NCBI GenBank assembly: GCA_045596505.1
Contig: JAZOCO010000005.1
Span: 1 to 54,185 of the forward strand
Reading direction: 5' to 3'
Source: Eubacteriales bacterium
GTDB taxonomy: Bacteria > Bacillota > Clostridia > Oscillospirales > CAG-272
DNA: 54,185 bases
Positions 1-54,185 of the stretch are shown in pieces. A program made the translations under genes and the position numbers. Numbering within the stretch: the first letter of the stretch is position 1; the number at the start of each line of letters is the position of its first letter. The notes under the pieces were generated by a model. The model was given only the letters and a program-made list of their open reading frames with translations. It made no database searches and had not been told where the DNA came from.

Positions 1-519
1 TCCGCACTGCTTTTCCTGTCGGGCGTGTTTTTGTTCACGTGGCCCGATATTGGCGGCATTGCCGCACGGTGGCTGGTAGGTGCCAATCTGATCGCGACGG
101 GCGCCGTTCGTCTGCTCGGATACTTTGCCAACGACCTGTACCGTCTCGCCTTTCAGTACGATTTCGCACTTGGCGGCGTTTCCGCCATTCTCGGGTGCCT
201 GATCTTTATATACCCCGACAAGGTCACGGAGCTTTTGCCCTACGTGCTTGGCACGTATATCATCCTTGACGGTCTTTTCAAGCTGCAAACGGCATTTGAT
301 GCCAAGGCGTTCGGTATGAAAAAATGGGTGGGTCTTCTCATTTCCGCCATCGCCGTTTCGGTATGCGGGATCGTGGTGCTGGTGGGCGCGACCGCCTGGA
401 ACCGTGTGATCCTTTCGGGCATTGCCCTCGCGGTCGATGCGGCGGAAAACATTTGGAACACCATGGCTACGGTACGCGTGCGTGCCAAGGATAAGCCGCA
501 TCTTGAAGAATTACTTTAA
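1..519 (+). CDS. HdeD/DUF308-family membrane protein (5' end probably lies outside the window)
   Basis: ORF 25..519. The frame stays open back to base 1. Serial hydrophobic helices with a glycine-rich DUF308-like pattern. Confidence 0.55.
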   Translation, partial: SALLFLSGVFLFTWPDIGGIAARWLVGANLIATGAVRLLGYFANDLYRLAFQYDFALGGVSAILGCLIFIYPDKVTELLPYVLGTYIILDGLFKLQTAFDAKAFGMKKWVGLLISAIAVSVCGIVVLVGATAWNRVILSGIALAVDAAENIWNTMATVRVRAKDKPHLEELL

Positions 520-545
520 AAATTAAGATTTAGGAGATACATACC

Positions 546-1430
546 ATGCAAAAGATCAAAATTTTCACAGACTCCTGCGCCGACCTCGGCGGGGACATTC
601 GCACAAAGTACGATATCGGCCTTGTAAAAATGCGTACCGTTGACGAGGGCAAGGAAACGCCCGCGGATCTCAGTGACGTTGATTACATTCGAGCCATTTA
701 CAAAAAGATCCGTGAAACGGGCAAGCGGATCTTCACCACACAGGTTCCGATGGCTGAGCTTGAACAGGCGTTTAGCGCCGCCGTTGAGGCGGGCTATGCC
801 GTCCTTTACGTTGGCTGTGCCCTGCCCATGTCAAGCTCCGTAAATACGGCATCGGTCGTGGCAAAGCAGCTGATCGAAAAATATCCTGATGCCACCATTC
901 GCTGCGTCGATTCCACCAACTGCTCCCTTGGAGAGGGCATGCTCGCCGTTTACGCCGCCGAGCTGCGCGATAGCGGCAAGACCTTAGACGAGATCGTTGA
1001 AGCGCTTGAGGTGCGCAAGCACGAGATCAACCAGTTTGTGACGGTCGGCTCGCTTGATATGCTGAGAAAATCGGGGCGCGTAAAGGGCTCTGCCGCATTT
1101 TTTGGCAATCTCCTTGGCGTGAAGCCCATCATCATTTCCGATTATAACGGTCAAAACGTGCCCATCGTAAAGGTGAAGGGACGTCGCGCGTCGCTTGATA
1201 AGCTGGTAGAGCTCACCCGCGAGGCGGTGATCGACCCCGCTGAGCAGACCGTTTATATCGCCCACGCGGATTGTGCCGAGGATGCCGAGTACCTGCGCCG
1301 CGAGCTGATCGAAAAGGTCGGCTTTAAGGACGCCTACATCTATTTCATCGGTCCTATCGTGGGTGTTTGCATCGGGCCCGATGCCATTGGCACTTGGTGT
1401 GTTGGAAAAAAAGTAGAGCAAGCAATTTAA
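546..1430 (+). CDS. DegV family fatty-acid-binding protein (FakB-like), copy 1
   Basis: 294-aa ORF. N-terminus KIKIFTDSCADL is typical of DegV, and there is a GSLDMLRKSGRV motif. AGGAG RBS upstream. Confidence 0.85.
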   Translation: MQKIKIFTDSCADLGGDIRTKYDIGLVKMRTVDEGKETPADLSDVDYIRAIYKKIRETGKRIFTTQVPMAELEQAFSAAVEAGYAVLYVGCALPMSSSVNTASVVAKQLIEKYPDATIRCVDSTNCSLGEGMLAVYAAELRDSGKTLDEIVEALEVRKHEINQFVTVGSLDMLRKSGRVKGSAAFFGNLLGVKPIIISDYNGQNVPIVKVKGRRASLDKLVELTREAVIDPAEQTVYIAHADCAEDAEYLRRELIEKVGFKDAYIYFIGPIVGVCIGPDAIGTWCVGKKVEQAI

Positions 1431-1457
1431 TTTCCGTTTGATTGTAAGGAGAGCAAC

Positions 1458-3125
1458 ATGGCAACCTATGAACTAAACGGCGCGCTGTTTGCCGATATGG
1501 TTCGCGGCGGCGCGGGAAATCTGCGTGCCAACGCACAAGTGGTCAATGACCTAAACGTATTCCCCATCCCCGACGGTGACACGGGTGACAATATGTCCCT
1601 GACGATGGCAGGCGGCGACGCCGTTTTGCGTGACGTGGCATCTGATTCCATCTCTTATATTGCAAGCAAGCTGGCAAACGGCATGCTGCTTGGCGCACGT
1701 GGCAACTCGGGCGTGATCCTGTCCCAGCTCTTTGCAGGCATTGCCAAGGGGCTTGATGGCGTGGAACGCGCGGACGCGGCTGCACTCGGGCACGCCTTTG
1801 AGATGGGTGTTAAGCAAGCGTACAGCGCCGTCATGACCCCCACGGAGGGCACGATCCTCACGGTTGCGCGCGAGGCGACCGAATATGCGGTATCGCGCAT
1901 CTCGGATAGCACCACGCTTGAGGATTTCTTTTCGAATTTTATCAAGGAAATGCGCGATTCCCTGCGACGCACGCCCGATCTGCTTCCTATCCTAAAGGAA
2001 TCAGGCGTGATCGACAGCGGAGGTGCGGGGCTGGTATACGTGATAGAGGGCATGAGCAAGATCTTAAACGGCGAAAAGGTGGAGGAGGTGGCTTCCCCTG
2101 CACCCGCTGCCACCGCCGCAGCTCCCGATCTTTCCGCATTTACCGCGGACAGTGAGATGAAATTCGGCTACTGCACCGAGTTTTTGCTTCAACTGCAAAA
2201 CAGCAAGGTGGATGCCGAGAGCTTCCCTGCTAAAACCGTGGCAGATCAGCTTGCCGCGATGGGTGGCGAATCCATCGTATGCTTTAAAACAGGCACCGTC
2301 ATTAAGGTGCATGTGCACACAATGACACCCGGTAACGTGTTGGCACATTGCCAGCAATACGGCGAGTTTTTAACGCTGAAGGTAGAGAACATGGCGCTTC
2401 AGCACAGCGAGGCAAAGGTGGAGGATCGTTTCACCCCCGAAGCCCCGCAAAAGCAGGAGCACAAGGCGTTTGGCGTGGTTGCCGTTGCCGCGGGCGAGGG
2501 CATTAAGGAAACCTTCAGGTCCCTTGGTGCTAACGTGATCGTGGAGGGCGGTCAGACCATGAACCCCTCCTCCGAGGATTTTCTTGCCGCTTTTGAAGAG
2601 GTGAATGCAGACACCATCTACGTGCTGCCAAACAACAGCAATATTACGCTGACCGCAAGACAGGCGGCAGGGCTTTTTGACAAGGCGGACGTGCGCGTGC
2701 TAAACAGCAAGACCATCGGTGACGGCTATGCCGCACTCACCATGCTTGATTTCGAAAGCGGCGATGCCGATCTCATTGAACAGAGCCTAAACGAGGCAAT
2801 GTCGGGGGTCTTAACGGGACTTGTCACACAGTCCGTACGCGATTCACACCTTGGCGGTCTTGATATTGCCAAAAACGATTATATCGGCTTTGTGGGAAAA
2901 GAAATGCTCGCCGATGCCAAGACCGCGAGCGGTGCCGCCTGTGACCTGCTCCGTGCCGTTGATATGACTGAGCGCGAGGTGATCATTGCCATTTGCGGCA
3001 AGGATACGACGGCAAATGATATGGAGGCGGTGCGCCTGTTTGTAAAGGAAGCCTACCCCCTTGTCGAGCTTTTTGAGATCGACGGCGGTCAGGATATCTA
3101 CAATTTCATTTTCGTAATTGAATAA
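1458..3125 (+). CDS. DAK2 domain-containing protein (YloV/FakA-like fatty acid kinase subunit), copy 1
   Basis: 555-aa ORF. DhaL-type motif NVFPIPDGDTGDNM, then LGARGNSGVILSQ and TPTEGTILTV. Starts 28 nt after the degV copy. Confidence 0.85.
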   Translation: MATYELNGALFADMVRGGAGNLRANAQVVNDLNVFPIPDGDTGDNMSLTMAGGDAVLRDVASDSISYIASKLANGMLLGARGNSGVILSQLFAGIAKGLDGVERADAAALGHAFEMGVKQAYSAVMTPTEGTILTVAREATEYAVSRISDSTTLEDFFSNFIKEMRDSLRRTPDLLPILKESGVIDSGGAGLVYVIEGMSKILNGEKVEEVASPAPAATAAAPDLSAFTADSEMKFGYCTEFLLQLQNSKVDAESFPAKTVADQLAAMGGESIVCFKTGTVIKVHVHTMTPGNVLAHCQQYGEFLTLKVENMALQHSEAKVEDRFTPEAPQKQEHKAFGVVAVAAGEGIKETFRSLGANVIVEGGQTMNPSSEDFLAAFEEVNADTIYVLPNNSNITLTARQAAGLFDKADVRVLNSKTIGDGYAALTMLDFESGDADLIEQSLNEAMSGVLTGLVTQSVRDSHLGGLDIAKNDYIGFVGKEMLADAKTASGAACDLLRAVDMTEREVIIAICGKDTTANDMEAVRLFVKEAYPLVELFEIDGGQDIYNFIFVIE

Positions 3126-3145
3126 AAAGCTTTTAGAAAGATAAA

Positions 3146-3177
3146 GGCGCTTATGACGAAAGCTCGTCATAAGCGCC
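3146..3177. terminator. Bidirectional intrinsic terminator between convergent genes
   Basis: 14-bp perfect stem GGCGCTTATGACGA / TCGTCATAAGCGCC with a 4-nt loop, followed by a T-rich tract. Confidence 0.7.
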
Positions 3178-3201
3178 CTTTGTTTTAGCGACAAAGACAT
3201 T

Positions 3202-3798
3202 TCACCCCCTGATCGCAACGCCCGACCAAAGGAATATAATGATCTGTGCGGGGATCCCCAAAAGATAAATGAGCCAAACGTTTACACCTGCCACCAAGAG
3301 GGTCACGTGTGCGGCTGCAAGCACCGTCCACATAAGGAGTGAAACGATGAGATAATTGCGGCGACGGTTGAACCAAATAGAGTTCATAATAAGCCACACC
3401 ACCATCGAAACGGGAACTGCCCACACAAAGGTAAGCCACGCAACACCGATCCTTTTTGTCGCCAGCTGAATTGCCACAAAGGCGGTGGTCGCCACCATCC
3501 AGACCAGCAAAACGCCAAGCCAGGCAATGACGCCGCGGCGGCGTCCCCGCGCTACGGTCTTTGCGACGGGCGGCGCTTCCCTTTTATGTGTTTCCTCTAA
3601 AAGGTAATCCACTGAGACAAGAAAGATATCCGCTATGTTCTTTAAGACAGCAATATCGGGCAGAGATTCCCCTCTTTCCCACTTGGAGATCGCCTTATCG
3701 CTGTAATTGAGCCTTTCGGCAAGCTCAAGCTGGGTCATATTGTTATCGCGGCGCAGCTCGGCTATATTTCGGGCAATACTGTTTCTTAGCACACGCAT
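3202..3798 (-). CDS. XRE-family helix-turn-helix transcriptional regulator with C-terminal transmembrane region
   Basis: HTH_3 signature NNMTQLELAERLNYSDKAISKWERGESLPD, followed by 3-4 hydrophobic helices. Start is ambiguous: ATG at 3798 or 3834. Confidence 0.75.
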   Translation of the reverse strand: MRVLRNSIARNIAELRRDNNMTQLELAERLNYSDKAISKWERGESLPDIAVLKNIADIFLVSVDYLLEETHKREAPPVAKTVARGRRRGVIAWLGVLLVWMVATTAFVAIQLATKRIGVAWLTFVWAVPVSMVVWLIMNSIWFNRRRNYLIVSLLMWTVLAAAHVTLLVAGVNVWLIYLLGIPAQIIIFLWSGVAIRG

Positions 3799-3965
3799 TC
3801 TCCCTTCGGCTGTGTTTTTATTATCATAACACATTTAAAGGAAAAATGCAAGAGAATTCGGGCGTTTTTCGCCACCGTTTGCCCTTATCTACTGCCAGTA
3901 GAGCCGATTTTTGCCGTTCTACTGTTACAAATTTCAAAGTATAGTAATATTTCACAGCACCCCAA

Positions 3966-3994
3966 TTGACTTTGCGTGCATTTTGAGATATAAT
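3966..3994 (+). promoter_or_regulatory. Sigma-A type promoter for the second degV-DAK2 pair
   Basis: TTGACT (3966-3971), 17-nt spacer, TATAAT (3989-3994). Confidence 0.6.
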
Positions 3995-4038
3995 ATATAT
4001 GTATGATTATGGAAAAATGAGAACAGGAGGCATCCATA

Positions 4039-4911
4039 GTGCAAAGCAACACCTTTAAAATTTATACCGACTCCGGTTGTGATATCCCCCCTGCCCTGCT
4101 TGAGGATTGGGGCGTGGCATGTGAAAGCCTCACCTTCCGCTTCAACGACAGTGAGCAGGAATACGCCAACGGCGATATGCCCACAAAGGAATTTTATCAA
4201 AAGATGCGTGATGGCGGCGTTGCCAAAACTGCTGCGATCAATACGGAAACCTTTGCCCACGCGTTTTCAAAGGCGCTTGACGAGGGGCTTGACGTTCTTT
4301 ATATCGGCTTTTCCTCGGGCATCAGCAACACGTTCAATGCCGGACGCCTCGCGGCAGAGGAGCTGTGCCCGCGCTATCCCGACCGAAAGATCGTTGCCAT
4401 CGATTCGCTCTGTGCATCCGCCGGCGAGGGGCTTCTTGTGTACCTTGCCGTTTTAAAGGCGCGGGAGGGCGCAGATCTTGAGGAGGTCGCGGCATACGTG
4501 GAGGCGACCCGCCCACAGCTCTGCCACTGGTTCACGGTAGATAATCTTGTGTATTTAAAGCGCGGCGGCAGAGTCAGCCCCACCACGGCGCTGATCGGCA
4601 ACACCCTCCACATCAAGCCTGTGATGCACGTGGATGATGAGGGCAAGCTGGTAAAGGTCAGCACCGCGCACGGACGCAAGAAATCCATTGCCACAATGGC
4701 TGAAAAATACAAGGAGCTCGCAATAACCCCCGCCACGGGGCATGTTTTCATCTCACACGGTGACTGTGAGGAGGATGCAACGCTGCTTGCAAAAATGCTA
4801 AAGGAACAAAACGGTGTTGAGGTAGAGCTCATCACCGACGTCGGTCCCGTGATCGGTGCACACTCAGGCCCCGGCACGCTGGCACTCTTCTTCGTCGGCC
4901 GTACACGCTGA
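4039..4911 (+). CDS. DegV family fatty-acid-binding protein (FakB-like), copy 2
   Basis: 290-aa ORF with GTG start after a GGAGG RBS. Motifs FKIYTDSGCDI and DNLVYLKRGGRV. Confidence 0.85.
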   Translation: MQSNTFKIYTDSGCDIPPALLEDWGVACESLTFRFNDSEQEYANGDMPTKEFYQKMRDGGVAKTAAINTETFAHAFSKALDEGLDVLYIGFSSGISNTFNAGRLAAEELCPRYPDRKIVAIDSLCASAGEGLLVYLAVLKAREGADLEEVAAYVEATRPQLCHWFTVDNLVYLKRGGRVSPTTALIGNTLHIKPVMHVDDEGKLVKVSTAHGRKKSIATMAEKYKELAITPATGHVFISHGDCEEDATLLAKMLKEQNGVEVELITDVGPVIGAHSGPGTLALFFVGRTR

Positions 4912-4939
4912 CAAATATCAGATTTTTAAGAGGTGCGTT

Positions 4940-6622
4940 ATGGATAAGAACACCGAAAAGGACAACAATCAATTTCTTGACGGTCATCTGCTGGCGCAGA
5001 TGGCGCAGGGCGGCGCGGCACTGCTGCGCTCTAACGCCGATGAGGTCAATAAGCTAAACGTCTTCCCCGTACCCGACGGCGACACGGGCGACAATATGCG
5101 CATGACTATTGAGAGCGGCATTGCAGCACTCGAAAAGGTGGACTCCGGTGACCTTGCCGAAGTAATGAAAACTCTCTCGCACGGCATGCTGCTTGGCGCA
5201 CGCGGCAACTCAGGCGTGATACTCTCCCAGCTCTTTGCAGGTATGGCAAAGGGCTTTGACAGCTGTGAAAAGGCGGACGCAACCACCATCGGCCACGCGC
5301 TCACGCTTGGCGTAAAGCAGGCGTATAATTCCGTGATGACCCCCACCGAGGGCACGATCCTCACGGTTGCGCGCGAATCCGTTGAGTATGCAGTTTCACG
5401 CATCACATCCGCAAGCACCATTCGCAGCTTCTTCGGCGATCTGGTGCGTGAAATGCACGCGTCGCTTGAACGCACGCCCGATCTTCTCACGACCCTCAAG
5501 GAAGCAGGCGTAGTGGACAGTGGCGGTGCGGGACTTTTGTACATTATGGATGGCTTTAACAAGATCCTCAACGGTGAGGAAATTGAGGATAACGCCCCCT
5601 CTCTTGTGGCGCAAAAGCCTATGGTGGACCTGAGCGCCTTCACCGCTGACAGTGAAATGACCTATGGCTACTGCACCGAGCTGCTGCTCCAGCTGCAAAA
5701 CAGCAAGGTGGATGCCGAGAATTTTGACAACAGTATCATCACCGAATTCCTATGCAGCATTGGTGATTCGGTAGTATCCTTTAAAACGGGTACGATCGTA
5801 AAGATCCACGTGCATACTCTCACCCCCGATAAGGTGCTGGCGTTTTGCCGCCAATATGGCGAATTCCTCACGGTAAAGATCGAAAACATGTCGGTTCAGC
5901 ATAACGAAAGTATTGCCGAGGAGAATGCCCCCGCACCTACCACGCCCGCCGAGAAAAAGCGCTACGGTATGGTGGCAGTCGCCAGCGGCAAGGGCGTGGC
6001 TGATACCTTCCTTGAGCTGGGTGTTGACACCATTGTTGAGGGTGGGCAGACCCAAAACCCCTCCACCAACGATTTCCTTGACGCCTTTGCCAAAGTAAAT
6101 GCAGAGCACATTTTCGTGTTCCCCAATAACGGCAATATTTTAATGGCGGCAAAGCAGGCGGCGCAAATTTATACCGACGCCACGATCCACGTGATCGAGA
6201 GCAAAAATCTTGGTGACGGCTACGTTTCCATTTGCGCGGCAGATTTTGATAACGAAGATGCCGATGCTGTTGCCGCAGGCTTTAAGGATGCAATGGCAAA
6301 TGTGGTGACGGGCTACGTTTCCCCCTCGATCCGCGACGCAGAGCTTAGCGGCGTGCAGATCAAAAACGGCGATTTTATCGGCTTTATTGGCAAGCAGATG
6401 CTCACCTCTAACGTCAACAAGGCAGATACCGCCCACGCACTCATTGCAAAGATGCTTGAGGATGGCGAGAAATTTATGCTAACCGTTTTCTGCGGCAAGG
6501 ATAACACCACCGAGGAAAAAGCGGCGCTGGAGGCATACGTCGGCGAGCAGTACCCCGACCTTGAGATATACTTTATCGATGGCGGGCAGGATGTTTATCC
6601 CTTCATTTTTGTAGCAGAATAA
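4940..6622 (+). CDS. DAK2 domain-containing protein (YloV/FakA-like), copy 2
   Basis: ATG at 4940 after an AAGAGG RBS; the longer ORF from 4856 overlaps degV. Same motifs as copy 1: NVFPVPDGDTGDNM, LGARGNSGVILSQ, TPTEGTILTV. Confidence 0.85.
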   Translation: MDKNTEKDNNQFLDGHLLAQMAQGGAALLRSNADEVNKLNVFPVPDGDTGDNMRMTIESGIAALEKVDSGDLAEVMKTLSHGMLLGARGNSGVILSQLFAGMAKGFDSCEKADATTIGHALTLGVKQAYNSVMTPTEGTILTVARESVEYAVSRITSASTIRSFFGDLVREMHASLERTPDLLTTLKEAGVVDSGGAGLLYIMDGFNKILNGEEIEDNAPSLVAQKPMVDLSAFTADSEMTYGYCTELLLQLQNSKVDAENFDNSIITEFLCSIGDSVVSFKTGTIVKIHVHTLTPDKVLAFCRQYGEFLTVKIENMSVQHNESIAEENAPAPTTPAEKKRYGMVAVASGKGVADTFLELGVDTIVEGGQTQNPSTNDFLDAFAKVNAEHIFVFPNNGNILMAAKQAAQIYTDATIHVIESKNLGDGYVSICAADFDNEDADAVAAGFKDAMANVVTGYVSPSIRDAELSGVQIKNGDFIGFIGKQMLTSNVNKADTAHALIAKMLEDGEKFMLTVFCGKDNTTEEKAALEAYVGEQYPDLEIYFIDGGQDVYPFIFVAE

Positions 6623-6631
6623 TAAAAAAGC

Positions 6632-6663
6632 AGGGCAACTCAAATTGCAATTTGAGTTGCCCT
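6632..6663. terminator. Intrinsic terminator hairpin (CAAAT..ATTTG family)
   Basis: AGGGCAACTCAAAT TGC AATTTGAGTTGCCCT, followed by TTTCC. Confidence 0.65.
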
Positions 6664-6700
6664 TTCCTTAAAGGGTGGGCGCTGTGCACAGCGTCCCTTT

Positions 6701-7159
6701 TTAACTTTTTAGTGCTTTTTTACCGGTTACAAGGCTGGCGATCACCGATACTGTGACAATGCCGCCTCCAATACCGATCCCGATAAGGAGCGCACGCACC
6801 AAATAATACGTGCAGTCCTCAAAGTTGCCCGACAAAAGGTGACACATAGTATAATACAGATCACTTCCCGGCACGATGGGGATCGTGCCCGGCACCAAAA
6901 AGACAGGGGCGGGGGCGCGCCTTGTGCGCGCACAGCACTCCGCAAAAGTGGTTGCCACCGCACTTGCGGCAAACGCCGCCAAGAAAAGCGAGCCGCCGAA
7001 AAAAACAACGCTATAATATAGCACCCACGTCAAGATGCCGCACACGCCGGCAAACGGCAAATGCCGCACACGCACCTTAAAAAGAACCGCAAAGCCAAGC
7101 GTGCCAAGGAGGGCTGTTAAAAGCTTTAGGAAAAAGTTTACCGTAAAAAAGCCACTCAT
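6701..7159 (-). CDS. Threonine/serine exporter family protein (ThrE_2 / DUF3815-like small subunit)
   Basis: ATG at 7159 overlaps the upstream stop (ATGA). All-hydrophobic, about 150 aa, paired with the ThrE gene. Confidence 0.7.
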   Translation of the reverse strand: MSGFFTVNFFLKLLTALLGTLGFAVLFKVRVRHLPFAGVCGILTWVLYYSVVFFGGSLFLAAFAASAVATTFAECCARTRRAPAPVFLVPGTIPIVPGSDLYYTMCHLLSGNFEDCTYYLVRALLIGIGIGGGIVTVSVIASLVTGKKALKS

Positions 7160-7944
7160 ACCGCACCTCCCATCACCGCCATGGAAAGCAGATATCCAAA
7201 TGCGATCATCAGGGCGGCAAGCACCGCTTGCACAGTTTTCAGACCGCCTGCGATCAAATCGCCGCACAAGAGGTCGCGAAGTGCCGTACCAAACGCAACG
7301 CCCGGCACCAGTAGCATAATGGTGCCGATCATAATGATGCCACTACCTACGCCGCTGACAAGCAGCGCCGCGACGGAGGACAAAAGACCTGCTACAAATG
7401 CAGACACCACCGTTTTGGCAAGCTCGTTTACACGGTCCGTCGCAAACAGATCGATAAGCCCCAGCAGCGCGCCGATCAGAAGTGCCGCGATCGCCTCCGC
7501 GACGCCGCCACCGAAAAACACCGCAAATGCCGATGCCGCAACGGCGGAAGCGGGCACGCCCGCCCATTTTGGATACGCGTGACGCCCCTTTACCTCCTTG
7601 ATACGTGCATCTACCATCTCAAGCGGCGGCACATCCCGACAGATCCCGCGCGAGATGGCGTTAAACAGCTCCAATTTATACATATCTGTGCCCGTTGTGC
7701 GAATGCGCCGCATCTGCGACGAATGCGTGCCGTCCGGCATATGCACCGCCGCATTGATCACGGAAATGATGCTGAACACCTCAACGTGCACCGCGCCGTA
7801 TGCGCGGCAGATGCGTTCAATGGTTCTTTCCACACGGCTGACCTCGCCGCCGCTTTTGAGCATTCCCTCTCCGACGTCAAGCGCAAGGCACAGCACCGAC
7901 TCAGCAAAGCTCGGCTGGCCCCCCGTTACTTTTACCGTTTCCAT
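7156..7944 (-). CDS. Threonine/serine exporter ThrE family protein (DUF1212)
   Basis: 262-aa ORF. N-terminal soluble segment LDVGEGMLKSGGEVSRVERTI, followed by TM helices. Confidence 0.75.
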   Translation of the reverse strand: METVKVTGGQPSFAESVLCLALDVGEGMLKSGGEVSRVERTIERICRAYGAVHVEVFSIISVINAAVHMPDGTHSSQMRRIRTTGTDMYKLELFNAISRGICRDVPPLEMVDARIKEVKGRHAYPKWAGVPASAVAASAFAVFFGGGVAEAIAALLIGALLGLIDLFATDRVNELAKTVVSAFVAGLLSSVAALLVSGVGSGIIMIGTIMLLVPGVAFGTALRDLLCGDLIAGGLKTVQAVLAALMIAFGYLLSMAVMGGAV

Positions 7945-7974
7945 ATTTCCTCACAGTTCCTGTTATTGAAGCAC

Positions 7975-8685
7975 TCAAAGTGCCTCGATAAATTGTAGCA
8001 GATCATCGTAGCCGCCGTTTGGATATACGGAAACGTCGGCATTGTTTTTGTTGATCAGGTAGTCCGTCAGCAAAAACACCTGCATGCCAACCGCCGTGGC
8101 AGGCTCCATATCGTCGGTCACATCGTTGCCCACCATCAGGCACTCGGCAGGGTCACGACCGATCCTTGCCAAGACCTCACGGTAATACCCCTCGCTTGGC
8201 TTGCAATAGGTGCTGTTTTCATATGTGGTATAGAGCACAAAATCCGATGGCTTTAGCCCCACGTATCCCATGCGCGTTTCTGTCGCAATAGCGGGAAAGG
8301 CGGGGGCTGTGGCAAGGACTGCGAGCAATCCTTTATCCTTTACAGCGCGAACGATCCTTTTCGGGCGCTCGTCAAAGCCGCAAAAAGCGCGTGTTCTTGG
8401 AAAATCCTTTTCGTAAAACTCATCAAAGAGCGAAATGGGGGGCAGGGCTTCCTTCGTGTAAAAGCTGCCAAAGACCTCCCAAAACAGCGCCTCGTTCGTT
8501 TTGGTGCCATCGTTTGCCACCATCGCATCCGTACCCGCAAGCAATGCCTTCATAAAAGTCGCGGCGTCGTAACCGCTTTTCACCATCTTTTCGGTCAAAA
8601 GTCCGAAATAGCCCTTCAAAAAACGGTTCTGATCCATGGGAAGGAGTGTCCCGTCAAGATCAAACAAAACTGCTTTGATCGCCAT
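7975..8685 (-). CDS. HAD family hydrolase
   Basis: Start MAIKAVLFDLDGTLL carries HAD motif I (DxDGT); GNDVTDD is motif IV. The start overlaps the upstream stop by 1 nt. Confidence 0.8.
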   Translation of the reverse strand: MAIKAVLFDLDGTLLPMDQNRFLKGYFGLLTEKMVKSGYDAATFMKALLAGTDAMVANDGTKTNEALFWEVFGSFYTKEALPPISLFDEFYEKDFPRTRAFCGFDERPKRIVRAVKDKGLLAVLATAPAFPAIATETRMGYVGLKPSDFVLYTTYENSTYCKPSEGYYREVLARIGRDPAECLMVGNDVTDDMEPATAVGMQVFLLTDYLINKNNADVSVYPNGGYDDLLQFIEAL

Positions 8686-9545
8686 TATTTTATCCCCCTT
8701 GCCGCACGGTACGTCTGCTGCATAAAGAGTGCGTCCTCGCTCATCGTGCCTGCCGACTCGCAAATAATGCGGGGGGAAAGTCCATCCTTTACAAGTGCCT
8801 CGGCAAGCGGCTCAAAGCAAGGTCCGTATTGGGTGTCAGCGAACGTAAGATGCTTTTTTTCGCCCGCATCCGTAAATTCGATCTTTGAAAAATGGCAGTG
8901 CATATACCGTGCCTTTTCATCGCCCAGCTTCGCGGCGACTGTGTCAAACACGCGGCGATAGCTGTCCGCATCGGGGAACACACCCCCTCGCTCGCGCGCA
9001 TTCATGTGCCCAAAGTCCACCACGGGATAAAAATGCTCATCAGTGGCGCAAAGCTCCAGCATCTCCACGAGCGTGCCCAGCTGGTTTACCTTTCCCATGG
9101 TTTCAAGCCCTATATGAATGGGCGTGTCGCCCACCGCCTCCAGCACCTTTAAAAGGGTGTCCCTTGAGAGCGCCATCGCCTCGGCGCGGCTGATCTTGGC
9201 AGCGGACCCGCAGTGCACCACGATGGTGTCTGCCGAAAGCCACTCTGCCGCCTGCAGAGAACGCACGATATACCCCACGCTATTCAGGCGCTTTTCGGGA
9301 TCAACGCCCGAAAGCGAGATAAAATAGGGCGTGTGCAACGACAGCTCAATGCCGTATCTTTTCCCCTCCTCGCCAATGGCGCGCAGGGTCTTTTCGCCAA
9401 CGTTCAGTCCCTTTCCCGCCTCAAATTCATATGCGCCAAGTCCGATCTCGGCTAAATATCTCGGCGCCTCAATAGTAGATTTATAGCCCCTTGCGTAAAA
9501 ATCCTCGCTATTGCCGCCGGGGCCGAAAACCGCTTCTTTTCTCAT
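8685..9545 (-). CDS. TIM-barrel protein, AP endonuclease family 2 / sugar-phosphate isomerase-like (endonuclease IV-like)
   Basis: 286-aa ORF. Histidine-rich metal-site pattern (LHTPY, VVHCGS, DFGHM, MHCHFS) resembling the xylose-isomerase-like TIM barrel. Confidence 0.55.
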   Translation of the reverse strand: MRKEAVFGPGGNSEDFYARGYKSTIEAPRYLAEIGLGAYEFEAGKGLNVGEKTLRAIGEEGKRYGIELSLHTPYFISLSGVDPEKRLNSVGYIVRSLQAAEWLSADTIVVHCGSAAKISRAEAMALSRDTLLKVLEAVGDTPIHIGLETMGKVNQLGTLVEMLELCATDEHFYPVVDFGHMNARERGGVFPDADSYRRVFDTVAAKLGDEKARYMHCHFSKIEFTDAGEKKHLTFADTQYGPCFEPLAEALVKDGLSPRIICESAGTMSEDALFMQQTYRAARGIK

Positions 9546-10114
9546 ACTTCTCTCTCTCTTTTTATTGCTTTTCGTGCCGCCTCGGTCATTAGATTCCCAA
9601 GGCGCACGTCGGGCTGCTCGGGGTGCTTTTTATAATAGCGCCTGAGGATCCCCCTCTCAAGCCTGCGCTTAAAGCGCGTAAATTTATCCCGCTTGTCTAA
9701 AATGGGCGGCACCAAAAACGCGCGTGCGCCAAGAAATCTTGCGCAGCATACGTCTGTAAAGATCTGGTCGCCCATAATTGCCGCGGTTTTCTTCGTGCCG
9801 CCAAGTGCCGCGATCAGTCGCCTCGCATGACGGGTCAGGGGTTTGTGCGCATCGTAACGGCAAGGAAGCCCCAGGTCGCTGTTAAAAAGCTCTACACGCG
9901 CCGCGTGATTGTTTGACAAAAATGCCACGGATATCCCCTCGCTTTTAAGCCCTTCAAGCCAATTTTTCAGCCCCTCGTCAGGCAGTGGCTGCTCGTAGGG
10001 TGCTAATGTATTATCGATATCAAGCAGCAGCACATTCACACCCTGCTCCTTTAAAAACGCCGCCGTTACCTCGAAATACGCACGAAACGTATGATGGGGT
10101 GAAAACAAAGACAT
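9542..10114 (-). CDS. YqeG-family HAD-IIIA phosphatase
   Basis: ATG at 10114 lies 8 nt after an AAAGGAG RBS. Motifs LLLDIDNTL and VAFLSNN. Confidence 0.75.
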   Translation of the reverse strand: MSLFSPHHTFRAYFEVTAAFLKEQGVNVLLLDIDNTLAPYEQPLPDEGLKNWLEGLKSEGISVAFLSNNHAARVELFNSDLGLPCRYDAHKPLTRHARRLIAALGGTKKTAAIMGDQIFTDVCCARFLGARAFLVPPILDKRDKFTRFKRRLERGILRRYYKKHPEQPDVRLGNLMTEAARKAIKREREV

Positions 10115-10256
10115 AGCCGCCACTCCTTTCACTTGATAGCACCTTATTATTTTAACACACCGTAAAGCTTTTGGCAAGTGCCGTTCTCAAAAAAGCGTGT
10201 GGATATGACAAACGGGGCACTTTTGCAAAAAAACCGCACTTTTTTTGAATTTTCTC

Positions 10257-10285
10257 TTGACAAACAGCCCTCGTTGTGGTATGAT
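10257..10285 (+). promoter_or_regulatory. Sigma-A type promoter of the tRNA cluster
   Basis: TTGACA (10257-10262), 17-nt spacer, TATGAT (10280-10285), about 28 nt upstream of tRNA-Gly. Confidence 0.65.
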
Positions 10286-10313
10286 TGTAAGGCAGTTTTG
10301 AAACGCGCCACAG

Positions 10314-10387
<74 letters not shown>

Positions 10388-10426
10388 GAGCCGTAAGAGA
10401 GTCGAGCACATAAGTCTTACGGATAC

Positions 10427-10503
10427 GCGCCTTTAGCTCAGCTGGATAGAGCAACTGCCTTCTAAGCAGTAGGTCGGGGGTTCGAGCCCCTCAAGGCGCG
10501 CCA
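10427..10503 (+). tRNA. tRNA-Arg (anticodon TCT)
   Basis: Acceptor GCGCCTT/AAGGCGC, D-arm AGCTCAGCTGGATAGAGC, anticodon loop CTTCTAA, T-arm GGTTCGAGCCC, CCA encoded. Confidence 0.9.
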
Positions 10504-10520
10504 CTGCAAAAATCAAATAT

Positions 10521-10598
10521 GGTGAGTGTAGCTCAGTTGGTTAGAGCGCCAGGTTGTGGCCCTGGAGGTCGTGGGTTCGACTCCCATCACCCACCCCA
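10521..10598 (+). tRNA. tRNA-His (anticodon GTG)
   Basis: Extra 5' G, D-arm AGCTCAGTTGGTTAGAGC, anticodon loop TTGTGGC, T-arm GGTTCGACTCC, CCA encoded. Confidence 0.85.
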
Positions 10599-10599
10599 G

Positions 10600-10637
10600 A
10601 AAACAAAGCACCCCCTTTGGGGGGTGTTTTGTTTTTT
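10600..10637 (+). terminator. Intrinsic terminator after the tRNA cluster
   Basis: AAAACAAAGCACCCCC TTT GGGGGGTGTTTTGTTTTTT. Confidence 0.8.
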
Positions 10638-10907
10638 CTTCTGGGGTTGGGTGGTAAGGGAGCGAACCCTCGCGCGCCGCACTATTTTTGCAATTTAAAC
10701 CATGCATACCGCGCGCGGCGGAAGAATGGCGATCCGCTTGCGGTGGCGTTGTCAAAACGCCAAGCCATTCTTCCTTGCTCGCACGCAGTGCGAGGAGGAT
10801 CGACATCCCATCACCCACCAGAGAAAAAGCCTTCGTTGTTTCTGCCCACATTTGCTTTTTTTGCTCCTTTATGCTATAATAAGTCCATTACAACAAAGGA
10901 GCGCCCT

Positions 10908-11819
10908 ATGCAAGACGTATATCGTGAGCCCTGCGGCTTACCGCCCGATACCATACGCCGCTACAATAATGACTTGGTGCGGCTTTTCAGTTTATATTTA
11001 AACCTTATGCCCGATGCGATCGACGGCAAGATGGTGGATGAACTTTCAAAAGACTGCCATATCTCGCGCGCCGAGGCTTACGCACAGTATCTTGCTGCTA
11101 TGGCAGGGCTTGACACGGCGGGACGCGACAAACAGTTCTTTCGCCACTGGCTACTCCCCGCCATTCACGAGCTTGACCCCGCCCCCTACACAAACGACCC
11201 TTATTTTAAAAATATTAAGATCCCCCACGACGTGCGCGGAAAATGGGAATTAAAGACCGAGCGCCTGCGTCCCCTTGAGGCGTTTGTTTGCAACGATTTC
11301 GTGGTGACAGATGACCGCCGCATGATCCCGCAGATCGGTTTTTTCAGAGAAGAATATCCCTTCCCCGCCGTGCTTGAAAACGGGCGCGAATGGATGACGC
11401 TCCAGCCAAACGAGATGGTGACCACCTATCCCGCCATTGACGCGGCACACGGCAGAGTTCTCACGTTTGGACTTGGGCTTGGCTATTTTGCCTACCACGC
11501 TGCCCTTAAGGAAAACGTGGAGAGCGTGACGGTGGTGGACTTAAGCGAGAATGTGATCGACCTCTTTAAGACCCATATCTTGCCCCAATTCCCCAACAAG
11601 GAGAAGCTCACCCTTGTCTGCGAGGATGCCTTTTCCTTTGCCGACACCAAAATGGCGGGGAACTTTGACTTTGTGTTTGCCGATATCTGGCACGACGCGG
11701 GGGACGGCAAGGAGCTTTACCTTAAAATGAAAGAATATGAGGCAAAGCACCCCGATATCGACTTCACCTTCTGGCTGGAGGACACTATCAAGTGCTATCT
11801 TGACGAGAGCCTTTGGTGA
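10908..11819 (+). CDS. Putative class I SAM-dependent methyltransferase / spermidine-synthase-like fold protein
   Basis: ATG at 10908 after an AAAGGA RBS and a TATAAT box at 10875. GxGxG-like VLTFGLGLGYF, acidic VVDLS and DFVFADIW motifs. The ORF-track start at 10554 runs through tRNA-His and is rejected. Confidence 0.5.
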   Translation: MQDVYREPCGLPPDTIRRYNNDLVRLFSLYLNLMPDAIDGKMVDELSKDCHISRAEAYAQYLAAMAGLDTAGRDKQFFRHWLLPAIHELDPAPYTNDPYFKNIKIPHDVRGKWELKTERLRPLEAFVCNDFVVTDDRRMIPQIGFFREEYPFPAVLENGREWMTLQPNEMVTTYPAIDAAHGRVLTFGLGLGYFAYHAALKENVESVTVVDLSENVIDLFKTHILPQFPNKEKLTLVCEDAFSFADTKMAGNFDFVFADIWHDAGDGKELYLKMKEYEAKHPDIDFTFWLEDTIKCYLDESLW

Positions 11820-11861
11820 CGATAAAAAACCAAAAAAATTCCAAAAAATGCTTGACACGAA

Positions 11862-11890
11862 AAAATTTGTGTGTTAAACTGTGATAAAGG
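11862..11890 (+). promoter_or_regulatory. Sigma-A type promoter of the T-box leader
   Basis: TTGACA (11862-11867), 17-nt spacer, TAAACT. Confidence 0.55.
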
Positions 11891-12160
11891 CAATGACCGA
11901 AAATCAGTACGCACGGACATTCCGCAAAGAGAGCTGCCGGGTGGTGTAAGGCAGCGGGGGTGCTGTGCCGAATACGTTTCGAGAGCCGCACACCCAAAGG
12001 CGCTTGCTCGGTAGGCTGTGTCGGGGGCGCCCGTTACAGCGCCGGGGCATGCTTGTGCCCAAAAGGCCGTTTTCCGCAAGGGGACGGTAAAATGAGGTGG
12101 TACCGCGTATCGCATTTGTGATCCGCCCTCAGCTTTTTTAAGCAGAGGGCGGTTTTTTTG
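11885..12160 (+). promoter_or_regulatory. T-box riboswitch leader, probable Tyr (UAC) specifier
   Basis: Contains all expected elements. K-turn (GGC-AAU-GA / GA-GCC), AGUA/GAA specifier loop with UAC at 11973-11975 followed by a purine, and AGAGA bulge. Also a distal loop GGUGGUG, F-box CCGTTA, T-box GGTGGTACCGCG (12096-12107), and terminator 12123-12152 plus T7. Confidence 0.85.
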
Positions 12161-12197
12161 TGCCTATCGTCCTCTCAAGCAAGAAAAGAAAGGATTG

Positions 12198-13853
12198 ATG
12201 ATCATGGCACCGCAAACAACTCTACTCACCACTACAACCACCACAAACGTGCTTGTCGCACTCCCCTTCATCCTGCTCTTTTTTGGGCTGATGATCTTTG
12301 TGGGCGTGTATTGCCGCCGAAACGCAACAGACGTTAACGGCTTCGTGCTGGGCGGGCGCAGCGTTGGCCCGTGGCTCACGGCATTTGCCTTTGGCACGTC
12401 TTATTTCTCCGCTGTGATCTTTGTGGGATACGCAGGACAATTTGGCTGGAACTTCGGTCTTGCCTCCACCTGGATCGGTCTTGGCAACGCCTTTATCGGG
12501 TCGCTGCTTGCATGGGTGATCCTCGGGCGTCGCACGCGCATTATGACGCAGGCGCTTGGCTCTCGCACCATGCCGGACTTTTTTGAAAAGCGCTATAAAT
12601 CACCCGCCTTGAAGATCGCCGCCTCGTTTATCGTATTCGTTTTCCTTATTCCCTACACCGCGTCGCTCTATAACGGGCTTTCCGGTCTTTTTAATTCGGC
12701 ATTCAGCGTCCCTTACTGGCTGGTCGTGGTGATCATGGCGGCGCTGACGGGCGTTTACGTCATTTTTGGCGGTTATATGGCAACTGCTGTGAACGATTTT
12801 ATCCAGGGTATTATTATGCTCGTGGGGATCGTGGCAGTGATCGCGGCGGTCCTCAATGCCAATGGCGGCGCAGGTGTGGCGATCCACAACCTCTCGCAGG
12901 TGCCCTCCACCTATCCCGAAACCGCAGGGCAAGCAGGCGCGTTTACCTCCTTCTTCGGCACGCAGCCGCTGTACCTCTTGATCGTGGTGCTCCTCACCTC
13001 CCTTGGCACGTGGGGTCTGCCGCAGATGGTTGGCAAATTCTACTCCATTAAAAACGAGGACGCCATCAAAAAGGGCACCATTATTTCAACTCTTTTTGCC
13101 GTCATCGTGGCGGGTGGCTGCTACTTTCTCGGTGGCTTCGGTAGACTTTACGCCACAAACCCCGCTATTTATAAAAACGGGATCGTCGGCGGCACGGTCT
13201 TAAACGACCGCATCGTGCCCACCATGCTCTCCACCCTCCCCGCCATTATCATCGCGCTGGTCATCGTGCTGGTGCTGTCAGCCTCAATGTCGACCCTCTC
13301 ATCCCTCGCCCTTACCTCCTCGTCTACCCTTGCGCTTGACGTGATCCTTCCCGTTATGAACAAAAAGAAGCAACGGCAAGCGAGCGAGAAAAAGTCGGTC
13401 TTTATCATGCGCCTCCTGATCGTTTTCTTCGTAGCACTTTCTGCGGTGATCGCGATCTTAAAGGACACCGTTTGGGCAGATTCCGTGTTTATCGCACAAA
13501 TGATGGGCGTTTCCTGGGGGGCGCTTGCGGGCGCGTTTCTCGCCCCCTTTCTCTACGGACTTTACAGCAAGCGCATCTCAAAGCCCGCCGTTGCCACCTG
13601 CTTTGTATTTGGCACGGGGCTTGAGATCGTACAGCTGCTCATCAGCATGAAGCTCTTTACGGTAAACGGCGGATTCCTTGGCTTTATCTTTAAAAACTCG
13701 CTCTACTCGGGTGTGTTTGCAATGCTCGCGGGCCTTGTGATCGTGCCGCTGGTCAGCGCCTTTACCCAAAAATGGGTGCCCGAGGAAGCGGACGAGATCT
13801 TCGGCTGCTTTGACCACTGCGTGACAACCGATATTACCGATTCTCTGGGATAA
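12198..13853 (+). CDS. Sodium:solute symporter (SSF) family transporter
   Basis: About 550 aa and 13 hydrophobic helices. SSF-like N-terminus GGRSVGPWLTAFAFGTSYFSAVIFVGYAG. Start is ambiguous among 12195 (TTG), 12198 and 12204 (ATG). Confidence 0.8.
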   Translation: MIMAPQTTLLTTTTTTNVLVALPFILLFFGLMIFVGVYCRRNATDVNGFVLGGRSVGPWLTAFAFGTSYFSAVIFVGYAGQFGWNFGLASTWIGLGNAFIGSLLAWVILGRRTRIMTQALGSRTMPDFFEKRYKSPALKIAASFIVFVFLIPYTASLYNGLSGLFNSAFSVPYWLVVVIMAALTGVYVIFGGYMATAVNDFIQGIIMLVGIVAVIAAVLNANGGAGVAIHNLSQVPSTYPETAGQAGAFTSFFGTQPLYLLIVVLLTSLGTWGLPQMVGKFYSIKNEDAIKKGTIISTLFAVIVAGGCYFLGGFGRLYATNPAIYKNGIVGGTVLNDRIVPTMLSTLPAIIIALVIVLVLSASMSTLSSLALTSSSTLALDVILPVMNKKKQRQASEKKSVFIMRLLIVFFVALSAVIAILKDTVWADSVFIAQMMGVSWGALAGAFLAPFLYGLYSKRISKPAVATCFVFGTGLEIVQLLISMKLFTVNGGFLGFIFKNSLYSGVFAMLAGLVIVPLVSAFTQKWVPEEADEIFGCFDHCVTTDITDSLG

Positions 13854-13870
13854 AAAAAGGAGATCTATCT

Positions 13871-14332
13871 ATGAAAAGGAAAGAACAAGCTATCGCGTAT
13901 TTCAAGGAAGGCTATAACTGTGCCCAATCCGTTTTCCTCACCTTTTGCGACCTCACGGGCTTTGATCAAAAAACGGCGCTGCGGCTTGCCGCCCCATTTG
14001 GCGGCGGTGTAGGCAGGCAGCGCGAGGTCTGCGGCGCGGTATCGGGTATGTGCTTGGTGGCAGGCGCACTTTACGGGTATGAAAATACCGCGGACAAGGC
14101 TGCCAAGGCCGCACACTATGAAACGATACAGGCGCTGTGTGCCGAATTCAGAGAGCGCGCGGGCGGCAGCATCATTTGCCGCGACCTACTGGGGGGCGAG
14201 GGCAAGGATACCGCACATACACCAAGCGAGCGCACCGAAGCATACTACAAAAAACGCCCCTGTGCCGAGCTGGTAGGCGAAGCGGCGGATATCCTTGAAA
14301 AATGGATCAAATCGCATCCCTTCTCAAAATAA
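13871..14332 (+). CDS. C_GCAxxG_C_C family protein
   Basis: 153 aa. Motifs YNCAQSV, CGAVSG, ICRDLL and PCAELV match the C-GCAxxG-C-C cysteine pattern. Starts 17 nt after the symporter with its own GGAG RBS. Confidence 0.8.
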   Translation: MKRKEQAIAYFKEGYNCAQSVFLTFCDLTGFDQKTALRLAAPFGGGVGRQREVCGAVSGMCLVAGALYGYENTADKAAKAAHYETIQALCAEFRERAGGSIICRDLLGGEGKDTAHTPSERTEAYYKKRPCAELVGEAADILEKWIKSHPFSK

Positions 14333-14336
14333 AATT

Positions 14337-14505
14337 GGGGGCTACGTCATTTACGCAGCCCCTGCGCAAAAAAAGGCGATGTAGGCTTTTTGACGCGCGG
14401 AAATTGCGATTTTTGCCCCTAAAACAGGCAAAAATTGCGGTGTTTAGCCGCAAAGCAAAAACGATGGGGGTGAGTCAAATGCAAAAATGCATTTGACTCA
14501 CCCCC
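14337..14505 (+). repeat. Structured intergenic repeat, copy 1 (about 170 nt), ending in a palindromic terminator hairpin
   Basis: Aligns by eye along its full length with 15754..15923 in the same orientation. The terminal hairpin GGGGGTGAGTCAAATGCA AAA TGCATTTGACTCACCCCC lies at 14466-14505. Confidence 0.8.
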
Positions 14506-14510
14506 TTCTT

Positions 14511-15107
14511 TTACTTATCAAAGGACGGATTGAACGCGTAGAAGTTTTTGCTGTCGAGATTATCCTGTGCAATACGCAGTGCATCGCCGAAGCGCTGATA
14601 GTGCACCAGCTCGCGCTGACGCAAATACTTGATCGGCTCGCGCACGTCGGGATCGTCTACCATACGCAAAATGTTGTCGTACGTCACGCGCGCCTTTTGC
14701 TCTGCCGCGAGGTCCTCGTTGAGGTCTGCAAGAACGTCGCCCTTCACACCCACGTATTTCATATCAAAGGGCACGCCTGAGGCGGCAACGGGATAAAGCC
14801 CTGCGGTATGATCCACGAAATAAATGTCCATACCTGCCTTTTTGATCTCCTCGGGGGAAAGCCCCTGGGTCAACTGGTAGAGAATAGCGGCGATCATTTC
14901 AAGATGCGCCAGCTCCTCCGTGCCCACGTCCGTTAAGATCCCCCGCACCTTGTCGTAGGGCATGCTGTATCTTTGATGCAAATACCGCATAGATGCGGCA
15001 AGCTCGCCATCAGGCCCGCCAAGCTGGCTGATGATGATCTTTGCATAGTTTGCATTGGAATTTTTGATCTTTACGGGAAATTGCAGCTTTTTATCATAGA
15101 TCCACAT
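14511..15107 (-). CDS. cotJC: Spore coat protein CotJC (manganese-catalase family)
   Basis: MWIYDKKLQFPVKI N-terminus, GGPDGELAASMRYLHQRY and EELAHLEMI di-iron/Mn motifs. Confidence 0.9.
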   Translation of the reverse strand: MWIYDKKLQFPVKIKNSNANYAKIIISQLGGPDGELAASMRYLHQRYSMPYDKVRGILTDVGTEELAHLEMIAAILYQLTQGLSPEEIKKAGMDIYFVDHTAGLYPVAASGVPFDMKYVGVKGDVLADLNEDLAAEQKARVTYDNILRMVDDPDVREPIKYLRQRELVHYQRFGDALRIAQDNLDSKNFYAFNPSFDK

Positions 15108-15108
15108 A

Positions 15109-15393
15109 TTAATTTGCCTCCCTTTCCCACGGCCACGGACCCTTTACCCATTTCCACTCATTGCCATCCACGTTGTCGTAGATTGTAAGAGGTCCGTATT
15201 CTCTCTTGTATTCCTCTTTTAAGGCGGCGAGGATCCTTCGATGCTGCTCGTAAAAGGCAAGCGCCTTTTGATTGGTGGGATACGCGTCAAGGTAAAGCGC
15301 GACCTCGTAAAGCGCAAAGTCCTCCGCCCTGATACGACGCAACAGGCTTCCTGCCCCGCCCATGCCTTGATTGCCATTCATCATATTGTTCAT
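15109..15393 (-). CDS. cotJB: Spore coat protein CotJB
   Basis: 94 aa. FALYEVALYLDAYP and FYEQH motifs. Sits between cotJA and cotJC. Confidence 0.85.
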   Translation of the reverse strand: MNNMMNGNQGMGGAGSLLRRIRAEDFALYEVALYLDAYPTNQKALAFYEQHRRILAALKEEYKREYGPLTIYDNVDGNEWKWVKGPWPWEREAN

Positions 15394-15653
15394 TTGAGCC
15401 TCCTTGCACCGTAAAACGGCTTCTCCAGCTCGCGGAAGATGGTGCCCGCCATAAGCCCCGCCTCGGGCTCATAGATGCCCTCAAAGACCTGACAGGGCGA
15501 ATAGACCATCGCAAGGCTTCTCCCGTCAAGGCACCCGTTTTCCGTGGGCGTAGCACCCTCTACAAGCCCCGGACCCACGCAGCCGCCGCGCGCACCCTCG
15601 GTTTCGCTCTCAAGAAAGCGAAACAGGGGATCGTTGTTATAGTTGCTGATCAC
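15390..15653 (-). CDS. cotJA: Spore coat-associated protein CotJA
   Basis: 87 aa. LAMVYSPCQVFEGIYEPEAGLMAGTIFRELEKPF matches the CotJA signature. Overlaps cotJB by 4 nt. Confidence 0.85.
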   Translation of the reverse strand: MISNYNNDPLFRFLESETEGARGGCVGPGLVEGATPTENGCLDGRSLAMVYSPCQVFEGIYEPEAGLMAGTIFRELEKPFYGARRLK

Positions 15654-15753
15654 AGTAATACTCCTTTATACCAAAAGCTACCTTGTAGCCTTGGAACTTG
15701 GGCTATCGTTGCCCATTTTCAGTATATGAAAAACACCGACATTTGTCGAAAAA

Positions 15754-15923
15754 GGGGCTGTGTCATTGGCGCAGCCCCTGCTCAAAAAAGCCGACGGTAG
15801 GCTTTTTTGAAGCGCGGAATTTGCGTGTTTTGACCGAGAAACGGTCAAAAATGATGGCGTTTAGCCATCAAGCAAAAACGACAGGGTGAGTACCAAATGC
15901 ATTTTTTGCATTTGACTCACCCC
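15754..15923 (+). repeat. Structured intergenic repeat, copy 2 (about 170 nt)
   Basis: Same module order as 14337..14505. Terminal hairpin GGGTGAGT..ACTCACCC at 15884-15923. Confidence 0.8.
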
Positions 15924-15945
15924 ATTTTATATTTGATATTTATTT

Positions 15946-16596
15946 TTATTCTAACTCTAATTTTTCGGCGTTGAGAAATTCGTGTGCGTCAATCAGGGAG
16001 TTTGCGGGCAGCGTTTTTGTCGCTCCGCATTTTTGGCAAGTGACTAAGACGCCCTCCCGCGTCACCTCGACGTCGTAGTCCCCCGATTCGCCCTCCTGCC
16101 TTTTGCAACGGCAATAGATCTTGCCCTCATCGTCAAGATCCCGAATAACAAACATCACAACATCCAGCACCTGCGGGTCGCTTACCAGCTCCTGTGCCTG
16201 CTCGTGCAGTGCCGAAAAATCGCCAATGCCGTTTTCCTCCATCAGATCAAGCAGCTCTAGCTCCGTACGCGCCAGCTCAGCCTTTACGTGATTGATCTCA
16301 CCCATCGCCGCGATATTAATGTCCGAATACGCGCAAGGAAGCACGAAAAGCTCCTCACCGAAAAAGATCTTTTCGCTCACGGTGTAGTGATGGGGCCTCG
16401 GGCAAATAATGCAAGGTACCGTCAGGCGCACCTTGCCCTCTCCTGCAGGCTCTACCTCCAGCACGCTTTTGCCACAGGTGCATTTCAGTCGCAGCATATT
16501 GCCCCGCAAATGAAAGGGGCTTACCGCGCTCATCACACCCGCCCCGCAATGGGGGCAGCGATATGCCACGGTGGTTTGTTTTGTGTTCAGTACCAT
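15946..16596 (-). CDS. Hypothetical protein with N- and C-terminal zinc-ribbon-like Cys pairs
   Basis: 216-aa ORF. Cys pairs CPHCG..CTCG, CIICP and CRCK..CQKCG. No family recognised. Confidence 0.6.
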   Translation of the reverse strand: MVLNTKQTTVAYRCPHCGAGVMSAVSPFHLRGNMLRLKCTCGKSVLEVEPAGEGKVRLTVPCIICPRPHHYTVSEKIFFGEELFVLPCAYSDINIAAMGEINHVKAELARTELELLDLMEENGIGDFSALHEQAQELVSDPQVLDVVMFVIRDLDDEGKIYCRCKRQEGESGDYDVEVTREGVLVTCQKCGATKTLPANSLIDAHEFLNAEKLELE

Positions 16597-16715
16597 ATAA
16601 GCTCCTTCTGCGGCGGCGCCGCCATCCGATTACAAGTAGTAGTATAGCCCGATTCTCTCGCCGCATACAAATGTCAAAGGACTGCCGCAACAAAAACGGC
16701 AGTCCTTTTATAAAA

Positions 16716-18542
16716 TTAGCCGATCTTTGACCAATATTTTTGTGTGGGTGTGATGGTGACGGATGCCGCCGCGATCTTATACCACTCCTCGTAATCAGCA
16801 GTAGAGATCTTTTCACGTGCAAGAGACTTCCAGTTTTCAAGGTCGCCCTCACCGCCATAATACATCACGTGATATCCATAGGTCGTCTTTACGCCGACGG
16901 GAGAAACCTCACCTACGACACGGCCGTCGTCATACAGCCACGCGTCAAATTCCGTTACCATATCGCCTCTTGCAACATCCTCGTAGAAGACATTGCTATC
17001 CTCGGTGTAGTCGTTGCCGTATGCTTCAAAATCAGCCTTTTCGATATAGTAATATTCCTCGCCCGTAGCCTCATCGGTCTTGGTGATCAGCTTCCCATCC
17101 GCCTTCATCACGGCGATCAGCTCCTTTGCCATATTCTCGGCAGAGATCTTTTCACCCCTGTCGACCAGGCGCTGTGCAAGCTCCTTCACCTTTCCCGTCA
17201 GCTTCGAGGTATCGGTAAGGCTGGCAAATGTATCACTCTTGAAAAGGATATGTCCAACATCCTGCAAAAGTGCATCATCCTTATGCACAGGCTTCAAAAC
17301 GTAGCAAACGGTATAGGTAGCGGTGGCGTCCTCATATTCGTACGTTACCTCGCCGCCGTCCTCCTCGGGCTCGATCTCCTTGCGACCATTCTCTTTTTCA
17401 TCCTTAATGGTATGTGTGTCACCGGCAGCAACGGGATCCTCCGTATCAAAGAGCCAGTCCTCAAGCGCTAAGTCGTCATCGGTCTTTTTGTAGTTGATAT
17501 GATGCGCATCAGACTGCTTTTGCAGCGCCTCAAGTGCCGCGGCATCATCACTCTTTTCGGGATCCTTCAGCTTCAGATCCTCCTTCAGATACAGCATAAG
17601 AAGATTTGAAAAGCTCTCCGCATCAGTGCACTCGGCAAGCTCGGTGATATAATTCTCATATCTTTGCTTGTCCGCCACAAACTTTTCATATGCCTCGGCA
17701 TTCTTTGTTGCTGCATCCTCTGTCTCATCGGACACGGGCTTGAAGGTCGCATTAAACGTGTAGGAGATATGGTCCACGTAAATGTCGAAAAGGTTCTTAT
17801 TGTTCTGGTAGTATTCCTCCATGCGCAGGTCGGTCGCGCCGTTCTCGAACTCCTCCATCTTGATCTGTGTAAACTTAGTGGCAAGCTGGGTAAGCTCCAT
17901 CATAGCACGCACATCCTTTTCGCCAACGCCTTTGCCGTACATAGCGGAAAGGTAGCCCGAGGTGGTGTAGCCGCTGTATGCTGCATAAAGCTCCATGCTC
18001 TCAAGCGCACTATCGATCGTCTTGTAATCGGACTCGTCAAGGGTGATACCATATTGACGTGCTTGCTCGCAAAGCACCAGCACCTGCTGGATGCTCGCCG
18101 TCGCGCGACCTGCAAAATAGTCAAACCAGGTCACGGTCGTAACAGCACCCGTCGTTTCATCCGTGGTAGAGCTATAGATCTGATCGCGCAAGGGCGCAGA
18201 GGTGTTAAGGCCGCTTCCGCCCTGTCCCTTGATAAACTGCATATAGCCCGTCGACTGGTAGGTGTTGACCCATTCCTGATACTCGGTATAGACCATATAG
18301 GACATCATAGACACCGTGATCTCGAAATGCTCGCTTTCATAGATCACCTTGCCCCGCAAAAATACGCCGCGAGAATTAAGAGCGCTGAAGGTAGCAAAAA
18401 GCACGATCGCCACCAGCACCGACACCACGATAAGAGTGCCGACCCAAGTGGGCATTTCGCGTTTTTTAGCAGCGCTTCTCTTACCGCTGCCGGCAAGCAC
18501 GCTCGCTGCCTGTTGTTTTTTTGTTCTGTTTCCTTTTCCCAT
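16716..18542 (-). CDS. Membrane-anchored parvulin-type peptidyl-prolyl cis-trans isomerase (PrsA/SurA-like)
   Basis: 608 aa. N-terminal basic segment plus TM helix. C-terminal PpiC-like segment GHILFKSD ... GYHVMYY. Confidence 0.7.
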   Translation of the reverse strand: MGKGNRTKKQQAASVLAGSGKRSAAKKREMPTWVGTLIVVSVLVAIVLFATFSALNSRGVFLRGKVIYESEHFEITVSMMSYMVYTEYQEWVNTYQSTGYMQFIKGQGGSGLNTSAPLRDQIYSSTTDETTGAVTTVTWFDYFAGRATASIQQVLVLCEQARQYGITLDESDYKTIDSALESMELYAAYSGYTTSGYLSAMYGKGVGEKDVRAMMELTQLATKFTQIKMEEFENGATDLRMEEYYQNNKNLFDIYVDHISYTFNATFKPVSDETEDAATKNAEAYEKFVADKQRYENYITELAECTDAESFSNLLMLYLKEDLKLKDPEKSDDAAALEALQKQSDAHHINYKKTDDDLALEDWLFDTEDPVAAGDTHTIKDEKENGRKEIEPEEDGGEVTYEYEDATATYTVCYVLKPVHKDDALLQDVGHILFKSDTFASLTDTSKLTGKVKELAQRLVDRGEKISAENMAKELIAVMKADGKLITKTDEATGEEYYYIEKADFEAYGNDYTEDSNVFYEDVARGDMVTEFDAWLYDDGRVVGEVSPVGVKTTYGYHVMYYGGEGDLENWKSLAREKISTADYEEWYKIAAASVTITPTQKYWSKIG

Positions 18543-18637
18543 TTTAAGGAACCGCCTTTCGAATTTTTATAGTCGTATAATTATCATATCTCTTCGGGGT
18601 GTTTGGTGAATGAACGCCCTGTGAATGATCCCGAATT

Positions 18638-20320
18638 TTATACGTTCATAATAACGGGCAAGACCATCGGCTTTCTGCCCGTCCTTGCATACAGGAACTT
18701 GGAAAGCTCGTCGCGCACCGTGTTTTTGAGATGCATACGGTCCCGCGACTGTCTGCCGCTAAGACACTTTTGAATGGTTCTTGTGACCTGTTTTTTTGCT
18801 TCCTCCATCAACGCCTCGTTCTCACGCACGTATACAAAGCCGCGCGATACGATATCAGGCCCTGACAAAATGAGGGAGCTTTCCTCATCTACCGTGGCAA
18901 CCACTACGATAAGGCCGTCCTGCGACAGATGCTTGCGGTCACGCAGCACGATATTGCCAACGTCGCCCACGCCATAGCCGTCGACCAGGACCTGTCCTGC
19001 GGGAGCTGCGCCCGCAAAGCGCGCGCCCTTAGCGTCAATTTCCAGTACCTTTCCGATATCCGCGAGGAAAATGTTGCGATCGTCAATACCGATCTCCAGT
19101 GCCAACGCGCGATTTGCCGCCATGTGGCGGAATTCTCCGTGTATAGGCATAAAGTAACGTGGCTTGGTAAGCGCCATCATCAGCTTTAATTCCTCAGCAC
19201 AAGCGTGCCCGGATGCGTGGATCTCAAGCGAAGCATCGTGCAGCACCTCAACGCCGTTTCTTGCCAGCTCGTTTATCACGCGTCCCACCAGCTTTTCGTT
19301 GCCGGGAATGGCGTGTGAGGAAAGCACTACCAGATCGCTTCTACCAAGCGTGACCTGCTGATGATCCGAATACGCCATACGGTAGAGCGCCGACATCGGC
19401 TCGCCTTGGCTACCCGTGGTGATCAGTGTGATCTGCTCCGGCTTATAACGCTTTATCTCACCAATATCAATGAGGGTGTCCTTCGGCACCTTCATATAGC
19501 CAAGCTCCACCGCCGCACCCACGATGTTCAACATACTGCGCCCCGTTACCGCAACCTTTCTCGCGTGCCGTGCACTGGTATCTATGATCTGCTGCACACG
19601 GTGCACGTTAGAGGAGAAAGTAGAGATCACTATGCGCTTATCGGTGTTTTTGGTAAAGATATACTCAAGCGATGCCCCCACCTTCTTCTCAGAAGGAGCA
19701 AAGCCGGGGCGCTCAGCGTTGGTGGACTCACAAAGCAGTGCTAACACACCCTTATTCCCAAGCTCCCCAAGACGGGTAAGGTTCATCATTTCACCCTCAA
19801 TGGGCGTAATATCCAGCTTAAAATCACCCGTATGGATGATCGTGCCAAGAGGGGTGTGTATGGCAAGGCAGCAAGCATCTGCAATGGAATGGTTCACGCG
19901 GATAAACTCAACGCTCAGCGCCCCCGCCCGAACAGTCGTGCCCGCACTGACGGTGCAAAGCTGCGGGTTCCAAGGCAGCGAATGCTCCTGTAGCTTGTTT
20001 TTGAGAATACCAAGCGTTAATTTCGTGCCGTAGATCGGCGGATTGATCGTGCGCAGTGCATACGGAATAGCACCGATATGGTCCTCATGTCCGTGCGTGA
20101 GAAAGATGCCCCGTAGCCGATCCTGATTTTGCTCTAAATACGTAATATCAGGGATCACCAAATCGATTCCCAGCATATCCTCATCGGGGAAAGCAAGTCC
20201 GCAATCCACCGCTATCATATCATTTTCATATTCGATCACGGTAATGTTTTTACCGATCTCATGTAATCCGCCAAGCGGAATTATGCGAATTTTTCCTTTG
20301 TCCTTTTTAACCTTCGGCAT
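18638..20320 (-). CDS. rnj: Ribonuclease J
   Basis: 560 aa. IIPLGGLHEIGKN, the beta-lactamase motif HGHEDHIG, and beta-CASP / C-terminal domain length typical of RNase J. Confidence 0.9.
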   Translation of the reverse strand: MPKVKKDKGKIRIIPLGGLHEIGKNITVIEYENDMIAVDCGLAFPDEDMLGIDLVIPDITYLEQNQDRLRGIFLTHGHEDHIGAIPYALRTINPPIYGTKLTLGILKNKLQEHSLPWNPQLCTVSAGTTVRAGALSVEFIRVNHSIADACCLAIHTPLGTIIHTGDFKLDITPIEGEMMNLTRLGELGNKGVLALLCESTNAERPGFAPSEKKVGASLEYIFTKNTDKRIVISTFSSNVHRVQQIIDTSARHARKVAVTGRSMLNIVGAAVELGYMKVPKDTLIDIGEIKRYKPEQITLITTGSQGEPMSALYRMAYSDHQQVTLGRSDLVVLSSHAIPGNEKLVGRVINELARNGVEVLHDASLEIHASGHACAEELKLMMALTKPRYFMPIHGEFRHMAANRALALEIGIDDRNIFLADIGKVLEIDAKGARFAGAAPAGQVLVDGYGVGDVGNIVLRDRKHLSQDGLIVVVATVDEESSLILSGPDIVSRGFVYVRENEALMEEAKKQVTRTIQKCLSGRQSRDRMHLKNTVRDELSKFLYARTGRKPMVLPVIMNV

Positions 20321-20481
20321 AGATCCTCCTTAAACAAAAACTTTTGCCCAGCCGCAAAACAGGAGGGGGTCCCCCGGTCGGCACAGCCACGCCTGCAACA
20401 GGACGCCCCCTGCACAGCAAGGGTCACTTTATCATCGTATCGGGAACCGCCCGACAGCACTATCACTTTAATATATTATAC

Positions 20482-20510
20482 ATTATACACTAACATACCT
20501 TGCTTGTCAA
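20482..20510 (-). promoter_or_regulatory. Consensus sigma-A promoter of rnj (about 150-nt leader)
   Basis: Minus strand: TTGACA (20510-20505), 17-nt spacer, TATAAT (20487-20482). Confidence 0.65.
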
Positions 20511-20776
20511 GCGCCTTGTAAAAGGAAAACCAACGCAAGCACACCCGCGCCCAGCACCGCGCCCAGCAAAACCAGCAAAAGCCCACGTAGCACCCCCCTT
20601 TTTTTGCGCACCGTCCTTACCCCCTCACCTATAATACGGTTTGCTTCCGCCAGCATATCATCAACGCCGACAGACGGATTTTCGCGCCGCAACACAAAAA
20701 AAGCACTTTCAAAAACACTGCTTTGCTCCGTTTGCAGTACGATCATTTGCTTTTGACAACCTCGTAGCATCATCAT
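20507..20776 (-). CDS. Hypothetical small protein with C-terminal transmembrane anchor
   Basis: ATG at 20776 lies 8 nt after an AAGGAG RBS, giving 89 aa. The upstream part of the 171-aa ORF overlaps the abrB promoter region and is AT-rich. Confidence 0.5.
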   Translation of the reverse strand: MMMLRGCQKQMIVLQTEQSSVFESAFFVLRRENPSVGVDDMLAEANRIIGEGVRTVRKKRGVLRGLLLVLLGAVLGAGVLALVFLLQGA

Positions 20777-20959
20777 CCCACCCTCTCCTTCTTTTTGGAG
20801 AATTATTTGGCAAAAACTTCTTATTCCAATCAAAAGCATGCGTAAAAAGATACACTTCGCCCATTTTCTCACACCGTTCGCTGACTTTTGAAAATACACG
20901 AGCATTTTTGTAGCTTTCCATAAAATTGTTAAAAAACCATAAATTTCCATATTTGGATA

Positions 20960-20988
20960 TTGACAACCATTTTTCGATGGTATATAAT
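20960..20988 (+). promoter_or_regulatory. Consensus sigma-A promoter of abrB
   Basis: TTGACA (20960-20965), 17-nt spacer, TATAAT (20983-20988). Confidence 0.65.
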
Positions 20989-21043
20989 AAATATAAACAA
21001 TATTTGACACAGTATATATCACGGCTTACGAAAAGGAGAAATT

Positions 21044-21286
21044 ATGAAATCGACCGGTATTACCAGAAAAGTAGACGATTTGGGACGTTTTGTATTGCCT
21101 ATTGAGATCCGCCGTTCGCTGGATATCAAGGAAAATGATGCGCTTGAGATCTTTACCGATGAAAATCAGATCGTTTTGAAAAAATATCTGCCTGCATGCG
21201 TATTCTGCAAAGAGGCAGACGACGTTGTGCTCTTTGAGGACAAGCGTATTTGCCGCCGTTGCATTGACCGCTTAAAGGCACTGTAA
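21044..21286 (+). CDS. abrB: AbrB/SpoVT-family transition-state regulator with C-terminal CxxC..CxxC tail
   Basis: MKSTGITRKVDDLGRFVLPIEIRRSLDIKENDALEIF is a swapped-hairpin AbrB N-domain. The tail is CVFCKEADDVVLFEDKRICRRC. Confidence 0.85.
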   Translation: MKSTGITRKVDDLGRFVLPIEIRRSLDIKENDALEIFTDENQIVLKKYLPACVFCKEADDVVLFEDKRICRRCIDRLKAL

Positions 21287-21290
21287 CCGT

Positions 21291-21878
21291 ATGCTGGTGC
21301 TGCATAAGATCCTGTGCAACTTACCGGGGGATCGCTCTGCCACGCGCGCTGCGCAAAGTGCGGCGGCACGCAAATTGCTGCTTGGCGTAACAGAGAAATT
21401 AGGCATCAAGCCCTCCACTATTTTAAAGACAAAGGAGGGCAGACCCTATTTTAAGGATCTGCCCTTGGTTGATTTTAGTCTTGCCCACACCGACGGGATC
21501 GCCGTTTGTGCGCTTTGGCAAGCAGATGAAGAGACCTTGCCCCGCGTTGGGGTTGACGTTGAGCGTCTTACACGTTTTGACAGCAAAAAGATCTCCGCCT
21601 TCACAACGCGCTTTTTTGGCGTGCATGAGCGCAGCTACGTTCTTGGCGCTAAGGATCAAGGTGCCGCTTTTACGGAGGTGTTTGTGAAAAAGGAGGCGTA
21701 TGCCAAGTACCGAGGTGATGGCATCGGAATGCATTTGTCACGCACGGATACGCACGCCCCTGACTTTGAAGTGACGCACGGCGTGCGCTTTCACGCCTTG
21801 CGCGAGGGGGACTATTTTATTTCTCTTTGCGTGTCGATCACGTGTGAAGAGCCACCTCTTGACCTTGCAAAACTATAA
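21291..21878 (+). CDS. 4'-phosphopantetheinyl transferase (Sfp-type)
   Basis: 195 aa. Motifs FSLAHTDG, GVDVE and KKEAYAKY(R)G. Starts 5 nt after the abrB stop. Confidence 0.75.
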   Translation: MLVLHKILCNLPGDRSATRAAQSAAARKLLLGVTEKLGIKPSTILKTKEGRPYFKDLPLVDFSLAHTDGIAVCALWQADEETLPRVGVDVERLTRFDSKKISAFTTRFFGVHERSYVLGAKDQGAAFTEVFVKKEAYAKYRGDGIGMHLSRTDTHAPDFEVTHGVRFHALREGDYFISLCVSITCEEPPLDLAKL

Positions 21879-21900
21879 AATGGGCTTCCCCGCTTAAAAA

Positions 21901-21934
21901 GAGGCTGTCTCAAATGCCAATTTGAGACAGCCTC
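21901..21934. terminator. Bidirectional intrinsic terminator (CAAAT..ATTTG family)
   Basis: GAGGCTGTCTCAAAT GCCA ATTTGAGACAGCCTC, flanked by A5 and T-rich tracts. Confidence 0.8.
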
Positions 21935-21941
21935 TTTCTTT

Positions 21942-22910
21942 TTATGCCCAACTCATCGTGGTGGGCTTTTCTTCCTTAATGAGAATATCGCCAAGGAACG
22001 ATACCGCCTTGGAAAGCCCCTCGTCAATGGTCATCAGGCTGTCCTCGTGCTCAATAGAAAGCACGCGATCATAGCCCACAAGCCGCAGGTTGCTGACCAG
22101 GTCGCGCCAGTAGCTCTCCCCGTTGCCGTACCCTACCGTACGGAAGATCCAGGAACGGTGCAGCTCATCGCCGTAATGCTTGGTATCAAGAACGCCGTTT
22201 ACGGCAGTATTATACGTGTCTATCTTGGTGTCCTTGGCGTGCACGTGATAAATAGCACCTTGAAGCGCGCGGATGGCAGCAACGGGATCAATTCCCTGCC
22301 AAACAAGGTGGGAGGGATCAAAATTTGCACCGATCACGTCGCCAACAGCGGCACGCAGACGCAAAAGCGTTTCGGGATTATATACGCAAAAGCCTGGGTG
22401 CATTTCAAAGGCGATGCGCGTGACCTTATGCGCCTTTGCAAAGGCAGCAGCCTCGCGCCAATACGGGATCAACTTCTCGTTCCACAGCCAATCAAGGATA
22501 TGAAGAAAATCCTCGGGCCAAGGACAGGTCACCCAGTTTGGATATTTCGATTCTTCGCTGTCGCCGGGACAGCCGGAAAACGTGATAACGGTATCAACAC
22601 CCATTCTTTCGGCAAGCAGCACGGCGTTTCTAAAATCACGATCAAACTGTGTGGCAACGGCAGCATCGGGATGCAATGCGTTTCCGTGTGCGGCAAGGGC
22701 ACAGACCTCTATGCCGTATTTGTCCAGCGTTGCCTTAAAAGCATCATATTTTCTGCTATCTTTTAGCAACTCCTCAGGATCACAATGCGCCTTTCCCGGG
22801 TACCCGCCCGCACCAAGCTCAACGGTCTTAATACCAAGAGAGGAAAGAATCGCCAACGTTTCGCCAAGCGATTTCGTTCCATATAGATTTGCAAGCACGC
22901 TCAGTTTCAT
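21942..22910 (-). CDS. Sugar phosphate isomerase/epimerase (xylose-isomerase-like TIM barrel)
   Basis: 322 aa. Motifs IAFEMHPG, NFDPSHLVWQG and LSIEHED match the AP_endonuc_2 / inosose-dehydratase-like pattern. Confidence 0.7.
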   Translation of the reverse strand: MKLSVLANLYGTKSLGETLAILSSLGIKTVELGAGGYPGKAHCDPEELLKDSRKYDAFKATLDKYGIEVCALAAHGNALHPDAAVATQFDRDFRNAVLLAERMGVDTVITFSGCPGDSEESKYPNWVTCPWPEDFLHILDWLWNEKLIPYWREAAAFAKAHKVTRIAFEMHPGFCVYNPETLLRLRAAVGDVIGANFDPSHLVWQGIDPVAAIRALQGAIYHVHAKDTKIDTYNTAVNGVLDTKHYGDELHRSWIFRTVGYGNGESYWRDLVSNLRLVGYDRVLSIEHEDSLMTIDEGLSKAVSFLGDILIKEEKPTTMSWA

Positions 22911-22950
22911 ATCAAATACTCCTTTGCTGTTTGATGATCTCCGAAAAAAA

Positions 22951-22973
22951 GGCTACCACCTACGGCGGTAGCC
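22951..22973 (-). terminator. Intrinsic terminator after the surface-protein gene
   Basis: GGCTACC..GGTAGCC stem flanked by A7/T5; the minus strand reads a T7 tail. Confidence 0.6.
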
Positions 22974-22998
22974 TTTTTAAACGATTCTACACCGTTTA

Positions 22999-24564
22999 TT
23001 ATTCTTCTTTGTTCTCTTCTGCCGCAGGAGCATCCTCCACGGGAATCTCCTCCACAGGAGCATCTGCAACAAAGGCTTCGTCAGCGCTCGCAGCAGCTGC
23101 CGCCTTCTTCTTGGGCAGGATCACCAAGAATACCACAGCGCAAGCACCGCCTGCAACCACAAGCACGCCACCCACGATAATGAGGATCAATGCCCACGTA
23201 GCAAGACCGCCCTCTTCAGTGGTGTCGTCCTTCTTTTTCTTATTGTTAAAGCGGTTCTTAATGTCCTCCTGGGACTCAAAGTTGTATTCGCGGTCAATGC
23301 CGGTCTCATCACGACCTGCGTTAGCACCGTCGTCCACGTAATTAAGCTCCTCTACGTAAGCATGGATCGCTGCAGCCACCTTAGTGGCGTCCTTTACACC
23401 TTCGGTCTTCAAAGAATCGGGTGCCTTGGCATCGTCGGGATCAACAATTGCCCACTGCCAAACAGGCATCTGACCGGGAGTGGGATCGCTTACCCAGTTG
23501 ATCACACCGGCTTCGCGGTAGCTCTCGATAAGCCCGGCATCCAGATAGTCGGTATAATCGGTAGCGTTGGAATTCAAGAGCTTGTTGTATGCGTTCTGAA
23601 TATAGGGAATTGCCGCAGCAGGTGCATACGTAGCCGTATATCCACTCTGTCTTACGTAACCGGGCACTCTCGCACCAAGCATGGACATGCAGTAAAGATT
23701 CACATTTCTGGCTTGAGTGGTCTCGTTGTAAGCCGCATCGCTTCCAACATTCCAAGTATCATTTGCCACACCGATAATGTAGGTCCAGTCAAGATCGCTT
23801 GTTCCATCCAAACCGGAAACGGAAGGCGCATTTTCAAAGTTAAACATATCATCGGCAAGGACGAAGGGATCGTCGACGGTGCCGTCGGAATACGCCCAAA
23901 CCATCACAACCTTATAGTCGTCGGGGTCCACGGCTCCGCCATAGTAGCTTCTGAGGAACTCGGTCTTAGGATCGAAATCCGTAACGTTGGCATCTGCCCA
24001 AACCAGCCACTCAACGGTCTTTGCCGTGATCAGCCAAATAACTGCGGTCTCACCGTCAGCCAAGGTCATATCCTCGCCTGCATTGGTGAGATACTTGGTG
24101 TAAATATTGTTGGGAAGCGCTGTATACTGACCGGCAGTAGTAGCGTCGATCAACACGTCATCCTTTATCTCTATCTCGGAGATAAAGCGATAATGGTCGC
24201 GCCATTCCTTCCAAAGAGGATAGTCCTCGCTGACTCTATGCTGAATGTAGGGGCTCTGCGCATCGGTAGGAACCTTGTCGATCTCCACGCCAAGCAGAAG
24301 CGAGAGGCTATCAAGCTCTATGCTGCCCGCACCGTTGTTGTAGATCTCAATAAAGTCCATAGAACCGATGGTGGAAAGACCGGATACGGTAGCATTTCCG
24401 TTTCTGTAATACGTCATATCGGCGCCGATCTCAGTAATAACGAGCTTGGTCGCATCGTTCCTCGTTGTCCCGTCATATGTTGCGGTAGCTGCGAAGGCGG
24501 GGATAGCAGCCAACAAAGACGCAAGCATAAGTACGCTTAAAAGCAATGCAAGTAATTTGCGCAT
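22999..24564 (-). CDS. Secreted, C-terminally membrane-anchored protein with a lamin-tail-domain-like N-terminal region
   Basis: Signal peptide MRKLLALLLSVLMLASLLAAIPAFA. LTD-like LVITEIG ... FIEIYNNGAGSIELD. C-terminal TM helix LATWALILIIVGGVLVVAGGACAVVFLVIL plus a basic then acidic tail. Confidence 0.55.
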   Translation of the reverse strand: MRKLLALLLSVLMLASLLAAIPAFAATATYDGTTRNDATKLVITEIGADMTYYRNGNATVSGLSTIGSMDFIEIYNNGAGSIELDSLSLLLGVEIDKVPTDAQSPYIQHRVSEDYPLWKEWRDHYRFISEIEIKDDVLIDATTAGQYTALPNNIYTKYLTNAGEDMTLADGETAVIWLITAKTVEWLVWADANVTDFDPKTEFLRSYYGGAVDPDDYKVVMVWAYSDGTVDDPFVLADDMFNFENAPSVSGLDGTSDLDWTYIIGVANDTWNVGSDAAYNETTQARNVNLYCMSMLGARVPGYVRQSGYTATYAPAAAIPYIQNAYNKLLNSNATDYTDYLDAGLIESYREAGVINWVSDPTPGQMPVWQWAIVDPDDAKAPDSLKTEGVKDATKVAAAIHAYVEELNYVDDGANAGRDETGIDREYNFESQEDIKNRFNNKKKKDDTTEEGGLATWALILIIVGGVLVVAGGACAVVFLVILPKKKAAAAASADEAFVADAPVEEIPVEDAPAAEENKEE

Positions 24565-24596
24565 GGTTAGTACCTTCCTTTTTTATTGGTATTCCC

Positions 24597-24625
24597 ATTA
24601 TAATACAGTTTTTGCCTTTTGTCAA
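24597..24625 (-). promoter_or_regulatory. Consensus sigma-A promoter of the LTD-like protein gene
   Basis: Minus strand: TTGACA (24625-24620), 17-nt spacer, TATAAT (24602-24597). Confidence 0.6.
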
Positions 24626-24715
24626 TAAGTTTTTTATATTTAAAGCTTTTTTTGTGCATTTTATTGAAAAGATGTCACTAAATAACACAGAGAAAGAAAA
24701 TTTTCGGTCAAGAGC

Positions 24716-26218
24716 TTAGGGAATCATAAGATACCGCACACCCGAAAGCGATGCCACATCCCCCATATCCTCATCCGATATTCCGTTTGAGGCAGCAATA
24801 CGCGCGGGTGACGTAGCATATTTCTTGGCAATTTCCCACAGTGACGCCCCTGCCTCGGGGTAGCAGAGCTCAAGATCGGCACGCCGACACGCCTCTCGCG
24901 GCGAAAATTCCGCCTTTTCCACAGCCCTTACCGTCGCAAACGAGGAGCCTCGCATTGCAAGCTGTAATTCAGCATCAAGCCGCATCCGTTCCCCCTCCTG
25001 CTGCATGCGACACACGGGAACGTCGGCATAAACGGAAAGCGACTCGGGCTCGCCCTCGCTTACCACCCGAAACGGCACGTCAGTGCCTGCTACGCCATAT
25101 TCGTTTTCGCAGTAATAAAGCACGTGACAGTGGAGATCGCCCGAAAGCACAGTCTGCCCCTTCCCCGTGCTTCTTTGGCGCACCTCTGCCTCCGCACACA
25201 CGTCGATCACCGCAGCAGCGGGGGGCAGACCGATCTCCGCAGCAGATAACGCGGCACAGACGCTGAAGTTCTTGTTGGCGCAAAGATGCGGCAACCATAC
25301 GCGCTCTTCCGTGTAGCTGCACGCAGTATTCATACCCGGCATAAAAAGATCCTTGGTATAGTAAGCGGCTGTTTTACCGGTGACCTCTACCTGTGGCAGC
25401 ACGCGAACGGCAAGCGTCACTCTTCCACCCTCCGCCACTGCGCGCACCTCAGTAGCAACAGCGGTAGCACGTGCATTCTGATCCGAGAAGGACGCCTCAA
25501 GCGGCACGTCGTACGAAAGTGGTAAGCGGCGCACCACCGTATATGGTAAGCTCCCCACCTGTCCCTCGTCTGCCTTGCAGCAAAGCAGCGTTGCAATTAC
25601 CTCTCCCTTGCATCGCACACTGTCGCCAAAGGCACTTACCTCCGGCAAAAACACCTCGGCACGCGCGCAGATCACACGGACCTCCTCCGCCTCAAATTCA
25701 TCGCAAACCTCCACAACATCGCCCGTGGCGCAAAGAAAGCTACCGCTTTCCTGCAGCTCACCGAGACGACATACCTCATCCGCTTCGTCCGGCAGCGAAA
25801 CACCAAGATCACGCGCTCCGTACCCATTCACGTGGGCATGCGCACGGCAGTGGACAGTGAGTCTGCGCGGCGCTGCCACGCGACCAATGACCGCGTCGGG
25901 CACGACCTGTGTCGAAAGCAGCGCTGCGCCGGGTGCTTGCAGCTGCACGGAAAAACCGTACGTGTCCTCAAAGGACGTACTGTAAAGCTTGCCGTCAGCA
26001 CCCGCGTAAAGCACCGCGTAGCAAACGCGCCCCGAGAACTCAGCATCGTCACCGTTTATAAATTTTGTGGGTGGCAGTATCGTGGGGCGCACCCACAGAA
26101 GCCGACTGACCTCTCCAAGATAATCAGGGAGTGAGATCTCACCGTTTAATTCAAAGGGAACCGTTTTGTCACACACCTGTATCTCTACGCTTGTGTTTTT
26201 ATCCTCGTATCCTGCCAT
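24716..26218 (-). CDS. DUF3794 domain + C-terminal LysM domain protein (SipL/SpoVID-like spore morphogenesis candidate)
   Basis: 500 aa. Repeated beta-rich DUF3794-like region. The C-terminal segment CYPEAGASLWEIAKKYATSPARIAASNGISDEDM is a LysM motif. Confidence 0.6.
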   Translation of the reverse strand: MAGYEDKNTSVEIQVCDKTVPFELNGEISLPDYLGEVSRLLWVRPTILPPTKFINGDDAEFSGRVCYAVLYAGADGKLYSTSFEDTYGFSVQLQAPGAALLSTQVVPDAVIGRVAAPRRLTVHCRAHAHVNGYGARDLGVSLPDEADEVCRLGELQESGSFLCATGDVVEVCDEFEAEEVRVICARAEVFLPEVSAFGDSVRCKGEVIATLLCCKADEGQVGSLPYTVVRRLPLSYDVPLEASFSDQNARATAVATEVRAVAEGGRVTLAVRVLPQVEVTGKTAAYYTKDLFMPGMNTACSYTEERVWLPHLCANKNFSVCAALSAAEIGLPPAAAVIDVCAEAEVRQRSTGKGQTVLSGDLHCHVLYYCENEYGVAGTDVPFRVVSEGEPESLSVYADVPVCRMQQEGERMRLDAELQLAMRGSSFATVRAVEKAEFSPREACRRADLELCYPEAGASLWEIAKKYATSPARIAASNGISDEDMGDVASLSGVRYLMIP

Positions 26219-26360
26219 AAGAAAACACCTCTCTTTTTCAAAGTCGGTTTATTCTATGCAAGAGGCGTTTTTAATATGATTTTGTGCTTTTGTCGGTAGT
26301 AAATCACGGTGCAAGTCCCTGCGCTTGAGCCTTCACTCACCTCGTGAGCCTTTTCACGGC

Positions 26361-26399
26361 ATACAGCAAGGGCGCCCACCTTGGGGCGCCCTTGCTGTA
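26361..26399 (-). terminator. Intrinsic terminator after tRNA-Leu
   Basis: ATACAGCAAGGGCGCCC..GGGCGCCCTTGCTGTAT long stem immediately 3' of the tRNA on the minus strand. Confidence 0.6.
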
Positions 26400-26484
26400 T
26401 GGTGCGGGTGACAGGGGTCGAACCTGCACGCCTCACGGCGTAAGATCCTAAATCTTATGCGTATGCCAATTTCGCCACACCCGC
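26400..26484 (-). tRNA. tRNA-Leu (anticodon TAG)
   Basis: Reverse complement gives GCGGGTG acceptor, anticodon loop TTTAGGA, long variable arm, GGTTCGACCCC T-arm and CCA. A TTGACA-N17-TATCAT promoter lies upstream on the minus strand. Confidence 0.85.
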
Positions 26485-26601
26485 ATAGTATAGCTATTTG
26501 TTCTTTGCACGCTTTGTTATGATACCACAAAACCCACCATTTGTCAAGTCCGAGGTAAGATATTCTTTCCACCTCCCCCGATATAAACTCGAAAATACCC
26601 T

Positions 26602-26630
26602 TTGACAAACAGACGAGACGGTGCTATAAT
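26602..26630 (+). promoter_or_regulatory. Consensus sigma-A promoter
   Basis: TTGACA (26602-26607), 17-nt spacer, TATAAT (26625-26630). Confidence 0.6.
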
Positions 26631-26664
26631 AAAAAAGACGTCACCCGTTTATAGGAGGTCTGTT

Positions 26665-27282
26665 ATGCAAAACTTTACTGTAACCATTGCACGCGGCTTT
26701 GGCAGCGGCGGTCGCACCATCGGCAAGATGCTGGCAGAGCGTCTTAACATTCACTTTTATGACCGTGAAATTATGGAGCTTGCCTCAGAGCACAGCGGCA
26801 TCAGTCTTGATCTTTTTGACAAGGCGGACGAAGCGGGCAAGATCTCCCTTTTCAAGCGCTATGATCGCTCGTACGGCAAGCAGATCATTCCGCCCGATCG
26901 TGGCGAATTCACCTCCGACGACAATCTGTTTAATTTTCAGGCAAAAATGATCAAGGAAGTGGCAGGAAAGCACAGCTGTGTGATCGTCGGTCGCTGTGCC
27001 GACCACATTCTGCGTGAAAAAAAGAATGTATTACGCATCTTCATCTATTCCTCTGAGGATTTCTGCGTGAACAAGGTGATGGAGCTTTACGGACTTTCAA
27101 AAAAAGAGGCAGAACGCAAGATTGAAAAGATCGACCGCGCGCGCAGCACCTATTACCGCTACTACACCGGTAACGACTGGGACAATGCAAGAAATTACGA
27201 TCTTTGCCTCAATACCGAGGAGCTTGGGTTTGACCGTTGCGTTGACATTATTGAGCACTATATCAACGTGCTGTATTCATAA
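26665..27282 (+). CDS. Cytidylate kinase-like family protein
   Basis: ATG at 26665 after an AGGAGG RBS. IARGFGSGGRTIGKMLAERLNIHFYDREI is the AAA_28 / cytidylate-kinase-like P-loop variant. Confidence 0.75.
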   Translation: MQNFTVTIARGFGSGGRTIGKMLAERLNIHFYDREIMELASEHSGISLDLFDKADEAGKISLFKRYDRSYGKQIIPPDRGEFTSDDNLFNFQAKMIKEVAGKHSCVIVGRCADHILREKKNVLRIFIYSSEDFCVNKVMELYGLSKKEAERKIEKIDRARSTYYRYYTGNDWDNARNYDLCLNTEELGFDRCVDIIEHYINVLYS

Positions 27283-27338
27283 AATATCAAGGGGCTTGTC
27301 GACCAAACGCCTTGGCATTTGAGACCGCCCCTTTTTTC

Positions 27339-27908
27339 TTAATTCTCAGGCGGCAGAGCCGTACCGGAGATCAGATCAGCAAAGCAATCGGGTGTGTTCA
27401 CGGGCACGCGTACACCGATGATATGCAAGTACCGTAATGAGGTATAATTGTAATCACGAAGGGGTCTATCAAAGGTATCGATGGAGTGTGCGCTGACAAG
27501 GGGCGTTTCCCCCGAAAAGCCCGTGACGAGCAGCGTGTGATAAAAATCACCCTCGCTGTTTGCAAGCTGTATCACGTCACCCACCTGCAGCTCCTCGGCA
27601 GTCGCCTCTCGCCCAAAGGGCCCCGTATTTCCCCCTGCCTCTACAAAGCGCGGCGCGGCGGTCATATACTCCCAAAAAAACTCCACACTCGTCCAAGCAG
27701 GCGCGCGATCCTCGGTACTGCGGTAGTACCACCCAAAGTTCGGGGTGTAGTTCATCACGCAGCTCCCCGCAAGAAGTGCCTGGGACACAAAATTTGTGCA
27801 GTCGCCGCCTATACCCGTAAAATTATAAAACAAGGGGTTGCGGGAATAGGCATAACGGCGGGCATATTCCACCGCACGTGTGCGGTCATACCCCTTATAC
27901 GCGATCAT
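27339..27908 (-). CDS. Putative amidase domain-containing protein
   Basis: MIAYKGYDRTRAVEYARRYA ... GGDCTNFVSQALLAG ... APAWTSV ... HT pattern of the putative amidase domain (Cys-His). ATG at 27908 lies 6 nt after GAGGTG. Confidence 0.7.
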   Translation of the reverse strand: MIAYKGYDRTRAVEYARRYAYSRNPLFYNFTGIGGDCTNFVSQALLAGSCVMNYTPNFGWYYRSTEDRAPAWTSVEFFWEYMTAAPRFVEAGGNTGPFGREATAEELQVGDVIQLANSEGDFYHTLLVTGFSGETPLVSAHSIDTFDRPLRDYNYTSLRYLHIIGVRVPVNTPDCFADLISGTALPPEN

Positions 27909-27987
27909 TATCATCACCTCGCTTTTAGCATATGCGCCAAAAACGGCATCGGCTACACGCCGATGCCGTTTTTTATTATTCTGCGCC

Positions 27988-29472
27988 CTACGATGCAACA
28001 AGATCGCTCACGTTCACCTCGCCAAAGCGCTCTGCCAGCTTTTGTGAGATCTCCTCAACGGTAAGCGTGCGAAGCTCCTGTGGCGTAAAATGCTCAGCTA
28101 AGCCCTCGGCCACCAGCTGCACCGTCGCGTCGTTCACCTCGATCTCGTTTTGTGAAAAGACATCGGTGAGTGTGGCGGCAAGCGCCGCGTCGTCGATCGT
28201 GCCGTCCTCCCGCACAGGTGCCGCTTGCAATGCCACGGTCATGTCCGAAAGAAGCTCGCCGTGTGCCTCACTGATATTTTCGGGCAATCCCATCGCACGA
28301 AGTGCACTGCGCATACCCACGTCAACAAGCGCCGTGCCAACAGGCTTCATACGGGGATGGGTGGCGATCAGCTCCCTTGCATCCTTTAAAAAGTCACCGT
28401 TTGTGATAAGGTCGGCGAGCGCCGCGTCATCGGCGGCACGGATATCGTCAAATATCTGATACTTGACAAGAAGAGCAAACACATCCGAAAAGAAATCAAG
28501 ATCCTGTGAAAGATTATCCTCTCCTGAGGTTGAGAACACCTCAAGGAATGCACAAAGCAGTTCGTTTCCACCGGTGCCCATATCGGGCTTAGCAACGCCC
28601 ATAAATTCCGTGCCGCTTAGCCAATGATTTGATGCCGTATTTAGAACGCCCGCGCACAGAACAGATAAAATGCGTGAGCTTCCAACGTCCTTTGCCACGG
28701 CATCCAGTGCCGCGCATTCCGCCTCGCCGTATTGCTCGGGCTGCTTGCCCCCAAGCACCCGCAGATTTCCAACGATATCAGCAAGCACCGCAAGCTCTGC
28801 GCGAAGATGCACCTTATCCTCCTGCCACTTTGCGGAAGAAAGCCCCTCAAACACGTGCACACCAACCGTGTTGTAAAGCGTGGAGACCACCGGCGTGCCC
28901 TTTGCAGGCTCGATCAGATCCTTTTGATATGTGGCAAGCTCCTCGGCAGCTTCACCCGTAGCACTCTTTTGGACAGAAACGATCACCTCCGAAGCAAGAT
29001 CAAGATATCCAAGCAAGGGAGAGATCAGCGCAAAAATACCGATCAGCCCGATCACAAGCCCTATGGGCAGCGCCGCAAAATGACATTTTACAGTATCCCT
29101 GTAGGGTGGGCGCGTGGCATTGGCAAGGATCCAATAAACAAGGATCAGCACGCCCTTAAGTACAATGTACAAGAGCAAAAACACCGCAGGGGCAAGCAGC
29201 ATTTTCACAAACAAGGCAATGGCATCACCGGCAGATGCCGCACCCTCGAAAAGCGGCGCAAAATCCGTATTCAAGCCAAGCGTTGCCTGCAGCCATAGAG
29301 CTATTTCCGTCCCAAACCTGCCTGCAATTGCGCGCGCCAAGAAAAACGCCGCCACTGCCGCCGCTACGACCGTGCCAAGACGAAGCAGAGATTTTCTCAC
29401 CCCGCGCACTAACGCCATAAACAGATTAAAAAAAAGGATAACCGCACAAGCACCAAGCAGGATCAGTTCCAT
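27988..29472 (-). CDS. Hypothetical membrane protein with CvpA-like N-terminal TM region and large soluble C-terminal part
   Basis: ATG at 29472 after GGGGAG. Four or five TM helices in the first ~190 aa, then an alanine/leucine-rich helical region. No family recognised for the C-terminal part. Confidence 0.5.
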   Translation of the reverse strand: MELILLGACAVILFFNLFMALVRGVRKSLLRLGTVVAAAVAAFFLARAIAGRFGTEIALWLQATLGLNTDFAPLFEGAASAGDAIALFVKMLLAPAVFLLLYIVLKGVLILVYWILANATRPPYRDTVKCHFAALPIGLVIGLIGIFALISPLLGYLDLASEVIVSVQKSATGEAAEELATYQKDLIEPAKGTPVVSTLYNTVGVHVFEGLSSAKWQEDKVHLRAELAVLADIVGNLRVLGGKQPEQYGEAECAALDAVAKDVGSSRILSVLCAGVLNTASNHWLSGTEFMGVAKPDMGTGGNELLCAFLEVFSTSGEDNLSQDLDFFSDVFALLVKYQIFDDIRAADDAALADLITNGDFLKDARELIATHPRMKPVGTALVDVGMRSALRAMGLPENISEAHGELLSDMTVALQAAPVREDGTIDDAALAATLTDVFSQNEIEVNDATVQLVAEGLAEHFTPQELRTLTVEEISQKLAERFGEVNVSDLVAS

Positions 29473-29625
29473 ATTACAACTCCCCAAACAGTCAGTTAAG
29501 TCCATTATATGTAAAATATTCCAATTACTTGCAACACTATTATACCCCATTATCACAAGCTTGTCAATAACCAACAATTGGCAACAAAAGCAATCGTGAC
29601 ATATCTTAAAGCAGGGGGTGATCTT

Positions 29626-30525
29626 TTGAGGATCTTTCTTTTATACGGGGGAAACAGTCCTGAGCGCGCAGTGGCAATAAGCGGCGCGTTGCGTGTGATC
29701 GAGGCCTTTGCAGGCAGCGATCATATCCTCACCGCGCACGACCATCGCGGCGGACTGCCAAGGGACGAGATCTTAGAGGAAATGCGTGCCAGTGACGCTG
29801 TTTTTCTTTGTCTGCACGGCGGCGAGGGAGAGGGCGGGAGCCTACAAGCCGCACTTGAAGCGGCGGGTATTTTCCATTATACGGGCACGGGTCCTGCGGG
29901 CGCCGCGCTGGCACTTGACAAGGCACGTGCAAAAGAGACGGTCGAGGGGGTGGGCGTGCCGATCGCTAAGGGCGCGGTATGGATCCCCCTCTCGCCGCCG
30001 CCAAGCATCCACCTACCCGCTGTGCTAAAACCCGTTTCGGGCGGTTCCAGCGTAGGACTTTGCAAAATAACCACCGCAGCTGAGTTATCTGCCCTTTCTC
30101 CCGCCGAGCCGCTTTTGGTTGAGGAATACTTATCAGGGCGCGAATTTACCGTTGGCGTGCTGGACGGCGAGCCGCTACCGCCCGTTGAGATCATTCCACA
30201 CGGGGGCATTTACGATTACACACACAAGTATACGCCGGGGGCGACCGCCGAGCTTTGCCCTGCCCCCATCTCGAAAGAGCAATCGGCTCGCCTCACGGCA
30301 CTCGCCATGACCGCTTACAAGGCGCTTGGCCTGCGAGATTTTGCGCGCATCGATTTCAAGGAAGCCGCCGACGGCACACCCTGCTTCCTTGAGGCAAACA
30401 CGCTCCCCGGTCTTACAAGGACCAGCTTGCTTCCACTTGCAGCACAGGCGATCGGTATTTCTTATTCCTCACTTTGTGTTCGCATGGCAAGTGCCGCCGC
30501 CAAAAGAAAGAGAGCCTCAGACTGA
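29626..30525 (+). CDS. ddl: D-alanine--D-alanine ligase
   Basis: RIFLLYGGNSPEREVS-type N-terminus, ATP-grasp motifs (EEYLSGREFTVGVL, ARIDF, LEANTLPG). Start is uncertain: TTG at 29626 after GGGGGTG, or 29578/29596. Confidence 0.85.
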   Translation: MRIFLLYGGNSPERAVAISGALRVIEAFAGSDHILTAHDHRGGLPRDEILEEMRASDAVFLCLHGGEGEGGSLQAALEAAGIFHYTGTGPAGAALALDKARAKETVEGVGVPIAKGAVWIPLSPPPSIHLPAVLKPVSGGSSVGLCKITTAAELSALSPAEPLLVEEYLSGREFTVGVLDGEPLPPVEIIPHGGIYDYTHKYTPGATAELCPAPISKEQSARLTALAMTAYKALGLRDFARIDFKEAADGTPCFLEANTLPGLTRTSLLPLAAQAIGISYSSLCVRMASAAAKRKRASD

Positions 30526-30536
30526 TCTGAGGCTCT
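30511..30536 (+). terminator. Intrinsic terminator of ddl
   Basis: AGAGCCTCAGA CTGA TCTGAGGCTCT followed by T6. Overlaps the ddl stop codon. Confidence 0.8.
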
Positions 30537-30597
30537 TTTTTATGCTTGGAATTTTAGCGCCTTTATCGGCAACATGCTCGCGCTTGCACTTTTTTAA

Positions 30598-30775
30598 GGG
30601 TCATTCTGAGAGTTTTTGCGGGTCACTCTGAGGGCTTTTGCTTTTTGTGGGTCATTCTGAAGATTTTAACAAAAAATCCGAAGGATCTCCGAAAACGCAA
30701 GAAGCGTTTTCGGCGGTATGTTCGCACTAAATCCATTTAAAGCCTTAAAGTAACATTCAGCCAAGCAAAAGCGAT
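30598..30775 (+). repeat. GGGTCAYTCTGAG tandem units plus conserved ~100-nt module (locus A)
   Basis: Core motif at 30598, 30620 and 30649. Then CCGAAGGATCTCCGAAAACGCAAGAAGCGTTTTCGGCGGTATGTT, identical to 34028-34072, and CCTTAAAGTAACATTCAGCCAA, identical to locus B. Confidence 0.85.
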
Positions 30776-30777
30776 TC

Positions 30778-32031
30778 TTATCGCACCGTGCCGTCACCCT
30801 CCACGATATATTTTACCGTGGTGAGCGCATCGGGTCCCATTGGACCTCTTGCATGCATTTTTTGGGTTGAAATGCCGATCTCCGCGCCAAAGCCGAATTC
30901 TCCGCCATCGGTAAATCTGGTAGAGGCGTTGCGATAAACGGCAGCGGCATCGACCAGAGAAAAGAATTTGGCGGCAGTGGCATCGTTTTGCGTCACGATC
31001 GCCTCGCTGTGCGCCGTGCCCGTGCGATTGATATGTGCAATGGCATCCTCAACGGAATCCACGATCTTCACCGACATCACGTAATCGTTATATTCGGTGT
31101 AAAAATCCTCGTCCGTGGCGGGGGTAGCACCGGGCAAGAGTGGCAAGGACAAGGGACAGGCGCGAAATGAAAGCCCATATTCCCTTGTTGCTTCAAAGAA
31201 AGCAGGCAAAAACCTTCCTGCCACCGCGCGGTGGCAAAGCAGGCTCTCCGCCGCATTGCAGACCGACGGGCGCTGGCATTTGGCGTTTACCGCTACCTTT
31301 AACGCCTTTTCAAGATCCGCATCGGCATCAATATACACGTGGCAGTTTCCCGCCCCCGTTTCGATCACGGGCACCTTGGCGTTTTCCACACAGCTGGCGA
31401 TAAGACCCTTGCCGCCGCGCGGGATCAAGAGATCCACCAATCCGCGCATTTCAAGCAGTGCCGTGGCGCTCTCGCGCGAGGTGTCCGTCACCAGCCCGAT
31501 CACGTCGGGCGAAATATCGCAAGCGGCAAGCGCCGCCCGCAGCGCCGCAACGATCGCACGGTTGGTGCTGATCGCCTCCTTGCCGCCGCGCAGCACCACC
31601 GCGTTGCCCGACTTTATGGCAATCGCCGCAGCATCGGCGGTTACGTTTGGGCGCGCCTCAAAGATCATTGCAATGACACCAAAGGGCACTTTTTTGCGTG
31701 TGATACGAATGCCCGAGGGGCGATCCCACGCATCTCCACCCGCCAAAGGATCGGGCAGCTCAATGAGCGCGCGCACACCCTCAGCGATCGCAGTGATCCG
31801 TTCAGGCGTGAGCCTTAGACGGTCCAGCATCACAGCGGGCACACCGTTTTCTCCGGCATGGACAAGATCCGTTCGGTTTGCCGCCAAGATCTCGTCACGG
31901 GAAAGCACCAAGCCCTCTGCCATTTTAGTAAGCACGCGGCAGCGCGTAGCGTGATCGGCAGTGGCAATTTCGGGGGAAGCTGCGCGCACACGCGTGCATA
32001 GCTCCCTTACGTTTTCTGATACAGCACTCAT
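30778..32031 (-). CDS. proA: Glutamate-5-semialdehyde dehydrogenase (gamma-glutamyl phosphate reductase)
   Basis: 417 aa. ALDH-type motifs and a sequence typical of ProA (VIETGAGNCHVYID, CNAAESLL, STRFTDGGEFG). Confidence 0.9.
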   Translation of the reverse strand: MSAVSENVRELCTRVRAASPEIATADHATRCRVLTKMAEGLVLSRDEILAANRTDLVHAGENGVPAVMLDRLRLTPERITAIAEGVRALIELPDPLAGGDAWDRPSGIRITRKKVPFGVIAMIFEARPNVTADAAAIAIKSGNAVVLRGGKEAISTNRAIVAALRAALAACDISPDVIGLVTDTSRESATALLEMRGLVDLLIPRGGKGLIASCVENAKVPVIETGAGNCHVYIDADADLEKALKVAVNAKCQRPSVCNAAESLLCHRAVAGRFLPAFFEATREYGLSFRACPLSLPLLPGATPATDEDFYTEYNDYVMSVKIVDSVEDAIAHINRTGTAHSEAIVTQNDATAAKFFSLVDAAAVYRNASTRFTDGGEFGFGAEIGISTQKMHARGPMGPDALTTVKYIVEGDGTVR

Positions 32032-32032
32032 C

Positions 32033-32554
32033 TTAAAGTTCTCTTTCTAAAATTTCTTCAATTTCAACGACGTATACGCGGTGATAATCCCCCGCCTTAT
32101 AATTTTCAAGAAGCTCCGGCAATAGGAACCCCTCCTCCTTTAAGGTATCCGCATAAAGCTTTCGGCAAACAAGCGTAAAGCGTGCTTGGGCGATTACGGG
32201 AACACCCTGATGCATAACGGGTGTTAAGCCCGTCTCCTGCCATTTATTTGTATCCCTTCCGCTTTTCGTGCCACAAACGCGGAGCGCTGCGCGATATTCC
32301 TCGTCAAAAAAGGAAAGCGAAAAGCGCTCTGATTGCTCGGTAAATCTGCAAGTATAGCGTTGCGGTCGCACAAAGCAAAATGCAACGGGACGATTCCACA
32401 AAACGCCCATGCCGCCCCACGAAGCGGTCATGGTATTTACGGCATCCTCGCCCTTTTCGTTTTTGCCGGCGGCTGTGATCAGCATCCAATCCTTACCAAT
32501 GCGGTCAAACACCCCCTCAAGCTCGGCAGGTGTACGTTTACAAAAACCCTTCAT
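32033..32554 (-). CDS. Flavin reductase-like domain protein
   Basis: ATG at 32554 lies 7 nt after AAAGGAG. NTMTASWGGMGVLWNRPVAFCFVRPQRYT matches the flavin_reduct fold pattern. Confidence 0.7.
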   Translation of the reverse strand: MKGFCKRTPAELEGVFDRIGKDWMLITAAGKNEKGEDAVNTMTASWGGMGVLWNRPVAFCFVRPQRYTCRFTEQSERFSLSFFDEEYRAALRVCGTKSGRDTNKWQETGLTPVMHQGVPVIAQARFTLVCRKLYADTLKEEGFLLPELLENYKAGDYHRVYVVEIEEILEREL

Positions 32555-32575
32555 AGCTCCACTCCTTTTAGCCTT

Positions 32576-32613
32576 AGGCACAACCGACAAGTTCGGACTT
32601 GTCGGTTGTGCCT
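32576..32613. terminator. 17-bp perfect hairpin between the small acidic protein gene and the flavin-reductase gene (terminator-like, no clear U-tail)
   Basis: AGGCACAACCGACAAGT TCGG ACTTGTCGGTTGTGCCT. Confidence 0.4.
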
Positions 32614-32742
32614 ATGCGTTTGTATATGTTTAGTATAGCATATTCAAAAGCGCTTTGCAAGAACCACAGACTTGACAGAATCAAAAAAAAGTTTAAAATA
32701 GAAATAGCCGCAACAGCGGACCGTTGTGGCTATTTCGACAAC

Positions 32743-32985
32743 CTATACGTCACTTTGTCGGGCAGAATCCTCGCCGTCTTCCTTATCAAGATCGGCATCC
32801 TGCAGCATCTCATCCGCCTCGTCAAAGTCAAGACAATCCTCGATGTCCTCTTCATCATCATAAACGGTGCAGAACGTAATAAGATTGCGTAGCAAGCGAT
32901 ACAGCACAAAGGCAATGGCGCTGGCAGCTGCGATCACCGAAAGGGTAATGGCAATGATCTTGCCGTAATTGGTCTTGTGTTCCAT
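32743..32985 (-). CDS. Hypothetical small membrane protein with highly acidic C-terminal tail
   Basis: 80 aa. One TM helix (IIAITLSVIAAASAIAFVLY), then a D/E-rich tail. AGGAGGG RBS upstream. Confidence 0.5.
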   Translation of the reverse strand: MEHKTNYGKIIAITLSVIAAASAIAFVLYRLLRNLITFCTVYDDEEDIEDCLDFDEADEMLQDADLDKEDGEDSARQSDV

Positions 32986-33075
32986 AATTGCACCCTCCTT
33001 TTTAGGATCTCACCATTATTGTATCATAAAAAGACAAAAAATACAAGTCGTTTTTAAAAATGAAAGGCAAGCTGT

Positions 33076-33852
33076 ATGAAAAAATTTGAAATCGAACAAG
33101 CGCTTCGCCAAGTCGGCATAGAAAACGCCGCCCTTGAGGCAACGCTTCTTTTTGAGGCGTTTGAGGGCGAGGCGCTTTTGCGGGCTGTTGCCCGACGCTG
33201 TGAGCGATACCCCTTACAGTATATTCTTGGAAAATGGGAATTTTACCGCCAAGTGTACGAGGTAAACGAGCACACCCTTATTCCGCGCTCGGATACCGAG
33301 GTGCTGGTAGAGGAAGCGATCAAAAGGCTGCCGAACGGGGCACGTTTTCTTGATCTTTGTACGGGTAGCGGCTGCATTGCCATCTCCACCCTTGCAGAAA
33401 GGCGCGACACCACTGCCACCGCCGTAGATCTCTTCACCGAAACACTTACCGTTGCCCGCCGAAATGCCGTGCGAAATGGGGTGGATGCGCGCATCACGTT
33501 CCTTGAAGCGGATGCTTTAAAAGCACCGCCCGCCACGCTGACGCGAGGTGGATTTGATGCGATTCTCGCAAATCCGCCGTATATCAAACAGGACGTGATG
33601 CGAGATCTGCAACGCGAGGTCTTGTTCGAGCCTGCCGCGGCGCTCTTAGGCGGCATAGATGGACTTGATTTTTACCGCGCCATCTTGAAAGGGTGGTGTG
33701 CGCTGCTGCGCCCGTGCGGATTTATCCTTTTTGAGATCGGCTACGACCAAGGCGAAGCGATTGGAGCACTTGCTGCACAAAACGGCTTTTCCTGCACCGT
33801 GAAGTGCGATTTTGGCGGAAACGACCGCGTTGCTATACTGACAAGACTGTAA
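33076..33852 (+). CDS. prmC: Peptide chain release factor N5-glutamine methyltransferase
   Basis: 258 aa. LDLCTGSGCIAI (motif I) and the NPPY catalytic motif (ILANPPYI). Confidence 0.9.
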   Translation: MKKFEIEQALRQVGIENAALEATLLFEAFEGEALLRAVARRCERYPLQYILGKWEFYRQVYEVNEHTLIPRSDTEVLVEEAIKRLPNGARFLDLCTGSGCIAISTLAERRDTTATAVDLFTETLTVARRNAVRNGVDARITFLEADALKAPPATLTRGGFDAILANPPYIKQDVMRDLQREVLFEPAAALLGGIDGLDFYRAILKGWCALLRPCGFILFEIGYDQGEAIGALAAQNGFSCTVKCDFGGNDRVAILTRL

Positions 33853-33879
33853 TTGTTTTCCCACATAGGCCCCTTTTAG

Positions 33880-34320
33880 AATCCTCCTGAGAGCTTTGCT
33901 TTTTCGCGAGTCATTCTGAGGGCTTCAACACACATTTAGGGTCATTCCGAGTTTTTTTACTTTTTGCGGGTCATTCTGAGGATTTTTACTTTTTGTGGGT
34001 CATTCTGAGGGTTTCAACAAAGAAACCCGAAGGATCTCCGAAAACGCAAGAAGCGTTTTCGGCGGTATGTTAGCACTAACCCTTTTACTGCCTTAAAGTA
34101 ACATTCAGCCAAATAAAAGACCGGTGCAAACACACCGCGGCGCGATCGTATTTATCGCGCCGAGATCCTTCGACTCGCCTTTGTTGGCTCGCTCAGGATG
34201 ACCCGAAAGAGGCGGCGTTACACACCGCGCCCTCGGCTGTGCCTTAGTCGCAAAAAGCCTACCCTCGCCTTTATGACGCGAAGAGGCTGTCTCAAATTCG
34301 CATTTGAGACAGCCTCTTTA
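33880..34320. repeat. Mosaic repeat locus B: five tandem GGGTCATTCTGAG-type units, the conserved ~100-nt module, an inverted hairpin arm, and a reversed fragment of the cotJ-flanking repeat
   Basis: Cores at 33908, 33939, 33968 and 33997 (29-nt period), with a degenerate unit near 33885. Module at 34028-34114. Reverse arm GAGATCCTTCGACTCGCCTTTGTTGGCTCGCTCAGGATGACCC at 34162-34204. Hairpin at 34281-34318. Confidence 0.85.
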
Positions 34321-34343
34321 TATTATTGGGTTACAAACCCGAA

Positions 34344-35993
34344 TTACCTTGCGCGCAGATCCTTTACAAAATCTGCCAGGTTTGTCTGAATAGCACTAAG
34401 GTTCTGGTTTACAACCGTGCTCCAAGGTGTACCGTCTATTGCGGCATACATAACCTGCGTATCCATCGAGAAGTAGCCGGAAGGATCAAGCACAAAGCCA
34501 AGCACACGACCAAGGTCAAACTCGATAGAGGAGCGAATGATCTCACACATATCTGCTTCGCACTGTGTGGGAGATGCCTTCAGCTTCATACCAAGCTCGA
34601 AGATAACGGGCGTGGTCTTGCGGAATCCCTCACTTGCCCAACACTCAAGCACAGCAGTAAACATAGTAAGGGTTGCTTCCTCATCTCCTCTTGTATCGAA
34701 ATCGTTGAAGATGGAGTACAGCGAGAACTCGTTACCAATGGAGGTGTAGTAGTTCTTCTGGTTTGTATCCCACTTCGGAGAAGGCAGAACACCGTAGGCA
34801 GGAACCTTAGCACTGTTCACAAGCGTGCTGCCTGCGTATGACATGTAATACATTGAGAAGAAGCACTTACCATTCGTAAAGGGCTTCATCATGCTGGTGC
34901 CGGTCTTATATCGGTTATGGTAATCATTCGAAGAAAGCAGACCGTTCAGCTTTGCGATCAGCTTAATGGTCTTAGAAGAAGACCAGTCGTCAGAGATCTT
35001 AAGGCCGGAGCCATCGGTAGTGGACTCGATCATACGAAGGTTACAACCACAGTATATCGGCACCATTTGGTAGTCAGAACCGGTAAAGCCGTACGTATCA
35101 TCACCCGTCAAGCCGTCACCGAGAGTGTCCTCATAAGCATCGGAGGAAAGACGAATGAAGTCATCAATGGTCCACTTGCCTGCATAAACCATCTCATAGA
35201 TCATATTAGAGGCAGTGTTGCCACCCTCGGGATTCTCCTTAGATACAGTCTCTGCGGTTTTCACGTGACCGTTTTTTGCAAAGTATTCCTCCGCCTCCCC
35301 CTGAAGCTTGGCGTTGACCAGCTTCTTGTTGAAGTAGATGTTTTGCATGTTATAGATGGTGCTGGTGGACATATCGCCGGAAACAAAGTAAAGGTTGCCG
35401 TCCATGGAAAGATTGTCGACGATATTAGAGGGCCACCAGGGCTTGCTGAGTTCAATGTAGCTGTTCTCGATACCGGAAAGATTCCACAAAAGATCATTGA
35501 TGACCATTTTGGCACCGGCACGTGCGTAGGCTGCGAGAAGATCGAAGTCGTGCGTGCCGCTATCCTTAGCGCGCTGCACACGAGCAACGTAGGTGTTTAT
35601 GTCACCGGAGTCGCCGGGCTCGGAAGAAAATACAAGCTCGACGTCAAGGCGATCCTGAATTGCCATATTGCGCTTGTAAATAGAAGAAAGGGCGTCGTCG
35701 TCCACCTCTTCGGTCTGCTCGAACTCTTTGGGTCCGCCGAGCCAATACAGCATCGAAATAGGCTGGTCATAATTAAGTTCCTCGTCGGGCAGGTTGTCGT
35801 ACACACGCCAAGTACCCCACTCGTCCTCTGCCCATCTTACGCCATTCTCATCAACTCTTACGTTGACATCATAGCCGCCCTGTTTCTTTTTCTTATTGTT
35901 GTTACAAGCAGAAACAGCCAACAAGCAGAACAAGCAGGCCAGCAAAAGGCAGATCACGCGTACAGTGTTTTTCATCGTTCTCTGCTCCCACAT
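34344..35993 (-). CDS. ABC transporter extracellular solute-binding lipoprotein (orphan; no permease genes adjacent)
   Basis: Lipobox LLAVSAC after a hydrophobic signal. About 545 aa, typical of large family-1 SBPs. GGAGGGAG RBS 9 nt before the ATG at 35993. Confidence 0.65.
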   Translation of the reverse strand: MWEQRTMKNTVRVICLLLACLFCLLAVSACNNNKKKKQGGYDVNVRVDENGVRWAEDEWGTWRVYDNLPDEELNYDQPISMLYWLGGPKEFEQTEEVDDDALSSIYKRNMAIQDRLDVELVFSSEPGDSGDINTYVARVQRAKDSGTHDFDLLAAYARAGAKMVINDLLWNLSGIENSYIELSKPWWPSNIVDNLSMDGNLYFVSGDMSTSTIYNMQNIYFNKKLVNAKLQGEAEEYFAKNGHVKTAETVSKENPEGGNTASNMIYEMVYAGKWTIDDFIRLSSDAYEDTLGDGLTGDDTYGFTGSDYQMVPIYCGCNLRMIESTTDGSGLKISDDWSSSKTIKLIAKLNGLLSSNDYHNRYKTGTSMMKPFTNGKCFFSMYYMSYAGSTLVNSAKVPAYGVLPSPKWDTNQKNYYTSIGNEFSLYSIFNDFDTRGDEEATLTMFTAVLECWASEGFRKTTPVIFELGMKLKASPTQCEADMCEIIRSSIEFDLGRVLGFVLDPSGYFSMDTQVMYAAIDGTPWSTVVNQNLSAIQTNLADFVKDLRAR

Positions 35994-36052
35994 ATGTGGG
36001 AACTCCCTCCTTTTTGGTTTTTTTAGAGTCTGGGTTAATAGAGTTCCTGTAA

Positions 36053-36081
36053 ATTATAACAAATTTTTCATTTGTTGTCAA
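36053..36081 (-). promoter_or_regulatory. Consensus sigma-A promoter of the SBP gene with a palindromic spacer
   Basis: Minus strand: TTGACA (36081-36076), 17-nt spacer, TATAAT (36058-36053). The spacer contains AACAAAT-N5-ATTTGTT. Confidence 0.6.
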
Positions 36082-36268
36082 GAGCATTTCGGCGAAAATA
36101 TCGAATTATTTTCTTCACACAACCGTCACATTAACCGCTGTTAAAGCGCTTGCGGTCTTTCGCTTCCCACAAATAATCCTACGCGCGCAGGCGCGCGTGT
36201 GGATGCGCGCGCCTGCGCCACGAAAGCTGTGCCATATATTGCATACATTGGATGTTTAAAAGTACGCC

Positions 36269-38098
36269 CTATACCAAGCGCACGCCGTAGCTCTCAAACC
36301 AAAAATCGAGCTGGCAAAGCCAGGCTATCAGCTGCGGACGCCCCATCAGCTGCCCGAACCACGTAACATTCTCCCCGCCAAGCAGGGCATCAAGGCGGCG
36401 CCTGTCGAGTACATCGTGCAAAAAGCCACTGTGCCTTTCCAGTCGCCGGGCAAGCATTTCGCGCACCAGCGTCTCATAACGCGGATTGTGTGTTTTGGGA
36501 TACGGACTTTTCTTTCGCCAGAGCACCTGCGGGGGCAGATACCCCTCCATTGCACGGCGCAGGAGAGACTTTTCCACGCCGTTTTCAAACTTGATATCCC
36601 ACGGCACGTTAAAGACATATTCAAGGATACGGTGATCGGCAAAGGGCACGCGCACCTCCACTGCTGCGTGCATGCTCATACGATCCTTGCGCTCCAAAAG
36701 ATTTGCCATAAAATAACGGGTAGAGAGCCAGGTGGCAAGCCGCGCCTGGCGGTCGCTTTCCCCCTCGCCCGCAAGCGTTGGGCAATCGGCAAGCGCCTCC
36801 TCATACGCGCAACACATAAACTCATACCCCTCCCGACGCTTTACAATGGCATCGTCAAAAAGCGCCGCACGCGCGTGCGGGTCGTGCAGCCAGGGGAAGA
36901 AATTGCGATATAGCATCTCGGGACGGTAAAACCACGGATATCCGCCAAAGATCTCATCAGAGCATTCTCCCGAAAGCACCACGGTGTGCCGTTTTTTGAT
37001 CTCGCCGCAATAATAGCAAAGCGAGGAGTCGATATCTGCCTGCCCCGGCAGGTCGCGTGCTGTAACCGCGGTGTAAAGATTTGCGGCAACAGCGGCAGTG
37101 GGGGCGGTCAGCACCGTGTGCGCGGTGCCAAGGTCGGCTGAAAGCGCCGTGGCAAAGGCGTCGTCGCCTGCGGGCTGAAACAGCGTGGGGGTAAAGCTCT
37201 CCTTGTTTCCCTCGTATTCAAAGGAATACGTGTCAAGCGTTTTACCCCGCGCGCCAAGCGCCCTTGCCGCAATGGCGGTGATGGCAGAGGAATCAAGCCC
37301 ACCCGACAGCAGCACGGCAAGCGGCACGTCACTTGAAAGCTGCCTTTCTACCGCATCAAAAAGCAGCTCGCGCACGCGCGCGACGGCGGTGGCGGCATCG
37401 TCATGGCAGGGGGCGGCTCTCAGCTCCCAATACGGCTTTTCGACAAACCCCTCGCGCGAAAGCGTGGCACAGTGCGCGGGCAGGATAGACCTGATATGGC
37501 GAAAAACGCTTTGCTCCCTCAGGGTAACGGGTGCGAGATACAGCAGCTGCCAAAGCCCCTTGCTATCCACCTCGGGCGGGATCTCCCTGTGTGTCAGCAG
37601 TGCCTTTATTTCAGAGGCAAAATAAAACTTACTTCCCACACGTGCATAAAAAAGCGGCTTCACACCAAAGCGATCACGTGCAAAAAACACCGTGCCGTCG
37701 GTCTCATTGTGCACGGCAAAGGCAAAGATCCCATTCAGGCGCGTGGGCGCAGCCTCCCCCCACACGATATACGCCCAAAGCACCGTTTCGGTATCGCATT
37801 CGGTAAAAAACACCGCGCCCTCGGCTTTTAGCTCGCGGCGCAGCTCTGCCGAATTATAGATCTCGCCATTATATACAATGGTATAGCGTTTGCGCCGAAA
37901 TGTGGCGCTCATCGGCTGCTTGCCACCGGCGGGGTCCATCACCGCCAGGCGGTTGTGATAAAAGCAAACGCCGCCAAAATCGTGCATGCCGCTTGCATCG
38001 GGGCCACGGTGGGCAAGGCTTTTACCCGCCACAGCCACCGCCGCACGCAAAGCCCCCTTGGGGTCTTCAAAATCAATACATCCGTTGATAGAACACAT
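36269..38098 (-). CDS. asnB: Asparagine synthase (glutamine-hydrolysing)
   Basis: Starts MC(S)I with Cys2 as the Ntn nucleophile. SGGLDSS PP-loop motif. About 609 aa. Confidence 0.9.
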   Translation of the reverse strand: MCSINGCIDFEDPKGALRAAVAVAGKSLAHRGPDASGMHDFGGVCFYHNRLAVMDPAGGKQPMSATFRRKRYTIVYNGEIYNSAELRRELKAEGAVFFTECDTETVLWAYIVWGEAAPTRLNGIFAFAVHNETDGTVFFARDRFGVKPLFYARVGSKFYFASEIKALLTHREIPPEVDSKGLWQLLYLAPVTLREQSVFRHIRSILPAHCATLSREGFVEKPYWELRAAPCHDDAATAVARVRELLFDAVERQLSSDVPLAVLLSGGLDSSAITAIAARALGARGKTLDTYSFEYEGNKESFTPTLFQPAGDDAFATALSADLGTAHTVLTAPTAAVAANLYTAVTARDLPGQADIDSSLCYYCGEIKKRHTVVLSGECSDEIFGGYPWFYRPEMLYRNFFPWLHDPHARAALFDDAIVKRREGYEFMCCAYEEALADCPTLAGEGESDRQARLATWLSTRYFMANLLERKDRMSMHAAVEVRVPFADHRILEYVFNVPWDIKFENGVEKSLLRRAMEGYLPPQVLWRKKSPYPKTHNPRYETLVREMLARRLERHSGFLHDVLDRRRLDALLGGENVTWFGQLMGRPQLIAWLCQLDFWFESYGVRLV

Positions 38099-38249
38099 AA
38101 TTCTCACCTCGCTTACAGCCTATGAGCCGACCGCCCACTCGGTGCATATGATGAAAAGGGGGAGCAACGGTTCTTACATTTTTCAACACGAGGAGATATG
38201 CTATGAAGATCGTACTGATGAAATCGCCCGCTGTGCTGGCACCTATACT

Positions 38250-38534
38250 TCGAAGGATCTTTCACATTCGGAAACGATAAAAGTGCAAAAGGGGCTGTCG
38301 CAAGTGAAAATTTACGACAGCCCCCTATTCTATTCTTTGTATCATCTTAAGCACCATGTTCGCACCAACCCTTTACTTTTTACGGGTCATCCTGAGCGAG
38401 CCAACAAAGGCGAGTCGAAGGATGACCCAAAAGTGTGCGTTTTCAGCGGTGAATAAGCAAGGATAGAGCCGAATGACAAACCCGCGTTATCTAAGCCAAG
38501 GGGCTGTCGCAAATGAAAATTTGCTTCAGCCCCC
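38250..38534. repeat. Mosaic repeat locus C: self-closing GGGTCATCCTGAG..AGGATGACCC hairpin flanked by two direct copies of a terminator hairpin
   Basis: Hairpins at 38291-38324 and 38500-38533 are near-identical. Arm at 38384-38428. A CGAAGGATCT fragment lies at about 38255. Confidence 0.8.
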
Positions 38535-38550
38535 GTATTTTTGCAAACGT

Positions 38551-39171
38551 TTATTTGCTCTCAATTAAATATATCGCGCCGCGCCGCACCTCAACCAAAG
38601 CGCAGTTCCCCGTGATCTCGTTGCTGACGGCATACTGATCCTCCCGCCTGAGGGTTGCGTTTTTCAGAGGATACTTGCACCCCTGCACCGTCACACCCTT
38701 TACCCTTTCGCTTGCCGCGATAAGGGAAAGATAGGTGTAGGTGCTGCGCGCGATCAGCGCTCCTGTGTTTTTTAAAAAGCGTGCGCGGTTGAAGCCGTCC
38801 GTGATCACGGCGTGTGCGCCGTGCACCGCAAGATATTCAAGCACGCCGAGATTAGAAAGCGTGTGATCGAGCCTGCCCGAAAGCCCGCCTATAATGAAGA
38901 TGTCGTCAGCGCCGCGGGAAAGCGCAAGCTGCACGGCAAGCTGTGTGTCGGTTTGGTCCTTTTCGGGCGGCACGCGCAGGATCTCCTCGGCATCGGGCAA
39001 GCCCTTACTGCCAATGGAATCAAAATCCCCCAGCAGCACCCTTGGCGTAACGCCAAGGAGTGCGGCGTTGTGCCAACCGCCGTCAGCGGCAACCGTAAGA
39101 TCCTCCTTTGCGGGGCGCTCGGTGATGGCAGCGGGGTCGATCTCGCCACCCACGTATATGTATGCACGCAT
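38551..39171 (-). CDS. thiN: Thiamine diphosphokinase
   Basis: 206 aa. VAADGG and LLGDFDS motifs of TPK. Confidence 0.85.
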   Translation of the reverse strand: MRAYIYVGGEIDPAAITERPAKEDLTVAADGGWHNAALLGVTPRVLLGDFDSIGSKGLPDAEEILRVPPEKDQTDTQLAVQLALSRGADDIFIIGGLSGRLDHTLSNLGVLEYLAVHGAHAVITDGFNRARFLKNTGALIARSTYTYLSLIAASERVKGVTVQGCKYPLKNATLRREDQYAVSNEITGNCALVEVRRGAIYLIESK

Positions 39172-40136
39172 TATTTTTTACTCCAATCCTTTTTATCCTT
39201 CAGCTCCTCGTACATCGCAACAAAGCCCGCGTGGCGCGAGGGGGAGATCTTACCCTCCCGAAGCGCCCCTAAAATAGCGCAGCCCTCCTCCTTTGTGTGC
39301 GTGCATTTGGTATAACGGCAAGCACCGATGTACGGCTCAAACTCGCGCATCACAAAAGGGAGGTCCTCCTTACCGAAGAAATCAAAGCGCACAAAATCCA
39401 GCATACTAAAGCCGGGCGTGTCTGCAATATATCCCTCGCCCACGGGATACAGCTCCACGCGTCTTGTGGTATGCTTGCCACGCGAGATCCTTTGGCTGAT
39501 CTCACCCGTTTGCAGCCCGAGATCAGGGTAAAGCGCGTTCATAAGGGTGGATTTTCCCACCCCCGATGCCCCCGAAAAGGCGGCAATACGGGTGCCAAGA
39601 TTTGCACCGATCCAGTCGCGCAGCACCGCAACGCCCTCGCCGACAACAGAGGACACCGTAAAGACCGTAAAGCCGACGTTTTGGTAGATCTCCCGAAGCT
39701 CGGCGGCGCGCGCGGGTGCTATGTCGCACTTGCAGATCACGGGCACAGGCTCAATGCCGTTATACTCAGCTATGGCGATCAGCTTGTCCACCGTTTCCGT
39801 CACGGGATCGGGCCTTGCGGCGGCAAGCGTGATGAAAAGGACACCGAGATTTGCCATAGGCGGGCGAATGAGGGCGTTAGCACGGGGCAGGATCTCTCTG
39901 ATCACCACACCGCCCCCGTCACCCACAGCACCCGTCGTATAATGTGTCACTGCCGTATCGTCGTAAAGAACACGCACACGGTCGCCCACCAAGGGGGTCA
40001 GGCCCGCATGACGGAAATTGCCCTTGGCACGCGACGTAACGGTCTTATCGGAAAGCGGCGTGCTTCCCTTATCAAGGCGTATTTCATAAAGTCCGCCGAC
40101 ACCGCGAACAAGGCGGCCGTTCTCTTCGTATTGCAT
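39171..40136 (-). CDS. rsgA: Ribosome small-subunit-dependent GTPase A
   Basis: OB-fold N-terminus, circularly permuted GTPase (ICKCD, GASGVGKSTLMNAL) and C-terminal zinc motif CRYTKCTHTKEEGC. Confidence 0.9.
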   Translation of the reverse strand: MQYEENGRLVRGVGGLYEIRLDKGSTPLSDKTVTSRAKGNFRHAGLTPLVGDRVRVLYDDTAVTHYTTGAVGDGGGVVIREILPRANALIRPPMANLGVLFITLAAARPDPVTETVDKLIAIAEYNGIEPVPVICKCDIAPARAAELREIYQNVGFTVFTVSSVVGEGVAVLRDWIGANLGTRIAAFSGASGVGKSTLMNALYPDLGLQTGEISQRISRGKHTTRRVELYPVGEGYIADTPGFSMLDFVRFDFFGKEDLPFVMREFEPYIGACRYTKCTHTKEEGCAILGALREGKISPSRHAGFVAMYEELKDKKDWSKK

Positions 40137-40229
40137 ACCGTTTCCTTTCTAAAAACTTTGCAGGAGTGTCAAGTGCCCCAAGAACCAAAAGGCAAGGCTT
40201 TAGGGCGGGTTCGGAGTATTCACTCTTGC

Positions 40230-40379
40230 CTAAAAAATAAATGCAAGCACGCTGCCAAGCAGTCCCATGGCAAAAAGTGCCATCACGATCACGAAAAACA
40301 GCAAGAAAAGCGCCAGCAAATTGGCGATCAGCAGCTGCTTTACAGTTGCCCGTCCACGCTTTTTGCTTCGTTTCTCCAA
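40230..40379 (-). CDS. Candidate unannotated 49-aa membrane peptide (TTG start)
   Basis: Below the ORF-track size cutoff. GAGGTGG RBS 6-7 nt before the TTG. Basic N-terminus (EKRSKKRGR), then one long hydrophobic helix. Fills the rlmN-rsgA gap. Confidence 0.35.
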   Translation of the reverse strand: MEKRSKKRGRATVKQLLIANLLALFLLFFVIVMALFAMGLLGSVLAFIF

Positions 40380-40433
40380 GGCAAACACCACCTCTTTTTA
40401 AAGTGGATATATTTTACCCCGTTTTGCAGTATT

Positions 40434-41507
40434 TTATTGATTTTCGTGTTCCTTAACGTCGGCACGGCGCAGCTGACCGCACGAGGCGTTGATATCAGCC
40501 CCCAGCTTTCGGCGCACGGTTGCCCTGATACCGTTTTCCTCAAGCACCGCGCAAAAGTGCGACACCGCCTGCTTACCCGCACGCCGAAAGCCCGTTTCCT
40601 CCACCTCATTGACGGGGATCAGGTTCACGTGTATGGGCATCGTGTCCGTGCGCGAGCGCAGGCTGCGATTTAAAAGGAGCGCGAGGCGCTTTGCCGCCTC
40701 GGGCGCATCGTTTTTGCCCGAAATGAGCGTATATTCAAAGGAGATGCGCCTGCCTGTTTTTTGGTAATAGCGGCGGCAGGCATCCAGTAAGGAAGCAATG
40801 TTGTAGCGGCGGTTGATGGGCATAATAGCGGTGCGCGTTTCATCATCCGCCGCGTGAAGCGAGATAGAGAGCGTGATGGGAAGCGAAAGCTCCGCTAACC
40901 GATCGATCTTCTCGACCAGTCCACAGGTGGAAAGCGAAATGTGGCGGTAGCCGATATTTTGCCCCTCGGGGTGGTTGACCAGATGCAAAAACCGCACCAC
41001 GTTATCAAAATTATCAAGCGGCTCGCCGATACCCATCATCACGATGCCGCCAATGCGCTCACCGCTGTCCTTGGCGGCGGCGATCACCTGCCCCACAAGC
41101 TCCCCCGCAGTGAGATTTCGCACGCGTCCGCCAATGGTGGACGCGCAAAATTTGCAACCCATCGCGCACCCGACCTGTGAGGAGATGCAAATGGTGGTGC
41201 CGTGCTCGTAATGCATCAGTACGCTCTCCACGCAGTGCCCGTCCGAGAGCTCAAACAAATATTTTATCGTACCGTCAAGTGCCGAGACCAGCTTTTTGCG
41301 CACAGCGGGCAACCGGTAAAAGGCAACCTCGCCAAGGCGCTCCTTGGTTACCCTACCGATATTGGTCATATCCTCCGGGGCTGTGCCGCGATGCAGCTGG
41401 GTAAAGATCTGTGTGGCGCGGTAGCGCGGCTCGCCAAGCGACGTGAGCAGCGCCTCAAGCTCTCCTTTCTCAAGCGAGAGCAGCTCCTTTTTTTCGTTAT
41501 CTTCCAT
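40434..41507 (-). CDS. rlmN: 23S rRNA/tRNA (adenine-C2)-methyltransferase RlmN (radical SAM)
   Basis: CAMGCKFCAS radical-SAM cluster motif. RATQIF N-terminus. 357 aa. Confidence 0.9.
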   Translation of the reverse strand: MEDNEKKELLSLEKGELEALLTSLGEPRYRATQIFTQLHRGTAPEDMTNIGRVTKERLGEVAFYRLPAVRKKLVSALDGTIKYLFELSDGHCVESVLMHYEHGTTICISSQVGCAMGCKFCASTIGGRVRNLTAGELVGQVIAAAKDSGERIGGIVMMGIGEPLDNFDNVVRFLHLVNHPEGQNIGYRHISLSTCGLVEKIDRLAELSLPITLSISLHAADDETRTAIMPINRRYNIASLLDACRRYYQKTGRRISFEYTLISGKNDAPEAAKRLALLLNRSLRSRTDTMPIHVNLIPVNEVEETGFRRAGKQAVSHFCAVLEENGIRATVRRKLGADINASCGQLRRADVKEHENQ

Positions 41508-41516
41508 ATGTAGTCC

Positions 41517-42839
41517 TTAATTCTTTTTTTGCAGCCTTGCAATGAAAAATCCGTCCGTTCCGTGCGTGTCGGGTGCAAGTGAGAGCATTCCCTCACAGGA
41601 GAGCTCACCCACCGAAAAGGGGGTGAGGGTAAATTCGGGGTGCTTTTTCAAAAACGCCGCCACCTGCCCCTCGTTTTCGGCAGGCAAAATGGTGCAAGTG
41701 GAATAGACAAGCACGCCACCCACCTTCACCAAATTCGCAGCCGATTCCAAAATTGCCGCCTGCACGGGCACAAGCCCTGCCGCCTCGGTAATGCTTTTAT
41801 AGCGAATATCGGGCTTTTTGGCAAGCACGCCGAAGCCCGAGCAGGGCACGTCGCAGATCACGCGGTCAAAGGTGCCGAGCACGGAAGCATCCGCCACGCG
41901 CGCGTCACCCGCAGCGACGGTCAGATTGGTAATGCCAAGCGTTTCCCCGCCGCGACGAATGAGAGAGAGCTTGTTTTCGTGCAGATCAAAGCTCCTCACC
42001 TCTCCCGTATTTTCCATATCTATGGCGGCGCCAAAGGATTTTGAGCCGGGTGCGGCACAAAGATCGATGACGCGCATCAAGGGCACCGCCCCCAGTGCCG
42101 CGACTGCCAGCTGTGACGCCTCGTCCTGTACGAAGCAAAGCCCCTCAAGGAGCAGCTCGCGCAGGGGCGCGTCATTTGGCAAAACGACCCCAAACGGGGC
42201 GTTTTTTGTGGGTGTTGCGCCGGGAACGCGCGCCAAAAACGCCTCGCGCGTGATGCGTAGCGTATTGATCCGCACCGTGACGGGTGGATGCTTTTCAAAG
42301 GCACACAGCAAGCGCTCGGTGCGCGCGGCGCCGAAAATGCGGCAAAGCTCCGCCACGGTCGGCTGGGGGATCGAATATACGACCGAGAGATATGCGTGCG
42401 GCTCACGCGCGGGGTCGGGATACGCCACCGCCTTGCCCTTTCGGCAAAAGGTGCGCAGCACGGCGTTTACAAACCCCTTGCTGCGGCGGGGCGCTTGCTC
42501 CACCGCCTCGTTGATGGCAGCGTGATCGGGCACACGGTCAAGATACAGCAGCTGGTAAAGCGCCACACGAAGCGTTGTGCGGACCCCGCGCTCGATCGCT
42601 GACGGTGCGATGCCCGAAAGACTGTCAATGATATAGTCAAGCGTGATGCGGCGCTCGATGACACCGTAAAAAAGGGTGGTGACAAGCGCCCTGTCCCTCT
42701 CGGAGAGTGCTGTGCGGGACAGCGCCGCGTCAAGCGCACGGTCAGCGTACTGCCCCGCTGCCTCGGCACGCAGCAAAAGCTCCGCTGCCACGGCACGTGC
42801 CGTTTGCCGCCCGCGGGCGGTGGTTCCTCCTGCCGCCAT
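41517..42839 (-). CDS. rsmB: 16S rRNA (cytosine967-C5)-methyltransferase
   Basis: NusB-like N-domain plus a Nol1/Nop2/Sun domain (DLCAAPGSKS, DVPCSG, YSTCT). Confidence 0.9.
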   Translation of the reverse strand: MAAGGTTARGRQTARAVAAELLLRAEAAGQYADRALDAALSRTALSERDRALVTTLFYGVIERRITLDYIIDSLSGIAPSAIERGVRTTLRVALYQLLYLDRVPDHAAINEAVEQAPRRSKGFVNAVLRTFCRKGKAVAYPDPAREPHAYLSVVYSIPQPTVAELCRIFGAARTERLLCAFEKHPPVTVRINTLRITREAFLARVPGATPTKNAPFGVVLPNDAPLRELLLEGLCFVQDEASQLAVAALGAVPLMRVIDLCAAPGSKSFGAAIDMENTGEVRSFDLHENKLSLIRRGGETLGITNLTVAAGDARVADASVLGTFDRVICDVPCSGFGVLAKKPDIRYKSITEAAGLVPVQAAILESAANLVKVGGVLVYSTCTILPAENEGQVAAFLKKHPEFTLTPFSVGELSCEGMLSLAPDTHGTDGFFIARLQKKN

Positions 42840-43555
42840 CAGCGGCGACGGGAATGACTACCCGCGATAACAAGCAAACGAAGCACACTGAGAAGCCCCA
42901 CGGCAAGTGCCGCCACGTAGGTCATAGCTGCAGCCGTCAGCACCTGACGCGAGCCCTTCAGCTCTGCCTCGTTCATCGTACCCGAATGGGCAAGACAGCG
43001 CATGGCACGGCGGCTGGCATTGAATTCAACGGGAAGCGTCACCAGCTGAAAGACAATGGCAAGCGAATACGCCGCAACACCGACCAGCATCAGCCACTCA
43101 CCCGTAAGAGGCGCCATATAAGAGATAAGCAGCCCTATCAAAAACAAAGGCATTGCGAGATTTGACCCGATATTACAAACGGGCAGGATGGCAGAACGGA
43201 TCCGCATTGGCACGTATTCCTTGCCGTGCTGCAGGGCGTGTCCCGCCTCGTGCGCGGCAACGCCCACGGCGGCAACGTTGTTGCCGTGGTAAACGGCATC
43301 GGAAAGCCGCAGCACGCGTGTGCGCGGATCATAGTGGTCAGTCAGATTCCCCGCCACCCTTTCGATCGTTACGTCAGATAACCCATTGCTGTCAAGAATA
43401 CGCCGTGCGACCGCGCTGCCCGTCATACCGGGGCGAAGCAGCTGTGCCGATCCCTTTTGATATGACGACCTTACCTTATACTGCGCCCAAGCGGCAAAGA
43501 TAAAGCCGGGCAATACGATCAGTAGCGTCCAGTCCCACCAGAAAAATCCAAACAT
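42839..43555 (-). CDS. Zinc metallopeptidase (YugP-like membrane protease)
   Basis: HEAGHALQH zinc motif. TM helices at both ends. 238 aa. Confidence 0.8.
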   Translation of the reverse strand: MFGFFWWDWTLLIVLPGFIFAAWAQYKVRSSYQKGSAQLLRPGMTGSAVARRILDSNGLSDVTIERVAGNLTDHYDPRTRVLRLSDAVYHGNNVAAVGVAAHEAGHALQHGKEYVPMRIRSAILPVCNIGSNLAMPLFLIGLLISYMAPLTGEWLMLVGVAAYSLAIVFQLVTLPVEFNASRRAMRCLAHSGTMNEAELKGSRQVLTAAAMTYVAALAVGLLSVLRLLVIAGSHSRRR

Positions 43556-43579
43556 AAAAACTTCCCCTCACTCGTTTCG

Positions 43580-44512
43580 TTATTTTAACACATCCCCGAC
43601 AAGAAGCCTTCTGCCCCGAATGTAGTCGGCGGCAGACATACGCCCCTTCCCCTCGGGCAGCACGCGCAAAAGCCGCACGCTACCCGTGCCGCACGCCACC
43701 TCTACTGCACCGTCAAGCGACAAAACGGTGCCGGGCCTCCCCAGCGCCTCAGCGCACGGGTTGAGCTCTGCCTCCAGCACCTTAAGCAGCTTGCCATTGG
43801 GCGTGTGGGTAAAGGCAAGCGGCACGGGCGATAAGCCGCGCACGGTATTATATACAGTACGTGCATCCTTGGTAAAATCGATCAGACAATCCGCCTTTTC
43901 GATCTTGGCGGCATAGCTGGCACGGGCGTGATCCTGAGGGATCGGGGTAATGCTCCCCTCTCTTACACCCTTTAACGTGTCAAGCAAAAGCGCCGCGCCA
44001 ACGCCCCCCAGCTTATCGTGCACATCCTCAAAATTATCGTGCGCGCCGATCGGCAAGCGGCGGGAAAGGAGCATATCTCCCGTATCCAGTCCCTCACTCA
44101 TCAGCATGGTCGTCACGCCCGTTTCGGTGCATCCGTCAATGATGGCGCGCTGCATCGGTGCCGCACCTCGATACTGCGGCAAAAGCGAGCCGTGCACGTT
44201 GATGCACCCGTACCGCGGGTACTGAAGCACCGAGGGGGGCAGGATCTTTCCGTACGCCACCACTACGATCACGTCGGGAGCTATCGCCGCCAGCTCCCCG
44301 TCAAACGCGCCGTCCCTCAGTGTCTTCGGCTGATAAACGGGAATGCCCTGCTCGGTTGCATATACCTTAACGGGCGGCGGCATCAGCTCGTATCCGCGCC
44401 CCTTTGGCTTGTCGGGCTGTGTCACCACGCCAACGACCTCCTCACCCGCAAGCACAAGCGCCTTTAGGGTAAACAGTGCAAAATCGGGCGTGCCCATAAA
44501 CAGTATTCTCAT
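43580..44512 (-). CDS. fmt: Methionyl-tRNA formyltransferase
   Basis: MRILFMGTPDFA N-terminus and HGSLLPQYRGAAP motif. Confidence 0.92.
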   Translation of the reverse strand: MRILFMGTPDFALFTLKALVLAGEEVVGVVTQPDKPKGRGYELMPPPVKVYATEQGIPVYQPKTLRDGAFDGELAAIAPDVIVVVAYGKILPPSVLQYPRYGCINVHGSLLPQYRGAAPMQRAIIDGCTETGVTTMLMSEGLDTGDMLLSRRLPIGAHDNFEDVHDKLGGVGAALLLDTLKGVREGSITPIPQDHARASYAAKIEKADCLIDFTKDARTVYNTVRGLSPVPLAFTHTPNGKLLKVLEAELNPCAEALGRPGTVLSLDGAVEVACGTGSVRLLRVLPEGKGRMSAADYIRGRRLLVGDVLK

Positions 44513-44976
44513 TGATATTCGTCCTCATCCAGCATACGGGTCACCTTATCGATATAAAGGTGTCCGTCAAGGTGATCGATCTCGTGACAGAGCGCACGCG
44601 CCAAAAAATCGTGCGCCGTGATCTCATATTCCTCACCGTGGCGATCGGTGGCGCGCACCGTAACGTGCTTTGGGCGCTTGACAAGCCCATAGCGCCCCGG
44701 CACGGAGAGGCAACCCTCCGCACCCTCCTGCTCACCGGCAAAGGCAATGATCCTCGGGTTGATCAGCTCAAAGACCTCCCCCTCCTCAACCTCTACCACC
44801 GCGATGCGCCGCAGGATCCCCACCTGGGGCCCTGCCAGACCCACGCCGTTTGCGGCGCGCATGGTTTCGAGCATATCGTCAAGCAGCGTGTGGATGCGGG
44901 GTGTGATCTCCTCAACGGGACGGCAGGTCTTGCGAAGGACCTCGTCACCCACCTTGCGAATTTGCAATTTTGCCAT
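44509..44976 (-). CDS. def: Peptide deformylase
   Basis: GVGLAGPQVG, EGCLS and HEIDHLDG motifs. Confidence 0.92.
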   Translation of the reverse strand: MAKLQIRKVGDEVLRKTCRPVEEITPRIHTLLDDMLETMRAANGVGLAGPQVGILRRIAVVEVEEGEVFELINPRIIAFAGEQEGAEGCLSVPGRYGLVKRPKHVTVRATDRHGEEYEITAHDFLARALCHEIDHLDGHLYIDKVTRMLDEDEYQ

Positions 44977-45028
44977 ATCAAATCTCCTTTATGGTTGTGT
45001 GAGCGACAGCGCCGCTCACTGATCTGGT

Positions 45029-47506
45029 TTAAAGGTTCGACGGATTGAAATCCACCGTTAACAGCGGCGTTTGTATTTTTTGCTTCCCAAAGGTGTCAAG
45101 CAAGGTGCCAAACATTTCGCGCGTGCGGCGGTTGAGGGCACATTTGATCACCATACGCATACGGTATTTGCCATCCGCGCGGTAAACGGGTGCTTCAAAC
45201 GGCCCGAAGGCGATGATCTGCACGTCCTTATAATCGCCACAAACCAAACGCGCCAGCTCCTCGGAAAGCACGCGTGCCGAAGGCAGGAGCTTTCGCTCAT
45301 CCGTGTGGGAGAGCGTCAGGAGCGCTATGTCGCAAAAGGGTGGAAACACCAGCGCCTTACGCAGCCTGATCTCCCGCTTATAAAACGCCTCATAATCCTG
45401 TTGGCAGGCAAGCCGTATCACCTCGTGATCGGGGTTTGCGGTCTGGATCACGGCGACGCCCGGGCGAGCCGCGCGTCCCGCACGTCCTATCACTTGTGTA
45501 AGCATCGAAAAGGTGCGTTCCGCCGCCCGGTAATCATCAAGATAAAGCGAGCTGTCCGCCATCAAAACGCCCACCAGCGTCACGTTTGGAAAATCGTGCC
45601 CCTTGGTCACCATTTGCGTGCCAAGCAGCACGTCCGCCTCGTGGCGGCGAAAGGCACCCAGCATCTCGTCATAGGAAAAGCGTGCCCCCGTGGTATCGGT
45701 ATCCATGCGAAGGATCTTTTTGTCGGGGAGAAGCGTGAGAAGCTCCTGCTCGACGCGCTGTGTACCGTAGCCCATTCGCGAAAGATGGGGCGATTGGCAG
45801 GTGGGACACACGCTTGGCATCGGCTTTCTTCTGCCGCAAAAATGGCAAAGGAGATATCCCTCGTCATAGGTGTGCCCCTTGGTGTGATAGGTCATCGTAA
45901 CACTGCACGCAGGGCAGGTCACCGCCGCGCCGCAGGATCGACAGGATACCACGTGATTGTAGCCGCGGCGATTAAGAAACAAAATAGACTGCTCGCCCGC
46001 GGCGGCATTCCGCTTCAACAGCTCTCGCAGCTCCTCCCCGATGGGAGAAAGATTGCCCCTTGCCGCCTCGCCGCGCATATCGGCAACGCGCACCTCAGGC
46101 AGTCTTGCCCCCGCGTGGCGGTGCTTCAGCTGAAGCAGCGTATAGCGCCCCTCTGTCGCGCGCTTATAGCTTTCAAGCGAAGGGGTGGCGGAGCAAAGCA
46201 AGAGTGTTGCCTTGCGGTATGCCACGCGCCAGCGCGCCACGTCGCGCGCGTGGTATTTCGGGTTCATATCGGATTTGTAGGTGTGCTCGTGCTCCTCGTC
46301 GATCACGATCAGCCCCAGGTTCTTCACAGGGGCAAAGACCGCGGAGCGCGTGCCGACCACCACGTCAGCCTCTCCCTCAAGGATACGGTAATAGGTGTCA
46401 AGTCGCTCACCCGCTGAGAGCGCGGAATGCATCACGGCAACGCGCTTTCCATAGCGCGAGCAAAAAATAGAGAGCGTTTGAGGGGTAAGTGCGATCTCGG
46501 GCAGTAAAACGATCGCACCCTTGCCCTTTTCAAGAACGTGATCGATCACCTTTAGCATCGTGGGCGTTTTTCCACTGCCCGTGACACCGTGCAGCAGCAC
46601 TGCGTGCGCCTGACCGTCATCGGTGAGGTTTTTTAATTCGGAAAATACCGCCGCCTGCTCCTCATTTAACTGAAAATCGGGCGAGGGTGCGCCTTGCTTC
46701 TTTAGCGCGGCATACGGATCGCGCTGTACGAACTCGGTACGGGTAGCAGCCAGCTGCTTGCTTACAAGACCGTCAAGCACCGCCTTAGAAAAGCCCTCCG
46801 CACGCATCTGCTCGGCACTTCTCTCACCCTCCAGCAGCAGCAAAAGCGCACCGCGCTGCTTTTCACCAAGGCGAGGGCTTTTGCGCTCCCCCGAAGCAAG
46901 CGCCCGTGCCTCCTCGGCGGGAACGCTCAAAAAATAAAAGCTCCTCTGCTTTTGCGTCATTGCTTCCTTTTGGGTCAGCTCCGAGCAGACCAGTCCCTGT
47001 CGCACCAGCCGCCTTAGGCAGGGCTCTGCCTCCTCGCCAAAGCGTGAGCGGATGGTATCCGCCCCAACGCTGCCAAGGCGAGCAAGATACGAAAGTATAA
47101 ACGCCTCCGTGGGGGAAAGCTTGCTAACGTCCTTTGGTTGCATGCCCGTTGCGCGGTAACATTCCACAAAGCCCGAAAATGCCCCCGAGGGGATCATTGC
47201 GTGCACGGCATCACCCGTGGCACACAGCGTGGTTTCCCGCAAAAAACAGACAAGCCCCAGCATTTCCCCTGAAAGTGAAATGCGAGGCGTGGTAACGGAA
47301 ATAATGGGCTTGACGGCATCCTGCACCGTATCGGTCAAAACGCTGACAACAAGCCCCACATGACGGCGATTGCCGCCCCCGAAGGGGACGGTAACGAAGC
47401 ACCCCGCACGAACCTCACCGGTAAGCGCGTCGGGTATGCCGTAATCGTATTCCTTATCAAGAAAACGAGGGGCATCGAGCAACCTCACTCTTGCATAGCT
47501 TGACAT
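45029..47506 (-). CDS. priA: Primosomal protein N' (replication restart helicase PriA)
   Basis: 825 aa. Walker A GVTGSGKT, DEEH box and four CxxC zinc-binding pairs (CRSCG..CPAC..CHFCG..CPTC). Confidence 0.92.
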   Translation of the reverse strand: MSSYARVRLLDAPRFLDKEYDYGIPDALTGEVRAGCFVTVPFGGGNRRHVGLVVSVLTDTVQDAVKPIISVTTPRISLSGEMLGLVCFLRETTLCATGDAVHAMIPSGAFSGFVECYRATGMQPKDVSKLSPTEAFILSYLARLGSVGADTIRSRFGEEAEPCLRRLVRQGLVCSELTQKEAMTQKQRSFYFLSVPAEEARALASGERKSPRLGEKQRGALLLLLEGERSAEQMRAEGFSKAVLDGLVSKQLAATRTEFVQRDPYAALKKQGAPSPDFQLNEEQAAVFSELKNLTDDGQAHAVLLHGVTGSGKTPTMLKVIDHVLEKGKGAIVLLPEIALTPQTLSIFCSRYGKRVAVMHSALSAGERLDTYYRILEGEADVVVGTRSAVFAPVKNLGLIVIDEEHEHTYKSDMNPKYHARDVARWRVAYRKATLLLCSATPSLESYKRATEGRYTLLQLKHRHAGARLPEVRVADMRGEAARGNLSPIGEELRELLKRNAAAGEQSILFLNRRGYNHVVSCRSCGAAVTCPACSVTMTYHTKGHTYDEGYLLCHFCGRRKPMPSVCPTCQSPHLSRMGYGTQRVEQELLTLLPDKKILRMDTDTTGARFSYDEMLGAFRRHEADVLLGTQMVTKGHDFPNVTLVGVLMADSSLYLDDYRAAERTFSMLTQVIGRAGRAARPGVAVIQTANPDHEVIRLACQQDYEAFYKREIRLRKALVFPPFCDIALLTLSHTDERKLLPSARVLSEELARLVCGDYKDVQIIAFGPFEAPVYRADGKYRMRMVIKCALNRRTREMFGTLLDTFGKQKIQTPLLTVDFNPSNL

Positions 47507-47541
47507 AATGCCCCTCCCCTCTCTTGATTTGGTAGTTCTTT

Positions 47542-47835
47542 TTATTCTTCTGCTTCGACTTCTTCTGTGGCTTCTGCGCCGTCCACGATCAGATACTCGC
47601 CTGCTGTGATGCTGTCGATGGCGTTTTTCACCGCCTTTTTGTCGGCAAGATCCTGGTCAATGAGCGACGCGATGCTGCCACTGCCCTCCTTGCTTCCTGT
47701 CAGCATATTCTCAGCGGCGGCGCGCTGCTTTACGTATTCGTCGGTAATGATGCGAGCGCATTTTGCCGTTGCAATGGCAAGCTGATAGCGGTTGTAATTT
47801 CCCTTGGTAAGCTCTTCGATGGTAGGATAGATCAT
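47542..47835 (-). CDS. rpoZ: DNA-directed RNA polymerase subunit omega
   Basis: ATG at 47835 after an AGAGGAGA RBS. NRYQLAIATAKCARII motif. Extended acidic C-terminus. Confidence 0.8.
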   Translation of the reverse strand: MIYPTIEELTKGNYNRYQLAIATAKCARIITDEYVKQRAAAENMLTGSKEGSGSIASLIDQDLADKKAVKNAIDSITAGEYLIVDGAEATEEVEAEE

Positions 47836-47867
47836 CTTTATTCTCCTCTTGCAAATTATGTTACGTT

Positions 47868-48494
47868 TCAATTAAAATATTGCTCTGCCACAAAGGGATT
47901 GTGGGCAAGCGCGCAGGACTCGGCACGCACGATGGCGCGAACATCCGCCACCGCTTGGTCGACCTCGCCGTCGTGATTATAGATCACGTAATCGTAATCC
48001 TCCACACACGGGATCTCCTCGCGCGTGCGCGCAAGGCGCTCGAGGATCTTCTCCTCGCTCTCCGTTCCCCGTCCGCGCAGGCGTGCTTCCTGTGCGGCAA
48101 ACGAGGGGGGCAGCAGCATGATCAGCACAGCCTCGGGATACGCCTTTTTGATGTTGAACGCACCCTCCACCTCGATCTCCAGCAAAAGATTGCAGCCACG
48201 GGACAGCACAGCCTCCACCTCTTTTTTCGGTGTGCCGTAATAGTTGCCGCAATATTCGGTATATTCCAGCATCTCGCCCGCCGCAATGCGCGCCTCAAAC
48301 GCTTCGCGTGTAAGGTAGTGATAATTGACACCGTCCACCTCGCCCGCGCGCGGTGCGCGTGTGGTGGCGGAAACCGAGAAGCGATACGCATCGTCGCGCA
48401 GCAGCTCGCGCAAAACAGTGCCCTTTCCGCTACCTGCAGGGCCGGAGATCACGATGAGCAAGCCTCTGGCTTCTTTTTTGATACGATCGCTCAT
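47868..48494 (-). CDS. gmk: Guanylate kinase
   Basis: P-loop [30 protein letters not shown] and EYCGNYYGT motifs. Confidence 0.92.
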
Positions 48495-48763
48495 TCGTCC
48501 TCTCCTGCTTCCTCATCCTCACCGATCGCTTCATCCTCAAGACGGTTGGCGATGGTCTCCGCCTGAATGGCAGAAAGTATCACGTGCTCACTGTCCGTGA
48601 TGATCACGGCGCGGGTGCGGCGGCCGCACGTCACGTCAATGGTCCTGCCCTCATCCTTAGCATCCTGAATGAGGCGCTTAACGGGTGCGGAATCCGGGCT
48701 GACAAGCGCCACCATACGATTTGCGGCAACCATGTTGCCAAAGCCGATGTTGATGAATTTCAT
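48491..48763 (-). CDS. remA: RemA/DUF370 family regulator
   Basis: [33 protein letters not shown] is the RemA signature. ATG at 48763 after AAAGGAAAG. Acidic tail. Confidence 0.85.
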
Positions 48764-48902
48764 ACGATCTTTCCTTTCGGACTTGATATTTATACAGTAT
48801 ATATTATAATACGAATTGTTCCACTTGTCAATGTCGGTTGTGAAAACTTTTGCCAAAAAAAGCATTTTTTAAGACGGTTGCGAAAAAAATTTATAAAACC
48901 CC

Positions 48903-48931
48903 TTGCAAACAGGGAGAAAATAAGGTAGAAT
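48903..48931 (+). promoter_or_regulatory. Sigma-A type promoter of efp
   Basis: TTGCAA, 17-nt spacer, TAGAAT (approximate coordinates). Confidence 0.5.
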
Positions 48932-49003
48932 ATAATAGGTCATACGTTCCGCGCCACGTAGCGGAGCGAAGCATCTTAATCAACCAAACTTCGGAGGTAT
49001 AAA

Positions 49004-49564
49004 ATGGTAGTAGCAGGTGATTTTAAAAACGGCGTGACCTTTGATGACGGTCAGGGCAACGTTTTGCAGGTAGTTGAATTTCAGCACGTTAAGCCCGGCA
49101 AGGGTGCGGCGTTTGTGCGCACTAAGCTGAAAAACGTTATCACGGGTGCTGTGATCGAAAAGACCTTCAACCCCACCGACAAATTTGAAAACGCGTATAT
49201 CGAGCGCAAGGAAATGCAGTATTCCTATAACGACGGCGATCTTTACTATTTTATGGATATGGAAACATTTGACATGATGCCCCTCAATAGCGATAAGCTG
49301 CCCGACAGCTTCAAGTTTGTTAAGGAGGAGATGCTCTGCAAGATCATTTCCTACAAGGGCAACGTTTTTGGTGTTGAGCCCCCCACGTTCGTTGAGCTTG
49401 CCGTTGCCAAGACCGATCCCGGGTTTGCCGGCAATACCGCCACCAACACCCTCAAGCCCGCAACTCTTGAAACGGGCGCTGAGATCAAGGTGCCCCTGTT
49501 TATCAACGAGGGTGACGTGCTGAAGATCGACACGCGTACGGGCGAGTATCTCTCCCGCGCTTAA
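49004..49564 (+). CDS. efp: Elongation factor P
   Basis: FKNGVTF ... [21 protein letters not shown], including the conserved modified-Lys loop. 186 aa. Confidence 0.93.
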
Positions 49565-49586
49565 TTTGCAAAAAGGAGATAAAGCT

Positions 49587-49988
49587 ATGAACTTGACCGA
49601 AAAGGCTGCATACTTAAAGGGCTTGGCAGAAGGGCTTTCCCTTGACAAGGAAACCAAGGAGGGCAAGCTGATCGCGGCTCTTATCGATATGGTAGACGCT
49701 CTTGCCGAAAAGGTAGAGGAGCTTGACTGCGACGTAGAGGAGCTCAACGACTACTGCGAGGAGCTTGACGAGGACCTGCACGACGTTGAGGAGATCCTGC
49801 TTGACGACTGTGACGAGTGCGATGGCGAATGCGACGAGTGCGACTTTGCCGACGACTGCGCGCTTTGCGGCGACACCTATGAGGTAGAGTGCCCCGCTTG
49901 CGGCGAAAAGGTCTGCTTTGACGAAAGCATTGATCCAACCGATCTTTCTTGCCCCGCTTGCGGCGGGAAGCTGCTTGAGCAAGAATAA
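49587..49988 (+). CDS. Acidic Cys-rich protein with C-terminal zinc ribbons (CD1247 N-terminal-domain-like)
   Basis: ATG at 49587 after AAAGGAGA. MNLTEKAAYLKGLAEGL N-domain, D/E-rich linker, then CDECDGECDECD and CPACG..CPACG. Confidence 0.6.
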   Translation: MNLTEKAAYLKGLAEGLSLDKETKEGKLIAALIDMVDALAEKVEELDCDVEELNDYCEELDEDLHDVEEILLDDCDECDGECDECDFADDCALCGDTYEVECPACGEKVCFDESIDPTDLSCPACGGKLLEQE

Positions 49989-50115
49989 ATATTGAAAAGC
50001 ACCCTAACGGCATACAAAGCTGCCCGCGGGGTGCTTTTACGCATGAAAAGCTCTAAAAAATTAGAAAAATTTTAAGAACCTCTTGACAAGAAAAGGCTTC
50101 TGTGATATCCTATTT

Positions 50116-50130
50116 TTAGAATAATTCTAA
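50116..50130. promoter_or_regulatory. Fur/PerR-box-like 7-1-7 inverted repeat overlapping the perR-rbr promoter/leader
   Basis: TTAGAAT A ATTCTAA is a perfect palindrome 14 nt upstream of the Fur-family gene start. A TTGACA lies at about 50084. Confidence 0.6.
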
Positions 50131-50143
50131 AAGGAGGATGTAA

Positions 50144-50506
50144 ATGGTTCAAAAAAGAGCTGCAGTGCTGCAGGTCCTGCGGGAATCCGAGGGGCATTTA
50201 CAGGCAGACGAGATCTTCCGCCGTGTAAAGGCATACTATCCCCATATGGTGCTTGCTACCGTTTATAACAATCTCCACGCCTTGACTGAGGAGGGATATA
50301 TCAGGCACGTCAAAACCATGTCGGGTGCGGATTTTTACGACAAGACCCCCACACCGCACGAGCATGCGCTTTGCACGTCCTGCGGCAAGCTGATCGATGC
50401 CGAGGTGGGCGATCTTGCCGAGCTGCTGCAAAAAAGGGCAAGCCTCCCCGTTTTATCCTACGATCTTATTTTGCACACCGTTTGCCCCGATTGTGCGGGC
50501 AAATGA
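50144..50506 (+). CDS. Fur family transcriptional repressor (PerR-like)
   Basis: 120 aa. Winged-helix ATVYNNL and C-terminal CxxC..CxxC (CTSCG, CPDC). Lies upstream of rubrerythrin. Confidence 0.8.
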   Translation: MVQKRAAVLQVLRESEGHLQADEIFRRVKAYYPHMVLATVYNNLHALTEEGYIRHVKTMSGADFYDKTPTPHEHALCTSCGKLIDAEVGDLAELLQKRASLPVLSYDLILHTVCPDCAGK

Positions 50507-50537
50507 AAATAAAATTATACTTTAAGGAGTTTTAACC

Positions 50538-51077
50538 ATGAGCAAAGAATTAAAGGGCACAAAGACCGAACAAAATCTGCTTGCCGCCTTTTCGGGCGAG
50601 AGCCAGGCACGCAACAAGTACACGTATTTTGCAAGCGTAGCGAAAAAAGAGGGCTATGAGCAGATCAGCGCCATCTTCGCAAAAACCGCCGACAACGAAA
50701 AGGAGCACGCAAAAATGTGGTTTAAGCTCCTCGGCGAGCTTGGCGACACTGCCAAGAATCTTGCCGCTGCCGCTGCCGGTGAAAACTACGAATGGACCGA
50801 TATGTACGCCACCTTTGCAAAAGAGGCTGAGGAAGAGGGCTTTTTGGAGATCGCCGCAAAGTTCCGTGCCGTTGCCGAAATTGAGAAAGCACACGAGGAG
50901 CGCTACCGCGCACTTTTAAAGAACGTGGAGATGCAGGCAGTATTTGCAAAGAGCGAGGAGACCATGTGGGAATGCCGCAACTGCGGTCACCTGGTAATGG
51001 GCAAAAAAGCGCCCGAGATCTGCCCCGTTTGCGTACATCCGCAGAGCTTCTTTGAGGTTCGCGCCGAAAATTACTGA
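50538..51077 (+). CDS. rbr: Rubrerythrin
   Basis: Ferritin-like ExxH motifs ([16 protein letters not shown]) plus a C-terminal rubredoxin CRNCG..CPVC. Confidence 0.92.
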
Positions 51078-51259
51078 TCGCACTTGCCCGTAAAAACAAC
51101 AAAACGGTGTGTGCTTTGGCATTGCCGAAGAATACTACGCAGCAAATTGCCCTTACAGGCATTGCCGCAAACCGTTCTATTTCTACGGGTATGCCCGCCA
51201 ATATCAAGGCTCTTGTAACCTTTTTAAAAATAACACCTGTAACCTTTTAAAAAATAATA

Positions 51260-51299
51260 CAAGGGGCTGCCTCAAATAAAAGTTTGAGTCAGCCCCTTG
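51260..51299. terminator. Bidirectional terminator hairpin (CAAAT..TTTGA family)
   Basis: CAAGGGGCTGCCTCAAAT AAAAG TTTGAGTCAGCCCCTTG. Confidence 0.65.
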
Positions 51300-51310
51300 T
51301 TAAATAAGGA

Positions 51311-52618
51311 TCAGTCAAGCGTCCGATAAAGCTCGATAATGCCCTGTACGACCTTGTCACCCGCAGCAGGCTCCAGGGCGCTTGTGGGGCACAGCGTTGC
51401 CTCGTAAACGGCCTTTTCGCCAAAGCATTCCGGCATTGCCACATAACCCGCATAATCATTGGCAAAGGCAGAAACGAAGCAATATGCACCCAGCTCTTTT
51501 TTGATCTGCTTGCCAAATTGTACAAAGATCTGGCAGGGTGTTCCGGCAATACAAACATCGCCGATCTTAAAAACCTGCAGACTTAAGTCTCTTACAGTTC
51601 TTTTATCCGCCATAATGCGGAAAGCCTGAAGCGCAAAGAAGGTGGCCTTGTAGCCAAGCGTGCCGGGAACGCTCTCAACAAGCCCATCACCCAAGCTATC
51701 GAAGACCTCTTTTGCTTCAAGAAGTGCGGCAGCATCGGGCTTGCGGAAACGAACGGTGATATTTTTTTCGCCGGTAGCGATCTTGGCGTTTTCCATCCTG
51801 CTTCCGTTTTCGATTGCCTGCTTTACCTTTTCCGCCAACGCGCGTCCCACCACGCGTTCCCTTCCCCGCGCCTTAGAGTTGGGATCAAAGGGGTTGATGT
51901 GGTTGATGTTGCCACACGCACCATTGATAAACACCGTAACGAACTCAGGACCGTAAAATTCCTTCATCGCGCGACAGAGCTCCGAAATATAATCACCGCT
52001 TATCTCGGTGCGCGCAACGATCGCAGGATGGTTTGCATAATTAACCACGCCGCCAACAAAGCGGTCGCCCTGCTTCACGGCAAGCACCAAAACATCCGGG
52101 TCGATCGTTGTGGTGGGGCAGTCGATCTGATCTGCCACCTTGCCGGCATTTGTCATAAGCGAGCCATCCTTCAGCCTGTAAACGCGGACAAAGGAGTACC
52201 CGTGCAGCTCCTCCTTGCCCTTGATCAGCTCGCTCTCCTCCGCGTTTTGGTACGCCACAACAATGGCATCCGCCGCCTTATTTACAACAATGTCCACGTA
52301 AACGGGATCGAGCACGACCTCCTCACCCCAATTAAGGATGGGGCCTCCGCCATGGCAGTGTGTCGCCACCACCATGATATTTGAAGGCTTGATCGGTGCA
52401 CGCTCCGCCACACGGGCGCGGATCCTCTCCGTAATATCCAGCGTAACGCCAACAGCATCTATCGAGACGACCGAAAGCGCCTCCTCCCCGTCAACGCAAA
52501 CGAAGGCGTGAGCGTAGAGCCGATCCAAGATCCCGGTAGCGTACCGAGCCTTAAAGGCTCCGGGGATAATACAGCCCAAGGATGGTGTGATATCTAATTC
52601 AAAAAATCCGCATTTCAT
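51311..52618 (-). CDS. Hypothetical hydrolase, neutral/alkaline ceramidase N-terminal-domain-like
   Basis: MKCGFFELDITP, ATHCHGGGP and INGACGNINH resemble the ceramidase-like metal-site pattern. ATG at 52618 lies 8 nt after GGGAGA. Confidence 0.5.
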   Translation of the reverse strand: MKCGFFELDITPSLGCIIPGAFKARYATGILDRLYAHAFVCVDGEEALSVVSIDAVGVTLDITERIRARVAERAPIKPSNIMVVATHCHGGGPILNWGEEVVLDPVYVDIVVNKAADAIVVAYQNAEESELIKGKEELHGYSFVRVYRLKDGSLMTNAGKVADQIDCPTTTIDPDVLVLAVKQGDRFVGGVVNYANHPAIVARTEISGDYISELCRAMKEFYGPEFVTVFINGACGNINHINPFDPNSKARGRERVVGRALAEKVKQAIENGSRMENAKIATGEKNITVRFRKPDAAALLEAKEVFDSLGDGLVESVPGTLGYKATFFALQAFRIMADKRTVRDLSLQVFKIGDVCIAGTPCQIFVQFGKQIKKELGAYCFVSAFANDYAGYVAMPECFGEKAVYEATLCPTSALEPAAGDKVVQGIIELYRTLD

Positions 52619-52843
52619 AATACTCATCTCCCGTTCTTTGTGCATTTTAGCAGCTCCTCGCATTTCCACACGTAAAGGATCTGCATCATACAATACCACA
52701 TATGATATCTTTTACAATACAGTTACAGTATAGCACGCGGTTGCTTTGTTGTAAATAATCAAATAAAATATATCCGCTATAACTTGACAATGAAGGCAAG
52801 ATGCGCTACTATGGTAATGAAAATATAGTATAGGAGGGGCAGC

Positions 52844-53689
52844 ATGGAGCTTTTACAGTTAAAATATTTTTGCGATGCCGCACAAACCGAAAATTTTTCA
52901 AAAACAGCGAGAAAATATCTCGTACCAACATCTAACATATCACAATCGATCAAGCGGCTGGAAAAGGAGCTTGAGTGCGAGCTGTTTGATCACAAAAAAA
53001 ATAAAATTGCATTAAACGACGAGGGAAAGCAGTTTTACGCAAGCGTATCACAGGCGCTCCTGTTGTTAGATGCCGCCAAGGCGCACGTCCTTGAAAAGGG
53101 AGAGCAGCTGCAAGGAGACATTCGTCTGGCGTGCATGAGCAATCGCGGCAAAGTGACCAACGCGATCGAAGCGTTTTTAAAGCAGCATCCACAAGTGAAT
53201 TTTATCATCCAGCACAGCCTTAGTAAGGACCAAGATCTTGACGTTATCATCTCGGATATCCATCCTGCCGAATACAGTGAAAAGCTTTTGCTGGTCGACG
53301 AACAGATCTCGGTTGCCATGAACAAAAAGCATCCCTTGGCAAGCAAGCCGCTTTTGACAGTAGCCGAATTAGAGCACGAACGATTTATTACCATGCCGCC
53401 CAACTCAAGCCTTCACAAGATCACGATGGACGCCTGTGCCGAGGCTGATTTTATTCCAAACGTCGTTATCCAAATAGACGACCCCTTTTACCTGCGCAGA
53501 TATATCGAAATGGGTCTTGGGATCGCCTTTGTCCCCTCCCTTTCTTGGAACGGTCTTTTCCCCCCGAATATCGTTTTGAAAAAGGCGGAAAGCATTCGAA
53601 GAAAAACTTATGCATTTCTTCCAAAAAGAAAATACGTCAAGCATTCCGTTGAGGTGTTCTTGCAATTTCTAAAAGACGAGATGAAGTGA
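52844..53689 (+). CDS. LysR family transcriptional regulator
   Basis: MELLQLKYFCDAAQTENFSKTARKYLVPTSNISQSIKRLE is a LysR HTH. 281 aa. A TTGACA-N17-TACTAT promoter lies upstream. Confidence 0.88.
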   Translation: MELLQLKYFCDAAQTENFSKTARKYLVPTSNISQSIKRLEKELECELFDHKKNKIALNDEGKQFYASVSQALLLLDAAKAHVLEKGEQLQGDIRLACMSNRGKVTNAIEAFLKQHPQVNFIIQHSLSKDQDLDVIISDIHPAEYSEKLLLVDEQISVAMNKKHPLASKPLLTVAELEHERFITMPPNSSLHKITMDACAEADFIPNVVIQIDDPFYLRRYIEMGLGIAFVPSLSWNGLFPPNIVLKKAESIRRKTYAFLPKRKYVKHSVEVFLQFLKDEMK

Positions 53690-53953
53690 CCGGCTTGGAA
53701 CGCCAAAGGCAAAGCTGTGCCTGCAAGCTATTATGCGCAGCACTTTCGTTGTGCCAAAGCTGTGTGTGCCACGTTTTTAAACTTTTTTCCAAAAAATGCA
53801 CAAATTTTGCAAATCAACTTGACGCCCGCACCGTTGTTTGCTATACTGGTCGTAGCGTGCAATTTCTCCATTGTAAAAAAATAATGTTATTTTTTAATAT
53901 CGCGGGCGCATGCGTACGCCCCACGCGCGCACGACCACAAAATAGGAGGACTT

Positions 53954-54185
53954 ATGAAAGCAGGATTTGCAGAAGTTGATTTTACACCCTTACAGGGCTT
54001 TATGCCCGGAGAATTCCCCGCCTTTTTCGCGTCGGGTGCCTACACCCCCTGCAGGCAAACGCTGCCGCATTTGAAAACGAGGGGGAAGCGGTGATCCTCA
54101 TCTCCGCTGACTACCTTCAATTTCCAAACGCATACGCAACGGATATCCGCACGCGCATTGCCGCACAAACGGGCATAAAATTCGA
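53954..54185 (+). pseudogene. Second ceramidase-like paralog, apparently frameshifted at a C5 tract (3' end outside the window)
   Basis: ATG at 53954 after AGGAGGA gives MKAGFAEVDFTP..ASGAYTP, then a stop at about 54088. From 54049 the frame one base back reads LQANAAAFENEGEAVILISADYLQ.. and is collinear with the paralog at 51311..52618. The shift maps to CCCCC at 54045-54049. Confidence 0.6.

Follow-up and report, generated by a model that had tools for sequence, protein, structure and literature searches.

In canonical REP sequences the hairpin has the 5′ tetranucleotide GT[AG]G at its foot (PMC6006769); these sequences and REPINs are mobilised by RAYT (TnpA-REP) proteins, which are Y1 HUH enzymes (PMC6006769, PMC3116915). 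A different set, the CGTC-tagged REP superfamily of Di Nocera, De Gregorio and Rocco (2013), includes dRS3/NIME of Neisseria and RPE-4 and RPE-6 of Rickettsia (PMC3733652). Its members have the tag CGTC (variants TGTC and CCTC, with CGTC often being TGTC), a stem of 8-9 bp with complementary A-T at positions one and two, a loop of 4-5 nt and a short unpaired 3′ tail, CCA, and their dimers are predominantly head-to-head (PMC3733652). They are found downstream of ORFs in several phyla, with small hairpins at the ends of dimer spacers and with no transposase (PMC3733652). The type of unit described here is not catalogued there because stems with two or more mismatches were filtered out in that study and no Clostridia are mentioned (PMC3733652). 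REP-type repeats in general are well studied in Proteobacteria and hardly described in Clostridia.

The window, i.e. the whole 54,185-nt stretch of a Clostridia contig that was analysed, holds three loci of one repeat family (30598-30771, 33875-34204 and 38345-38470). The monomer of the family was defined from alignments of four full copies in the window, and of eight copies when those on two other contigs, L129 and L133, are included. It is of about 85-125 nt and consists of a hairpin, U, a second hairpin, P2, directly 3′ of it, and a tail of GCGGTrTGTTwGCAC, a motif kept in all copies, plus a T-rich stretch. The layout of U is xGTC-AT-YYY-GA-[variable stem-loop]-GA-RRR-AT, with an unpaired xGTC tag, an A-T/T-A foot, a covarying 3-bp stem, an invariant tandem G.A and a variable inner stem-loop; in this lineage the consensus is a T-rich leader followed by (G)GGTCAT-YCT-GA-[inner stem, AACAAA loop]-GA-AGG-AT-CTC. 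The fold has a 5-bp outer stem, a 2x2 G.A/A.G internal loop and the inner stem, and the Y-GA-R context of both GA steps favours sheared tandem G.A pairs. In the largest tract, between prmC and a gene for a protein resembling a solute-binding protein (SBP), three or four decayed head-to-tail copies (‘half-units’) are followed by an intact monomer on the plus strand (33997-34119) and an inverted monomer on the minus strand (34204-34106). The features of that tract, and then of the other two loci, are these:

33875-33891, plus strand: degenerate 5′-arm-like unit (TTTAGAATCCTCCTGAG), the most decayed copy of the array, from the inverted/direct repeat search (direct copy 33882-33930)
33908-33996, plus strand: three half-units, starting at 33908, 33939 and 33968, each a 5′ arm G(G/A)GTCATTC(T/C)GAG and then a T-rich tail (..TTTTTACTTTTTGY)
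33997-34038, plus strand: intact hairpin U of the plus monomer, −18.9 kcal/mol, z −3.9, fitting the cross-phylum pattern
34038-34062, plus strand: hairpin P2 of the plus monomer, a perfect 10 bp (CCGAAAACGC-AAGAA-GCGTTTTCGG)
34063-34119, plus strand: tail of the plus monomer (GCGGTATGTTAGCACTAACCCTTTTAC...CATTCAGCCAAATAAAAG), 85% identical to 30714-30771
34106-34137, minus strand: small hairpin CGGTGTGTTTGCACCG and then GTCTTTTATTT, the terminator-like end of the minus monomer (terminator-like site 34137-34122)
34138-34162, minus strand: hairpin P2′ of the minus monomer (CGGCGCGAT-AAATAC-GATCGCGCCG), in the position of P2 and unrelated to it in sequence
34162-34204, minus strand: U hairpin of the monomer in inverted orientation (GGGTCATCCTGAGCGAGCCAACAAAGGCGAGTCGAAGGATCTC), sharing 98% identity with 38384-38428
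34281-34318, no strand assigned: the spacer's own intrinsic terminator, a 17-bp perfect hairpin and then a T-rich run
30598-30771, plus strand: second locus, with half-units (30598, 30620), intact U (30649-30689), P2 (30689-30713) and tail, 85.5% identical over 186 nt to 33935-34119
38345-38470, plus strand: third locus, with a tail-like motif (CACCATGTTCGCACCAACCCTTTAC), U (38384-38428; −26.8 kcal/mol, z −6.3) and a degenerate P2/tail

Of the kinds described so far, the CGTC-tagged superfamily is the closest, with U falling outside CGTC-1 to CGTC-4. Like its members, U has an AT foot in all units and a short tail with initial C, and its unpaired xGTC tag resembles theirs in part; it follows ORFs, for the most part where the neighbouring genes are tandem or convergent, and it occurs in several phyla without a transposase and in dimers with small hairpins at the spacer ends. 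The differences are in the stem, which in U is of 5 bp followed by the invariant tandem G.A and then by 6-8 bp, in the long variable inner hairpin, and in the loop, which in the window is of 6 nt (AACAAA). The tail is CTN rather than CCA (for the 218 units in the loci listed from the wider scan described below, CTC 76, CTG 35, CTT 30, CCC 21, CTA 19, CCA 6), and the dimers, including that in the window, are mainly tail-to-tail: among the matches listed, 38 of 58 neighbouring unit pairs have this arrangement, with 10 head-to-head and 10 head-to-tail. Where the scan pattern did not dictate the tag, copies in the loci listed have T (47), C (19), G (about 19) or A (12) ahead of GTC, the units of the window having GGTC. 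With canonical REPs and REPINs the family shares palindromes that are short, imperfect and conserved in the tag at their foot, recurrent inverted dimers, a 3′-intergenic position and lineage-specific sequence families, but its units start with (G/T/C)GTCAT and have no GTAG or GTGG at the foot. The traits by which REPs are recognised, i.e. an imperfect palindrome, dispersed intergenic copies and inverted dimers, are all present, with three loci in 54 kb. As in the BIMEs of E. coli and the NIMEs of Neisseria, palindromic units and short conserved modules (P2, tail) form a mosaic in which complete, partial and inverted copies stand side by side; the unit sequences are different and the monomer here adds a second hairpin and a T-rich tail. 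The sequence-only reading had matched the architecture to no known repeat or RNA family, which was too strong given these REP/BIME/NIME-like traits and the xGTC-AT foot of CGTC-tagged REPs (PMC3733652). Our reading, which we hold to be probable, is that the tract consists of clustered copies of a palindromic repeat, non-coding, specific to the lineage and of the REP/BIME/NIME kind, and that it arose by the mechanism proposed below.

The repetition itself is not due to chance: the motif GGGTCATTCTGAG, with up to two mismatches, occurs nine times in the window against 0.73 expected, and none of 100 shuffles did as well. Core motifs start at 33908 (GAGTCATTCTGAG), 33939 (GGGTCATTCCGAG), and 33968 and 33997 (both GGGTCATTCTGAG), and Tandem Repeats Finder gives a period of 29 over 33939-34014 (2.6 copies, 89% matches, score 117). 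The four starts, the 29-nt period, the degenerate unit just upstream (at 33875-33891), the reverse-oriented counterpart at 34162-34204 and the perfect hairpin with an AAGAA loop were all described by the sequence-only reading and were recovered here by motif search and repeat finding. The arms 33997-34022 and 34179-34204 are 81% complementary, and CGAAGGATCTC/GAGATCCTTCG (34028-34038 and 34162-34172) form a perfect 11-nt match. The tandem periodicity of 22-29 nt of the half-units would suit local replication slippage or duplication around the terminator region, with no family behind it. Such an origin, to which we assign practically no probability, is already refuted by dispersed copies at three loci in the window, on L129 and L133, and at more than 118 loci in other genomes. 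The half-units are better read, from their sequence, as monomers that would have lost the inner hairpin, the 3′ arm and P2 by deletion, because a short form on L129 (GGGTCATTTTGAG|CACTATGTTTGCACTAACCCTTTTAT) fuses the 5′ arm directly to the tail motif.

Several other kinds of element were considered for the tract and set aside. With a repeat part of 13-20 nt, a period of 22-29 nt, no unique spacers, and prmC and the SBP-like gene rather than cas or toxin genes as flanks, it is not a CRISPR or type III toxin-antitoxin array. By reading, CUGA and GAA are present and the CUGANGA core of a hammerhead ribozyme is absent; the tandem G.A of a kink-turn is present and its 3-nt bulge absent; and the RYYYAAC/GTTRRRY boxes of an integron attC site are lacking. 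A promoter array is likewise discounted, as the promoter scan found no promoter-like sites in the tract. In a search of the full text of the literature the motif sequence matched only primers and unrelated genes.

In U at 33997-34038 the tag is GGGTC, the outer stem ATTCT/AGGAT, the tandem G.A mismatch GA/GA, the inner stem GGGTTTC/GAAACCC, the loop AACAAA and the tail CTC. Three copies of U have folding energies of −18.9, −16.2 and −26.8 kcal/mol (z −3.9, −2.3 and −6.3), with the outer stem of that at 38384-38428 being a perfect 10 bp. Both U and P2 keep their pairing through compensatory changes. Across the eight monomers pairing extends to 95.5% of cells, compared with 79.7% in column shuffles (0/500 reaching the observed value) and 35-49% with slid partners, and in 9 of the 17 pairs both sides have changed. 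In P2 as many as 7 of 10 pairs are changed on both sides, the sequences being CCGAAAACGC/GCGTTTTCGG in plus copies, GGCGCGAT/ATCGCGCC in minus copies and CCCAAAGTGC/GCACTTTCGG in one L129 copy (L129a); as the eight copies share only two main P2 types, few independent events underlie the covariation. At 33997 the inner stem of U reads GGTTTC/GAAACC; at 30649 it is GATTTT/AAAATC, a difference of two G-C to A-T double changes, and in the minus copy it is CGAGCC/GGCGAG.

That last comparison bears on the architecture. The two U hairpins at 33997-34038 and 34162-34204 form a tail-to-tail dimer with 123 nt between the arms, and the sequence-only reading had seen in it a MITE-like unit whose arms of roughly 45 nt enclose a conserved core. 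A classical MITE would be a deletion derivative of a DDE-type insertion sequence, moved by cut-and-paste, with the arms serving as the terminal inverted repeats bound by its transposase. Inverted arms around a 123-nt interior accord with this, as does the presence of the same module at the unrelated L129 locus; and like the Correia elements of Neisseria the unit is small, non-coding, intergenic and presumably co-transcribed with its neighbours, with inverted ends. However, the inner stems of the two arms differ from each other (GGTTTC/GAAACC against CGAGCC/GGCGAG) while each arm is still self-complementary, so that compensation has occurred within each arm and not between arms, which favours independent hairpin units over terminal repeats. 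Monomers and solo U units also stand on their own (at 30649, at 38384 and in L133), the dimer junctions in the window and L129 show no target-site duplication, no parent insertion sequence is known, and the arm signature is common to several phyla, unlike the ends of insertion sequences. Direct ATGA repeats flank the elements in Omnitrophota, a point in favour of a MITE; taken together, we regard that origin as very improbable. With the plus and minus monomers meeting tail to tail, the supposed conserved core is the two tails, i.e. the P2 and tail pairs of two convergent monomers, a monomer being found also alone (30649-30771 and in L133).

Further copies, of which the sequence-only reading had missed the two other loci in the window (30598-30771 and 38345-38470), support its description of a multi-copy, non-coding family in 3′ intergenic space. 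The second locus has the ddl terminator on one side and, on the other, the stop codon of a convergent aldehyde dehydrogenase gene, and its P2 (30689-30713) is identical to that of the plus monomer on the prmC side. At the third, where U is solo, the flanks hold two copies of a terminator hairpin. The hairpin at 34281-34318 is not one of the U family; it is a member of another repeated family, of terminator hairpins, and has a near-identical copy at 21899-21937. As for the monomers themselves, the end of the minus one has terminator-like hairpins with T-runs, and the plus one is without a convincing terminator. On L129 there are half-units, two plus monomers and one inverted monomer, and its positions 871-1094 match window 33983-34206 at 86% identity over 225 nt; that dimer, the inverted-arm module of about 210 nt, is behind a different gene (putatively an acetyltransferase, annotated by eye only), and so the tail-to-tail dimer is found again, as a whole, at a locus unrelated to the first. 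Every one of the eight lineage monomers has the orientation of the gene preceding it. A metagenome scan for the composite CGAAGGATCTC..GCGGTRTGTT gave 12 stretches, 11 of them chance matches inside coding DNA and one real (L129); a scan of viral contigs gave one match only, and none was found in the plasmid collection.

The genes on the two sides of the prmC tract are convergent. For prmC the assignment is confirmed (TIGR03534, 236.7 bits against a cut-off of 199.1). The neighbouring 549-aa protein has no Pfam or NCBIfam match of its own and owes the name SBP solely to the PF01547/PF13416 domains of distant homologues; its named relatives are in Clostridia and Oscillospiraceae MAGs, and an exact-protein look-up gave no record. 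Homologues of this protein led to contigs with the same gene order, for which the prmC-SBP spacer compares as follows:

Window: spacer 491 nt, full cluster
L132, SBP 74% identical to that of the window: contig ends inside the array, with tail-like sequence at the end and no 5′-arm motif in the 90 nt covered
L133, SBP 71% identical: spacer 328 nt, with half-units and one monomer and without the inverted partner; the closest relative in which the whole spacer is covered
L134-L137, SBP 59-64% identical: spacer 48-95 nt with one bidirectional terminator, and no U or 5′-arm motif in 37 kb

The insertion is therefore polymorphic among syntenic relatives, and since four of these combine a short spacer and one terminator with the absence of any U motif, the tract represents an insertion or expansion specific to this lineage. 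The spacer between aldehyde dehydrogenase and ddl is comparable: it is of 61 nt without the element in L134 and of 252 nt with it in the window. The idea of a mobile element thus held in respect of insertion into an ancestrally short spacer, but not in respect of a target-site duplication or an autonomous partner. No target-site duplication is definable at the spacer, since the empty sites in the relatives are too diverged for the junctions to be mapped. What these comparisons and the alignments establish is a multi-copy, structure-constrained family whose insertion beside gene 3′ ends is lineage-specific.

A mobilising enzyme was sought in several ways. The 39 ORFs of the window that were scanned are housekeeping genes or lack a Pfam match, with no transposase, integrase or reverse transcriptase among them. 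Over 879 ORFs from the 118 loci clustered there is no recurrent neighbour protein, the largest cluster covering 10 loci. In a search of the REPtron kind, the ORFs bracketed by units encode only TPR, gluconate dehydrogenase subunit 3 and peptidase M15 proteins. Neither a RAYT (Y1 HUH) gene, a difference from canonical REPs, nor a related insertion sequence or other autonomous partner was found in these three sets.

Whether the family acts as DNA or as RNA is a separate matter. A functional structured-RNA family in 3′ UTRs, with copy number due to selection and not to mobility, would have U, with its invariant tandem G.A core, as the place where some widely conserved RNase or RNA-binding protein binds or processes the transcript. 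The sense strand does fold better than the antisense (mean −12.2 against −9.8 kcal/mol), the G.A positions are invariant while the stems covary, the eight lineage monomers are without exception in sense, and among the matches listed from other genomes the upstream gene is co-oriented with the unit in 62 cases and opposite in 23, with divergent spacers depleted (6 against 20 convergent). The Omnitrophota unit, moreover, overlaps genuine start codons. Co-orientation favours transcription in sense, though it could alternatively come from a strand-specific insertion mechanism. Against selection as RNA, there is no G.U strand asymmetry (32 in sense, 42 in antisense) and with no G.U excess in sense the G.U test lends it no support; the outer stems have 7 T.G against 2 C.A, too few to count. 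Rfam 15 has nothing that overlaps the units of the window at gathering score or at E up to 10, and no match at gathering score in 18 loci from many phyla, so that no known Rfam family is involved. The presence or absence of the insertion at orthologous housekeeping loci, decayed copies and inverted partners typical of selfish repeats, and flanking genes that are functionally unrelated also count against it, and we consider such an RNA family unlikely.

Beyond this lineage, hairpin U was sought with the pattern GGGTCATYCTGAG-N8-32-CGAAGGAT in one genome per species, the arm sequences being forced by the pattern. More than 118 genome loci in at least 12 phyla are listed, against about 14 chance matches by our estimate for the whole genome collection. 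Those listed are from Acidobacteriota, Omnitrophota, Planctomycetota, Verrucomicrobiota, Bacteroidota, Balneolales/Rhodothermales, Bacillota (Oscillospiraceae, Christensenella, Peptoniphilus, Syntrophomonadaceae), Gamma- and Betaproteobacteria, ‘Deltaproteobacteria’, Binataceae, Saccharibacteria and Dehalococcoidia. In them the inner hairpins are self-complementary, differ in sequence, often have extra GA or GGA purine loops, and span 8-30 nt. Units in the same loci with arms other than those scanned for have 3/3 Watson-Crick pairs at the variable stem positions in 36 of 50 cases, e.g. CCC/GGG, TCT/AGA, TCC/GGA and GCT/AGC. Most matches listed are 0-130 nt past a stop codon (ORF calls in these loci being heuristic). 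The inner hairpin and even the flanks are common to copies within one genome or lineage, e.g. in L022, L029 and L100, which fits proliferation within a genome. A more speculative and rather doubtful extension is that U may be a pan-bacterial nucleic-acid module, either a transposase-less REP-like superfamily or a 3′-UTR/intercistronic RNA motif, whose invariant tandem sheared G.A core would be read by a widely conserved enzyme or binding protein; at Omnitrophota and Planctomycetota gene junctions the repeat would supply the ATG start and often also the TGA stop that precedes it.

For the reading preferred here, a palindromic repeat of the REP/BIME/NIME kind, the following course is envisaged. 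Monomer copies would have entered the spacer after the prmC stop codon, ahead of the old bidirectional terminator, and piled up head-to-tail, the upstream ones then losing their hairpins to become half-units; one more copy, inverted, would have given the tail-to-tail dimer. U may be extruded as a single-strand hairpin, the purine-rich strand folding better than its complement, and would be copied in trans by an enzyme encoded elsewhere, for which a Y1/HUH-type single-stranded DNA nuclease, as with REP/REPIN, is the best guess. From their sense orientation within 3′ UTRs the copies are presumably transcribed, as stable hairpins that may protect or end transcripts, and such action would explain why copies are tolerated at that position.

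The expansion of the family between close relatives at housekeeping loci provides clean insertion polymorphisms for work on mechanism, and the presence of the U signature in at least 12 phyla without a linked transposase reopens the question of what copies transposase-less CGTC-like repeats and whether they act as DNA or RNA. From a practical perspective, the units break metagenomic assemblies (L132, which ends inside the array, is a case) and create spurious short ORFs. As an idea only, the 3′ arm of U looks Shine-Dalgarno-like (AAGGA) and the 5′ arm loosely like the 3′ end of 16S rRNA. Attention is also drawn to peptides given for intragenic CGTC copies, e.g. VIPAKAGI and DSRFRGND (PMC3733652); on our reading these back-translate to GTCAT...ATC units with a U-like layout.

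Gene starts coincide exactly with a U unit, one copy of the family's core hairpin, at L013, L049, L074, L091 and 11 other loci that carry the U signature in other genomes, mostly of Omnitrophota with some of Planctomycetota. An example is:

L074, 5780-5860: U unit at a gene start

The ATG within ...GTCGAAGGATGA at the unit is a genuine start codon, because Pfam matches of the genes concerned begin near the N-terminus (L13 at residue 14, there from profile position 1, FGGY_N at residue 3 and RuvA_N at residue 1). In 7 of the 15 gene-start cases a long ORF upstream terminates at the TGA within an ATGACCC that precedes the unit by about 21 nt; the element is therefore flanked by direct ATGA repeats and provides both a stop codon and a start codon. 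The outer stem of U at these loci is predicted to pair the AU of the AUG start codon.

A different type of arrangement, tandem partial units, is present outside the window's phylum at L052 (Pirellulales), L034 (Gammaproteobacteria), L089, L098 and L117, where repeated 5′ arms or 3′ halves, with short spacers, come before or after a full unit. Half-site arrays are thus characteristic of the family in general rather than specific to the window's genome.

Among contigs of relatives syntenic with the window, the spacer between the aldehyde dehydrogenase gene and ddl reaches 370 nt in two, through repeats other than the window's, including in L135 multiple GTGAAGTT/AACTTCAC motifs, and it seems to be a hot spot of repeat accumulation.

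L135, 5243-5612: expanded aldehyde dehydrogenase-ddl spacer
L136, 10696-11066: expanded aldehyde dehydrogenase-ddl spacer

The contig of the closest relative, L132 (74% SBP identity), stops inside the repeat region, at tail-like sequence on the 3′ side of the SBP gene, which suggests that short-read assemblies are broken by U-family repeats. The 'SBP' label itself derives from further afield.

34344-35993, minus strand: 549-aa 'SBP' gene

No Pfam or NCBIfam match to the protein itself was found; SBP_bac_1/8 domains occur only in homologues 30-38% identical to it, and most of its relatives carry the annotation 'hypothetical'.

The window also has a second repeat family, of terminator hairpins (AAGAGGCTGTCTCAAAT..ATTTGAGACAGCCTCTT and GGGGCTGTCGCAAnTGAAAATTTnCGACAGCCCC), whose copies are near-identical and follow unrelated genes.

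21899-21937: terminator-hairpin copy
34281-34318: terminator-hairpin copy
38290-38325: related copy
38499-38535: related copy
51260-51296: related copy

Divergent from asnB, and with a terminator downstream, is a short ORF conserved in two syntenic relatives, L134 and L136, at 84-88% identity; it probably represents a genuine small gene or a leader peptide.

38203-38280, plus strand: 25-aa ORF MKIVLMKSPAVLAPILRRIFHIRKR, with a GAGGAG ribosome-binding site

In the window Rfam also identifies four tRNA genes and a T-box leader, the latter upstream of a sodium:solute symporter-family gene.

10314-10595: three consecutive tRNA genes
11884-12133: T-box leader
12195-13853: sodium:solute symporter-family gene
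26403-26484, minus strand: one further tRNA gene
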